Source of the DNA: Octopus vulgaris
Taxonomy: Eukaryota
Length of the DNA stretch: 64,000 nucleotides
Assembly: GCA_951406725.2 (NCBI GenBank)
Contig: OX597814.1
Coordinates: 93,930,001 to 93,994,000, forward strand
Direction: 5' to 3'
A program made the position numbers and the translations under genes. The notes under the pieces are model-generated. The model made no database searches, was not told the DNA's origin, and saw only the letters and a program-made list of their open reading frames with translations. Shown here in pieces: positions 1-64,000 of this stretch (position 1 is its first letter; each line of letters starts with the position of its first letter).

Positions 1-591
1 ATATCGAGGAAGGGGAGTTGTTGTTGGCTATATTCCATCGTGAATTGGATGTTTACGTCCAGTCCGTTTAAAATTTTCTGGAATTCTATGAGTTTTTCTA
101 TATTTTTATGCCAAAGGATGAAACAGTCATCTAGATATCTCTTCCAGTTGTTTTCTATGTAGATGGAGAAAGGGCTGCCATATCTTTCTAGAACCTTACG
201 ATACAGACTGATCTCTAGGTATCCTATGACTAGGTTGGCAAAGGAGGGGGCCATTCGTGTACCCATCGCAGTCCCCGATTTTTGTCGGTAGAAGTTGTCA
301 TTGAAGGCGAAGAAGTTATTTTCCAGGATGAATTTAACCCCTTCTATCACAAATTCTTTTTTGATGCGGTGTGGTAGTTCGTTGGCGTGATTCTCTAGCC
401 AGAATTGGATTACCTCTAGTCCTAGGTTGTGGGGGATATTGGAGTAGAGGTTGACTACATCGAAGGATACCAGTATGGTGTTTTTGTTTATAGTATTCGG
501 TAGGTGATTGAGCATATCTAAGTCGTCCCTTATATAGCTTTTGACATGTTTGAGGAGTGGTTTTAACAGGGTGTCTAAAAAGTTTTTTCAT
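1..591 (-). mobile_element. Penelope-like element reverse transcriptase fragment (frameshifted, runs off window start)
   Basis: Minus-strand translation of ~200-335 gives FILENNFFAFNDNFYRQKSGTAMGTRMAPSFANLVIGYLE, the Penelope RT GxAMG motif; a frameshifted RYLDDCF-like motif follows near 120-140. Confidence 0.8.
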
Positions 592-691
592 ATATATATA
601 TATATATATATAAATATATTATAAATCATATACTATATTATATATACATCATATATTGTATTATATATATATACATATTGTAAGTTTTTTT

Positions 692-929
692 ATGGAAAAC
701 TAGCTGTCATTCATCCATAACAGCGTCCCTTCTCCAAGCGAACAATGCTGTCCATGGGAAAGGCAAAGGCGGATACATCTTTGCACCAGTAACGTCGCAA
801 CCCATTTCTACACTTGAGTGAAATAAAGTGTCTGGTGAGGAACACAACACTCAGCGCTCTCCGAGAATCGAATTCACAACCTCACGATCGTAAACTCGAT
901 GTTCTAAGCACTGAGGCATGCGCCTTCAC
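692..929 (-). mobile_element. tRNA-derived SINE, family A (partial)
   Basis: Same body as 1623-1959 (ggaaaggcaaaggc..gtgaaataaagtgt..aacacaac..gaatcgaa..ctaa.cactgag.catgcgccttcac). Confidence 0.65.
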
Positions 930-1419
930 TATATATATATATATATATAATACAAGGAAACAAGCTCTTATAGGAATGGAAACATCCAGCTGGTTAACTT
1001 GTTTAATGCCCAGTGTAGTTTCTAAAATACAAATGGGTATATATACAATATACAATAATAAAAGTAAATTCGAGAGTTAAATTGATGAATTAAATCCATT
1101 CATTGAAGCCAGTACCGTATTCTAATTCAATATCGGTGGAATGAACCAAGTAATAGAATTAAGGAAAAATAATAAATAAATAAACTATTTATTGCGCTGA
1201 CTCTTTTGTTTTTGTGGAGGTTTCCTACGCACTTACTCAATAATTGCATTTTTTGTATATTATCTTTTTGTGGTACTTGGCTTGTTTATTATTATATTAA
1301 CTTTCGCTTACATTTCTATTGACAAAAACATTTTAACAACACAATAAATTTCACATGATGAAATCGAAACAAAGCCCATTGATATTAGAAACTGCTTATA
1401 ATAATAATTATAATAATAA

Positions 1420-1602
1420 TCCTTTCTGCTATAGGTACAAGGCCTGAAATTTTGGGGAGGGGACTAGCAGGTTACATCGACCCAAGTTCTCATCTCGAAA
1501 GGATAAAAAGTAAAGTCGACCTCGGCGGAATTTGAACTCACAACGTAGCGACGGGCAAAAAACCGCTACGCATTTCGTCCAGCGTGCTCACAATTCTGAC
1601 AT
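1420..1602 (-). mobile_element. tRNA-derived SINE, family B
   Basis: aaagtcgacctcggcggaatttgaactca..cgta..cgacg..gcatttcgtcc..cgtgct is the reverse complement of the copies at 37871-38870; TAA tail adjacent. Confidence 0.75.
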
Positions 1603-1622
1603 CTCTTAAATATAATATAAAG

Positions 1623-1959
1623 ACCCCCTTTGATCATGAATGTCCATGGGATTACACATAGAAATTTCCCCTCCGAGGCACAAGTCCGAGCAAGACTGTT
1701 TGTTTGTGGAAGATCAGCAGTCACACATGCATATCAGTCTCCCCACTCCATGCTACCGATGTTGTCCAAAGGAAAAGCAAAAGCCGATATAGCTTGTCGC
1801 CAGTGACGTCACAACTGATTTCTACAGCTGAGTGAACTTAGGCAACGTGAAATAAAGTGTTTTGCTCCAGAAACCAACACGGAGCCCGGTCCAGGAATCG
1901 AGCTAACTACTTCGTCATTGTGAGCCCGACGCTCAAACCACTGAACCATATACATTCAC
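1623..1959 (-). mobile_element. tRNA-derived SINE, family A
   Basis: tRNA-like head on minus strand (ccaggaatcgag...ctcaaaccactgaaccat); related segments at 692-929 and 30950-31060. Confidence 0.7.
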
Positions 1960-1965
1960 AATAAT

Positions 1966-1998
<33 letters not shown>

Positions 1999-2029
1999 AA
2001 TAATAATAATAATAATAATAATATATTCA

Positions 2030-2272
2030 CAGATATGACAGTTGGGACATGCAACTACAGACAAATACATAACAAAAGCCCCAGGACTAACAAATATATA
2101 TAACATACAGAAAATAGGACTACTAAATACTACACACATCCTACGTAAAACACTTTCAATACAATAACTATAAAAGCATGACAACAGACCACAGCACATA
2201 CCCAAGGCACACAGGACTGTGCTCGGTAGTACAGTGAAAGGACGTTATAAAAATAAGACTACTGAATAATGA
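2030..2272 (+). mobile_element. 3' end of an R4/Dong-like LINE
   Basis: Matches 49305-49510 (caggactaacaaatatatataacatacagaaaatag..cacacatcctacg.aaaa.actttcaata..cacagcacatacccaaggca); flanked by TAA/CAA repeats. Confidence 0.7.
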
Positions 2273-2289
2273 TAATAAAAAAAGATAGT

Positions 2290-3960
2290 TCAGGCAAAAC
2301 AAATTGTTTAAAGCAAATCAGAAGAAACTGTTTCAAGAACTAGATGGGCAAATACACGTGACAATGATACTAGATGCAGAGAAAGCAAGGCATTCTGGAG
2401 ATTTATCTGGAGCCAATCTGTAGAGCATAATGATGAAGCGGAGTGGTTGCATGAAATCCAAGATACGTTAAAAACTAGAGAAGTCCAAGAAGACATAAAT
2501 GTAACCACAAATTTGATAAAATAGCAGTTAAGAAAATTTCCAAATTGGAAGAACCCTGGATCGGATGGAGTCCAAAGTTATCGGATGAAGAAGCTAAGAG
2601 GGCTCCATGAAAGGATAGCACAAAAGCTAGAGGAGTGCTTGCAGGAAGATGCAGTACCAAGCTGCATGACAAAGGCAAAGACATTCTTATGTGCCGAGGA
2701 TCCTGAAAAGGGAAATGTTGCATCCAAATTTATATCAGGTGCTTAGGCTGGTGAACTGTATAAATACTTGGAAAAAGTGGGTTACTGCCCATTGAACAGA
2801 AAATATGCCGAAAAAGGAGCCGGGGGACGAAGGATCTAATTATCAGGAACTGCAAGGAAAGACATACAAACCTGAGCATGGCATGGGTTCACTATCGCAA
2901 AGCATACAATATGATACCATACTCCTGGATAATAAGAACAATGGAAATGTATGGAATAGCAGAGAATATGAGAAGCTTTATATGGAATAGCGTGAAATAC
3001 TGGAGAACGAAATTTACAGCAGAGAAGCAAGTACTAGAAGAGGTGAAAATCAAAAGAGGAATCTTCCAGGAAGACAGTGTGTACCCATTGATATTCATGC
3101 TGGGAATGATCCCCTTGAGTGAAATTCTACAGAAAAGGTAAGAGAACACTAAACCATTTGTTATTCTTGGATTACCTGAAGCGATTAAAAAAAACTGAGG
3201 CAGAACTGGAAAGTTTAGCCCAGTCTAAGAATTTTCTCCAATGATATTAAGATGGAGTTCGGATTCTCAAAATGTGCTACGGTGGGGATGAGACGAAGAA
3301 AGATTGCCAGGACAGAAGGCATATGGTTGCCAGGTGGTGAAATGATGAAGGCAATTCAACCTCAGTCCAGCTATAAATACCTGGGAATACTTGAGGCAGT
3401 TAGAATCAAAGAACACGACATAAAGGATAAGACAACAAGAGAGTACCTCCAGCGAGTGAGAAAAATATTGGCTTCAAAGCTGAATGCCAGAAACATAATC
3501 TCGGCAATGAACTCGTGCGCAGTCGCAGTAGTTCATTATGGCACTGGAATCTTGAATTGGACCGAGGAGAGGCTAAAGGAAATGGACAGGAAGTCAAGAA
3601 AGCTCCTAACGATGTATGGAGCCTATCATCCACGTGCAGACACTGATTGCCTATACATGTAGAGAGAAAATGGCGGAAAGGGACTAACAAGTGTGGAAGA
3701 ATGCGTGCGTATCGAACTTGAGAGATTAATGAGATACCTAGCTCAAAATAAAGAAACCTTGTTAGCGACAGATAGGAACGAGGGAGTAATTGAGAGCAGA
3801 GAAAAATGGAAAACAAAGGAAGAAGTACAAAATGGACCTGAAGATGAATTACGCAAGAAGGGACAACACTATCAATTCCAAGTAACCTCAACAGATGTTG
3901 CTTGAAATAATAGTGGGATTGACTGATAAAAGGACTATACTTGCAGCGCAGGATCAGAAA
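2290..3960 (+). mobile_element. Degenerate R4/Dong-like non-LTR retrotransposon RT region
   Basis: ORF pieces with [76 protein letters not shown]; many stops and frameshifts. Confidence 0.85.
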
Positions 3961-4438
3961 ATTAAGGAGCAGGAGCAGAAAATTAATGTGACTTTTCCAT
4001 TTATAAGAAATATCTATTCTAAGATGTGTAATTAAACAGTTGTGTAATATATTTGTTAAACAATAAAAAGTACTATTTGGTTTGTATTAGTTTCTTATTT
4101 CAGTATTGCATTTAATGACAAAATTGATATTTTTGGTAAAAAAAAAAAAAAGAATTCATGTTTAACAAAAAAATAGAAACTTTATAAGGGCATTTCTGAA
4201 CCCAGCCCCATCAATTTAGGTATGATTAATTGTAAGAAGCAGGACAACAATTTTATTTTCAAAAATGTTACCCAGTGTTATAAATCTACGTCAACGAGAA
4301 CATATATAATTGTATAATTATTTGTACTTTACACATACGCACACACACACACATACACACACGCACATGCAGATTCATATGTGTGTATACATGTATGTGT
4401 GTATTTCATATATATATATATATAAATATATATATATG

Positions 4439-4498
<60 letters not shown>

Positions 4499-4733
4499 TT
4501 ATAATAAGGGGCTAAAGAAGATATTTCTGAAGCCAATATACTGGTTATCCACTTATAATCCACTTGCTACAGGAAGAATTAAACTGAAAATCGGGCAACT
4601 AACCTTTAGAAAATTTAAATTTCTACGAGAGATTTAGAAATTCAATATTTCTTATTTTGATAATCAGTGAATAAACTTCACTGAATATAAATATATACAA
4701 TTACGAAGTCGAGGCAAATATCACCAGCCGACC

Positions 4734-6451
4734 TATTTTTTGGGGGGAGTCGTTATTCTGGTGTGTTGGTTTCGAGTGCGTCATTGTGAAGAGGTTGTGA
4801 GTTCGAGTTCGTTGCTGGAGGACGTGGTGAATTTTTTATTTACAGATTTTTGAAAATGCAAGACCAGACTTATGCGAGAGCAGCAGGCAGAGGCCTGGTT
4901 GCCAGTGAACTAGAAATGGAAGAAGTGGTAGTCGAGAAGAAGACTTTAGAAAAATATTTCGACAGTTTGAAGAGGGAGGGTGACTGCGTGAGAGTCACAC
5001 CGTCCGAAGAAGAAGAAAACAACGCGGAGAAACGTATGATAACATACAGGACATGGTGTGTGGCGACAAGAAAAATAGAAGTAGCAGAGACGGAAGAAAT
5101 AGAGAAATGTCTGAAAGGAATTGAGGGAGAACCCACCTTTTTCAACAGAGGAAGGAAATATGCCACAATGGTGGTACATTTTAAAAATGAAAATGAAGCA
5201 AGAAAGAATGCAACAAGAATTTTGAAAACGGAAAGTTGGACTTTATTACCGAGTTACTGTGGAAAGAGGGCAGTCAGAATAAGAATTAGTAGAATTTCGC
5301 CCGAACTTAACATGGAGAGGATATTAGCGGCAGTAGTTTTCAACTGCAAGGAAAGTGTGGAGGTGTTGAAGGTGGAGGTGTTGAAGGTGGAGAAGTCAAC
5401 AGAAGTTAAATGGTGGGGATATGCGGTGCAGTTTCTGGCACATATAACCGTGCCAGACCTGTACAACATCCCGGAGGAGTTGGTCTTCCCTGATGAGACA
5501 CGGCTTAGAGTCGTGGTAGAGGGAAGACCCCCAGTCTGTTATAATTGTAAATTAAGAGGCCACAGGAAGGATGTGTGCCCGCTGGAGAAAACGATAGCAC
5601 CGGAGGTTGTAACGAAGGAGTGTAAAGATACGTGTGTGGAGGAGGGAGAAGTGCAGGAGGAAACGAAAGCAGTGGAGGCGCAAACGGAGGAGCAGCTAAT
5701 TGAGGATGTGGAAGAAGAACGTGCAAGTGCAGAGGAGGAAAGAACAGAAGATAGGAAGAGAACAAGGGTGGAATCACCACCGAAAGTTCTAAAAAATAAA
5801 AAAATAAAAAGCAAGATAACAGAAGAAAAAGAAGAGAGAACGTGCAAAGAAACGGGAGTAAAAGAGAAGGCGAGAGAGCAGACAATGACAGAGGCTGACC
5901 AAGAATGGGAGACAAAAGTGAAAGAGCAGTTGGAAGCTTGTAAAAAGGGAAGAAGACCTGCAGGAAAAAACCTGAAAGCATTCGTGATGTATATCAAAGA
6001 CACAGAAGTAGAAAAAAGACTTGCAGGTAAGAAAGGATTGGTCAGGGTAAAGTTGCACCCAAAACTGTATGGTGACACTGTGAAAGGGGTAGTTATAGAA
6101 AAAGAGACATTCACAAAATTGAAGAAGATATTTAATGCTGTTTATGTAGCGCAATATGTACGATATGACAATTTGCCAAATGTAATAGACCAGATGGAAT
6201 TGATAAAGTATATGGCGGACGAACGTCCAATATAAAAGAACTGGAATATATGTAATGTTAAAATGTAAAATTGTAAATTGTAAAATTGTAAAATGTAAAA
6301 TTGTATTTTAAACGGAACTGCGAGTTGGGGGTTCTAACTCATTACACATAATTCATCTTTATTTCATATTTTATTTTTACTTTATGTACCCCACGTCCCG
6401 TCTTGTAATGTCCCGTCTGCATTCGGGCCATCGTGCCCATAATAAAGATAT
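4734..6451 (+). mobile_element. ORF1-only (HAL1-like, Tx1/L1-related) retroelement, copy 1
   Basis: 5' tattttttggggggagtcgttattc, single long ORF, 3' UTR ending aataaagatat; flanked by aatatcaccagccgacc (4717-4733) and aatatcaccaaccgacc (6452-6468). Confidence 0.75.
4856..6235 (+). CDS. Tx1/L1 ORF1-like nucleic-acid-binding protein with CCHC zinc knuckle (~459 aa, intact)
   Basis: ATG at 4856 (MQDQTYARAA); RRM-like segment (YATMVVHFKNENEA..VRIRISRISPEL); EGRPPVCYNCKLRGHRKDVC = CX2CX4HX4C; Glu/Lys-rich linker; basic C-terminal domain. Confidence 0.8.
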   Translation: MQDQTYARAAGRGLVASELEMEEVVVEKKTLEKYFDSLKREGDCVRVTPSEEEENNAEKRMITYRTWCVATRKIEVAETEEIEKCLKGIEGEPTFFNRGRKYATMVVHFKNENEARKNATRILKTESWTLLPSYCGKRAVRIRISRISPELNMERILAAVVFNCKESVEVLKVEVLKVEKSTEVKWWGYAVQFLAHITVPDLYNIPEELVFPDETRLRVVVEGRPPVCYNCKLRGHRKDVCPLEKTIAPEVVTKECKDTCVEEGEVQEETKAVEAQTEEQLIEDVEEERASAEEERTEDRKRTRVESPPKVLKNKKIKSKITEEKEERTCKETGVKEKAREQTMTEADQEWETKVKEQLEACKKGRRPAGKNLKAFVMYIKDTEVEKRLAGKKGLVRVKLHPKLYGDTVKGVVIEKETFTKLKKIFNAVYVAQYVRYDNLPNVIDQMELIKYMADERPI

Positions 6452-6468
6452 AATATCACCAACCGACC

Positions 6469-8182
6469 TATTTTTGGGGGGGAGTCGTTATTCTGGTGTG
6501 TTTGTTTTGAGTGCGTCATTGTGAAGAGGTTGTGAGTTCGAGTTCGTTGCTGGAGGACGTGGTGAATTTTATTTGGAGATTTTGAAAATGCAAGACCAGA
6601 CGTATGCGAGAGCAGCAGGCAGAGGCCTGGTTGCCAGTGAACTAGAAATGGAAGAAGTGGTAGTCGAGAAGAAGACTTTAGAAAAATATTTCGACAGTTT
6701 GAAGAGGGAGGGTGACTGCGTGAGAGTCACACCGTCCGAAGAAGAAGAAAACAACGCGGAGAAACGTATGATAACATACAGGACATGGTGTGTGGCGTCA
6801 AGAAAAATAGAAGTAGCAGAGACGGAAGAAATAGAGAAATGTCTGCAAGGAATTGAGGGTGAACCTACCTTTTTCAACAGAGGAAGGAAATATGCCACAG
6901 TGGTGGTACACTTTAAAAATGAAAATGAAGCAAGAAAGAATGCGACAAAAATTCTAAAATCTGAAAGTTGGACTTTATTACCGAGTTACTGCGGAAAGAG
7001 GGCAGTCAGAATAAGAATTAGTAGGATTTCGCCCGAACTTAACATGGAGAGGATATTAGCGGCAGTAGTTTTCAACTGCAAGGAAAGTGTGGAGGTGGTG
7101 AAGGTGGAAAAGTCAACAGAAGTTAAGTGGTGGGGATATGCGGTACAGGTTCTGGCACATATAACCGTGCCAGACCTGTACAACATCCCGGAGGAGTTGG
7201 TCTTCCCTGATGAGACACGGCTTAGAGTCGTGGTAGAGGGAAGACCCCCAGTCTGTTATAATTGTAAATTAAGAGGCCACATGAAGGATGTGTGCCCGCT
7301 GGAGAAAACGATAGCACCGGAGGCTGTAACGAAGGAGTGTAAAGATACGTGTGTGGAGGAGGGAGAAGTGCAGGAGGAAACGAAAGCAGTGGAGGCGCAA
7401 ACGGAGGAGCAGCTAATTGAGGATGTGGAAGAAGAACGTGCAAGTGCAGAGGATGAAAGAACAGAAGATAGGAAGAGAACAAGGGTGGAATCACCACCGA
7501 AAGTTCTAAAAAATAAAAAAATCAAAAGCAAGATAACAGAAGAAAAAGAAGAGAGAACGTGCAAAGAAAAGGACGAACAGACAAAGACAGAGGTAAACCT
7601 AGAATGGAGAAAAAACGTGAGAGAACAGTTGGATGCTTGTAAAAAGGGAAAAAGACCGGTAGGAAAATACCTGAAAGTATTCGTGTTGTACGTCAAAAAC
7701 ACAGATGTGGAAAAAAGACTTGCAGGTAGGAAAGGATTAATTAAGGTTAAATTACACCCAAAACTGCATGATGACGATGTGAAAGGGGTAGTTGTAGATA
7801 AGAGGAACATTTACTAAATTGAAAAGTATGTTTGATGAGGTTTATTTAACGTATTATGTATGTTATGACAATTTGCCAAATGTGATAGACCAGATGGAAT
7901 TAACAAAGTACATTACGGACGAACGTCCAATAGAACTGGAATATATGTAATTGTAAAATTGTAAAATGTAAAATTGTATTTTGAACTGGAATATATGAAA
8001 TTGTAAAATGTAAAATTGTATTTTAAACGGAACTGCGAGTTGGGGGCTCGTAAGCCGTTCCATCTAACTCATTACACAGAATTCATCTTTATTTCATATT
8101 TTATTTTTTACTTTATGTACCCCATGTCCCGTCTTGTAATGTCCCCTCTGCATTCGGGCCATCGTGCCCATAATAAAGATAT
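6469..8182 (+). mobile_element. ORF1-only retroelement, copy 2
   Basis: Same termini as copy 1; followed by aatatcaccagctgacc (8183-8199). Confidence 0.75.
6588..7950 (+). pseudogene. ORF1-like CCHC protein, copy 2, with +1 frameshift near 7805
   Basis: Open from ATG 6588 to stop 7817; the homologous tail (TFTKLKSMFDEVYLTYYVCYDNLPNVIDQMELTKYITDERPIELEYM) continues in another frame to TAA at 7948-7950. Confidence 0.75.
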
Positions 8183-8211
8183 AATATCACCAGCTGACCG
8201 GTTTCTGCTAC

Positions 8212-8257
8212 TCTAGGCCGATGAAGGACAACGATCCTGAAACACGGTGTCCCTAGA
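8212..8257 (+). ncRNA. Minimal type I hammerhead ribozyme motif (CCGAUGA core variant)
   Basis: tctagg CCGATGA agga-caacga-tcct GAA acac-g-gtgt C cctaga: stems I and II pair, stem III is palindromic, GUC cleavage triplet at 8249-8251. Confidence 0.8.
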
Positions 8258-8574
8258 TGCAGTTCCGGCAGCCGGGGGTGTTTGTCTCCCCTTCGTATAT
8301 GTATATAAGGACACAGGAAAAAATGTGTCAAAGCTATCAGGAGGCGTCGATGCCTCCTAGGGCTATACAGCGGTGGTGTACCCCCTACTGTCACGTTCTT
8401 GTTAGATTGACAGTATACAACCATTCTATCGCCCCACCACCGTACATGTCTCTACGAGAGATTTAGAAATTCAATATTTCTTATTTTGATAATTAGTGAA
8501 TAAACTTCACTGAATATAAATATATACAATTACGAAGTCGAGGCAAATATCACCAGCTGACCGGTGTCTGCTAC

Positions 8575-8620
8575 TCTAGGCCGATGAAGGACAACGATCC
8601 TGAAACACGGTGTCCCTAGA
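8575..8620 (+). ncRNA. Minimal type I hammerhead ribozyme motif, second tandem copy
   Basis: Identical to 8212-8257, 363 bp downstream. Confidence 0.8.
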
Positions 8621-8804
8621 TGCAGTTTCGGCAGCCGGGGGTGTTTGTCTCCCCTTCGTATATGTATATAAGGACACAGGGAAAAAATGTGTCAAAGCTA
8701 TCAGGAGGTGTTCGATGCCTCCTAGGGCTATACAGCGGTGGTGTACCCCCTACTGTCACGTTCTTGTTAGATTGACAGTATACAACCAATTTTAATTTCG
8801 TTAT

Positions 8805-8864
8805 CTCTATATTGAATCAATTTCGGAATAAATCCTATAAAGGATACATTCTTCGTCAGTAGAG
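8805..8864 (-). ncRNA. Minimal type I hammerhead motif of the host repeat
   Basis: Minus strand: ctcta CTGACGA agaat..atccttta/taggat..attcc GAA attga-t-tcaat A tagag. Confidence 0.75.
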
Positions 8865-9321
8865 CTTACGAGGGAATATAAATAAAATACTTACATGCGT
8901 TTATGGAAAAAGCAGAAGCTAAAAACATAACTACATTTAAGTACATCATTTATATCTAAAAATAAAAATTCCTTGGTCAGTCTCAGAAACAACCTGTTGA
9001 CTTTAGCCCTTTATTATAAGATGTTCATATTTCAACCGTAAAGTTTTTTTAATATACTGCCACACTTCCTGATGGAATTCTTTTCTGTACAGAAAGGGGC
9101 TTCATCCTATATTTGTTAGTAGTAAATCCATTACTGCTAGCTTACAGGGGAGTGGTAACCATTACAATATGTAGCGGCGAAAAGTCAACAGGTTGTTCTC
9201 AGACTGACCAAGGAATTTTTTTATTTTTAGATATAAATGATGTACTTAAATGTAGTTATGTTTTTAGCTTCTGCTTTTTCCATAAACGCATGTGAGTATT
9301 TTATTTATATTTCCTCGTAAG

Positions 9322-9381
9322 CTCTACTGACGAAGAATGTATCCTTTATAGGATTAATTCCAAAATTGATTCAATATAGAG
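9322..9381 (+). ncRNA. Hammerhead motif of the host repeat, probably inactive (GAAA reads AAAA)
   Basis: ctcta CTGACGA ... attcc AAAA ttgattcaat A tagag; inverted copy of 8805-8864. Confidence 0.6.
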
Positions 9382-9610
9382 ATAACGAAATTTAAATTTT
9401 CTAAAGGTTAGTTGCCCGATTTTCAGTTCAATTTTCCCTGTAACAGTGGATTATAAGTGGATAACCAGTATATTGGCTTCTGAAATAGCTTCTCTAGCCC
9501 TTTATTATAAGATGTTCATATTTCAACCGTAAAGGTTTTTTTAATATACTGCCACGCTTCCTGATGGAATTCTTTTCTGTAGAGAAAGGGGCATCATCCT
9601 ATATTTGTTA

Positions 9611-9654
<44 letters not shown>

Positions 9655-9747
9655 GTAAATGTATGTAATATATATATGTATCTATATATAAATATATATA
9701 TAATATAAATATGTATGTATGTATATGTGTATACACACACAGACACA

Positions 9748-9834
<87 letters not shown>

Positions 9835-10887
9835 CCTTCACACTGCAAAATGGAATGTTAAAAAAAGCAATACACAGTGCTGCCACAATTATATTTCCAA
9901 ATACAACTACTTCTTGCTGGCTATTTTGTTTTGAGTTAATCTTAAATCTCCAACCTCTTCAACCGTTCAGAATACTTTTTCCATCATCTTGGCTTAACAA
10001 CCCTCATCGTTTGTTTCTACTGTGTTATTCTCTTTGTCCTGTCTGTTACTGTTTTTACTTTTATTGTTTTTACTGTCTTGCTTTGTTCTTACTGTCCTCT
10101 TCTTGTTACCACTTTTACTCCTCCGCAAAAAATCGCAAATTTTATTTAATTTGCTTTGCAGGAAGGACTATTTCAACGAAGTTGCGTCTTGTCCTTACCT
10201 TCGAAACACGGAGTAGACGAACCAGGGACAACTGAAGAAGGGGAATATTCCTCGTGTTGTATGTCTTTTACTCTGTTTTTTCGTTGTTTGAAAAAAATTC
10301 GTTTCCATGTTTTTGCTTTTATGTTTTCGTTTCTCATTGAGTTCAACGTTTTTTTTTGATGTCCTGTACACATATATGCATGTATATATACATATAGATG
10401 TAGGTATGTACATATATGTATGTATATGCATATATTTATATATTATTTATATTATCATATGATCGAACGCCACGCATCCTTTTCCAAGTAAGTTTATATA
10501 TAAATATACATAACTGTGTAAATATTACAGCAGTAATGGTATTATAACCTAAGCTAAAATAGTATCTATTGGCATTATAACACAATGGCTATTGTCTATC
10601 GACATTGTTACTCCCCTCCAGGGGATTCATTTGAACGACGTGATATACAATTGAATATGACGAGGTGGCCCACATTACTAAAGATGATGATGATGACGAG
10701 AGGGGGAGGCAGAAGCGGAAGGGGAGGTTAACAAAGACTATTACAAGTGCAACATTTCTAACCATTACAAATGATGATGGATGTTTGTGCATGTGAATGC
10801 CTGTGTGTGCTATTGTGTACGTATGCATGTGGGTATATATGTGCGTGTGTGTGTTTATATATGTGTATATATAAGTATATATGAAAC

Positions 10888-10922
<35 letters not shown>

Positions 10923-11792
10923 AGAGTAAAAGAGAGACGTGGAGAGAGAGAAAGAGACATATTGCATTATGAAATGTTTCTATATACGATCGGGAAGGTA
11001 TTGCTGGAGGCACACCAGTAAAGCAGCGGATGCTTAACTGAGAGATCTATAGATCAAAACTAAGTTCTGCGTGATATTTTCCTTCCACCAGCATAGCTCA
11101 GTCTGTCGAGCGGTGTTTGTTAACCCTTGTGTAACCCTTCAAAAGAAAATACATGTTTCAAGGAATCCCTGCACAAAAGAAATTATATACCATATCTTTC
11201 TCATATTTTTTCATCGTAGCTCACGTGGGTTCACAACATAATAGGTTAGATAGGATGATGTCTATATTATAATATTACAATATTACAAGATGCTGTGCAT
11301 AAATAATAATGTTGTGATCAGGAAATTAGCATTAGATTATCGCACTCATTCTCACGGAACACCTAGGAATCTTTTGCAAAACTCTAGGCTTCCGGGGAAC
11401 ACCGGTTGAAAAAAAGCTGAGTTAAAATATTACACACGCGTTCGCGAGATTGTGATTTCAATTCCTTTATTGGGTGCTGGTTGTGTTCTTGAGCAAAGCA
11501 GTTGATCTCATGTTGCTTCGCAATCACTTCAGCACCTGTTCACATAACGATCGATTTGATGGATTGAATGAGCTGATGTACAGCATGAGCACTTCATCAC
11601 TATAAACAAATCATTTGTGCAGACCGTTGGGCAAAGGTTGAAAGCCCATACGTTGTCTTCAACTAGAGAGTCCATTATACATACATATATATATATGTAC
11701 ACACACATAAGTATCTAAAGTTACATGTACATGTATACATAAACATATGTGGGAATAAAACATGTAAATATATATACTTATATATACATACA

Positions 11793-11893
<101 letters not shown>

Positions 11894-12171
11894 AACAGTT
11901 GAAACACTCATGTCACAACCTGGGACCTTGAAGACTAATTTAATGCAAGAAAATATACTAGACCTTTAATATTTGATATTCAATTTTCTATCTATTCAAT
12001 AAGACAATCAATACTGCATTTCATTTTACTATATATAATATTTATACTATATATTCTATATTCTACATTAATATTATAAAGAATAAAAATAAAACATAAA
12101 AACAGAGTTGGAATTCCTTTGAATAAAGGGGAATTTCAACCGTGTTTCGTGGTCTGCTACCACAACACCTC

Positions 12172-13543
12172 CTTTATAGGATCCAGTTAGCTCAGGACAT
12201 CATCAGGAGGAACCACGTCCGGTTTCGGCCCCCACTCCTCTACCGTTTTGACGTGCCCCCCCCCCCTTCGGAGGTGTCTTCAGCTCTGGTGCTGGGTGCA
12301 TGTCTTCTTTCTTCTTTCTTCTGTTCGCTGGCCTCTTCGATGTAGCTTCAAGGAGTGTCAGCGGGCGACTGACTGTCTTGTGAAATTTCCCTGTAAATAC
12401 CAGCCCAGCAAGTTGTCACGTGACACTGTCTTAACTGTAACTGACCAATGAAGGCGCGTAGTCTTAGCCCACGCATTCTCTAAGCGAGACCGTCACTTGT
12501 CAATCAGATCAGCGAAGTTAATTCTGTGTCAGCTTGTCTCACTTAGTGATGTTATTTTCCTGCCGGCATGTTATGACTTTCAAGACATTTTTAGTTTTCC
12601 TGCTTCAGCCATATATAGAAGCTGGCTTTTTCGACCGCCTCCTGTACTCTCCTTATTAGTTTTCGCAGCTCCGAGCTAGAAAAACAAATCTTTTGAATAG
12701 CGTTGTCATTTTTCTTTCAATGAAGCCCCTAGCCCCCACTGCCAGGTGGTAATACTCGACATTCCATCCCTGTTCTCTGCACTCTTCGATTAGTTTTTGT
12801 ACCTCTTCTCCTTTCGTTTCTCTGCATTGTCGATCTTCTTTTCCCATGGCACTGTCAGTTCTAGCAAAATTCCTATTCTCCGTTGTCTGTCCGATGGGAC
12901 TAAATCTGGTCTTTTTGTCGTTTTTATGAGTGGAAATATTACTAGTCTTTCCAAATCCGTGGCCAGCTCCCAGTGTCCCTTCCATATTTCGTCTATCTCG
13001 TATATTTTACTTGTAGGCCTGGTTTTATATCCTTTTCCCTCCTTCTGGAAGTATACTTTCCTGCGCTTTTCCACTTTTGGGTACTCTCCCCTATTGTATC
13101 TCTCGATCTTCTCCTTGAGTGCTGCGCTTATGACACCGAGGACTCGATTATGCCGCCATGTATACCTTTCTAGTGCTAGTCTGCAGTTTAACAGCACATG
13201 TCTAACCGTCGCTTTCTCTCCGCATCTACATTCATCGGTTGTTTTTATGTCCCACCGGAATAAGTTCGCCGGTGAGGGTAGAATGTCGAAGGTAGACCTG
13301 ATCAGTAAGGATGTTCTTGCTTGTTTCCAAGCCCAAAGTTCCTTCCATGATATTCTGCGGCTGATCACATATTCCTCCCATCTCACTCAGGCACTGTCTC
13401 TGTTGACTACATGGCATCAAATGTACATTTCGCCTTTCTTCTTGCCCCTTTCTCACTTCGTGTACCACTGCCTCTTTCATCTCTTTTCTGCGTCTATTGA
13501 GTTAAAAAGCGTTCTGTGCCGTATGAATATGTCCCTCGTTTAA
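12172..13543 (-). mobile_element. 5'-truncated Hero/R2-group LINE (zinc knuckle + restriction-like endonuclease) with 3' UTR
   Basis: ORF 12790-13386: LIRSTFDILPSPANLFRW, CRCGEKATVRHVLLNC, RYTWRHNRVL, KRPDLV..LLELTVPWE; continues as GWNVEYYHLAVGARGF in 12656-12985. Confidence 0.85.
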
Positions 13544-14365
13544 GAAGCTGTGGCAAAAACACCCAGACTTTGACAAGTGTTTGTTGTTTCTCTCTAATGG
13601 TTATCACCCTTTCTTCTTCTATTTCTCTCTTTCCTCCCTTCCCTTCACATTCTTTCAATAACGACGTTTGAAGCTTCCAATATCTTTCCCCCGCCGCCTT
13701 CGCCAGCGCTGTCCCTCTTTCTCCAATATCCTCTCTCTCTCTCTCTGTACGTCTGTCTGCACTTTCTCTTTATAACCTTCTTTCTATAACGACGTTTCAC
13801 AGCTTCGCCGTCTCTCTGTCACTCTTTCTCCCACCACCTTTCTCACTGTATCTATAGAGAGAGAAACCGTGGCAGTAGCAACAGTTTAAATATTCCCGTC
13901 TTTTAGAACGGTGACATATTATCGCCCACCACCATCGCACAATCATAACAGATATTATTAATCAGATATATTGTGTTAATTTATATATATGTGTGTGTAT
14001 CTCTTATTATAAAAGGCAGATTTTATCTGCCTCCCTTTGGGAGTTATACAAATCTACAATATAGGATTTCTTCAATTACAATTTACCTAGCATTTTTAAG
14101 AGTACAATGCATCGCGTCATGCCAGGTCCAGTTTTTAAAATTTAAACTCCAATTAAGCAAAATTTACAGAAAACTCACATTCTGGTGTGTGTGTCAAATG
14201 CTTTTCTTAGTCTGGTTTACACCACACGCAAACGCACACACACAGTGGGCAACGAATAAAATGAAAGTAATTCACTTACTGTAGTGAGTGATTCTTTCAC
14301 ACTGCCTCCCACTTCCACTTTCCACACATAGACACGCAAATATATAAATAAAATTGTAAGCTAAC

Positions 14366-14405
<40 letters not shown>

Positions 14406-14470
14406 GCGTGAGTGTGTGACAGGACAGTTTTTTACGACGAATATAAGACCTATATCCAAGTAGCAGAAAG

Positions 14471-14731
14471 ATAAGACAGTAAGGTGTGATTTGAGGGAGA
14501 TTTGGCTGCTATTTCTACCATGTCTAGCTGCCATGTAGGGGTCTCCCTCATAGGCTCATACATACATATATACATAGATAAGACAGTAAGGTGTGATTTG
14601 GGGGAAATTTGGCTGCTATTTCTACCAGGTCTAGCTACCATGTAGAGGTCCCCCTCATTGGCTCATATATATATACATACATAAGACAGTAAGGTGTGAT
14701 TTGAGGGAGATTTGGCTGCTGTTTCTACCAG
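14471..14731. repeat. ~105-bp tandem repeat, ~2.5 copies
   Basis: ataagacagtaaggtgtgatttg.ggga.atttggctgct.tttctacca at 14471, ~14578 and 14681. Confidence 0.85.
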
Positions 14732-15056
14732 TCTGTTAGGCCTTCTCATGTAAACTCAAGCTTTCTCATGCCTTGAACATAAGACCAAAGCAGAGAATGT
14801 ATTCTTTTATTCTTCTGCTTTTTCCAGCCATTGGTCTGTGGCCATGCTGGGGCAATGCCTTGAAGAATTGTAGTTTAATGAATCAACTCCAGTTTTATTT
14901 TTGTAAGCATTGTACTTATTCTATCTGTTTCCTTTGTCAAACCACTAGGTGACAGGGATGTAAACAAACCAACATTCGTTGTCAAGCAGTGGTGAAGGAC
15001 AATCACAAGCACAGACACGCACACACACACACACATACATGCATACACATATACAC

Positions 15057-15091
<35 letters not shown>

Positions 15092-15110
15092 TATATATGT
15101 GTATATATAT

Positions 15111-15433
15111 ATTGCAGCGTGGAAGGTGTTTGTAAGCCATTTAAGAAACACACAAAAACCGTTACATTCACTTCAACATTTAAATTTAATTTGCCAAAAT
15201 ATTTTCGTCGCTTTGAGGCCGCGACCTGTTCACTGACAAAAATATCGTGCTAACAGGTCGCGGTCTCAAAGCGACGAAAATATTTTGACAAATTAAATTT
15301 AAATGTTGAAGTGAATCTAACGGTTTTTGTGTGTTTCTTAAATGGCTTATAAACACCTTCAACGCTGCAACTATTTTCGTTCCAGCACACGATCTCAGAT
15401 CAAGTCACTTGCTATGCAAGTACATCTCTGTAA
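15111..15433. repeat. Fold-back Penelope-LTR-like element (same family as 55376-55719) with G3:C8 hammerhead motif on minus strand at ~15190-15240
   Basis: 15112-~15232 is inverted at ~15252-15370; 15371-15433 is the reverse complement of 55376-55435. Confidence 0.75.
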
Positions 15434-15442
15434 CTATATATA

Positions 15443-15481
<39 letters not shown>

Positions 15482-15544
15482 TGGTAAAAACAGTAAGATA
15501 ACAAAAGAAAGAAAGAGACCTCAATATTATGTAAATAGAGGAAA

Positions 15545-15939
15545 TCTTTATATATAAAAGTGAGGTTGTGTGTCTGTCTCCTACGATTTAGATTCCTAAC
15601 AACTCCCACATTTTGCGGTGCAGTTTAACCAAAACCGGGTATCTTATAGTCGTGATTCATATCGAGACCGTCTGGGTATTAGCGCGCGTCTACGATTAGT
15701 CTACGATTTAAAAAAAAATTTACCATCAATTTTTCCCATTTTTAATCCATTTTTGACATATATAAGGGAAGTAACTCTCTAAAATTTATTATTAAATCTC
15801 AGAACGTAAAAAGCTACAGTAACACCCCTCCCCCTTTGTGGTTAGCCATATTGAGATGGCTATTATACTTTACATCTCTAAAAATGCTTATATAATTATT
15901 TCCCTTACAAACCCCAGCAACGCCGGGCGATACTGCTAG
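15545..15939 (+). mobile_element. Non-autonomous Helitron
   Basis: A|TC 5' start (tctttatatataaaa), 3' hairpin cccagcaacgccggg followed by CTAG|T. Confidence 0.8.
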
Positions 15940-17055
15940 TATAAATATATATATAATGTGTATACATATATATCTTTACATATGGGGTTGGGGGGAAAAT
16001 GGGTTCTTTTGATCTTGATCGGAAGATTTGATGTGCGTGCGTGTGTATGTGTGAGAGAGAAAGAGAGAGAGAGTGTGTGTGTGTGTATTTGATGAGGTGT
16101 GCGAGAAACACACACATATACACACACACACACATACACAAACACACACAGATACACGCACACACACACACGGAACGCCAACTTCTACATTAGACAAAAA
16201 AATTAAAACAATATCTATGAATCTGATCATAAAATAGCCAACACAAAACGCAAAGCACTAACACACACACATACACGCACACACATACATACACATACAC
16301 ACACTATCATGGGATAATATTATATATAGCACACCATATAACACAACACATATCATATAATATATGTAATGTAATATAATCCACTATATAACATGATATC
16401 TCATAATTTTTATATTTTATACTGGAGGGTAAGTCTATACCGGATACGACGCCAAAATTAAATCCCACCATCAAAGTCCAAGTATGATAACTATAATTGT
16501 TAGTTTCGAAAATACTTAACTGTACGGTTGATGCTAAGCATGCATAATACCCTTAGGTCTAATATATATTCAATCAGATTGTTCTCGTCTCTATACTTAA
16601 AATTTTCAGGAATCGGACTCACGATCGCGAATCAGTTACCCCTAACCACTAAGCCACGCGCCTTCCCTCATAAGAACAATTATGAGATATTTGAAGTCAT
16701 GGCTGTGCTTCTCGGGGCGACCAATAATTTACGAGTGAATTTGATAGACGGAAACTGTGTGGAATAAAAAAACGAACAAGCATAACAAGAAAAAAGCAAC
16801 AACACGCGGACGTGGTACACGCAAAGAATTTAGCAGACGCTCTGGGAAGGAAAGACAGGCAGTTTTACTTTTCGCGCAAAGCTCTTCGTCAAAAAGAAGA
16901 GAGGGAGGAAAGTCCAAGAGAAAAAGAAGACGGAGGAAAGCATTGCCTACGATCCACATGTGGTTACATTTTGAAATATACATACACACATACATACATA
17001 CATACATACATACATACATACATACATACATACATACATACATACATACATGCAT

Positions 17056-17102
<47 letters not shown>

Positions 17103-19083
17103 TGTGTGTGTGTGCGTGTGTACTTGTGTATTTTTGCATGTCTTTGCCATTATTTCTGTACTCCAGTGCTTCACAACCGATGTTGGTCTATTTGCGCCCT
17201 CGAAACTTACAGATTTAGTAAAAAGAGATGATAGAATAAGTAACAGGATTAACAATAAGTACTAGAGTCCATTCGCCCGACTAAAACATGTTGTTCGAAA
17301 CGGTGCTCCAATATGGCCGCAGTGTAGTGACAGAAAGAAGTAAAAAGCTAGAGGGTAAAAGATAACCAATGCAATCAAAATGTCAAAGAAGCTACAGGTA
17401 AAACTGCAGGCAAAACTACAGTTAAAACATTCTTTGTCCAGGCATGTTATACTTTCTCCCCATAAGCCCACAAATATCGTTACTCCAGAACATAATTTTA
17501 GTTTGAATTGTTATTCCATGCACTTTATCTGATCACTCATTCAGCTTGTCTATTCAAGAAATAATGTTTCTGTTTTCGTTTTTTCCTAATAGGCTACATG
17601 GTATATCTTATTACATTTGTTACTTAAAGTTTTAGTGGATCTTATGTTAGGCATGATACAATTGTATGTATGCACGATACAAATGTATGTATGCATATGC
17701 TATATTTATTAAATTGTTATTATATGATCGAACGCTACGCGTCCTCTTCCAAGTAAGTTTTGATTTATATATATATATATACACACACACACACGTATGT
17801 ATGTATATATGCATGTATATGTGTAAGAATATATATATATGTACGTACACTCACAAACACACACACACATATTACATAACATACATACACGAATCCCGTA
17901 GAATTACAGCGCCTTAGACCTTCTGTACAAGAAATAGATAAATGTAAAAACTATCATTAACTGTATTTGAATACAAAATGAAATAATTCTGCTCATAAAT
18001 ACGGTTTATTAGACAGTAAATACTTTCAATATGGTAACTGCTATTTAAATTATAATAGAAATATTAAAATAACTAAGTCTCTCTAAAACTGCTATTTAAA
18101 TTATTTAATGTCAACTTTAAACTGATATGTAACCAACAAAAGTAATAAATAAACATTTTTATTATGATAATGTGAGCATAAATCGAAGTAAATAAATAAT
18201 TAATGAATGTAAAGATGGAATCGATAAACAATAACCAAACATAAACACCAATCAATAATGTAATTGGATACCATCAAGAAATATGGTTTAAAATATTGAT
18301 AAATACATTTAAAACAACGGAATTACTTAAATAGTTGTATTCTGAATGAAAGTACTTAACTTGGATTGTTTTATAAACTCCCTTAATAAAAGCTTACATT
18401 AGTTATTTTCTTGAGAATATAGTGCTTACGGTGTCGGTTGCGGCCGTGCTGGAGAGGAAAATGGTATATCCAAGGCTGGAACAACTTCTGTAACTCAAAT
18501 CAAGAACGACTTGAGGCTGAACTAAAACAACAATAGCAATAACAGCGAGTGAAAAGATGCGACGATATCTCAGAATGTATAAGGTTAATGGCAGTTTTCG
18601 AATTATTGGGAAATATGTGTTTGAGTATTGCGTGTGTGTATTTGTACGTGCGTATGTGTCAGTATATGTGCGTAGGTGTACACCTTAGTGAGCGTATTTA
18701 TGTATTTGCGTGTGTGTATGTGTATGCAAATGAATGACAGGCTACAGATATAAACCAGTAAGACATCAAACAAATGAGCCTCTACTGACTGAGTTGGGAT
18801 TTCACTACATATGGACTGCTGCTTAAGTAGGCAACTACATTGTTGCATTGTAAGAGTGACAGACGGTATATCAATGAGTTCATGAATTGTAGGTATTCTT
18901 TAACAGTTCTTTTTCAATACCATACAAAAATACATGCATACATAATAAAATAGGAACTTTAATAGCATATTCAAGAGGTTCCGATAAACAAATATGTGTG
19001 TGTGTGCGTGTATTTCAATTTTGGATTTGGTTTGCAAGATTCTTTACATGAGTTCGCGTGTTGACTCTTCGCAGACACAACAG

Positions 19084-19141
<58 letters not shown>

Positions 19142-20831
19142 TGGCAAAAAGAATTGTATTCTCACGCAGGAAAAAATACAGTAAAATTTGTTTAGAAAAT
19201 GCACTGAAATCTTAGAAAACGCCTATTCGTTTTTAAATAGTCATCAGAGTGTATGACAAAAGTTACACGGACAAAAGCTCCACCTGCAGGGGCACCGCAT
19301 TGAATAATTTTTAGTCGAATGTAACGACACTAGAATTTATTAAAATGATTTACAGCTAGAGCATGAAAGTTAAGCCTAGAGGGTCAGTTCACATGCTAGA
19401 AATAACAGCTAAATCTCTTGAAATTTTTTTATAACCCACCCCTATCGTTTTTTTTTTATTTTCTAAAGATCTTTTTGCTTGTTTCAGTCATTGGACTGTG
19501 GCCATGCTGGTGTCGTAGCTTGAAGAACATTTGGTCGCAGAAAAATCAGTATTTTAAAATATATTTAAAATCGTCTGTTTTCTTCTCTCAGAATGTACAC
19601 CTGAGAGGGTTATTTAAGTTGACACTTTGAACTTTCTCCTGCCGTTGCAGATCTAATCATTCAAACGTAGTTCTCATCGTTTTTATGTTTCTACACATTT
19701 CTTGAAATAACTGCTTTTTCTTTTGTTAGAATTCAGACAATATGTACATTGAGTAGTAAAGAATCTTGTGTTCTGTTATTCTATTATGGATGATTGATTT
19801 TCATTTTCAAACTTTAAAGCTATTCTAAAAACGAGGAAAATAATTAAAACACACGGAACATACCATTGTGAGGGACATAGATGTTTTGACATCGGCTTTC
19901 GATTGAATACATACTGTTTACTTAAAGTTTTTTTTTACAACCGACATTTCCGCTGTTGTTTAAGGGAAATTATAAAAAGAAATTGTTAGATTTGGCTGTT
20001 ATTTCTAGTATGTGGAGAGACCTTATTGACTTAACTTTATGCGCTGGTTGAAAATCGCATAGAAAAGATTCTGGGGTCGATACATTCGACTAAAAATTAT
20101 TCAAGGCCGTGCCCCAGCATGGCCGCAGTCCAGTGACTGAAGCAAGTAAAAAGATTTTTAGAAAATAGGAAAAAAAACGAAGAAAAATAAAAAATATAAC
20201 CGAGGGTTTTATAAAAAAAAAATTCAAGAGACTTGGCCGTTACTTCTAGCATGCCGAGATACCTTTTAGGTGATTGAAAATCTAAAAAGATTCTGGGAGC
20301 GATACAATCGACTAAATCTTCCTAACGGTGGTGCCCCAGCATAGCCACAGTCTAATGACTGCAACAAAACTGAATTATATCACGGAAGTGGTTTTGATCA
20401 AGCTTTAAAAAAATGTTGGGTTCCATACAGCCATTTAATAATTCTTCCAGGTGGTGACCTAGCATGGCCGGATGCATTAAAAAACAAACTGAAGAAACAT
20501 CTGGGGCCTATACATTCAACTAAAAATTCTAAAACGAAAAATATAACAATGGGGTTTTTTTTCCTAGGAGACTTTTATCTGGATCCCGATTTATCCACAT
20601 ATCAAACAAGTTTCGACAAATATTTTTTTCTGTTTGGTATGTGAACAAAAGTATTTGAAAACGACTAAACATGTTTCAAATTTCAGTTGCCTTTTCACAC
20701 CTGAAAACCAATCCTCTTACATACATATGTGTACGCGTATAAGTATTGGTGTGTATAAATGTATATGTTTGTACGTGTTAAAGTACATGTGTGTAAAAGT
20801 ACATGTGTGTAAAAGTACATGTGTGTGTATA

Positions 20832-21205
20832 TTCTTTTATTCTTTTATTTGTTTCAGTCATTTGACTGCCGCCATGCTAGAGCACTACGTTTAGTCGAGC
20901 AAATCGACCTGAGGACTTATCCATTGTAAGTCTAATATTTATTCTATCGGCCTCTTTTTACCGAACCGCTAATTTACGGTTGTCAAGCGATGTTGGAGAG
21001 ATAAATACAGACACATAAACACAAACACATACATATATAGATACATATAAAACGGCTTTCTTTCAGTTTCCGTCTACCAAGTCCACTCACAAGCCTTTGG
21101 TCGGCTCGAAGCTATAGTAAAAGACACTTGCACAAGGTGCCACGTAGTGGGACTGAACCTGTAACCATGTGGTAAGTAAACTACTTACCACATACCCACT
21201 CCTGC
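20832..21205 (-). mobile_element. tRNA-derived SINE, family C
   Basis: Homologous to 26638-27040; further partial copies near 14810-15005, 17160-17345, 19475-19545, 20075-20150, 24925-25050 and 26260-26540. Confidence 0.75.
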
Positions 21206-21232
21206 GCGTATATATGTATATATATATATATA

Positions 21233-21442
21233 TATATGAAAGAAGGTTTGAAAATGCAATTCTAAAGATGTTTATTCACTTGACCGGTTTCACATTTTTA
21301 GAAAAAGATTGTCAAAAGTAAAATGTAAAGCTTATACAAAGCTTTACATTTTACTTTTGACAATCTTTTTCTAAAAAAATTGAAACTGGTCAAGTGAATA
21401 AACATCTGTAGAATTGCATTTTCAAACCTTCTTTCATATATA
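21233..21442. repeat. ~210-bp fold-back with U3:A8 hammerhead motifs on both strands (+21349-21398, -21275-21323)
   Basis: Arms are near-perfect reverse complements; ttttactt TTGACAA tctttttctaaaaaaatt GAAAC(c/t)gGTC aagtgaa. Confidence 0.7.
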
Positions 21443-22060
21443 TTTCCAGTCGTGCGGTACCTTACAACTTCACTTTGTTGTGTGTATATATATATATATA
21501 TATATAAATAGATGAGTGTATTTTTACCTTGTTAACAATTAACACGGAAAAAAAAAATAAATAGTTACCAGGGCAGCAAAAATCTCACAAGTAAAGGTGT
21601 TGTAACTCCTTGTTTATAAAGGTAGAAACTTCGTGTTTACGTTGAATATTTTGAATAATATGAATAAAAAATGGAGTTAACGCAGGTGTAATCAAATATT
21701 TTTATTTTCGACACATGTTTCGAAAATTCCACTGATACTATTCAAAAGAATAAATGGTATAAACAATGCAATCTTCTCCACAGGAAAGTGAAAAAAACGA
21801 AACTCGTCAATAAGACATTTTAGCAAAACATGATGGATTTGTATAGCGATAGACAGAACGCTATTAATATTGTTTAAAAAACGTTATATGATATAACGTC
21901 ATAAGTAGCTAACAGAAAGAGTAGGGATATTAATAGTGAATGTTAAATATAAAGGAAATTAAAGTTTAAATTATATATAATGATAGAGACTACTTATATG
22001 CACTAAATGTATGTTTTTGCCAATGCTTACATGTGTATGCTCGCTCTATAACCGTGTTTA

Positions 22061-23563
22061 CTAGAGTATTTTTTTAGAAAAAATAATGAAAAATAGCTCA
22101 GAATTGCAGAGAAGACAGAATTTCTTGCCTTTGTCATATGGTATCGAAATTGAGAGGATCAACCATTCTAAATGAAATTGTTCATTGTGGTCTTTTAAAT
22201 CCCAAATCAGTTTGCTGAGACCGGTACTATTCCGTTTATTTCTATCCCTAAATGTTGAGTAATGGATAGAAATTCTTTTAGACAACTCTAACGATGTGCT
22301 TCCAATGTAAAATCGTACTTTATTACGAGTACTGATTATACACTGGTATATAGAATTTTTGATCTTAGAGTTACTTGACATAAACTTAATTCTATTGGAA
22401 TTGACTTCAGATACAATAACCTTGTTATTAATATTTCTGGAGGGTTGGATGGTATTAGCTAAATTAATGTTAGTATTAGTAAATGTATTAATATTTAACA
22501 GTTTGTTATTATGAGAAGATATAATTTGCAAGAGATATTTTGTGTTTGAAAAACCTATCCCAACCTTATGTGAATTGATTATAGAGTAATATCTAGAATT
22601 GTTTGGAAAATTCCTAGCAATAGCTTGACGAAACAGCAGTGGGAGATTAGATTTAATTTGTCTCCCGTAAGGAATTATTAACCAAATATTTTTACTAGTA
22701 TTCATAGCGTAATTACTTTTGAAGGTGTTACTTTTAGATCGATAATAGGGGATTAAATAAGGGTTATCTGCCTTCATTTGCTTTGTATCGGTGCGTAAGT
22801 TATGTTTGTTATCAATAATTCTTTTGCGACTAGAAATCTTATCTACATTATTGAATTTACAATTAGACTGAGCAAAATCAATGTAGAAAATTTTTTCTGT
22901 ATAACCTGCTTTGATTAAGGCAGAGTTATAGAATTCAGCGTTATTATTGAAAATATCAACATTAGCAGGTAATTTAGATAATCTAAATGAAATATTCTTA
23001 ACTAAGTTCTTAGTAATTCCTCCAGGATGATTACTAAATTTGCTAATGTACTTAAGATTGGTCAACGGTTTATGATATGGGAAGTAAGAGTCACTGTGTA
23101 AATTAAGCGTAATATCTAAAAAGTTGGCCTTCGTCAGATCGTCATCAAAAACGATTTTTAAGCCCATTCTACTGAAAAAATTAACTAAACTATTCTTAAC
23201 ATTTTGTACCTTTTGGTTGGAAACATTTTGGAGGTAAAGTAAACAATCATCACGATATAGACCTCCATAAATGTTAGGGAACTCTTCAGCCATTTCAAAA
23301 AGAATATATATACAGACCAAATCTGCTATCTGTGCTGAATCAGAACTTCCCATTGGTATATCGAAACTATCTGGTGTGTCTTTACGGACCCACAACTTAT
23401 CATCAAATTTAATAATAGATCTTCTGGCTGCCAACACAACATTAATTTCTTCTCTGGTGAGACCAGCTTTGTTATGAGCAAGCCAACGTGCCCTATTAAG
23501 TACTATTGGATTAATAGATGAATAAAAATTGGAAATATCAAACTGGATAAACTTAGTACTCAC
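22061..23563 (-). CDS. Penelope RT + GIY-YIG endonuclease (500-aa open segment; upstream part disrupted)
   Basis: FIQFDISNFYSSI, FDIPMGSSDSAQIADLV, GLYRDDCL, ANFLDITLNL, YISKFSNHP, NSIYQCII..FYIGST..KRISIHYSTF, CLLCNSE. Confidence 0.9.
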   Translation of the reverse strand: MSTKFIQFDISNFYSSINPIVLNRARWLAHNKAGLTREEINVVLAARRSIIKFDDKLWVRKDTPDSFDIPMGSSDSAQIADLVCIYILFEMAEEFPNIYGGLYRDDCLLYLQNVSNQKVQNVKNSLVNFFSRMGLKIVFDDDLTKANFLDITLNLHSDSYFPYHKPLTNLKYISKFSNHPGGITKNLVKNISFRLSKLPANVDIFNNNAEFYNSALIKAGYTEKIFYIDFAQSNCKFNNVDKISSRKRIIDNKHNLRTDTKQMKADNPYLIPYYRSKSNTFKSNYAMNTSKNIWLIIPYGRQIKSNLPLLFRQAIARNFPNNSRYYSIINSHKVGIGFSNTKYLLQIISSHNNKLLNINTFTNTNINLANTIQPSRNINNKVIVSEVNSNRIKFMSSNSKIKNSIYQCIISTRNKVRFYIGSTSLELSKRISIHYSTFRDRNKRNSTGLSKLIWDLKDHNEQFHLEWLILSISIPYDKGKKFCLLCNSELFFIIFSKKIL

Positions 23564-23918
23564 CTTATTGTTAATAGAACTAAACCAGTCAACTACTTCA
23601 AACGAATTAGCCCATAAACTAAGTTTTAATGTTTTGATTAAATTAGGAATATATTTATCTAGTATATTTTTACTAAGGATACCGATGTCAGAGCTAGAAG
23701 GGCAGATAAGCCTTAATGATGGGTTAGTAAAAGAAAATTGGTTTGTGATCCTTCAAAATGAACCGAGGTTGCTTAGGAACAAGTGGTTCTGTCTTCATTT
23801 GTAGGTTATATTTCTCCATGATTTTCATAGCCTCAATGTTGGCTTTCTTAAGTATTCTTTTATCAGCAATTTTATACTATTTCTTTATTACTATTTATTG
23901 ACGAGTTTCGTTTTTTTC

Positions 23919-24004
23919 ACTTTCCTGAGGAGAAGATTGCATTGTTTATACCATTTATTCTTTTGAATAGTATCAGTGGAATTTTCGAAACATGTGTCGA
24001 AAGT
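23919..24004 (+). ncRNA. Hammerhead motif in the Penelope pseudo-LTR (long stem II)
   Basis: actttc CTGAGGA gaaga...ttttc GAA acatgtgt C gaaagt; the mirror copy at 21704-21789 (-) has CTGTGGA. Confidence 0.75.
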
Positions 24005-24091
24005 AAAAATATTTATTACACCTGCGTTAACTCCATTTTTTATTCATATTATATATATATATATATAATGTAACAATTATTCGGTAGACAT

Positions 24092-24152
24092 GACAAAACT
24101 CCGAGTTTCGGATGCCGAGGTGAAAATCCACGCCGCCATCTCTTCAGTTATC
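24092..24152 (-). ncRNA. Minimal type I hammerhead motif
   Basis: Minus strand: gataa CTGAAGA gatg...catcc GAA actc-g-gagt T ttgtc. Confidence 0.7.
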
Positions 24153-25926
24153 CGGTCATCGGAAAAATGCTATGAAAATAACCGTTATACAAAAGGAAAT
24201 TACTGTGTGATTGACCGTTATTAAGACAAAAGAGCTATTCGAATGACCGCTAAGTAAGGGGAGGAAGTAAAGTAAGGGGGTAGAAGGTTCATAGTATTCC
24301 CGTAAGCGCGTCTGATCGTATCTACTCATGTGCGCTCGAAAAGCCATTTGCGTGCGTTTAAAGGTATACATTCATCAACAATCACTTGAAAACGTACACA
24401 TCCTCACTTTCATCCTTCGCCAAATGTATATGCATATACATACAAACACCCACGCACACACACATAAAGGTTCATACACGCGTCTATATACGCACAAGCA
24501 CAAGAAAAAAACAGGGTTAGGGGTAACAATACAGAAAAAAAGGCATAAGAGAGTATACAAAGAGTAAACCACGCCTATATACGCACATACCCTTATGCAC
24601 GCACACACACGTCTATATACGCACATACCCGCACACGTCTATTTACGCAAACACACACACGCATGCATAAAAAGGATCATACATACGTCTAACACAAGAA
24701 AAAACAGGACTAAGAGCAAAAAATCTAAGGGCAAATAAGACTGTTTCTTGAAGATCACTGCGCACGCAACCGTGTGTTGCTATCTGTTGGCAGACGACAG
24801 AACTAGTCCGGGAACTTTTTGATACCCCCTCTTACAGCTTAACCTAGTTTTATGGTAATAAACTTTTCAACAAGTTTACGAACTAAAATCTCTTATACTA
24901 AACACATAGCAAATAAATCTTTTACCTTTTACTTGTTTCAGTTAATGAACAACGGCCATGCTAGGGGACCGCCTTAACGAGGTTAGTTAAGCAAATCGAC
25001 CACTGTACATTTTGTTAAGTCTGGTGCTTATCATATCCGTCTCTTTTGCAAAGATACGTACAAAGATACGTACATAGTAATACGCACACACATGATACAT
25101 ACATACATACATACATACATACATACATACATACATACATAGATACATACGTACATATCAACACAAAGCGACAAGTCGCGTATTTGGTGTGGGAGGCTAC
25201 TTATCGAAAATACGATGAATACTATCTCCAACCGAGGAGCCACAACTATCAGCCTTTTTAAATAACTGGTTAATCTTCAGATGACTTAACTGAAGGAGTC
25301 TTGTATTCACGATCGTAGTGATTTTCGACTGAAACTTGAATTTACAATGCAGGGAGTTATTATAAACAACGATTATGTGAACATTGTTCGAAAATAAATG
25401 TTCGGAAACATTTATTCGAAAAAAATTTATTCGAATGGAAAATTATTCAAAAGGACAATTATAAGAAATGTTAATCTATATATATAAAACTGAGAATGTG
25501 TGTCTGTCTCTCTCTGTCTATCTGTCTGTCTGTATGTCTGTCTGTGTGAATCCCTAAAACTTCAGAACTACACAACCAATTGCATTCAAATTTTACACAT
25601 GCCTTACTTAGAGTCCATGTAGTGTCATGGGCAAAAAATTAACTTCTTGCTTAGGGCGAGCCCACAGCAATATCATATCTTCTCCAGTATTTCAGTATTA
25701 CGTGTTAAAAGTGAATCAAAAACATCTCTGTAAGCTAATATCAAATGCTTCCACTTTAATAGTGAAACTATTATGTAAGTGGCATGAACTGAAAGTGAAC
25801 ATCCCTGTTATATGTATGTAATATACTTTTTTCTGAAACTCCAGACTTTTCAATATGCTACACGACTGGTTTTAAATTGATATTAATCAAATTAATATTC
25901 AATTTTCACCCTTATTATTTTAAATT

Positions 25927-26043
<117 letters not shown>

Positions 26044-26637
26044 ACATATTCATGTATATATACATACATGTATATGTATATACGTATTTCTATTCATATA
26101 GATGTATTTGTATACATGTATGTGTGTAGATGTGTATATATATAAATATATATATATATATAGATGTGCATGTAATATGTACACATATATATATACACAT
26201 ATATACATGCATACATATATACACCCATACACACATACACACACACACATACATAGGTGCAGGTGTGGCTGTGTGGTAACAAACTTCGTTCCAAAACACA
26301 TAGTCATGGGTTCAGTCCCACGGTGTGGTGACTTGGCATGTGTCTTCTGCTATAGGTAAACAGAAACTGAAAGAAATCAATCGTACATATATATATATAT
26401 GTATGTATATATGTAAGTCTATGTGTGTGTCTTTGTGTTTCTCCCTCATCACTGCTTCACAACTGCTGTTCATTTGTTTAGAGCCCCATAACTTACTGGT
26501 TTCACAAGAAGAAACTGATAGAATAAGTACCAGGCTTATCAAAATAAAAATAAAAACACTACGTAGTATCTCATATTTTTGTTTGCCCACATAATTTATC
26601 TTTGTGTGTGTGTGTGTGTATACATATGTACATATAT

Positions 26638-27040
26638 GCTCTTTTACTTGTTTCAGTCATTTGACTGCGGCCATGCTGGAGCACTGCCTTTAGTCGAGCA
26701 AATCGACCCCGGAACTTATTCTTTGTAAGCCCAGTACTTATTCTATCGGTCTCTTTTGCCGAACCGCAAAGTGACGGGGACGTAAACACACCAGCATCGG
26801 TTGTCAGGCAATGCTAGGGGGACAAACACAGACACACAAACACACAGACACATACATATATATATACATATATACATATATACGACAGGCTTCTTTCAGT
26901 TTCCGTCTACCAAATCCACTCACAAGGCATTGGTCGGCCCGGGGCTATAGCAGAAGACTCTTGCCCAAGACGCCACGCAGTGGGACTGAACCCGGAACCA
27001 TGTGGTTGGTTAGCAAGCTACTTACCACACAGCCACTCCT
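26638..27040 (-). mobile_element. Near full-length tRNA-derived SINE, family C
   Basis: Minus strand begins aggagtggctgtgtggtaagtagcttgct..ggttccgggttcagtccc (A/B-box-like head), with an internal TA/CA tract and a ..ctgaaacaagtaaaag tail. Confidence 0.8.
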
Positions 27041-27041
27041 G

Positions 27042-27142
<101 letters not shown>

Positions 27143-27349
27143 AAGAAGGGTAGTAATATTATTTACTACCAGGTGCCCAGCACAAAAGACGAATTAGTCA
27201 TAAGACAAAAATATTATTCATATAGAAAAATATTATTCATGTAGTTATACAATTAAGGGCTCCTAAATAAAGATGCCGAGTGCTGGGAACACAAAAAGGG
27301 GATGAATTTATCGAGAGTGAAAATCAAAAACTTTTACCGATAACTTTAA

Positions 27350-27427
27350 CAACTCGTACCGCGGTTTCTGCTTCTTTCTAGCAAAACACAGAATATGTTT
27401 GCTAAGGCCAGCTTCATCAGCGAGTCG
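27350..27427 (-). ncRNA. Canonical-core type I hammerhead motif
   Basis: Minus strand: cgactcg CTGATGA agc..tagcaaa/tttgcta..gca GAA accgcggt A cgagttg; palindromic stem III. Confidence 0.8.
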
Positions 27428-27544
27428 CCTAAATTTAATCGAGGTCTGCAGCGATGTGGGACTATGTGTTGAACCCGACTACTAGCAGATCTTAACTTTT
27501 CAAATCTCTGCGCAGACGCAAAATTTACACGGGCATGCCGGGAA

Positions 27545-27575
<31 letters not shown>

Positions 27576-27671
27576 ATAAGATTAGCTCGTGTACGAGTGG
27601 ATATATATTTGTAAAAAATGAAGTTTGAAAATGCTGCTATATTAGACAAATTTTTATTTTTATATATACAT

Positions 27672-27726
27672 TATTTATTTAACATGTTTCGGTTCTTGAA
27701 ATGACGAACCTTATCAAAAAAAATTA
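27672..27726 (-). ncRNA. U3:A8 variant hammerhead motif
   Basis: Minus strand: ttt TTGATAA ggttc-gtcatttcaa-gaacc GAA acatgt T aaa; weak A/U stem I. Confidence 0.5.
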
Positions 27727-27744
27727 TATATAAAAAAGAGAGTT

Positions 27745-27956
27745 CATGCTATATGTTTAAAGAGTATGATGTAATAGTTCATAATTGTGACATATATTCA
27801 ATAGAGTCAAATATAAAAAAATCATATATAATATTCAATAGAGTCAAATATAAAAAAATCATATATATTGAAGCGAGTCCATGCTATATGTTTAAAGAGT
27901 ATGATGTAGTAGTTCATAATTGTGACATGCATTCAATAGAGTCAAATATAAAAAAT
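27745..27956. repeat. Local tandem duplication (~134-bp period)
   Basis: catgctatatgtttaaagagtatgatgta.tagttcataattgtgacat..attcaatagagtcaaatataaaaaa occurs twice, with an internal sub-repeat. Confidence 0.8.
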
Positions 27957-28906
27957 TCATGTTCTTGAATAAGCGAGGAGTTCATTTTAGGTTTTACCTT
28001 GTGTTCCAATGGGAGCAACTGTAATGATTTTTGGTTGGTGTCTGTTCGTATAGTTTTGGTGAATTTTGTGATTGTTTAGGTTTATATCAGCTCAGCTTAG
28101 CTGTCTCACTTGCACTTTTCACTGCATGGTGAGGAATATTACATTGGGAGTGGTAACGGCTAGAGTACTGTAGCTGACTGCTTATTTTGATCATTCGTCT
28201 TTTGGTTTCCTGTAGCTTTGCTCTCATTTACAAACCCAGTGAACATATATTTCCTATTTCATAGAAATTCAAACAATAGATATAAAACCCAAATTAAAAA
28301 GATTCTCAACAATTCAACTTCTCTGGTTGACATTAAGATGCCCACCCCAAATAGGGGCCTTAACTCTCACATTTTAGAGCTCCATGACCTCCATTTTTCA
28401 GGAGCAAAATCCTTTTAGCAGGTTCTATAAGACTAGAATTTTGGAATATGCGCATAAAAATCAGTAGTATGGGATACATATGGCACGATTACAATTTTTT
28501 AGGGTATATAAAGAGGGAAATAAACCGCATCAACAATTTTGATGAAATTCGAAACATAGATTTTCCTGTTCATTACAGAAAATATAACAGAAAAGTCTAA
28601 TTCTTCAATTGTATGTAACACGGGCAACGCTGGGTAACTCTGCTAGTTATTCTAAATTTTTTTTTTATTTAAATAAAAATGATAAAATTAAAAATATAGT
28701 ACACTAATGATATTAATTTCTAATAACTGTTTTTCAAATAACTGTTTTGAAACAATTGTTTTCGAACAATTTTCATGATACATAAACAGCAAGGTTGGAC
28801 ACAACATCAACAACAGCACAACCAAGAAACAGAACGAAAACACTTGCTCAACAGGTAAACAGATTTCTAGAAAAGATACAGAAAACAAAACATACAAATC
28901 TGCACG

Positions 28907-28938
<32 letters not shown>

Positions 28939-28959
28939 CATACATACATACATTAAAAA

Positions 28960-29185
28960 GGAATAGTGGTGGAATGTACCAGTGAAGACTTCAATAAAAT
29001 GTAAGCATAACAGACCTGATATAATGATTTGGGATAGATAAGAGAAACTGTGCACAGTTGTTGGAAATTAGCTGCCCCGCGGATGTTAACATAAAGCTGA
29101 AGATTAGTGAAAATGAGAATACCTATGCTGAACTATAGTTACTGCAGTTACTTTATGCAGATTACAATTTCGGGTTTATACTTGT
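28960..29185 (+). mobile_element. R4/Dong-like LINE endonuclease fragment
   Basis: WWNVPVKTSIKCKHNRPDIMIWD.. restriction-like endonuclease motif. Confidence 0.6.
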
Positions 29186-29189
29186 ACAT

Positions 29190-29625
29190 CGAAAAGTCAC
29201 TCCCCACCGCCAGACGGTCAATCGAGATTTCTGTTGCAACGTTTTGAAGCATTTGTGGAAGGACATTCGGTGAAAGCAACTGGATTTCTGGAATGCGAAT
29301 TATTGGATTCTTCACAACGGCAATGAATCCTGTCACCCAGCTCTTCTCACTCCCGAAATTCTCGCCAAAAACAATTTGGTATCGCGTCTGCCCTATTCGC
29401 CTTGGTATCTACCCTGTTCGCCAGACTTCCATCTCTCTCGCAAGATGAAAATGCAGCCGTTTTAACACCGTTCTCAAGATCAAGAGCAAATCGCAGAAGG
29501 TCATTGACTCGCTTACGAAAAACGACTTCCGGGATTCCAAAAGTGATTAGAACGTTGGACCCGTGTATTGCTGCATAATGTGACTATTTCGAACGTGACG
29601 TTAGGTATAATCAAGAATCGAAAGT
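29190..29625 (+). mobile_element. Mariner relic (3' part)
   Basis: Degenerate LHNGN..CH, PYSP.. and ..DRCIAA..DYFE-like segments typical of a mariner DD34D C-terminus. Confidence 0.5.
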
Positions 29626-29714
29626 TGGTCTAATAGAGATTATATTTGCCCCTTTCCGTATGCAAAATTTGTTGATTTTACACATGCAAATAATATTAGT
29701 ACATGGCCAGCAAA

Positions 29715-29900
29715 TATTGGCACAAGACCAACAATCGATTACCTCGTTTCCAGTGCTCTGTTGGAACTTATTTTATCGACCCCGAAAGGATGAATGGTAA
29801 GGTCGAGCTCGGTAGAATTTGATCTCAGAATGTAAAGACGGACGAAATGCCGCTAAATAATTCGCCCGGCGTGCTAACGATTCTACCGCCTCGCTGCCTT
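29715..29900 (-). mobile_element. tRNA-derived SINE, family B
   Basis: atcgaccccgaaaggatgaa..gtcga.ctcgg.agaatttga.ctcagaa.gtaaagacg; another copy at ~32080-32292. Confidence 0.7.
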
Positions 29901-31119
29901 AATATTACACTAGATGATAAATATCACTTTAAATCCATGAAAAAAAAAAGTACAGTAAGTGATGTATCGTCATAGTACGTTCAGTCGAAAGGCAACGGCA
30001 TGCTTACATTGGATATATCAAACGAAGGAAAACTCATTAACATACAACTGAAATCTAGTGATACAGACATAATTATACCATGATCCAAGACAACTTAAAT
30101 AACGAAAATATAAAAAGTATCCACTATTCAATTAATTCATTTTTCTAGTTAGTGCAAACGAAAATGGTATCCCCTACCATAATCATGAGTAGCGCTCAAA
30201 CAGAGCGTTCAGTAAATTTATTTTCTATTAATTTTTAAAAAAATTAATAGCGACTAAAGTAATATTAACACCAAAAGGCAATTTTTATGTACAGCTTAAC
30301 GTGGATATTTTTCTCGAACACCGAATACTGCGTCTTTTACCTTCAGAAGACTCTTCATATGGGTACATGCGATTTACCTGTCCAGCCACCGCAGTGGCAG
30401 ATGATGCAGACTACTTAAGGATTAACTTCTTCGCTGTTACAAGAGGTTCAAGGACGATAGAGAGGAGGCGAGAGACGAACATAGGTGTGGAAGGGAGAGA
30501 GTCATTAGAACATAAAGACTATGGACATACAAATCATTTTGTTGGATGTGGTCCGGCAACTGTAAACAGAAATGTTCATGAAAATCTGAGCAAAATTTGT
30601 ACTAAATTTGTTCCCATGGTAACCAGCTACATGATGGAGAAGGATGAGCATCAAAACTGTCCCTTACCTACTCTCCAGACTTTACTCTGTGTGACTTCTG
30701 GTTGATCTCTAAGATAAAGAGCTTAGAAGTGGGAAGTGGTTTTGAAGAGGAAGGAGATTTGACAAGGGTCCTAGAAACTTTCAGTTTTGAAGACTCCCAC
30801 AGGGTTTCACGAAGTGATTGGAGCATTAGGTAAGAGAAGCTAGAGATACCTTCGCGTGTGATGTCCACTCATTTGGACCGGTTTTCCAGTTTCTATGGCG
30901 TGTATATTCTCCACTTGGACGGGATGCTGGTGCATCACTGTATTACTCAGTTTTGCCAGCTGAGTCGACTGGAGCAACGCATCGCCCGGTCCAGGAATCG
31001 AAACCACAGTCTTACGATCAAGTGTTCAACACTCTAACCACTAAGTCACGCGCCTCCACTAAAAGTAAAGTCAACTTTGAGCTCAGGACATGAAGACGAA
31101 CGAGTGCATCAGAGGATCC

Positions 31120-32040
31120 TACTTTGAGAGATGTTAGAGCTTTGTATTTCTCTGATATTAATAAGTGCCTTTTCTGAAAAAGTCTGAAAACCTCTGGAAT
31201 GTGTCTTGTATAATCTGAAAAGAGTTGGTGAGAGAAATGTTCCCTGTTGTACTTTATTCATGAAATTATAAGATCTATAGGTGTTATTAGTGTATTATGG
31301 CTTCACTGCCTGAGAGGTAGCTTTCTAACCCACCGATTTTTGTAACTCTTTAAGGTAGAGAGTTTAATAGTTTTTCTATGCGTACTTAGCATAGAGTGAA
31401 GTCGAAATCTTTACCGATATCGATGCTAGATAGCATAGTTCGGGTAAGAAGATTATATTGTTGAAATTATAGATATTGTCTCAAGTTTTGAATAGTGTAA
31501 TGATCAAAATACATATTGTGGTTTGGGGAGGAAGATGTAGGGATTAGTGATGTTTACAATTAGGCTTTGAAAAATATTTGTATGAATATGTAGGAAAATG
31601 ATAGACCTGTATAATATTAGTTCATTTATGTATTTGATGGATTATAGAATTATATTAATTCTGGCCAACTTTCAGATTCTTGGAAGTACCTGTGTTAGTA
31701 CGTGAACTTATAAATGTTGATGAGAGTAATGATTCTAAGTGTTTAAGGTGTGATACTATTGTGATATTATGGGAAATGGATTTTAAGATTTTAGATTTTT
31801 CTATTGCTTATTGCGAGTGGATGTAAACAACAATCAAAATTATGCTTCATATTACTGGGTTCTTTTGTGTTTTGAAACCCTGTATTTCTAATGTAAGTAG
31901 TGTCGTTCCCTATTTGTATACGAACTAGAACGATGATGAGTTTATCATTAGAACAATTTTTTATGTACGCCTTAAGACCTTCCCTTGTCGTAAAAGGATG
32001 TGTTTAATCCGATTTAGTTAGAATGTTCAAAGTAGCAAAT
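31120..32040 (-). mobile_element. Highly degenerate Jockey/I-type LINE RT relic
   Basis: Minus-strand remnants resembling DxxKAFD (..KDFD) and VQQGTFLSPTLF (GVPQGSVLSPTLF-like). Confidence 0.5.
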
Positions 32041-33149
32041 GTTCAAAGTTTTGGTAGTAAATTACTTCCTGAAATTTGGGCTTCAAATTTTCACACTAGG
32101 CCAGCAATTTCGGGGGAAGGTCTGAGTCATTTACATTGTCCTAATACTCAACTGGTATTTATTTTACCGACCTTGAAAGATTGAATGTTAAAGTCGACCT
32201 CGGAGGAATTTGAATTCAGAACGTAAAGACAGACGAAATGCCGCTAAGCATTTTGACCGACGTGCTAACGACTCTGCCATCTAGCCACCTTATGAATTTT
32301 CAAGTGATGGTAATATCTACTGTCCTAGTTGCTAATACCGTTCATAAGGTAGTACAGAATGCTTAAATACTTTTGAATCATGTTTACAATATTTTTTATT
32401 GTGTAGGAAGCATTCATTTTAAAATTATGTATTTTGTATGGATCTGTATTCTTGAGAATGGACAACATAACGTATGGTTTTAATCGATTTGTTGCTATCA
32501 GTGTTATTGTTATTTTCTCTGTAACGTCCTGTATATTTCCCGGATTATTTGAAAATGTTGTGGGCTTTTTGTGGGAAATCTAAAAATGTCTAAGACAATT
32601 TCATAGATATCTTAAAGGCTAATTTGTACAAATTCGAAATCAGTGTCGTTCTTTGATGGCGTTCGCGCATATAAATGTTGTAAGAAATATTTTTCTCTGT
32701 CCAATACAGATAATTCGATTGGATTCCTTCTAGCCGCGAGCATCTTGTCTTAATTGTTGGTATACTACATTTACTGTAAGTACAGTATGGCCTAATGGTT
32801 AGATTAAGTTGTAGATTTGATTCTAGAGCGTAGCGTCATGGTCATATGCTACTCTCTGTGGCCTCACGCCAACCTTGTGAGTAAAAGCTGGGTGGGTGAA
32901 AACTTCATAGAAACTTATCCGGTGAATTATCCTTGTAACTCAAAAAGTACAGCATTGTGACAATCACGGTTTCACGCTGGTTCTGCCAGAAAATTATGCG
33001 TGACACTTGTCTGTAGAATGTTCAACAACTTAAACGCAAATTCAGGAGCTGAGTTTTAAGTTGATTAGACAACTGAAACCGCATTGTCGGGCGACAGAGA
33101 TCCACTAACGCCACTACCCCTGCTTTATCTACCACTGGATTACACTCTC

Positions 33150-34300
33150 AACCGGCATCGCTTATTAAGGTCGTACTACCATGCGGTGCGTTTTTCTTTT
33201 GTAATGCTTCCCCACCGTTCGTCGATATTTTCGGTGACTGAAACGAAGGGACAGCGTACTTAAGAGAAATTCTGTTTTCCGCTGGAAAACGGCGGCCGAA
33301 CTAGTTTTCATACTTCAAAAAGTTTACAAAGGCGCTGCCATAAACAAAATACGAGTTTACGAGTGGTTTATACGCTTTAGGGATGTTGACTTCTCGTTTG
33401 AAGACCGACATCACTCAAGGCTCGCCGACCTCCCGAGCAAATGGAAGCATTATGAAAATTCATGAACTGTTCTTGGATGACCGTCGCTGAACAATTGACG
33501 AACTTGTTGATATGAGTGACGTAACCTAGAGCTCCTGCCAACGAATTGTGAGCGAGAAATTACGAATGAAAAGAGTTGGAGCAAAATTTGTACCTCACTT
33601 GTTTATGGAAAATCCAAATCATTCAGGGTTGAATGCTTAACGTGAACTGAAAGAACAGTTGGAAGTTTTTCGAAGGTTATCAGTGATGATCAAGGCTGGT
33701 GCTACACTACGACCCATAAAAGAAGCAGTAATCAAGTCAATTGAAACCTTTAATGTCACCACGCCCTATAAGAGCATCAAGTGAAATCTACTGTCAAGAC
33801 GATGTTGATTTGTTTCATCGATTCAAAAGGAATTGTCCCCACAGAATTTGTTCTTCTTGACTGAGACACAGTGGGACGGAAATGCGCCGATCTGTGGCAA
33901 AGTGGAGAGGGTTGGTTTCATCACGACACTCGCCTGCGCACACAGCCTTGAGTGTAAAGTAATTTTTGAAGAAAATGGCAAGACTCCGCTTATCCACTCT
34001 CCCTATTCATCCGATCTTGCTCCCTGCGACATTTTTCTGTTCATCCGAATGAAATAAGTCCTTAAAGGCAAACTTTTTGTAGATGTGGAAGAAGTGAAGA
34101 AAAAGATGACGGAGCCGTTAAAAGGCATCACTTTGCAAGAGTCCCAGCACTGCATCAAACTGTGGAAAACGCGTCTGGACTGATGCATTGCTTCAAATGG
34201 AGAATACTTCGAAAGCGATAAAAGTGTAAACATGTAACACTAAGTGAATAGGATAATATTTCAAGAATTCCAGTTTCTTTTGGGCACTTCCGTGTATTAG
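33150..34300 (+). mobile_element. Degenerate mariner transposon
   Basis: Remnants AKFVPHL, DDQGWC..YDP, HDTRLRT and HSPYSSDLAPCDIFLF (YSPDLAP motif). Confidence 0.85.
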
Positions 34301-34982
34301 CCATTTTTCATACATTCTTAGGATAAGCAAACAGGAAATTACAATTGCCACCCAAGGACAAAAATTGTGTTACACAGTGTTATCTGAATAATGCTGGCGA
34401 TGGTGATATTGCTATTGTTAGAGACATGTACGGTCAAAATATAGTGGATAGCATTTTATAAAGTTTTATTAGAAGGAGAGAAGAATGTTAACGGAGGGAC
34501 ATTCATAAATATAATTCAAAAGTTAGTGTGGCTGTTACTAAGGTGATGTTGAAGTAGTTGTGTGAGGATACTTTATTGCTAATAAAGTAAAATGTAGTAC
34601 AATTCTTGTTGCTGGGTTTGAAATCAGGTTTGACATCGTTTCTTTATTACTATCAATCAATAAATATAATCTTAATATACATTAGTACACTTAACACTAT
34701 TTTTCCGCGTACACATTTACAGATTTACATATAGACTGAGCACACACGCGCACACTGAATTCATTTACATACTAACACATAAACGCACACACACGCACAC
34801 ACACAAACAGTTTCACATACAAACACACACAAACACACAGCAGTCGCGCACACGCATGCACACGCGTGCGTGTGCATACGCAAAAGCAAATGCACACAGC
34901 CGCCGTGATTTCTACATGTATAGTGGCATTTGTAACGAAAAACATTGGATTACTCTTAAAAATCCTGCTGTTAACAATGTGC

Positions 34983-35133
<151 letters not shown>

Positions 35134-35197
35134 CATAATCATACATATATATATATATATATATACGTATATAAATAGAGGGAGAGAAAGAGAAATA

Positions 35198-35231
<34 letters not shown>

Positions 35232-35399
35232 TACATATATGCACACATGCATACATGCATAGAAACCTATATACATTTACATATATCGCGCACACCATGT
35301 TTTTTTAAAATTCTAACTATTATACCGAGGACAACGACCTCTCCAGAAATAACAAACCTACAAACACCCAAAATTAATTAGACTGGTATACCTTCACTA

Positions 35400-35734
35400 G
35401 AACCACTACCCAAAAACTACCACCCACACAATTACCATCACCACTGCCAACCCAACACATATACCGACATTGCAACCGCCATCTACACTATCGTAACTAT
35501 AACACAAGCACCACTATTAATAGTGCTACCATTACAAGCATTTTACAACCACTATTACAACACTATAAATAACCACTACAAGCACCAGCACCACAACTAC
35601 CACCACTACCACTACCACCACCAGCACCACCGTCAGCACCACTACCACTACCATCACCACCACCACTATCAACATTGCCACCACAAGCATCCACACTATC
35701 GCTATAGGTGCCACTACCGTCATCACCTCACCTC

Positions 35735-35779
<45 letters not shown>

Positions 35780-36900
35780 CATATATATATGTGTATATAT
35801 ATACATATATATATGTGTGTGTGTATGACACCAACAAACATCGGCCTAACTCTGCATCACTACCGCCCAGGCTATAACGACAAGGGTCACCACTCTGCAT
35901 CAGAACCCCCTCTACTGCCGCCGTCACCGCCACCCTCCTCCATTATACACTCAACACTAAAGTCGTCATCGACCTATTGATATTGTGTGGATATCATCTT
36001 CACATCCAGCATCTCCAGCAGCCAACCGTGAGCGAGGTGGAAGCAGGAGTAGGAGTAGGAGTAGGAGTTATAACTGCCTCCACTATATATCCCGTTCTAC
36101 CAGAACATAGCGCGCTAATGTTTGTAATATCAGCTACAGCAGCATTGACAGAAGCAGCAGCAGCAGCAGCAGCTATAGCATCATCATCATCATCATCATT
36201 ACCATTATCATCGTCATCACTAGTAACTTCAGAACAGAAGCACCTGCATCAGCAGCATTAATAGAAGAAGAAGAAGAAGAAGAAGAAGAAGAAGAAGAAG
36301 AAGAAGAAGAAGAAGAAGAAGAAGAAGAAACAATAGAGAGAAGGGTCAAATACAACAGCGTCATCACCATCATCATCATCATCGTCAACAACAAGAACGA
36401 CGACAACAACAGCAATACCATCAAGAACAGTAGTAACACCATCATCATCGGCAGCAGCAACAGTACAGCAGCAGCAATAAGAGAGGCATTAAAAGCAGTA
36501 ACATCAGCGTCAGTTGTAACAGCATCGATAAAATCCCAATCAAAAACATCAACACAACCATAACCGCCAACACCAGCGCCCCCACCATCGATATATATTC
36601 ATCATTATCGTAATCGTCGTCGTCGTCGCTGTCGTCATCATCATCATCATCATCATCACCATCACATTCATCATTGTCATCATCATGCATCACTCTCACC
36701 CGCAGCTGCCAAACGATCATCCGTAGCAGCAACGAGGAATACGCAACCAGAACAACATAAACAACAGCAGAGGTAGCAGCAGTAGCAGCGGCAGCAGCAA
36801 CGCCAACAAGAAAAAATAAAACACCAACACAACAACAACAACAACAACAACAGTGACAACAACAATAACAACACTGGAAGTATAATAATCAGAAACGAAA
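35400..36900. repeat. Mosaic of trinucleotide repeats (CAC, GCA, CAT, GAA, CAA) upstream of the aquaporin exon
   Basis: Direct reading; e.g. (GAA)n at ~36263-36328. Confidence 0.85.
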
Positions 36901-37003
36901 AAAAAGAAAAACAGAAAAGAAATAGAAAACAGCTACAATAACGGCAGAGGCAACGTTAACCGCATCATCAGCATCAATTGTTGATTTCAGTACAGCTTCA
37001 GCT

Positions 37004-37597
37004 ATGACCGAAACTCCGTTCCGAAGCAAGCTGATGTCTCTTAAGGAGGACTTAAAGAGTCACAGTTTTTGGAAGGCTGTCCGCTGTGAATTCCTTACTA
37101 CTTTGCTTTATACTTTCATCGGATGTGGTTCTTGGACGTTATGGAGACAAGAAGAGAAACGACAGATCATGGATGAGAGACGGCTCATCGAATACGAATT
37201 GAAAATAGCACTCACTTTCGGACTGGCCACCGCCACGTTGGTCCAGTGTGTGGGACATATCAGCGGTGCTCACCTGAATCCGGCCGTTACTATAGCAATG
37301 CTAGTCACGCGAAACGTCAATGTGCTAAGGGCAATTTTTTATATGACAGCACAATGCGCCGGTGCCATTACAGGCGCTGGTATTTTATACGGATTAACCC
37401 CGTTTGAGGCGCACGGCCTACTAGGGGTTACAACGGTTCATGCCGAAATGACAAAAGGTCAGGCTTTTGGTGTAGAATTTATGATAACGTTTATTATGGT
37501 ATTTACGTTTTTTGCTAACCTTGACCCCAAACGTTCAGATATGGGCTCACGATCACTTTCTATCGGATTATCTGTTACACTTGGACAATTATTTGCA
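37004..37597 (+). CDS. Aquaporin (MIP family, AQP4-like), coding exon covering TM1-TM5; gene continues beyond the splice donor
   Basis: FWKAVRCEFL, GHISGAHLNPAVT (first NPA), AQCAGA, FGVEFMITF, LSIGLSVTLGQLFA; GTAAGT donor at 37598, phase 0, at the position after ..LFA where AQP4/AQP1 genes have an intron; in-frame TAG upstream at 36923. Confidence 0.93.
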
Positions 37598-37750
37598 GTA
37601 AGTCTTACTACACTTTATTAATCTTCTTTCCTTCTACTATTTTGTTTGTATTTTTCCCCTTATCTTAATATCAGGCACTTCATTTTACTGTTATTATTAT
37701 TCGTCATTTCATATTGTCCTCAATGCTTTGGCTCTGGGCTCCAATAAGAG

Positions 37751-37868
<118 letters not shown>

Positions 37869-37870
37869 CA

Positions 37871-38083
37871 AGGCGGCGAGCTGGCAGAGTGATTAGCACA
37901 CCGGGAAAATGCTTAATGATATTTCGTCCGTCGTTACGTTCTGAGTTCGAAATTCTGCCGAGGTCGACTTTGCCTTTCATCCTTTCCGGGTCGATATATT
38001 AAATACCAGTGAAACACGGGAGTCGATGTAATCGACTAGTTCCCTCCCATTAAATTTGAGGCTTTGTGCCTCCAGCAAAAAGG

Positions 38084-38142
<59 letters not shown>

Positions 38143-38870
38143 GATTATTATTAAGGCAGCGAGTCGACAGAACAGTTAGCACGCCGGATAAAATGGTTAG
38201 CAGCATTTCACCCATCATTATATTCTGAGTTCAAATTTCGCCAGGGTCGATTATGCTTTTCATCATTTCTGTGTCTATAAAATAAGTGATATTTGATCAC
38301 TGAAGTCGATGTAATCGACTTAGCCCCTCCCACGAAATTGCTGGCCTTGTGCCAAAATTTCTAATCATTATAATTACATTTGGGTTTTATTTTTTTTACT
38401 GAAATGGCGTGCTGGCAGGATTGTTAAAGCATTGGGATTGGGAAAATTAGAGCGTCGAAAAAAAAAATGCTTTTTTTCAACTAAGTCCTCACGTTCTGAG
38501 TTCAAATTTCGCCGAAGTCGACTTTACCTTTCATCCTTTCGGCGTCGATAACTTAAGTACCAGTGAAACACTAGAGTCGATGTCATTGACTAGTCCCTTT
38601 CCACCAAAGTTTCAAGACCTTGTGCCTTTAGTAGAAAATAAAAAAATATTGTTGAAGGCGGCGAGTTGGCAGAATCGCTAGCATGCCGGAAAAAACGCTT
38701 AGAAGCATTTTGTCCGTCACTATATTCTGATTTCAAATTCCGCTGAGGGCGACTTTGCTTTTCATACTTTCAGAGTCGATAAAATAAGTATCAGTTGAAC
38801 ACTGGGGTTTATGTTATCGACCCATTCTCTTCCCCAAAATTGCTGCCCCTGTGGCAAAATTTGAAACTAT
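37871..38870 (+). mobile_element. Cluster of four head-to-tail family B SINEs separated by (TTA)n
   Basis: aaggcggcgagctggcaga..gttag..ttctgagttcaaatt..gtcgacttt heads at ~37871, 38152, 38403 and 38655. Confidence 0.8.
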
Positions 38871-38950
38871 TATTATTGTTGTCGTTGTTGTTGTTATAAT
38901 ATTGTTGTTACTGTCTTGTAATTGCTGTTTTCTGCGGGTGCTGCTGCCAT

Positions 38951-38998
<48 letters not shown>

Positions 38999-39026
38999 GT
39001 TATATATCTGTGTGCGTATGAGTGTT

Positions 39027-39070
<44 letters not shown>

Positions 39071-39132
39071 AACGCACGCGTGCGCGCGGACACACAGACA
39101 CACACACACACAAGCAAATATAAAACGGTGGT

Positions 39133-39194
<62 letters not shown>

Positions 39195-39554
39195 ACAGGA
39201 GATAGAGAGAGATACACTGTCCACTTCTGAAAAATCAACAAACCTATCAGTAGTCCATGTGTATAAGACAGTAGGTAAATCAACAGCGTCCGTCAGCCGT
39301 GCACGAACACATTCTATTGTTTATTTACCTGTATTCAATTAATATTTGCGGAAAAACACTTATCTAGAACCAATTGTTGTTTCATATCTCTCGACTATTT
39401 AATTGTTCTGAGTCAGATATTAAATTTGAAAGCGATGTTTTATTCATATTCTCTTTACACAGCCGCAGTAACTATTGTATTATAGTATATATTCTGATAG
39501 CTCGTTTTATATTTCTTATTCCAACATGATATCTGTGACTACATTTACAAATAA

Positions 39555-39626
<72 letters not shown>

Positions 39627-40537
39627 AGATGAAAATAACGACTATTATTTACGATGCTTAGTTCATGTTGGGGTCATGTTTGTCAATGTCTATTTTATAC
39701 ACTTACAATTAAATATTTAACCATTCTAAAAATATTAGTTAACTTGATTAACGACAGAAGAAACACACGCGCGCGCATATAAACATTTCTTTATATACAT
39801 ATGAATATATGCTTATCTATACGTGTATTCATACTCACTAACACAAAACATAGGTAGACACACACAGTCACTCACTTACGCTCACATACACAGATCGACA
39901 CACACACAGTCGCATAAACATACATACATACAACATGTAGGTATGTATAATCGCAACGCAGGATTCATAACAGTCTGGTCACTCTCTCCTTTCTCTACTC
40001 CAGGTATTGTAGAGGGAAACAGGTTACCTATTTTGCACGATACATACAATGCAACCTAATAAAGCACATTTATATATTTTGTAGTAAAATATTTGACAAG
40101 GTCACGCTATCAAAACGCATATGTGTACACAAACCAACGAACATACCTGTTTATGTGTACAGAAGGAAGTGTCTGTGTATATACGTATGTAGATGCATGT
40201 GTCATTATTCAGTTTTAGTTCAAATTTTCTTGTCAATAGAGAAAGAGCCGGTTTCTAACCTAGATCCAAGGCTTCCTCATTGGAATCTCAACATCAACAA
40301 CAGGGTATTTTTTTATGTATGTATGCATGTATTTTTGTACGTATGTATGTATGTATGTATGTATGTATGTATGTATGTATGTATGTATGTATGTATGTAT
40401 GTATGTATGTATGTATAAATATATATTCACTATATAAATATATGCATTTATATAAACATACATAAATACATTTAAACGTATAAGTATGAATATATGTATG
40501 TATATAGGTATCTATGTATACATATGGATGTGTGTAT

Positions 40538-40587
<50 letters not shown>

Positions 40588-40704
40588 GCATGCATACACA
40601 GAATCATATATATATATACATACTTATATATATATATATCTTCCCAGCTGTCTATGTATCAATATATCTAACCATCTAATATATATTATGTGTGTGTTTG
40701 TGTG

Positions 40705-40775
<71 letters not shown>

Positions 40776-41365
40776 GTGTGTGTGTGTTTGTATTCTAATT
40801 CTTATTTGATGCATGCTCAATCTTAAATTCCTAACGTTATAACTTCATGAATGGTTTCGTTGTTCTTTAATGATTTCAGTATCTATAATTAGGAATTCAG
40901 CATATATATTTATGTTTTTGAATTTGTCTCTTCCTATGTGCAGGTAAGCACAAATACGACCTCAAATATTTGACTACTTGTGAACACGTACACACAAGAA
41001 TCGCAAACACACTGTTTGTATTCGTACAGTAGTTTTAAAACCAGACAGCTCCGGCCTTGTTAAGACATGAATATCGTAGTGACAATCATCTCCCGTGCTT
41101 ATTGTTAGTGTTGTTGTTGAGCGCCAGATTTGATTGGATAGACCAGTGCTGAAAATGGGTTCCCGCCATGACCATGCAGTCTATTTATGTATCACGTACA
41201 AAATTGTCCAACGTGCTTTTCCATTTTTTTGAAAATAGTGGCGTATAGTTCAAGTAATTAGGTTGCTATTTTCTACGAACAGATTAACAACGTAATGGAT
41301 CTTTTTATAATTAGCAGAATAATTTTCTTTTCTTCTTTGTTTGTTTGTTTGTTTCTTTCTTTCAT

Positions 41366-41484
<119 letters not shown>

Positions 41485-41567
41485 GTCTGTCTATCTATTT
41501 ACATGTCACGCTGTTTGTCTCTGAGTTTATTTTTCTATCTCTCTCTTCCTCCCTCTCTTTATGTATG

Positions 41568-41601
<34 letters not shown>

Positions 41602-42423
41602 TGTATGTATGTATGTATGTATGTATGTATCTATGTATGTATGTATTTATGTATGTATGTAAGTTTGTACTTATTAGTATATATGTGTATATTTATGTGT
41701 GCATGCCTGTGTGTGTACACGCGCTTGCGCGCATGCAATTGCGTATGTGCAATTGCGCCCACTAGTTTCAATTTATCTGAGATGGACCTAAAAAATTTGA
41801 ACGTAGTTACGATCATTCGCTAATGTGTACATGACAATGGGTATGACATTTATGAGAAAATCATTTGTTGTCATCTCTCAGGCACCAGGCAATGTGCCGT
41901 TCTTTAAAATCTTCTGCAGAATGAATATGCGTTGTTGGGGAGGCATGAAAGCATCGGCTCGGTGCGCATTTCTTCTGCTCATCACGCCATTGGGTCCAGT
42001 TTAGTTGTTTTTCTACTCTTGTAGAGCACCTAAATGTTGGTTCGATTAAAGAGGTTAATTTCATTAAAAAGATGAAATGTATGATGTTTTGAGAAATGTT
42101 ACCTCATTAGAGAGGGGAAGTAAATTGCAACACTGGATTTTCACTAGTGTTGTATGCTGGGGTAGACAATACGATTAGTACTTTCAATGTGCCCCAAGGC
42201 GGTTGCTAAATCCTTTTGCCGGGTACTTTAATCTTCAATGGGTATCGACTAGGTTTTAGAGAACACTTTAGTACACTGCAGTTCTGTTGAAGATGGTTGT
42301 GTTGGGCGATTATGTACAATTAGTGCTTATTGGAACATGTATGATGATGTCGGTAGCTGTTTGGATTGTGTGTAAACTGATAATTGATACAGATTTGTTC
42401 TATCAAACGACCTTGATATTCCA

Positions 42424-43384
42424 ACTTTAGTTTAAGATGACACCTGAGAAGTTTGTCCTTGTTACGTTCTCTTCGGCTGTTACCCTCAGATTAAATTTAT
42501 TGAATATTATAGATTTTTCTTCGTCAAGAATATCAGCTGCGCATCCATTACACTGTTTGAAAGTTTGAGTCCCTCATCCCTATATAGGCCCACGCTAATT
42601 TCTTTAAAACAGCTCCGAATTTCCTAGACTAGGAACAAGCTTTTCAAATCGCATAATTAGGCTCATGTCTGCTTATGGTAATATAAAAATAACCTCATTC
42701 TGTTTTCACCAAGCATGCATTCTTTATAATAAAGAATAAACATTCTGGGATCTATCTATCTGAATATATCACCCAAGGTAGAAAACTGGTGATTTTTAAA
42801 AGAAAATTTTTGCTGATGGAAGATAAACAAACAATTGCATGAAATTGGATAAATGTACATATAGTTTTATCTTGACGCAGCTGAACCACGTAATGAATGC
42901 CGGTTCAAATATTTAAATTCGTAGACTGCTCTCTGTAAGCGTTCACTCTGTTTTCCTAATCGCTGTTCAGTTAGCAATTTCAGTATTATATGAGGACTTT
43001 TCTATGAGAAGACCTCGTCTCACAGCCTCCTCTATTCTTAGCGAAAAGGAGGCTCTACTTAGGCCTAAGAATACTTCCCACGGCACAAAATAGTCGGTTA
43101 GCGATGGGGGAGAAAAAAGAGAGAGACAGGGAAAGAGAGATACACAGACACGCAAGGAAAAAATAAAATGATAGAAGATTCGATCCCTGTAATTGATTGC
43201 TATTTAGTTTATCGACACATCAAGCAAAGTTGATCTCAGAGTGACTTCATCATAATGAAGAGTCACTTTAGTTTAAGATGACACCTGAGAAGTTTGTCCT
43301 TGTTACGTTCTCTTCGGCTGTTACCCTCAGATTAAATTTATTGAATATTATAGATTTTTCTTCGTCAAGAATATAAGCTGCGCA
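42424..43384. repeat. ~120-bp near-identical direct repeat (42424-42543 and 43265-43384)
   Basis: actttagtttaagatgacacctgagaag...tcaagaatat(c/a)agctgcgca; one mismatch seen. Confidence 0.85.
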
Positions 43385-43577
43385 AGCGATTTTGCAGATA
43401 ACGCAAACGATTTTGTCCCACAAACTAACGGCTCTTCCCGTTTTTACTGTAACTAAGCTCGAATGAATATATTGCAGACAAATTTATGTAGGTTTAATGA
43501 GAATTCATATATATATACATGCATAATTCATACATATACATACATATATATTTACATACAAACACAAACACACACAC

Positions 43578-43682
<105 letters not shown>

Positions 43683-43734
43683 TGTATGTATGTATGTATG
43701 TATGTATGTATGTATATATAAATGTGTGTGTGTA

Positions 43735-44628
43735 TACGAAGGTGCAAAAAGTAACCGGAAACGTTCTCCTTAGCACATACCCGTTGTAGTTCAGGCTTCC
43801 GCTGCTAGAAGCCTCTTGATGCAATTTTCAGGCATCAGTCTGCCGACCGGCATCATCCACTTGCATCGTGCTACCACGTGGTACGTCTTTGTTTTACCAT
43901 GCTTTTTCCCGTTATTTTCGATGGCTGAAACGAAGGAACAGACAGTGTGTCTTCATGCAATTCTGTTTTCCGCTAGAGAAAACGGCGTTCAAATCAGGTT
44001 GTTATGCTTCAAACAGCTTATAAGGACGCTGCCATGAGCAAAACACAAGTTTAGGAGTGGTTTCCACGCTTTGGGAATGGTCACTTCTTGCTTGAAGACC
44101 AACCTCGTTCAGGATGACTGTCGACCTCCTGAATGAATGAAAACATCATGAAAATTCATGGACTAATATTGGAGGACCGTCATCGAACAAGTGACTAACT
44201 TGTTGACATGGCTAGTGTGTCCTGGTGTTCCTCCTAACGAATTTTGAGCGAGGAATTGCGAATGAAAAGAGTTGGGGCAAATGTGTACCCCGATTGCTCA
44301 CGAAAGATCAAAAGCAGTTAGGACTGAATGCGTGTCATGAACTAAAGGAACTGTTGGAAGATGATCCGGGCATTTTTTCGAAGGTCATCAATGATGACGA
44401 AAGCTGGTGCTATGGAATTTGTAGATGTGAAGAAGTAAAAAAAAATAAAACGACGGAGGCTTCACAAGGCATCATTTCGCAAGTGTTCCAGCACTGCTTG
44501 GAATAGTGGAAAACGCGCCTGGATTGATACATTGCTTCAAATGGAGAATGCTTAGAAGGCGATAAAACTGTAAACAGTGAATAAAATAATATTACAAAAT
44601 TCCGGTTCATTGGGTATACTCCCTCGTA
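43735..44628 (+). mobile_element. Internally deleted mariner, same family as 33150-34300
   Basis: TA-flanked imperfect TIRs (tacgaaggtg..accggaa / ttccggt..ccctcgta); GKCVPRLLTKDQKQ, INDDESWCYG. Confidence 0.8.
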
Positions 44629-45438
44629 TATTAAAATAGAAAACTTATTTATTTTTGTATTATTTATTCCGTATTATATGTTTCATTACTAAGATTTACA
44701 TAAGTGTGTATGTAGACAGACGCATAAGACATTTATTATTAATACTTTTGACCGAATATTGAAATATTATTCACACACACACAAACACACACACGCACAT
44801 ACGGCTAACCACAACGATCAGTATCAAACTTTTTTGCGATACGTATTTACGTGGTATCTTTGCTGGGCAGTAAATATTGTTTGGAGTGTATTGTAATATT
44901 GATAATAATAAAGAGTATGGAGACTCGTACATCCACAGAATTTATTCAGCAGTTATATACAGAACATTATAATTACCTACACGTGTTTCTATTGCAGCGA
45001 CTACTCACTGTTGCAAATGCAGCCTTGCAATATTGTCAATGCAGCTCCATCAGAACCCGTCCATTTGATAATCCTCGAGGATACACCGGTAATATTGCAA
45101 GTTTGCATTTGCAACAGTGAGTGGACACTTCAGCGGAATTACGTGTAGGACATTATAAGTGGGGTATATACGTAAAATATGAATTTTGTGGAAGCCAAAG
45201 TCTCCATAGTCTTTATTATTATTATCATTAATATTATATGTATGTATTTACATGCATTTACATGCATATGCATGTATGTATATATGTATGTTTGTGTGTA
45301 TATATGTACGTGTATGTATGTGTGTATTTCTGTGCGCGTGGGTGTGTACATACATAAATATATTTACACACACATATATACATACACATATCTGTACATA
45401 AATGTAAATATAGAATCACACACACGTATGTAGACATG

Positions 45439-45571
<133 letters not shown>

Positions 45572-45589
45572 CCAGATAGATATATATAT

Positions 45590-45639
<50 letters not shown>

Positions 45640-47448
45640 TGATAGAAAGGGAGAAAGAGAGGGGGAGAAAAAGAGAGGGAACGAGAGAAAGCTACTTATA
45701 TAACTACATACACACACAAACAAGCAGGGACATATTCGCATAGATGTGTCTTTTCGCTTGCTTGGGAAGTTAATTTAGTAGTGATAATAACAATGCCGCT
45801 ATAATGTTATCGAAATAAAAACAAGAGTTTCATACGAACACTATATTAAATGTCTGAAATATAAGTAATTCGTCGTTGTATAATACTGTAGGTTACTAAC
45901 TTAAATTACGGTTTTAGGAATCTAGGAACTTATAACAGAAGACAGAATAGAAAAATCGATTTGGAGATATCTAATGCTTACCATGTTTGTATTCTATAAA
46001 TCCCCTTTTTAAACTCACGTCAAGTTACCTGCTTTATATTTTACTAGAATATCTTTTATGTTGCATCGAGTAACACAACATAGTTAAGTAATATGCATTA
46101 GATGTGCAAGGCAACTATTTCTGATTTAATTCAAGACTGATATATTTATGCCGAAGCGTCTAACGTACAAACAATATATATGAGGTGAGTTTTAATGTTC
46201 CTTCATTTTGTCTTTCTCAACATCTGTTTCTATTCAATTTTGATAAATGTAGTACAAAGTCATTATTTTCTTTATTTCCTAGCGGTGAAGTATGCGTCCG
46301 TCCCCAGACAGTTCCAGGACGGCGAGAAAAGGTTGCTAGTCCTTCGCTCAACCTTTCTTTATTTCTGCAGAAATGAACACCGTGACCATACGTGAAATAG
46401 AGAAGGGAGACTGAGATGGGGAGAGGGAGGGGGGTATCAAGTTCAGTTTCTGATTAGTGTTTTAGTGTGTCCTGGATAAGAGTAACGACTGCATTTTAAT
46501 TCAATAAATGAGAAACTGTTAACCAGACAAAAGACTAAAACGCAAGTCTATTACCGGTAAAATTCGTTAGATATATTGAATCTACGAGAAACAAAGGTAT
46601 GAATAACATCAGTTGCATACAACAATAAGAAAAAGATAAACGTTCATGTTTCCTATTCTTTCCTTCCTAATATATTCCATTGAATCTGGCCTTTCTAGAA
46701 AAAAAAAACGGGAAAAAAACCTAGGATAAGTATAGAGTATATTTTTTAATTCATGCTTTATGGAAAATATTTGACGTAACGTCAAATACTTTCCCTCTAA
46801 AGCTTCAGGACGTTACGCTTCTACGAGAGGTTGCTTAAAAGTTCCTGGCTTTGGATAAAAGAAAATACAGAAGGATAAGTTAATTTGATGTCATTCAACA
46901 GATTCCCCTCTGAGATTCACACACTTATTGCAGCGGTCTTAAATTTTTCTAAGCCCTGGAAAAGATTTTCAGAAACTTTTCAGCCCTCACCCCCCATTGG
47001 TACTCTGTTTGACATTCCTTACACTTTCATCAAAGTGATCTGTACTTATATTCCGAACTTTCAGCCAGGTGGAAAAAAATCTGCTGTCTTCGTTGCCTTA
47101 CTGTCAGTGGTCACTATGGGGAGTATGTGTTGTATTGAGCTATGCAGAAAGTGCACAAATGTGAATTTTATTATTGAATCGTATAACAAATCTGTAAAGA
47201 TTGTACCCGTAATAATTTTTGCATTAGGGACTCTGAGTGGTGAATTAAGGAAATGATAAAGAAGATTAGAATTAAATGCCTTGTAAGGGTTCTTACGAAC
47301 AGGGAAGAATATCAGATCGGTTTCGAACACCTGATGACTAAATGAAAACATGTAGATATCTAAGGCTACAGGTGGTCACTAGCTACCCACATGGATTCTA
47401 CGAGGAATAAGATCAATTGAGCGATTTAAGCATCTATAATTGGTCAAG

Positions 47449-47681
<233 letters not shown>

Positions 47682-48249
47682 TTCTTTCTACTGGAAGCAC
47701 AAGGTCTTAAATTTGGGGGAAGGTATTAAGTCGATTACATTGATCCCAGTGAGTAACTGGTACTTTAATCGACGTTTTGCGTTTGGCTTTAGATGGTGTT
47801 TTGGTGGTGTCACTACAGGTCTAGGTTTACGGTTATCTTGGTTCTTCTTACCTGGTCGTTCGGTTTCTTGAGAGTTTGTTCCAGCAGCAGACATTTGGAC
47901 CCCAGTCTCGTCCGCCACTAGTTAACGTGGTCCTTGTCCCGGGCGATGACCGATCCGACATGATTTTTGGTCTGACATTAAAGCATTGACAGTAACAACA
48001 GAAGACGTTTATTTGTTCTTCGAATGGATATATTTATCATATCGTAGGCTGATGAATCGAAAATCGCCTCTATTTTTTGGTAACTATGTTTCCGGGTATA
48101 ACTCTTTAGTGGTGTTTTAAACTGAGTGACTAATTTGCTCTTTTTTTTATATTCGATAGGGTAGGACAGTATTTATATCGGAAAATATGTAAACACTACA
48201 AAATCAGCAGTCCTGCTTACTGGTATGAACTTCACCCTGAGCCAATCGT

Positions 48250-48785
48250 TGAAGGTTAAAATGTCACTATCCTACGAGATTTTCCAGTCGACACCGATAG
48301 AATGATCCAGGTTAATCGACCAGACATAGTCATTAAAGACAGAGAAGAAAGTAATAGTAGACTAATAGATGTAAGTGTTCCAACTGATAAAAATATATCT
48401 GTAAAGGAATTTAACAAATTAAGTAAATATAAGTATCTGAAAATTGAAATACAAATGATGTAGCATCTTAAAGCGAGAACGGTTCCTGTTATTGCGGGTA
48501 CCTTTGGTATGATAAAAAAAGGGATGTCAGAAACATTTAGATCATATTCCAGGAGAACCATGTCTGAGAGAAATCCAAAAGAGTGTGCTGACAAGTACTG
48601 CCCACATCCTAGGAAAAACCCTATCAGTTTACATGTCTGTGTTGTCTTACACTAAGATATTTCGCTACCGCATCTTGCCCTTCCCAAGTTTTCAGTCATA
48701 CTGTAACATCTCTTATATTTCACTCGCCCTAGAACACCGGGTGTGTCTCGGCGAGTGATTTTAACAAAGATGCAGATAAAAAGTA

Positions 48786-48875
<90 letters not shown>

Positions 48876-49510
48876 GCATATTGTCTCTGGCTGTCCAGTC
48901 CTGGTTAAGAACGAATATATTCACCGACACGACAGAGTTGGGAGCTACATACACTGGAAGCTATGCCAACATTACAGAATAACAACAGAAAAAAGATGGT
49001 ATAGGCACACACCAGAAAAGGTCACAGAAAACGAGAAAGCAACCATACTCTGGGATATGCCAATACACGCAGATAGAGAAATTAAGGCCAACAGACCAGA
49101 TATAGTTGTCAGAGATAACGAAGAAAAAATGCTTTCTAATTGATGTATCAATACCAGCACATGACAACATTTCTCTAAAAGAAATGAAGAAACTTTCAAA
49201 ATACAAAGACCTGGAAATAGAGGGAACTCGAATGTGGAGTCTAAAAATAGAAACAATTCCTATCATAGTAGGTGCATTAGGTAAGATAAAAAAATATTCT
49301 GGTAAAATACATAACAAAACCACCAGGACTAACAAATATATATAACATACAGAAAATAGCACTACTAGGTCCCCACACATCCTACGCAAAATACTTTCAA
49401 TACAGTAACTATAAAAGCATCACAAGAGACCACAGCACATACCCAAGGCATACAGAGCTATGTCCGGCAGTGCAGTGAAAGCATGTGATAAAAATAAGAC
49501 TGTTGAATGA
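48250..49510 (+). mobile_element. Two R4/Dong-like LINE 3' fragments (endonuclease domain + 3' UTR) in TAA tracts
   Basis: DRMIQVNRPDIVIKD..LIDVSVP..KLSKYK (48290-48440) and ILWDMPIHADREIKANRPDIV..CFLIDVSIP..KLSKYKDLEIE..IPIIVGALG (49040-49280). Confidence 0.85.
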
Positions 49511-49538
49511 TAATAATAAGAGCAACAACAACAACAAC

Positions 49539-49591
<53 letters not shown>

Positions 49592-50159
49592 GTAAGCACA
49601 ACTTGTATTGCAACAACACAATTGAATTCAGAAATTTAAAAAATCATCGACGTGAATATCAGATAATATGTGTGTGTGAGTATACATATACATATGTGTG
49701 TGGGTATATATATATATATATATATATATAGTTTTTTTCTCTTTTGCTGAATTGCTTTTCAAGGTAGCGCTGGTACTAGTAAACAGGTTTTACCTCTCTT
49801 GACCTAAAATGTCCTTTGTCTCTTTGGCTGACCTCTGCTGAATCTATTTATAGACCTATAGAACATGACCTCTTTACCAAATGCTAACCAACTATCCCCT
49901 CAAACAATGGTAGTAGTGGTGGCGATGGTTATAATGATAAAAATTTAAAAAATAATAATAAGCTACTGCTGTGACTACACATAAAACAATATCATTGATG
50001 ATGATGATGATGGTGATGGTGATAATAATAGTAATAATAATAATAACAATAATAACTGACAGATCCTTTTTTTACCGTATTTTATTCTCATTTTCTCGAA
50101 CTAACACAGGCAGAGTGAACCTTTAAAAAAAAAACTATGTTCGGAGATAAGTCTATCAA

Positions 50160-53100
50160 CAAAAAAAAAATACAGACGAATGCAGATCTGCTAGCCTTAA
50201 GAAACAGCGCTACTAACAATGTTTACATGCAGAGAATCCTAAACTGACAGATCAGTCTCTTAATGTAAGAGTCGAAGCTCGTCATGCTTCAATGTCAACA
50301 AAACAAATTACAAACCGCAATGGTCATCGAGCGGATTACAAAAGACCACGTACCCGAAAATTGAACCAAATTCTGATTGAAAAATCAGCTACTGGATCAA
50401 ATCTTCCCGACACACAGGAGCTGGATGTATCCCACAACCGGAATATTCCAACAGATGGCCATCAATGCCCGTCACTAAATAATCAAAAGAAAAAGAAGGA
50501 AAAATGGTCTAGGGAAGATAATAAAGAAGTTCTTGCGGCCTTCTACCATGCCATATATTTCCCCACAGATAAATCTAACACTGTACAAACATACTTAAAC
50601 TGGAGACAGAAACACCCTGAAGCAAGGCCCTACATAGACAGTAACAAACTTGCCAACGTCAGAAGAAATATTATAAAAAAAAAAAATTACTGACTGAAGT
50701 AGAGATTGATCAAATTAGACAAGCAGTAACAGATAAAATGAACGAAGCTGCAGCTAAAGAAGATAATACAGAGGAAATAATAATTATAGACCAGTCAGGG
50801 CTGATAAAAACGAAGTAAGGATTGAAATAGTTAGTATAAGTGATAGGCAAAGTGAAATACTCCCTGAACCAATCATAAACACTAAGACAGATGAACATCA
50901 AATAGATGAAGTCACACAAATATTGACCCAACATAGCTACATAAGCTAAAATATCAAATCATGATTGAATGGCTGAGAATTAAAGAAACCAGTATGGATG
51001 AACGCGATACACTCCCTAAAATTCGCAAATCTAACCAAAACATGAAAGTAATTGGTAAAATCCGGCTTGCACTTAAGGATATAATTTCAGCTAATGATGT
51101 TGATATCATAGACCTCAACCACCTGTACTATGCATCCGTGAAAATCTCAACGATCCTATGTTGTGAAAAGATTAGAAAACGGCAACATTCCCGCAAAAAG
51201 CCTTCTTGGCAAGAGCGTATACAACAACAAATTAAACTATTTAGATCTGACATTGAATATTTGAAAAACCTTAAGGTTGACAAGACTACCAAACCTACAA
51301 AAACCCCCAAATTAATGAAAAAATATAATATGAAAACTATACTTGATATTGATGCTACCATAGAAACCATCAAGCAAAAGGTATCTGCTAAAGCTGCCCG
51401 CATAGCGAGGTATGAAAAGCGTGTTAGATTCTTCAAGGACAACATGTTCAAAAATAACCCCAAAAGGTTTTACAGGAAGATAGGAAAAACACCAGTTACT
51501 GTAAAGTCTGTACCATCTAAAGGAGAAGTGCAGGGATTTTGGAATAAAATTTGGGCAGAAGAAAAAACACACAACGAAAAGGCCCCCTGGATTGATAGAA
51601 TATCTACAGAACTGGACTCCTTAGAAGAGCAAAAGTGGGAGGGTGTCAAGGTAGAAGATATAAGATCTGCTATCAAGAGGTCAAGCAAATGGAAGTCTCC
51701 AGGAAAGGATAAAATTCCTAACTTCTGGTTGAATGCCTTCCCAGATAGCCATGAACTGCTAACAGAACTTTACAACCATGTTTTGCAACACCCTAATAGG
51801 ATGCCTCCTTGGCTAGTTAATGGGTTAACATTCCTGCTTCCAAAAAGTGAAGAAACAAATGAATCAAAAAACTATAGACCCATAACCTGCTTAACAACTA
51901 TGTATACTAACATCTGTCCTGACGGAATACACCTATAGTTTTTTAACAGACAACAGCATATTACCTAATGAACAGAAAGGATGTAAACGTGGATCCTGTG
52001 GTTGTAAAGATCAACTACTCATCAATAAGATGATCTTAGAAGATTGTCACAAACGACACAAAAACTTATCAATAGCTTGATAAAAAGGCTTTTGATAGCC
52101 TACCACATAGCTGGATTAAGAAATGCCTGGAAATGTATAAAATAGCACCTACTCTGCGAAACTTTTTGTCTGTAAGTATGAGATCATGGAGAACCACATT
52201 AACTTTGAACAGTGACAATGAATCTCTAAATGCTGGTGATGTAAAAATTTCATGTGGCATATTCAAGCGTGACTCACTATCACCACTCCTCTTTTGTTTA
52301 GCCTTAATACCTCTCTCAAAATTGCTCAATGACGTGCAGTACGGATATAAAATGTTTGATAAAATTATAAATCATCTCATTTACATGGATGATTTAAAGC
52401 TTTTTGCAAAAAATGACCAACAACTCAAGGGCTTACTAGCGATTGTTAAACAATTCAGTGATGACGTCAGAATGCAATTTGGCCTCGATAAATGTGCAAA
52501 AGCTACCTTTATCAAAGGAAAAATGACAGAGGCATCTAACGTTAACCGTGACCAGCAGAATGTCATAAAAGAATTAGACCCAGCGGAGAGCTACAAGTAT
52601 CTAGGGATAATTGAAGGGGCCGGAATAAGGCATTCAGTGATGAAGGAAAGGATCAGGAAAGAATCTTATCGCAGAGTAAGAGCAATACTCAAGACAGAGC
52701 TGAAAGCAAGAAACAGGATCGAAGCGATCAATGCTTTAGCCATACCAGTCGTGACTTATAGTTTCAATATCGTTAACTGGTCAATTACTGAAATATGTAA
52801 TCTTGACAGAAAAATACGAAAACTGTTGTCAATGCATAGAATGCACCACCCTAAAGTAGATACAGAACGACTTTATCTGCCAAGAAAAGATGGAGGCCGT
52901 GGACTTTTACAACTGGCAATAACAATGAAGATTGCTACAATTGGCATAGACACCTACCTGCAAAACTCTGAGGACTGGATGTTAAAACTTGTCTCAAAAC
53001 ATGAAAACAGTAACAAAACAAGCAAAGGAATATCTAAGTGAATTCCGAATACAACAAATTTCGGAATTAGACATACAAGAAACAAGCACAGAAAAAGCTA

Positions 53101-54090
53101 AGCACATAAAAACTCGTGCTAAAACTGCGGCCTTAGATATTTTGAATGATAAATGGCAAGAAAAACCTTTCTATGGCAAATACCCAAAGAGAGTGAATAA
53201 TGCAGATGTTGACAAAGCCCTGACCCATCAATGGCTAATGGCCTCTGGCTTAAAATCTGAAACAGAAGGGTTTATCATAGCAGCTCAAGATCAATGCCTA
53301 CCAACATATTAAAGAACGGCAGTAGCCCAACATGTCGTGTATGTCAACAACAAAATGAAACACCATTGATCATGTTGTCTCCAAGTGCAGTCTTCTAGCG
53401 CCTACAGAGTATCTCAACAGGCATGATAGAGCTGCAGAATATATTCACTGGGTAATTTTCAAAAACCCGGATTTGCCCCATGAAAAAAACTGGTGGGAAC
53501 ACAAACCACCTCCAGTGCTTGAAAATGACCACATCTCACTCCTCTGGAACTTCACCATTCAAACTGACAGAAAGATAGATGCAAATAGGCCAGACATCAT
53601 ATTGAAAGACTTCAGACAAAAAAGATGCCTCCTCATTGATATGACTGTCCCAATCGATATAAACGTATCTGTCAAGATCTACCAAAAACTGAGCAAATAT
53701 AAAGATCTTGAAATAGAAATCAGCAAAATGTGGAAGCTGAAGACTAAAACAATACCTGTTGTCATAGGGGCCCTGGGAATGATAGCAAAAGGGGCTGATT
53801 GCTACCTAACTCAGATACCAGGAAACCCCAAAATGGCAGAAATTCAAAAGATAGTGCTCATGGGAACTACTCATATCCTACGCAAAATACTTTCTATGTA
53901 ATCCCAAGGTTAAAAACAAACGTAATTTGCGTTTTTTTTAGACATTCACTAGTACAACACCAAAAAAACCCCCAAATATATGGCACACTAGGCATCACAA
54001 CAACATGAACTTCCAACCTGTTGTCTCTTGAGGTCTCTGGGTGAGACTTGGAGCCAACTTGTACAAATATAAAGCAAAAGTCAAACATAG
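50160..54090 (+). mobile_element. Near full-length R4/Dong-like LINE (RT + zinc knuckle + restriction-like endonuclease), frameshifted
   Basis: ORF pieces 50292-53901: KWSREDN, WKSPGKDKI, NYRPITCL, GIFKRDSLSPLLF, HLIYMDDLKLF, SETEGFIIAAQDQ, ANRPDIIL, KLSKYKDLEIE; bounded by TAA repeats on both sides. Confidence 0.92.
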
Positions 54091-54199
54091 AATAATAATA
54101 ATAATAATAATGATAATAATAATTTTCACCTCGCAATAACCACGCCTCGGATAACCCTCACTGGCCATGGCACCGACAAGTCATCCGGATTATTATTAA

Positions 54200-54257
<58 letters not shown>

Positions 54258-54261
54258 GTTA

Positions 54262-54307
<46 letters not shown>

Positions 54308-55428
54308 TATTGTTGTTGTTGTTATCATTATCAAGGGTTGAGTGTCGTCCACGATTAGTTAACATCCAATTATCAAAGCTTTTATTTTCGGAAAGAAACC
54401 CTGTTAGACTTCCAATGTGCTCTTCTTAAGACGATATTATGTAATTAGACGGAAGTTTGGTAGCTATTTCTATGAACCCAAACAATCGCACGGTGGGTAG
54501 CTCTTTGGAACGCTTCACAAATTTGTGGGTCAATTCGTTAAAATATTCGCAGCACCTAATTCCCGTAGAAACTTTACATCCTTATCCATGTTATAGAAAA
54601 CACGTAAGAAATATTGAAATGTGAAAAAAAAAGAGCTATCTAAAGATGATAGCCAAAGATATTATATAGTAGCAGTTCTTCAGGTATAGAAACAAAATCT
54701 ACTACCTTATTCCTGTTAGTATGGAGCCTGAATAAGAGAAGAATTGATAACATTATTGAGAGAAACCATAACGTTCTACGGGAACTGCTTACTTTCTGCT
54801 CGCATAAGGAAAGCGAAAATATCGAAGTGCAGACACTAGAAAAATATTTTTCAAGAAATTCTTCCAGAAGCAGGTGGCTTACCATCTCAATAATGGTAAG
54901 CAACATTTAATTGCCAGCCACTCTCTATCAGAGCTATTATATATTTTAATAATCCAAGGTATATTCAAGGAATGACTAACAAATAATAGAACGAGCTATA
55001 TATACACTGTAACTGAAGAAAAACAAATTTTCATGGACAAGAATATACATCATGTGACCAACAACTAGGCAGTAACAACCAAGCACGAGCAAATGAAAAA
55101 GTTCTGTCCGAGCAGAATGTCATTAAAAATGTGTGAGATGTAGGCACTACAGAGAGAAACTGGAACACATTGCTGCGCATAAACTACTTAAATATAGTCA
55201 GTATACGTTTCATTTGTATATTTTGGTTATATCACACATAGACACATGCATACAGACTCACATGTGCATATAAACATAAATACCTTCATATACGGATAGG
55301 CATATGCGTACATGCATATTTTCATATTTATACAAACATAAATATATCATCATTATTATTATCATTATTATTATTACGGAGATGTACTCGCATAGCAAGA
55401 GATTTGATCTGAGATCGTGTGCTAGAAC

Positions 55429-55719
55429 GAAAACAATTGCAGCGTGGAAGGTGTTTGTGAGCCATTTAAGAAACACACAAAAGCCGTTCGATTCATTTCA
55501 ACATTTAAGTTTAATTTGTCAAAATATTTTCGTCACTAAAATCCGCGACCTGTTCACTGACAAAAATCCGTGCTGCACGGATTTTTGTCAGTGAACAGGT
55601 CGCGGATTTTAGTGACGAAAATATTTTGACAAATTAAACTTAAATGTTGAAATGAATCGAACGGCTTTTGTGTGTTTCTTAAATGGCTCACAAACACCTT
55701 CCACGCTGCAATTGTTTTC
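55429..55719. repeat. 291-bp palindrome (145-bp arms, 1-nt spacer at 55574) carrying G3:C8 hammerhead motifs (+55584-55633, -55515-55564)
   Basis: Arms read as exact reverse complements by eye; tttgtca GTGAACA g-gtcgc..gtgac GAA aatatt T tgacaaa. Confidence 0.85.
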
Positions 55720-55764
55720 ATTATTATTAATATATATATGATAATAACACACTCACATACATAC

Positions 55765-55795
<31 letters not shown>

Positions 55796-56053
55796 TATAT
55801 AATAATAAATATTAGGGAATAAATCCAAATTTACAGGGAAAAATCAGATTTAGGATTGAATCCAATTTTATAGTAAAATATTATATTATATTAATTAGAG
55901 ACAAAACCACTATTATGCAAATCGAACAGAGAAAGACTTAAGCCAATACATAACATTTTTTATATAAATTAAATATAATTAAAATAACCACTACGATCGT
56001 TTCGTGTCAGCACTTCTGTTTGATTTGCATAATAGTGGTTTTGTCTCTAATTA

Positions 56054-56118
<65 letters not shown>

Positions 56119-56149
56119 ATATATTCATATAAAGTGAGAACTTCGCATA

Positions 56150-56932
56150 TGGGCAGCACCCGCAAAATTGAAAAAGCACTGACATCTCATTTTAGTAGAT
56201 ATATTTAGCAAAATTACATACAGATACCGTGAAATGCTAAAAAGTAAATTAATTCAATAAAATCGCCATTGGCTTCAACCATGGCCTCCAGACGACTTCA
56301 GAATCTCCTGCAACTCTTCTGGACGGTCTCCTTGCTTAAGTTGGTTAATGCTGCCATACTCCTTGCTTTCAATTCATCCTTGGTGTTACAAGGCGTCTTG
56401 TTGGTCTCTCGCTCAACTGTACCCCACACATAATAATCAAGGGGGTTGCAGTCTAGGGAGTTAAGTGGCCAGATGTTAGGGTTGGTGTGGTCGCAGAAAT
56501 TGTCTAACAGCTATAACTGGGTGTTCCTGCTTATGTGGGATGGTGCAGAGTCCTGTGGCCAGACATAGGATCTTCCAGCAGCCAATCTCTTGGCCCAAGG
56601 TAGCACTACCTCATCCAAGTACTTGATATAGGCCATGTATTGAGTAAGAGGCTGTGTGGGAATATGAATGGAGGCACAACCTCACTATCACAAGTGATCA
56701 CTCCAAACACCTTGATGTTGACTGGATGATTACAATTTAACACACTCGGTACAAGTCATCAGATTGCACTGTCCTCAGATTGACATCCAAACACTCTGAA
56801 ATGTTCTCATTGGAGCTTCCAGCGTAAATGCGAATCAGTACAGCATATCGCTTCCAAATTTCTGGCAGTTGACAAATCAAAACCAAACAATTAAAAATAG
56901 GAAATGGCGTGTTTTAACCATCGTACCCTGTA
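56150..56932 (-). mobile_element. Tc1/mariner-superfamily relic
   Basis: Minus strand: YVWPQDSAPSH, IWPLNSLDCNPLDYYVWG (WPxxSPDxNP motif); tacagggt terminus. Confidence 0.75.
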
Positions 56933-57014
56933 TGTATATATGGATACCCAAACACATAGAAAGAGATAGATAGATAGATAGATGATAGATAGATAGATGA
57001 TAGATAGATAGATT

Positions 57015-57049
<35 letters not shown>

Positions 57050-57057
57050 GGATAGAC

Positions 57058-57109
<52 letters not shown>

Positions 57110-57342
57110 GGATAGATAGATAGATATTGGCGTGTATGTGGATGTGCACGCGTATATGTATACATAAAAAGAGAGAGGCACTGACATAAAGTGGTGTGTC
57201 TTTAGGCGAAGTAATTAATGCATGAATTGAATGCGCACAATATGTCTTGAGAATAAATGTAATAGATCGGAAAAGGAGAAAAACGAACATTATAATGCGA
57301 ACACAGGCACACACACAAGTGCATACGTAATATGTGCGTATT

Positions 57343-57408
<66 letters not shown>

Positions 57409-59046
57409 TATATATCATATATAAATACATGTGCACACACATATGCACGCATGTTTATATGTGTGTACATTTGTATACACACACACACACATTCAAAAAC
57501 AAATGTATGTATGCATGTATGTATATATGTACGTAGGTTTGAGAATATGATTTAATGAAAAATAGAAAAGGAAAACGCATGGAATAATTCAATAAAGACC
57601 TTTGGCTTTGTTTTATATAATTAAACTAAGTAGGATCTTGGCGAGTGAATTATACTTTGAAATTGATTTTGTTTATTATTGAACTCGCTAAATTTTTACC
57701 AATGCAGAATAAATATTAAAAAAAACTGTTTCATCTATAATAATCCAATGAATGTAAAGATAAATATTTTGCCTCTAAGCTATCCAAACAAATTTTTACA
57801 ATTACTGTATTTCCTTTACATTTTCATTTAAAATGAACTCATTTAACTCTTATCAACTTAATATGCTACGACCGCACGATAATACATATTATAAGCATTA
57901 TGGTAGAAATAATAGTAGTTATTATTATTTTTCCATTGCTTAGTATTGATATAATAACTGATTTATTTCTACTTGCTCACTTAAATTTTTAGACCATCTT
58001 TTGCCTAGTGACATGTCTTCTATAAAGGTCTTCCATATACGACTTGTCTTCAATAAGGCATGTCTTCTATACATTCGTGTTGAACAACAGATGGAGGCGA
58101 CCCTCCTATTTCACAAAATGTAGCAAAGAGCATGATAGGCTTTATTTGGTGAGAAAAGATAATGGAAATTCATTCTTAAATGCACACTCAACAAATAAAT
58201 AATCGATTATTCTATGAACATTGATATTACCGATTAATAAAATATTGATGAAGCTGTTAGTATCAGCAAAGGTAACAACATTTTCACACACAGCTAACTG
58301 AAAACTTACAAAATTATTCTTGAGAGATCCCCACAGGTTGTCTGTGTTGGGAAGCATAACAGAAAGGCTGGACGTTACTAAACTCCTAGACAAGATGGCA
58401 ATCTGCGGGACTTACATGAAGCAGGAGAATTTCTGCTTTCCTGAGATATTTATTGAAGAGAAACGAGGTTGCAAAAAAGTGACTCACATATTTGTACATA
58501 TTGAAAAATGGTTGGGTGGTGGCATTTCATTTACCCTTCAAAAGCAACTGGAGAAGGCCTTGTTCAGCGTTTGTGGGAAGGTACCCTCCCTACATGACTT
58601 ATGGTTGTGTCTTCCTGATGTTTAGGATCAAGTATATGACAAGGAGACAGATGTGAATTATAAGGTGCATTTGAGCCCCTACACTTACTTCAGAGAAGTA
58701 AATGGGTGAAGCTTGTGGACATCTGTCATGAAAGTTGACTCTTGATTAGTTGTTACTTTCCTTTTGCAGCATGACAAAATGCTCAATGCATATGTAACAA
58801 GAAGAGATTTGTGGTCTTGAGCGGTTGGGATAGGCTTACAAGATCTATTGACCCTTGAAGATCAGAGAGCTATTCCAGAACTGGACAATTGAGTGCAGCT
58901 ATTCACTTATATGTATGTACATATGTATGTATGAATGTATGTATGTATGAATGTATGTATGAATGTATGTATGTATGTATGTACGTATGTATGTATTTAT
59001 GTATGTATGTATGTATGTATGTAATTATGTATGTATGTATATATAT

Positions 59047-59285
59047 ATATGAAGTATATTTGCCATCTAAATATGGCTAACCACTAAGGGTGAATGTTAC
59101 TGTAGCTTGTAGCCCCAGGAGAACATCTTCTCCAGCTGGCTATTGACACACTTTCTGTGCCCTATCGGTATTTGCAGAAATTGTGTCAATAGATAGCTGG
59201 AGAAGATGTTCTCCTGGGGCTACAAGCTACAGTAACATCCACCCTTAGTGATTAGCCATATTTAGATGGCAAATATACTTCATAT
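59047..59285. repeat. ~240-bp fold-back element (MITE-like or inverted pseudo-LTR)
   Basis: 59047-~59158 is inverted at ~59175-59285 with few mismatches; right arm continues into non-mirrored sequence. Confidence 0.75.
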
Positions 59286-59322
59286 TGTCGTACAGTTACT
59301 GTCTATACCTCGTTCAGAGATT

Positions 59323-59353
<31 letters not shown>

Positions 59354-59633
59354 CAAATATTTATTATTGTTAAATGTTCAAGCTAACGGCTATCTATGTC
59401 GAAGCTTCTGGAAAACTTAGATTTTTAAAACAGAATATTGTCCACGGATGAACTACCCTACATTAACTGTCTCGCTATTGGAGATTCTATTTATTTTTTA
59501 AATATTTATTTTTCTCATTTGTATTTATATATCAATTGCTACATCCTTTAATGTTCTAATGTCTCCCTTTAATCGATGTAAAACCCCATTTGTTTTGTGT
59601 TTTGTATATATAAAAGGATAATGCTTTGTGGAG

Positions 59634-59688
<55 letters not shown>

Positions 59689-59919
59689 TTTCTCTTTATC
59701 ACAGGTTTTGTTGGAGCTCCTGGAGTCTTGCATGTGTTGTGGGGTGGTTACTTGCAGCCTAGGTACCATGCCATTGGTTCTTTTCAGCAAATACTTTTCT
59801 GATTATTCTGGCCGTTTTTTATCATTTTCTGGAATAGCCTGAGGACCGAATCCATCTTTTCGGTTTCAACTTTGAGCTTGTATTGATGAATGTACCTTAG
59901 GTTGTATTATTATCATTAT

Positions 59920-62900
59920 TATCGTATGTTTGACTTTTGCTTTGTATTTCTACAAGTTGACTCCAAGTCTCACCCAGATGCCTCAAGAAACAAGTTAGAA
60001 GTTCAAGTTGGTAATATGCCTAGGGTGTCATATATTTGGTTTTGAACATAGCGTTATTCTAAACAATGTTTAAGAAAACATCAGAAAATTATGAGTTTGT
60101 TATAAAATTTGAGATTACATAGACAGTATTTTACATAGGATATTGATAGTTCCTATGAGCATATCTTTTTAATTTATGCCATTTTGGGGTTTCCTGGTAT
60201 CTGAGCTAGGTAGGAATCAGCCCCATTTTCTATCATTCCTAGGGCACCTATGAAAACAGGTATTGTTTTAGTCTTGAGGTTCCACATTTTGCCAGTTTCA
60301 ATTTCAAGATTTTTATACTTGCTCAGTTTTTGGTAGGTCTTGACAAATACATTTATGTCGATTGGGACAATTACATCAAATATGAGGCATGATTTACAGC
60401 TTTCAATATAATGTTTGGCCTATTCGCGTCTATCTTTTTCTCAGTTTGAACGGTGAAGTTTCAGAGGAGTGAGGTGTGTTTCATTTTCGAGCACTGGAGG
60501 TAGTTTGTGTTCTCACAAGTTTTAATCATGGGGCAGGTCCAGGCTTTTGCAAGTTATCCGGTGAATATCATATGCTGCTCTATCATGCCTGTTGAGATAG
60601 TCTGTAGGCGCAAGAAGACTGCACATGGATACAACATGACCAATGGTTTCATTTTGTTGTTTACATACACGACATGTTGGGTTACTGCCATTATTTAATA
60701 TGTTGACCTGGTAGCTCCTTGTAGGTAGACATTGATCTTGGGCTGCTATGATGAACCGTTCTATTTCTGATTTTAAGCCAGAAGACACTAACCACTGCCA
60801 GATAAGGGCTTTGTCAACATTGGCATTATTAGCTCCCTTGGGTATTTGCCATTGAGAGATTTTTCTTGCCATTTATCAATAAGAATATCTAAGGCAGCAC
60901 TTTTAGCAAGGGTTTTCATTCGTTTAGCTTTTTCTTTGCTTGTTTCCAGTACGTCTAAGGATTTGTTGTACTTGGAATTCACTTAGATATTCCATTGCCT
61001 GTTTTGTTACTGAGTATGATGCTATCTTGATTTCATGCTTTGAGGCAAGTTTTAACATTCAGTCATCAGAGTTATTCAGGTAGGTGTTGCGACCAATTGT
61101 GGCAATCCTCATTATTAGTTCCAGATGTAAAAATCCACGTCCACCCTCTTTTTTGGCTGGTAAAATCGTTCTATATCTGCTTTTGGGTGGTGCATTCTAT
61201 TCACTGTCAACAATCTTCGTATTTTCCTGTCAAGATTACATATTTCATTAATTGACCAGTTAATGATATTGAAACTGTAAGTTACGACCGATATGGCTAA
61301 ATTATTTATCGCTTCTATCCTGTTTCTTGCATTCAGCTCTGTCTTGACTATTGCCCTTACACTGCGATAACATTCTCTTCTGATCCTTTCCTTCATAATT
61401 GAATGTTTGATTCCATCATCTTCAAATACTCCTACGTATTTGTAGCTCTCCGCTAGTTCTAACTCCTTTAAGACAGTCTGCTGGTCAAGATTGACGCTAA
61501 ATGTTTCTATCATCTTTCCTTTGATAAAGGTAGCTTTTGCACATTTATCGAGGCCAAATTGCATCCTGATGTCATCACCGACTTGTTTCACAATTGATAG
61601 TAAGCCCTTTTTTTGTTGGTCATTTTTTGCAAAAAGCTTTAAATCATTCATGTAAAAGAAATGATTTATATTTTTATCAAACTTTTTATAACCATATCGT
61701 ACAGCATCGAGTTATTTCGAGAGAGGTATTAAGGCTAGACAAAAGAGAAGTAGTAATAGAAAGTCCCCCTGGAAAATGCCACATGAAATACTTACATCTC
61801 CAGCATTGTCACTGTTCATACTTACAGACAAGAAGTTTCGCAGAGTAGGTGCTATTTAATACATATCCAGATATTTCTTAATCCAGCTATGTGGTAGAAT
61901 ATCAAAAGCTTTTTTATAATCTATCCAGTCTATCGAAAAGTTTTGTGTTGTTTGTGATAATCTTTCAAGATCATCTTCTTGATGAGTAGCTGATCATTAC
62001 AACCATAGGACCCACGTTTACATCCATTTTGCTCATTAGAGAATGTGCCTATCTTTATTAAATAACTATAGGTATATTCAAGCAAGATAGATGTTAGTAT
62101 TTTATCCATAGTTGTTAAGCAGGTTATGGGTCTATAATTTTTCAGTTCATTTGTTTCTTCATGTTTTGGAAGTGGGAATGTTACACCATTAACTAGCCAC
62201 GGAGGAATTATACTAAGTTGTTGCAAAACATTGATGTAAAGATTTGTTAGCAGTTCATGAATCCCTGGGAAGTCATTCAGCCAGAAGTTAGGAATTTTAT
62301 CATTTTCCTGGAGACTTCCATTTGCTTGACTTCCCGAGGGCAGATCTTATAACTTCTACCTTGACACCCTCCCACTTTTGCTCCTCTAAGGAGTCCAAGT
62401 CTGTAGATATTCTATCAATCCAAGGGGTCTCTTCATCGTGTGTTTTTTCTTCTACCCAAATTTTATTCCAAAATTTCTTCATTTCTTTTGATGGGACAGA
62501 CTTTACTGTAACTGATATTTTCCCTATCTTCCACTAAAAGTTTTTGGGTTTACTTTTTAACTTGTTGTCCTTGAAGAATCTAACACGCTTTTCATATGTT
62601 GCACATAGCAAAAGCAGCTTTAGCACATAACTTTTGCTTGATAGTTTCTATGGTGGTATCGATGCCAAGTATGGTTTTCATATATTCTTTCTTTAATTCT
62701 TGGATTTTTGTTGGTTTGATAGTCTTGTCAAACTTGAGGTATTGTAAACATTCTATGTCAGACTTAAGTAGCTGAATTTGGTATCGAATACTTTCTTGCA
62801 TTTTTGCGGGAATGTTGTTTTCTAATCTTTTCACCGCATAGAATCGTTGAGATTTTCGAGGATAATTAGTAGAGGTAGATGATTTTTGTCTGAAGTCTTT

Positions 62901-62995
62901 CAATATAATGTATGGCCTATTTGCATCTATCTTTCTGCCAGTTTGAAGGGTGAAGTTTCAGAGGAGTGAGATGTGATCATTTTCAAGCACAGGAG
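59920..62995 (-). mobile_element. 5'-truncated R4/Dong-like LINE, same family as 50160-54090, opposite orientation
   Basis: KSSKWKSPGK, NYRPITCL, MNDLKLFAKNDQQ, IIAAQDQCL; 3' UTR matches 53900-54090; a short endonuclease-region piece is repeated at 62880-62995. Confidence 0.9.
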
Positions 62996-63322
62996 AATAT
63001 AATCAAATTTATACAAAACTGTTTGATTAAATCTTCTTTTTCTCTTTTTCTTTCTTTTTTCTACCGTCTTCTTTTCACTTTTTTTTCCTGTCTGTTTAAT
63101 TTCGCCTGTTATAAAATTGAAACTTAAAGATTTATGATGTCATTCCATCAGCGTGTGAACGCTGGTTACTCTCATTCATACTTTACGTCTAAATTTCTAT
63201 AATTTTGAATTTTTATCACTTCTTATTTTGAACTTGACAATATCGTTCAACCAATAAAATATCTATTACAATCGAATCGTGCTCTTCGTCTTGACGATTA
63301 TTATTATTATTATTATTATTAC

Positions 63323-63379
<57 letters not shown>

Positions 63380-64000
63380 TTTCCACTGATTTCTGGTGAG
63401 CTTTCGATTGAAACACCGGATTTATTCTGGTATTTTATGGATGTGTGTACCACTATCTTTGGCTGGGAAACTACTGTTAATATACTGAGTAATGTCAGTT
63501 TTTAATCATTATGCTACTACTTTTAACATCACTCTTCTATGTTATATTTCCTCGTTATGCGATAAAGGTTTGGATTATTCTTTATACGTTTTTTATATAA
63601 GCAGCAATGTGTCAGGCGACTGGTAGGACGTGTTATTTAAAACTTTGTTACTTCTGTGCACAGAAGGGTTATAATTGGAATTCTCTAGATTTGTTTGCAG
63701 TAGGTCCATTTTTTTTGTACATGTTCTATTTCTGTATAGCTATTTCAGTTGTTGGTACTGCTTCTAATAAATGTTCCAGTATTTGATTTATTATTATTGC
63801 ATTTGCACAGGTTCTAACGCTGGAGATGTACTGCGGTGTAACTTAGGTTACACCTCTTATTTTTCGAGCATCTTTTCGAGTATTCGGGTGGTTCGAAACA
63901 GTGCAGTTTTTTGCAAGTGCTCCACCCTTGCAGCCCCTAGTTGTTCCACGTACTTCTCGAGATTTTTGCTCACTGTTTCCAGGGCTCCGAAAATTATTGG

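Follow-up and report, generated by a model that had tools for sequence, protein, structure and literature searches.

The locus

The window is a 64,000-nucleotide stretch of the Octopus vulgaris genome (contig OX597814.1, positions 93,930,001 to 93,994,000) in which two retroelement units lie in tandem within a hammerhead-bearing repeat. The features of this locus are as follows.

4488..4623, + strand: left piece of another dispersed repeat of ~0.5 kb (right piece, 8788-9121)
4622..4716, + strand: 5' part of a retrozyme monomer, 98% identical to 8451-8562; predicted promoter (TATA-like boxes, 4686 and 4692)
4717..4733, + strand: upstream target copy, made up of a true duplication (~12 bp) and a 5' tag that the element brings, ending in cgacc
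4734..6451, + strand: unit 1, ORF1-only retroelement (family A), promoter-proximal
4856..6235, + strand: ORF1, 459 aa, with two RRM-like domains, a CCHC knuckle, an acidic linker and a C-terminal domain
6404..6451, + strand: 3' end motif TGTAATGTCCC, 4-bp hairpin, AATAAA, gatat
6452..6468, + strand: middle target copy, separating units 1 and 2
6469..8182, + strand: unit 2, ORF1-only retroelement; its ORF (6588-7817) is frameshifted (409 aa)
8183..8545, + strand: rest of the 363-bp retrozyme monomer, opening with the downstream target copy (8183-8199)
8212..8257, + strand: type I hammerhead with the core variant CCGAUGA and a palindromic stem III; cleavage predicted after 8251
8546..8788, + strand: second, partial monomer, whose target (8546-8562) is empty and which contains another hammerhead (core at 8581)

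Over the ungapped columns, unit 1 (4734-6451) and unit 2 (6469-8182) show 94.7% identity, and each terminates in aataaagatat. The 17-mer target is found exactly at 4717, 6452 and 8183 and, empty, at 8546 (chance expectation, 0). Neither reverse transcriptase (RT) nor endonuclease was detected within either 1.7-kb unit. The original prediction, made from the sequence of this stretch, had described two enzyme-free units bracketed by three target copies just 5' of a hammerhead, each with an ORF of ~460 aa; this description is accurate except for the ORF of unit 2, which is shortened by the frameshift.

The TATA-like boxes at 4686 and 4692 are located 31 and 25 nt ahead of the duplication (motif positions), and a transcription start is predicted inside the upstream target copy; the promoter call also draws on the positional enrichment of TATA across targets that is described below. 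The retrozyme array is itself inserted into the ~0.5-kb repeat, with a 12-bp near-duplicate at 4612 and 8788, and the joint of this repeat (4617-8794) is also found in assembled contigs.

The hammerhead and its host repeat

The host is a short, non-coding tandem monomer of 363 bp with a type I hammerhead, and its tandem plus inverted copies show the Penelope-type insertion structure. The hammerhead consists of a 6-bp stem I, a 4-bp stem II and a short, palindromic stem III, with the GUC ending at 8251. The motif was missed by the Rfam gathering search, both in the window and in 18 further loci, and was identified by pattern and covariation. Single-sequence folding is weak (z of -2.5 and -1.4). 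Over 12 target families, 94% of the cells are paired, with double changes in 8 of the 12 pairs, a level equalled in none of 500 shuffles. By this strong covariation, the hammerhead adjoining the target, as originally proposed, and flanked upstream by the units, is real. In the predicted fold, the target itself pairs to form an extended stem I.

The host repeat can be classified by its sequence as a non-LTR retrozyme, for which self-cleavage and a circular RNA are predicted. In the available text of the reports on non-LTR retrozymes and Penelope pLTRs, these are described as short, tandemly repeated monomers that carry type I hammerheads with a palindromic helix III, along with inverted, 5'-truncated copies (PMC7229834, PMC4209133, PMC8557442, bioRxiv 10.64898/2026.07.22.740005), all of which apply to the window host. 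The two retrozyme papers searched for a TATA promoter do not mention one, and in one of these searches Tx1 insertions went unmentioned too; a probable promoter is marked in animal retrozymes, and retrozymes can carry protein-coding cargo. In one DNA run, the summed contig depth of the retrozyme, which is not a copy number, exceeded that of the unit ~100-fold.

The ORF1-only family and its autonomous partners

The unit is a copy of a dispersed family of ORF1-only, HAL1-like, non-autonomous retroelements. Copies of family A have the AATAAA end and the target duplications (13-22 bp) typical of LINEs, and form their own clade in the ORF1 tree. The possibility raised at the outset, that the copies run on into an ORF2, is not borne out: an endonuclease is encoded downstream of 0 of the 106 family A copies and of 0 of the 30 further relatives. 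Among unedited pairs, the N-terminal part of ORF1 has a dN/dS of 0.07-0.23. As judged from these sequences, family A is an old clade that evolves under selection and lacks ORF2, in agreement with the original view of a non-autonomous, protein-coding, ORF1-only element of the L1/Tx1 type. A basal relative, L219, retains ORF2 remnants.

A word-based protein search with ORF1 returned no matches, and a profile search returned many relatives. When the ORF1 model (pLDDT 81) was compared with known folds, as had been proposed at the outset, it matched tandem RRM-like folds, albeit modestly (VIA Z up to 8.5). The RRM-like domains of the model, together with the CCHC knuckle, make this protein a Type I ORF1, a form that is associated with Tx1 in the available text of PMC5203782.

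The partner that the original prediction had postulated, an autonomous element with a similar 3' end, exists. Autonomous APE-RT-zf copies with an open ORF2 of 1132-1148 aa have the 3' motif, the insertion sites and the arrays in common with the ORF1-only units. Their ORF2 contains an APE endonuclease, an RT and a C-terminal zinc motif (Pfam), and matches L1 ORF2p (E 6e-65) and R2 (5e-26) among PDB entries, which assigns the partner, on sequence, to the L1/Tx1 superfamily, with L1 ORF2p as the closest solved relative. In the RT tree, the elements fall, with moderate support, within a broad group together with fish proteins bearing ZCCHC3-type RNA-binding domains (RBDs), and their homologs include no named Tx1 reference; ORF1 groups in the ZCCHC3-RBD cluster at 0.90. 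The 3' end motif of 6404..6451 is similar in the autonomous and ORF1-only families; the exact GGGCC..GTGCC hairpin end, sought in autonomous elements among 62 3' ends, was not found. The intact ORF2 copies are available for studying site-directed insertion.

Some copies are A-to-G hyper-edited (164 of the 171 differences are A-to-G) and lie within unedited flanks, so that they must have been inserted as RNA on their own. Such hyper-editing is, at the sequence level, a mark of an RNA stage, and its ADAR-type appearance in genomic copies provides a direct record of that stage.

Insertion sites

Hammerhead retrozymes are the main host: they harbor 19 of the 22 closest loci, and 47 of the 62 3' ends of the window subclade lie within retrozymes of several families. 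The proposed targeting of hammerhead repeats holds in this sense and is not supported as to specificity: near-identical elements reside in LTR and other non-ribozyme repeats. Nor do the 18 target clusters share a duplicated sequence or any consensus, contrary to the idea of a single target sequence. Elements with 98-99% identity occupy three unrelated targets and are present in a solo LTR and further repeats besides the retrozymes, elements with 95-97% identity likewise occupy three, and the single conserved target per family that characterizes sequence-specific Tx1 elements is not observed. If the element were a parasite specific for the sequence or structure of hammerhead repeats and exploited the ribozyme for processing, the retrozyme-linked majority and the pairing of the target into the extended stem I would be accounted for. 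This explanation is quite unlikely, given that the target sequences vary between retrozyme families, that sister copies are found in ribozyme-free targets, LTR and other, and that every copy terminates at an AATAAA motif of its own.

What many of the sites have in common is position. In 9.3 of the 18 target clusters (background, 4.5%), TATAWA starts 25-36 nt ahead of the duplication, compared with 0-2.2 of the 18 in the 24 other 12-nt bins, in a count that left out 27 of the 86 junctions, those lacking an automatic duplication call. The retrozyme families are homologous, and positional conservation among them may be inherited. The non-retrozyme targets include a solo LTR and other repeats, in most of which a TATA-like box stands at a comparable spacing. 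The solo LTR (~1.15 kb) has CCAAT, TATAAAA and 4-bp duplications, with the insertion 28-32 nt behind the TATA, and single full-length copies in unrelated targets lie at the same TATA distance (L059, L067, L109, L152, L156, L159). A fixed distance to a promoter element, as in the TRE5-A and Ty3 type, is thus found in 9.3 of the 18 clusters, with exceptions: in ~7 of the 18, not even a TATA-like match is so placed (e.g. the L164 group, L090, L154 and L162), the offsets in one Helitron-like host range from TATA -3 to +38, and TATA is present at 0 of 4 sites of 5'-truncated copies with clean duplications. Overall, the element lies ~25-35 nt behind TATA-like boxes in hammerhead repeats, LTRs and other, unrelated repeats, so that its likely aim is the transcription start site and not the ribozyme. 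Every characterized target is a repeat, and no hit to a host gene promoter was shown among them; L023, considered as a unique promoter target, was rejected when it turned out to be an old repeat.

Target tags, arrays and composites

The difference between cgacc at the 5' junctions and tgacc in the target, pointed out in the original prediction, is correct and general: the C is present at 9 of 10 5' junctions and in 16 of the 100 listed empty targets (Fisher p 4e-6). The suggestion that the 5' end of the element carries target sequence is supported as well. When foreign tags, those from other targets, were searched for systematically, 3 of 59 were found, against 7 in a reversed control, and L027 is the sole clear case of a foreign tag (12 nt).

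The tag, which is real at the target in the window, would be expected if copies returned to the same repeat family by homology of target sequence at the RNA end, be it the 5' tag or duplication sequence gained by 3' read-through and possibly cut back by the hammerhead; only promoter-adjacent lineages would be transcribed and spread, and no promoter-sensing protein would be needed. In line with such homing and survival, among copies classed by eye, 37 of 47 are full-length at retrozyme sites and 3 of 15 at other sites (p 7e-5), truncated copies occur at TATA-less sites, and read-through RNAs must exist, as discussed below. Nevertheless, survival of offspring leaves unexplained the TATA spacing of the six single copies listed above, and near-identical elements change targets. 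Homing is considered an unlikely, though not negligible, substitute for recognition of start sites.

Thirty multi-element arrays were observed. The head-to-tail arrays mix ORF1-only and autonomous copies, and different subfamilies are stacked at one site, each with its own duplication, which bears out the originally proposed repeated insertion at one site. The age polarity of the arrays was not significant (17/26, p 0.08). It is extremely improbable that these structures are assembly artefacts or simple LINE deletion products: the ORF2 remnants of L219 fit such an origin, but the units in the window are 5% different, with distinct 3' halves, multi-element arrays are numerous, and family A is old, under selection and ORF2-free.

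At a minority of loci, the unit has been carried as cargo of the hammerhead repeat, as the original prediction allowed. Penelope-type inverted or 5'-truncated composites of retrozyme and unit are present at L120, L016, L083/L290 and L215/L297; these composites were copied, so that read-through RNAs must exist. Together with a C-E-D suffix common to three arrays at ~99% identity, the composites are what would be expected if a few chance insertions had been amplified by the Penelope machinery or by host repeats. That cargo transport is the whole explanation is very unlikely, considering that different subfamilies and autonomous copies are stacked at one site, each with a duplication of its own, as well as the unedited flanks around hyper-edited copies, and the lack of clear congruence between unit and flank distances (Mantel r 0.25, p 0.10, n 14).

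A proposed mechanism

The favored and, on balance, probable reading is that these are LINEs that lack a promoter, are positioned at the start sites of Pol II and are transcribed by means of the host's promoter, the promoter function being deduced from matches to TATA sequences. The unit likely borrows the promoter of the host repeat and the enzymes of the partner LINE. The host promoter would initiate RNA within the upstream duplication, so that the 5' end of the RNA would carry a short target tag, and the 3' end would form at the element's own AATAAA. Because the copies end at this motif in all targets, ribozyme cleavage would be unnecessary for 3' processing. ORF1p is required by the element itself, as the selection on ORF1 shows, and ORF2p would be supplied in trans by autonomous families with the common 3' motif. 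ORF2p would nick near the start site, giving the 13-22 bp duplication, with tethering by factors bound to the promoter or by the promoter in its open state, possibly involving ORF1p as reported for TRE5-A. Repeated insertion yields the head-to-tail arrays of ORF1-only and autonomous copies that are seen, and the retrozyme-unit composite was, at a minority of loci, also copied in the Penelope fashion. The prevalence of hammerhead retrozymes among the hosts would reflect their abundance and their TATA boxes.

A broader reading, for which the case is evenly balanced, is that an animal LINE clade locates Pol II core promoters by position and, by start-site insertion, steals the promoters of mobile elements (hammerhead retrozymes, LTRs and Helitron-like repeats), with several long-lived ORF1-only lineages, ORF1p as the tether, and internal arrays resembling those of HeT-A and TART. 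If true, a LINE clade at Pol II TATA start sites represents a new targeting rule, the retained selection on ORF1 in ORF1-only elements is explained, and tethering through ORF1p becomes testable.

Relation to known systems

Targeting by APE-type LINEs is usually attributed to the sequence preference of the endonuclease. The openly accessible literature searched contains, in the text available, no description of the present system, and the position-specific cases found in it concern Pol III genes. TRE5-A of Dictyostelium, an APE-RT LINE whose ORF1p binds TFIIIB subunits in vitro, and Ty3 of yeast show position-specific integration near a promoter that is not sequence-specific, according to the accessible part of PMC5006619. 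The window clade is similarly position-specific and promoter-adjacent; however, TRE5-A and Ty3 insert upstream of Pol III genes, whereas here the sites resemble TATA promoters of Pol II, and an insert placed there, on the predicted start or immediately behind it, would gain the promoter.

Tx1L, Keno, Tx1-Mar and SINEU-3 insert into multicopy genes or transposons, including LTR elements, and for target-specific Tx1 LINEs, tandem copies that sandwich a duplication are described and transcription driven by the flank has been put forward, as far as the available text of PMC4494074 goes. The window clade resembles Tx1L, Keno and Tx1-Mar in comprising APE-RT LINEs in multicopy targets with such tandems. 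Their targets are described there as sequence-defined, one per family, whereas the targets here are unrelated sequences at a fixed TATA distance, and, unlike in SINEU-3 and the Tx1 systems, the non-autonomous partner encodes a protein. HeT-A is a gag-only element. In the part of PMC1636488 consulted, HeT-A and TART of Drosophila form mixed head-to-tail arrays in which transcription begins upstream and RT is proposed to come from the partner. The window arrays are likewise head-to-tail and mixed, with partner RT proposed, but HeT-A and TART are telomeric and jockey-like, whereas here the arrays are internal, with duplications and a putative dependence on a foreign promoter. HAL1 (half-L1), a non-autonomous L1 derivative of several origins that encodes ORF1p only, as described in the available text of PMC5753468, is matched by the window family in the latter respect and in the lack of autonomy; the ORF1 of the window family is of the RRM plus CCHC type, and its elements are position-targeted and reside in mixed arrays.

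The ORF1-only elements form an old LINE family

The two units of the window and their targets are arranged as follows:
4717, 6452 and 8183: copies of the 17-mer target that bracket the units
4734–6451: unit 1
6469–8182: unit 2
8251: GUC end of the hammerhead
8546: empty target in the next monomer

As originally predicted, the three bracketing copies and the empty target match exactly in the window sequence, with none expected by chance. The two units share 94.7% identity: their 5′ parts barely differ, and the 3′ halves have diverged further. The proposed protein of ~460 amino acids is encoded by unit 1 (459 amino acids) but not by unit 2, in which a frameshift followed by a stop leaves 409.

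In the genome searched (G000, 2.8 Gb, 227 contigs), the unit has at least 59 matches at the DNA level (best 39 of 224 candidates scored) and at least 150 at the protein level (best 149 of 12890 candidates scored). The prediction that the units are ORF1-only, and do not continue into an ORF2, holds: among the loci collected, an endonuclease lies downstream of none of the 106 copies of family A, to which the units belong, nor of the copies of the LINE families B (0/33), C (0/19) and E (0/4). In the same locus set, it follows 5/5 copies of family D and 3/5 of family G, the autonomous families. Thirty additional A-like loci lack a downstream endonuclease as well (0/30), and one of them keeps ORF2 remnants. 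This locus (L219:2205–4700) is a bipartite intermediate, with the 3′ third of an ORF2 fused to an A-like ORF1.

The predicted ORF1 structure (pLDDT 81) consists of two RRM-like domains and a CCHC knuckle, with a likeness to ZCCHC3-RBD clusters (score 0.90). The N-terminal 245 codons have dN/dS of 0.07–0.23 (unedited pairs; two pairs saturated), and family A is a separate clade in the ORF1 tree. The window units belong to a real ORF1-only LINE family that is old and under selection and whose partners have been identified. ORF1 proteins of the RRM and CCHC type are linked with the Tx1 clade in the excerpted text of PMC5203782, and on the strength of this ORF1 type rather than of a tree, which contained no named Tx1 reference, these LINEs would likely belong to Tx1.

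Autonomous partners

The search for an autonomous partner with a common 3′ UTR, proposed originally, succeeded for the tail type but not for the precise hairpin that the window subfamily carries, which is in none of the autonomous copies among the 62 places matching the 3′ end. Directly 5′ of two A copies lies an ORF2 end that shares the TGTAATGTCCC-hairpin-AATAAA tail and the target-site duplication with them, and arrays with ORF1-only units also contain ORF1+ORF2 copies. The partner ORF2, open over 1132–1148 amino acids in five copies, has APE, RT and zf-RVT domains, and its nearest solved structure is L1 ORF2p. Family G occupies this insertion position too, in several hammerhead families that include the one in the window (a broken copy, L010/L031); its arrays have a period of 5.28 kb. 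We infer that the ORF1-only units are mobilized in trans by these partners. Head-to-tail autonomous arrays of six and of nine or more copies, with the 5.28-kb period, lie at C5:29.179–29.206 Mb and C9:59.204–59.247 Mb (L152–L155).

Insertion behind TATA-like boxes

The hammerhead repeat was originally taken to be the target. Of the 22 closest loci, 17 lie in the window's retrozyme (the host hammerhead repeat), 2 more in different hammerhead families and the remaining 3 in repeats without a ribozyme; a flank-blind search with the 3′ end found 62 places, 47 retrozyme-linked and 15 not, as classed by eye. The ribozyme link stands as a host preference, but the ribozyme is likely not the targeting rule.

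Of 86 promoter-proximal junctions, duplications could be called automatically at 59, and these group into 18 clusters with mutually unrelated duplicated sequences. In 9.3 of the 18 clusters, TATAWA starts 25–36 nt 5′ of the duplication, compared with 0–2.2 in the other 24 bins (background 4.5%; binomial ~3e-8, with clusters not fully independent); allowing TAAATA, a variant added after the data were seen, gives 11.0/18. Statistically, then, the inserts are positioned behind TATA-like boxes. The duplication filter removed a large group in a host that we take to be Helitron-like; here, TATAAAG lies ~30 nt upstream, yet junctions also occur at −3, +11 and +38 relative to TATA. One target is a solo LTR (~1.15 kb, with 4-bp duplications, CCAAT and TATAAAA), and elements 98–99% identical occupy it and two other unrelated repeats.

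The usual spacing from TATA to the start site is ~30 nt. Given this spacing and the TATA 25–36 nt upstream, transcription would start at the upstream duplication or slightly within it. Host TATA-like boxes may serve as working promoters for the element, and the element may be tethered to the promoter.

Arrays of 8–12 ORF1-only and autonomous units occupy a short Helitron-like repeat at C1:142.94–142.96 Mb, C4:70.03–70.05 Mb and C14:37.73–37.75 Mb, and three arrays share a C-E-D suffix at ~99% identity. At L156/L316, L161/L319 and L159, autonomous copies target satellite-like tandem monomers that carry both a (CT)n tract and TATAAAA.

5′ ends and truncation

At 9 of 10 junctions, the upstream copy at the window's target has cgacc, compared with 16 of the 100 empty sites listed out of 130; therefore, the 5′ end of the element carries target sequence, as the original prediction of target mimicry had it. 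Such a tag would be expected if the RNA starts inside the duplication. For tags derived from other targets, a general search gave a negative result (3/59 versus 7 in the control). Full-length copies account for 37/47 at retrozyme sites versus 3/15 at other sites (p 7e-5, with one ambiguous), and there is no TATA at four truncated copies whose 15–19 bp duplications are clean. Pure promoter tethering leaves both patterns unexplained, and together they favor a part for 5′ homology in completing insertions.

The retrozyme host and cargo copying

The window hammerhead, missed by an Rfam search, has a type I layout. In an alignment of 12 hammerheads from target loci, 94% of the cells are paired, 8 of 12 pairs show double changes and covariation exceeds every one of the 500 shuffles and every slid control, in agreement with the original assignment. 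The 363-bp monomer recurs as a dispersed repeat whose partial copies are in tandem and inverted (best 40 of 2045 candidates scored), like the layout reported for retrozymes and Penelope pLTRs in excerpts of PMC7229834, PMC4209133, PMC8557442 and bioRxiv 10.64898/2026.07.22.740005.

It had also been suggested that the unit travels as hammerhead cargo. At L120, an inverted retrozyme piece is joined within the unit, and the copy terminates as retrozymes usually do at the 3′ end, in TA repeats; similar composites are present at L016, L083/L290 and L215/L297, and L275 and L282 may be others. Such junctions imply that composites are also copied in Penelope fashion. This is not the main route, because the correlation between unit and flank distances is weak (r 0.25, p 0.10; 14 loci) and single sites carry stacked different families, each with its own duplication. 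Within arrays, autonomous D copies are mostly distal and A copies proximal; age polarity is not significant (17/26).

At least five divergent retrozyme families lie 3′ of units (L038, L050, L053, L082, L084, L160), with core variants CCGAUGA, UUGAYRA and CUGACGA that Rfam misses. A palindrome (CAGTGAA..TTCACTG, window 4665–4683) lies immediately 5′ of the TATA-like box, and other retrozyme families have similar elements. The retrozyme array itself sits in another dispersed ~0.5-kb repeat (window 4488–4623 and 8788–9613) with tandem and inverted copies in a Penelope-like layout, in which a pattern search found no hammerhead.

Known systems

As far as the excerpted sources go, the unit resembles HAL1 in coding content (PMC5753468) and shares its stacking within other transposons with target-specific Tx1 and SINEU-3 (PMC4494074). 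Its positional targeting is like that of TRE5-A and Ty3 (PMC5006619), and its arrays have the form of those of HeT-A/TART (PMC1636488). In the main-text passages of the open-access papers searched, neither TATA-positioned LINEs nor LINEs within retrozymes are described. In the excerpt of a recent octopus repeat annotation, 13 L1-Tx1 families are given as recently active, and their targets are not analysed (PMC13282606); the present families may already be catalogued.

Probably edited copies and other features

A sense-strand A-to-G excess is seen in 6 of 173 compared elements, three of them extreme (164/171, 161/166 and 129/171 differences); flanks are unedited at the one A-to-G-rich element tested. 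Massively changed copies include the L071 unit and the first units of L039 and L038, and some keep an open ORF1. By established chemistry, these copies likely reflect ADAR-type editing at the RNA stage, followed by retrotransposition of the hyper-edited RNAs.

Other features of the window are:
22061–23353 (−): 430-amino-acid ORF with no Pfam match
50961–53041 (+): broken LINE region with RT
54057–54190 (−): partial U4 snRNA match barely above the Rfam threshold, with a degenerate 3′ part, probably a pseudogene
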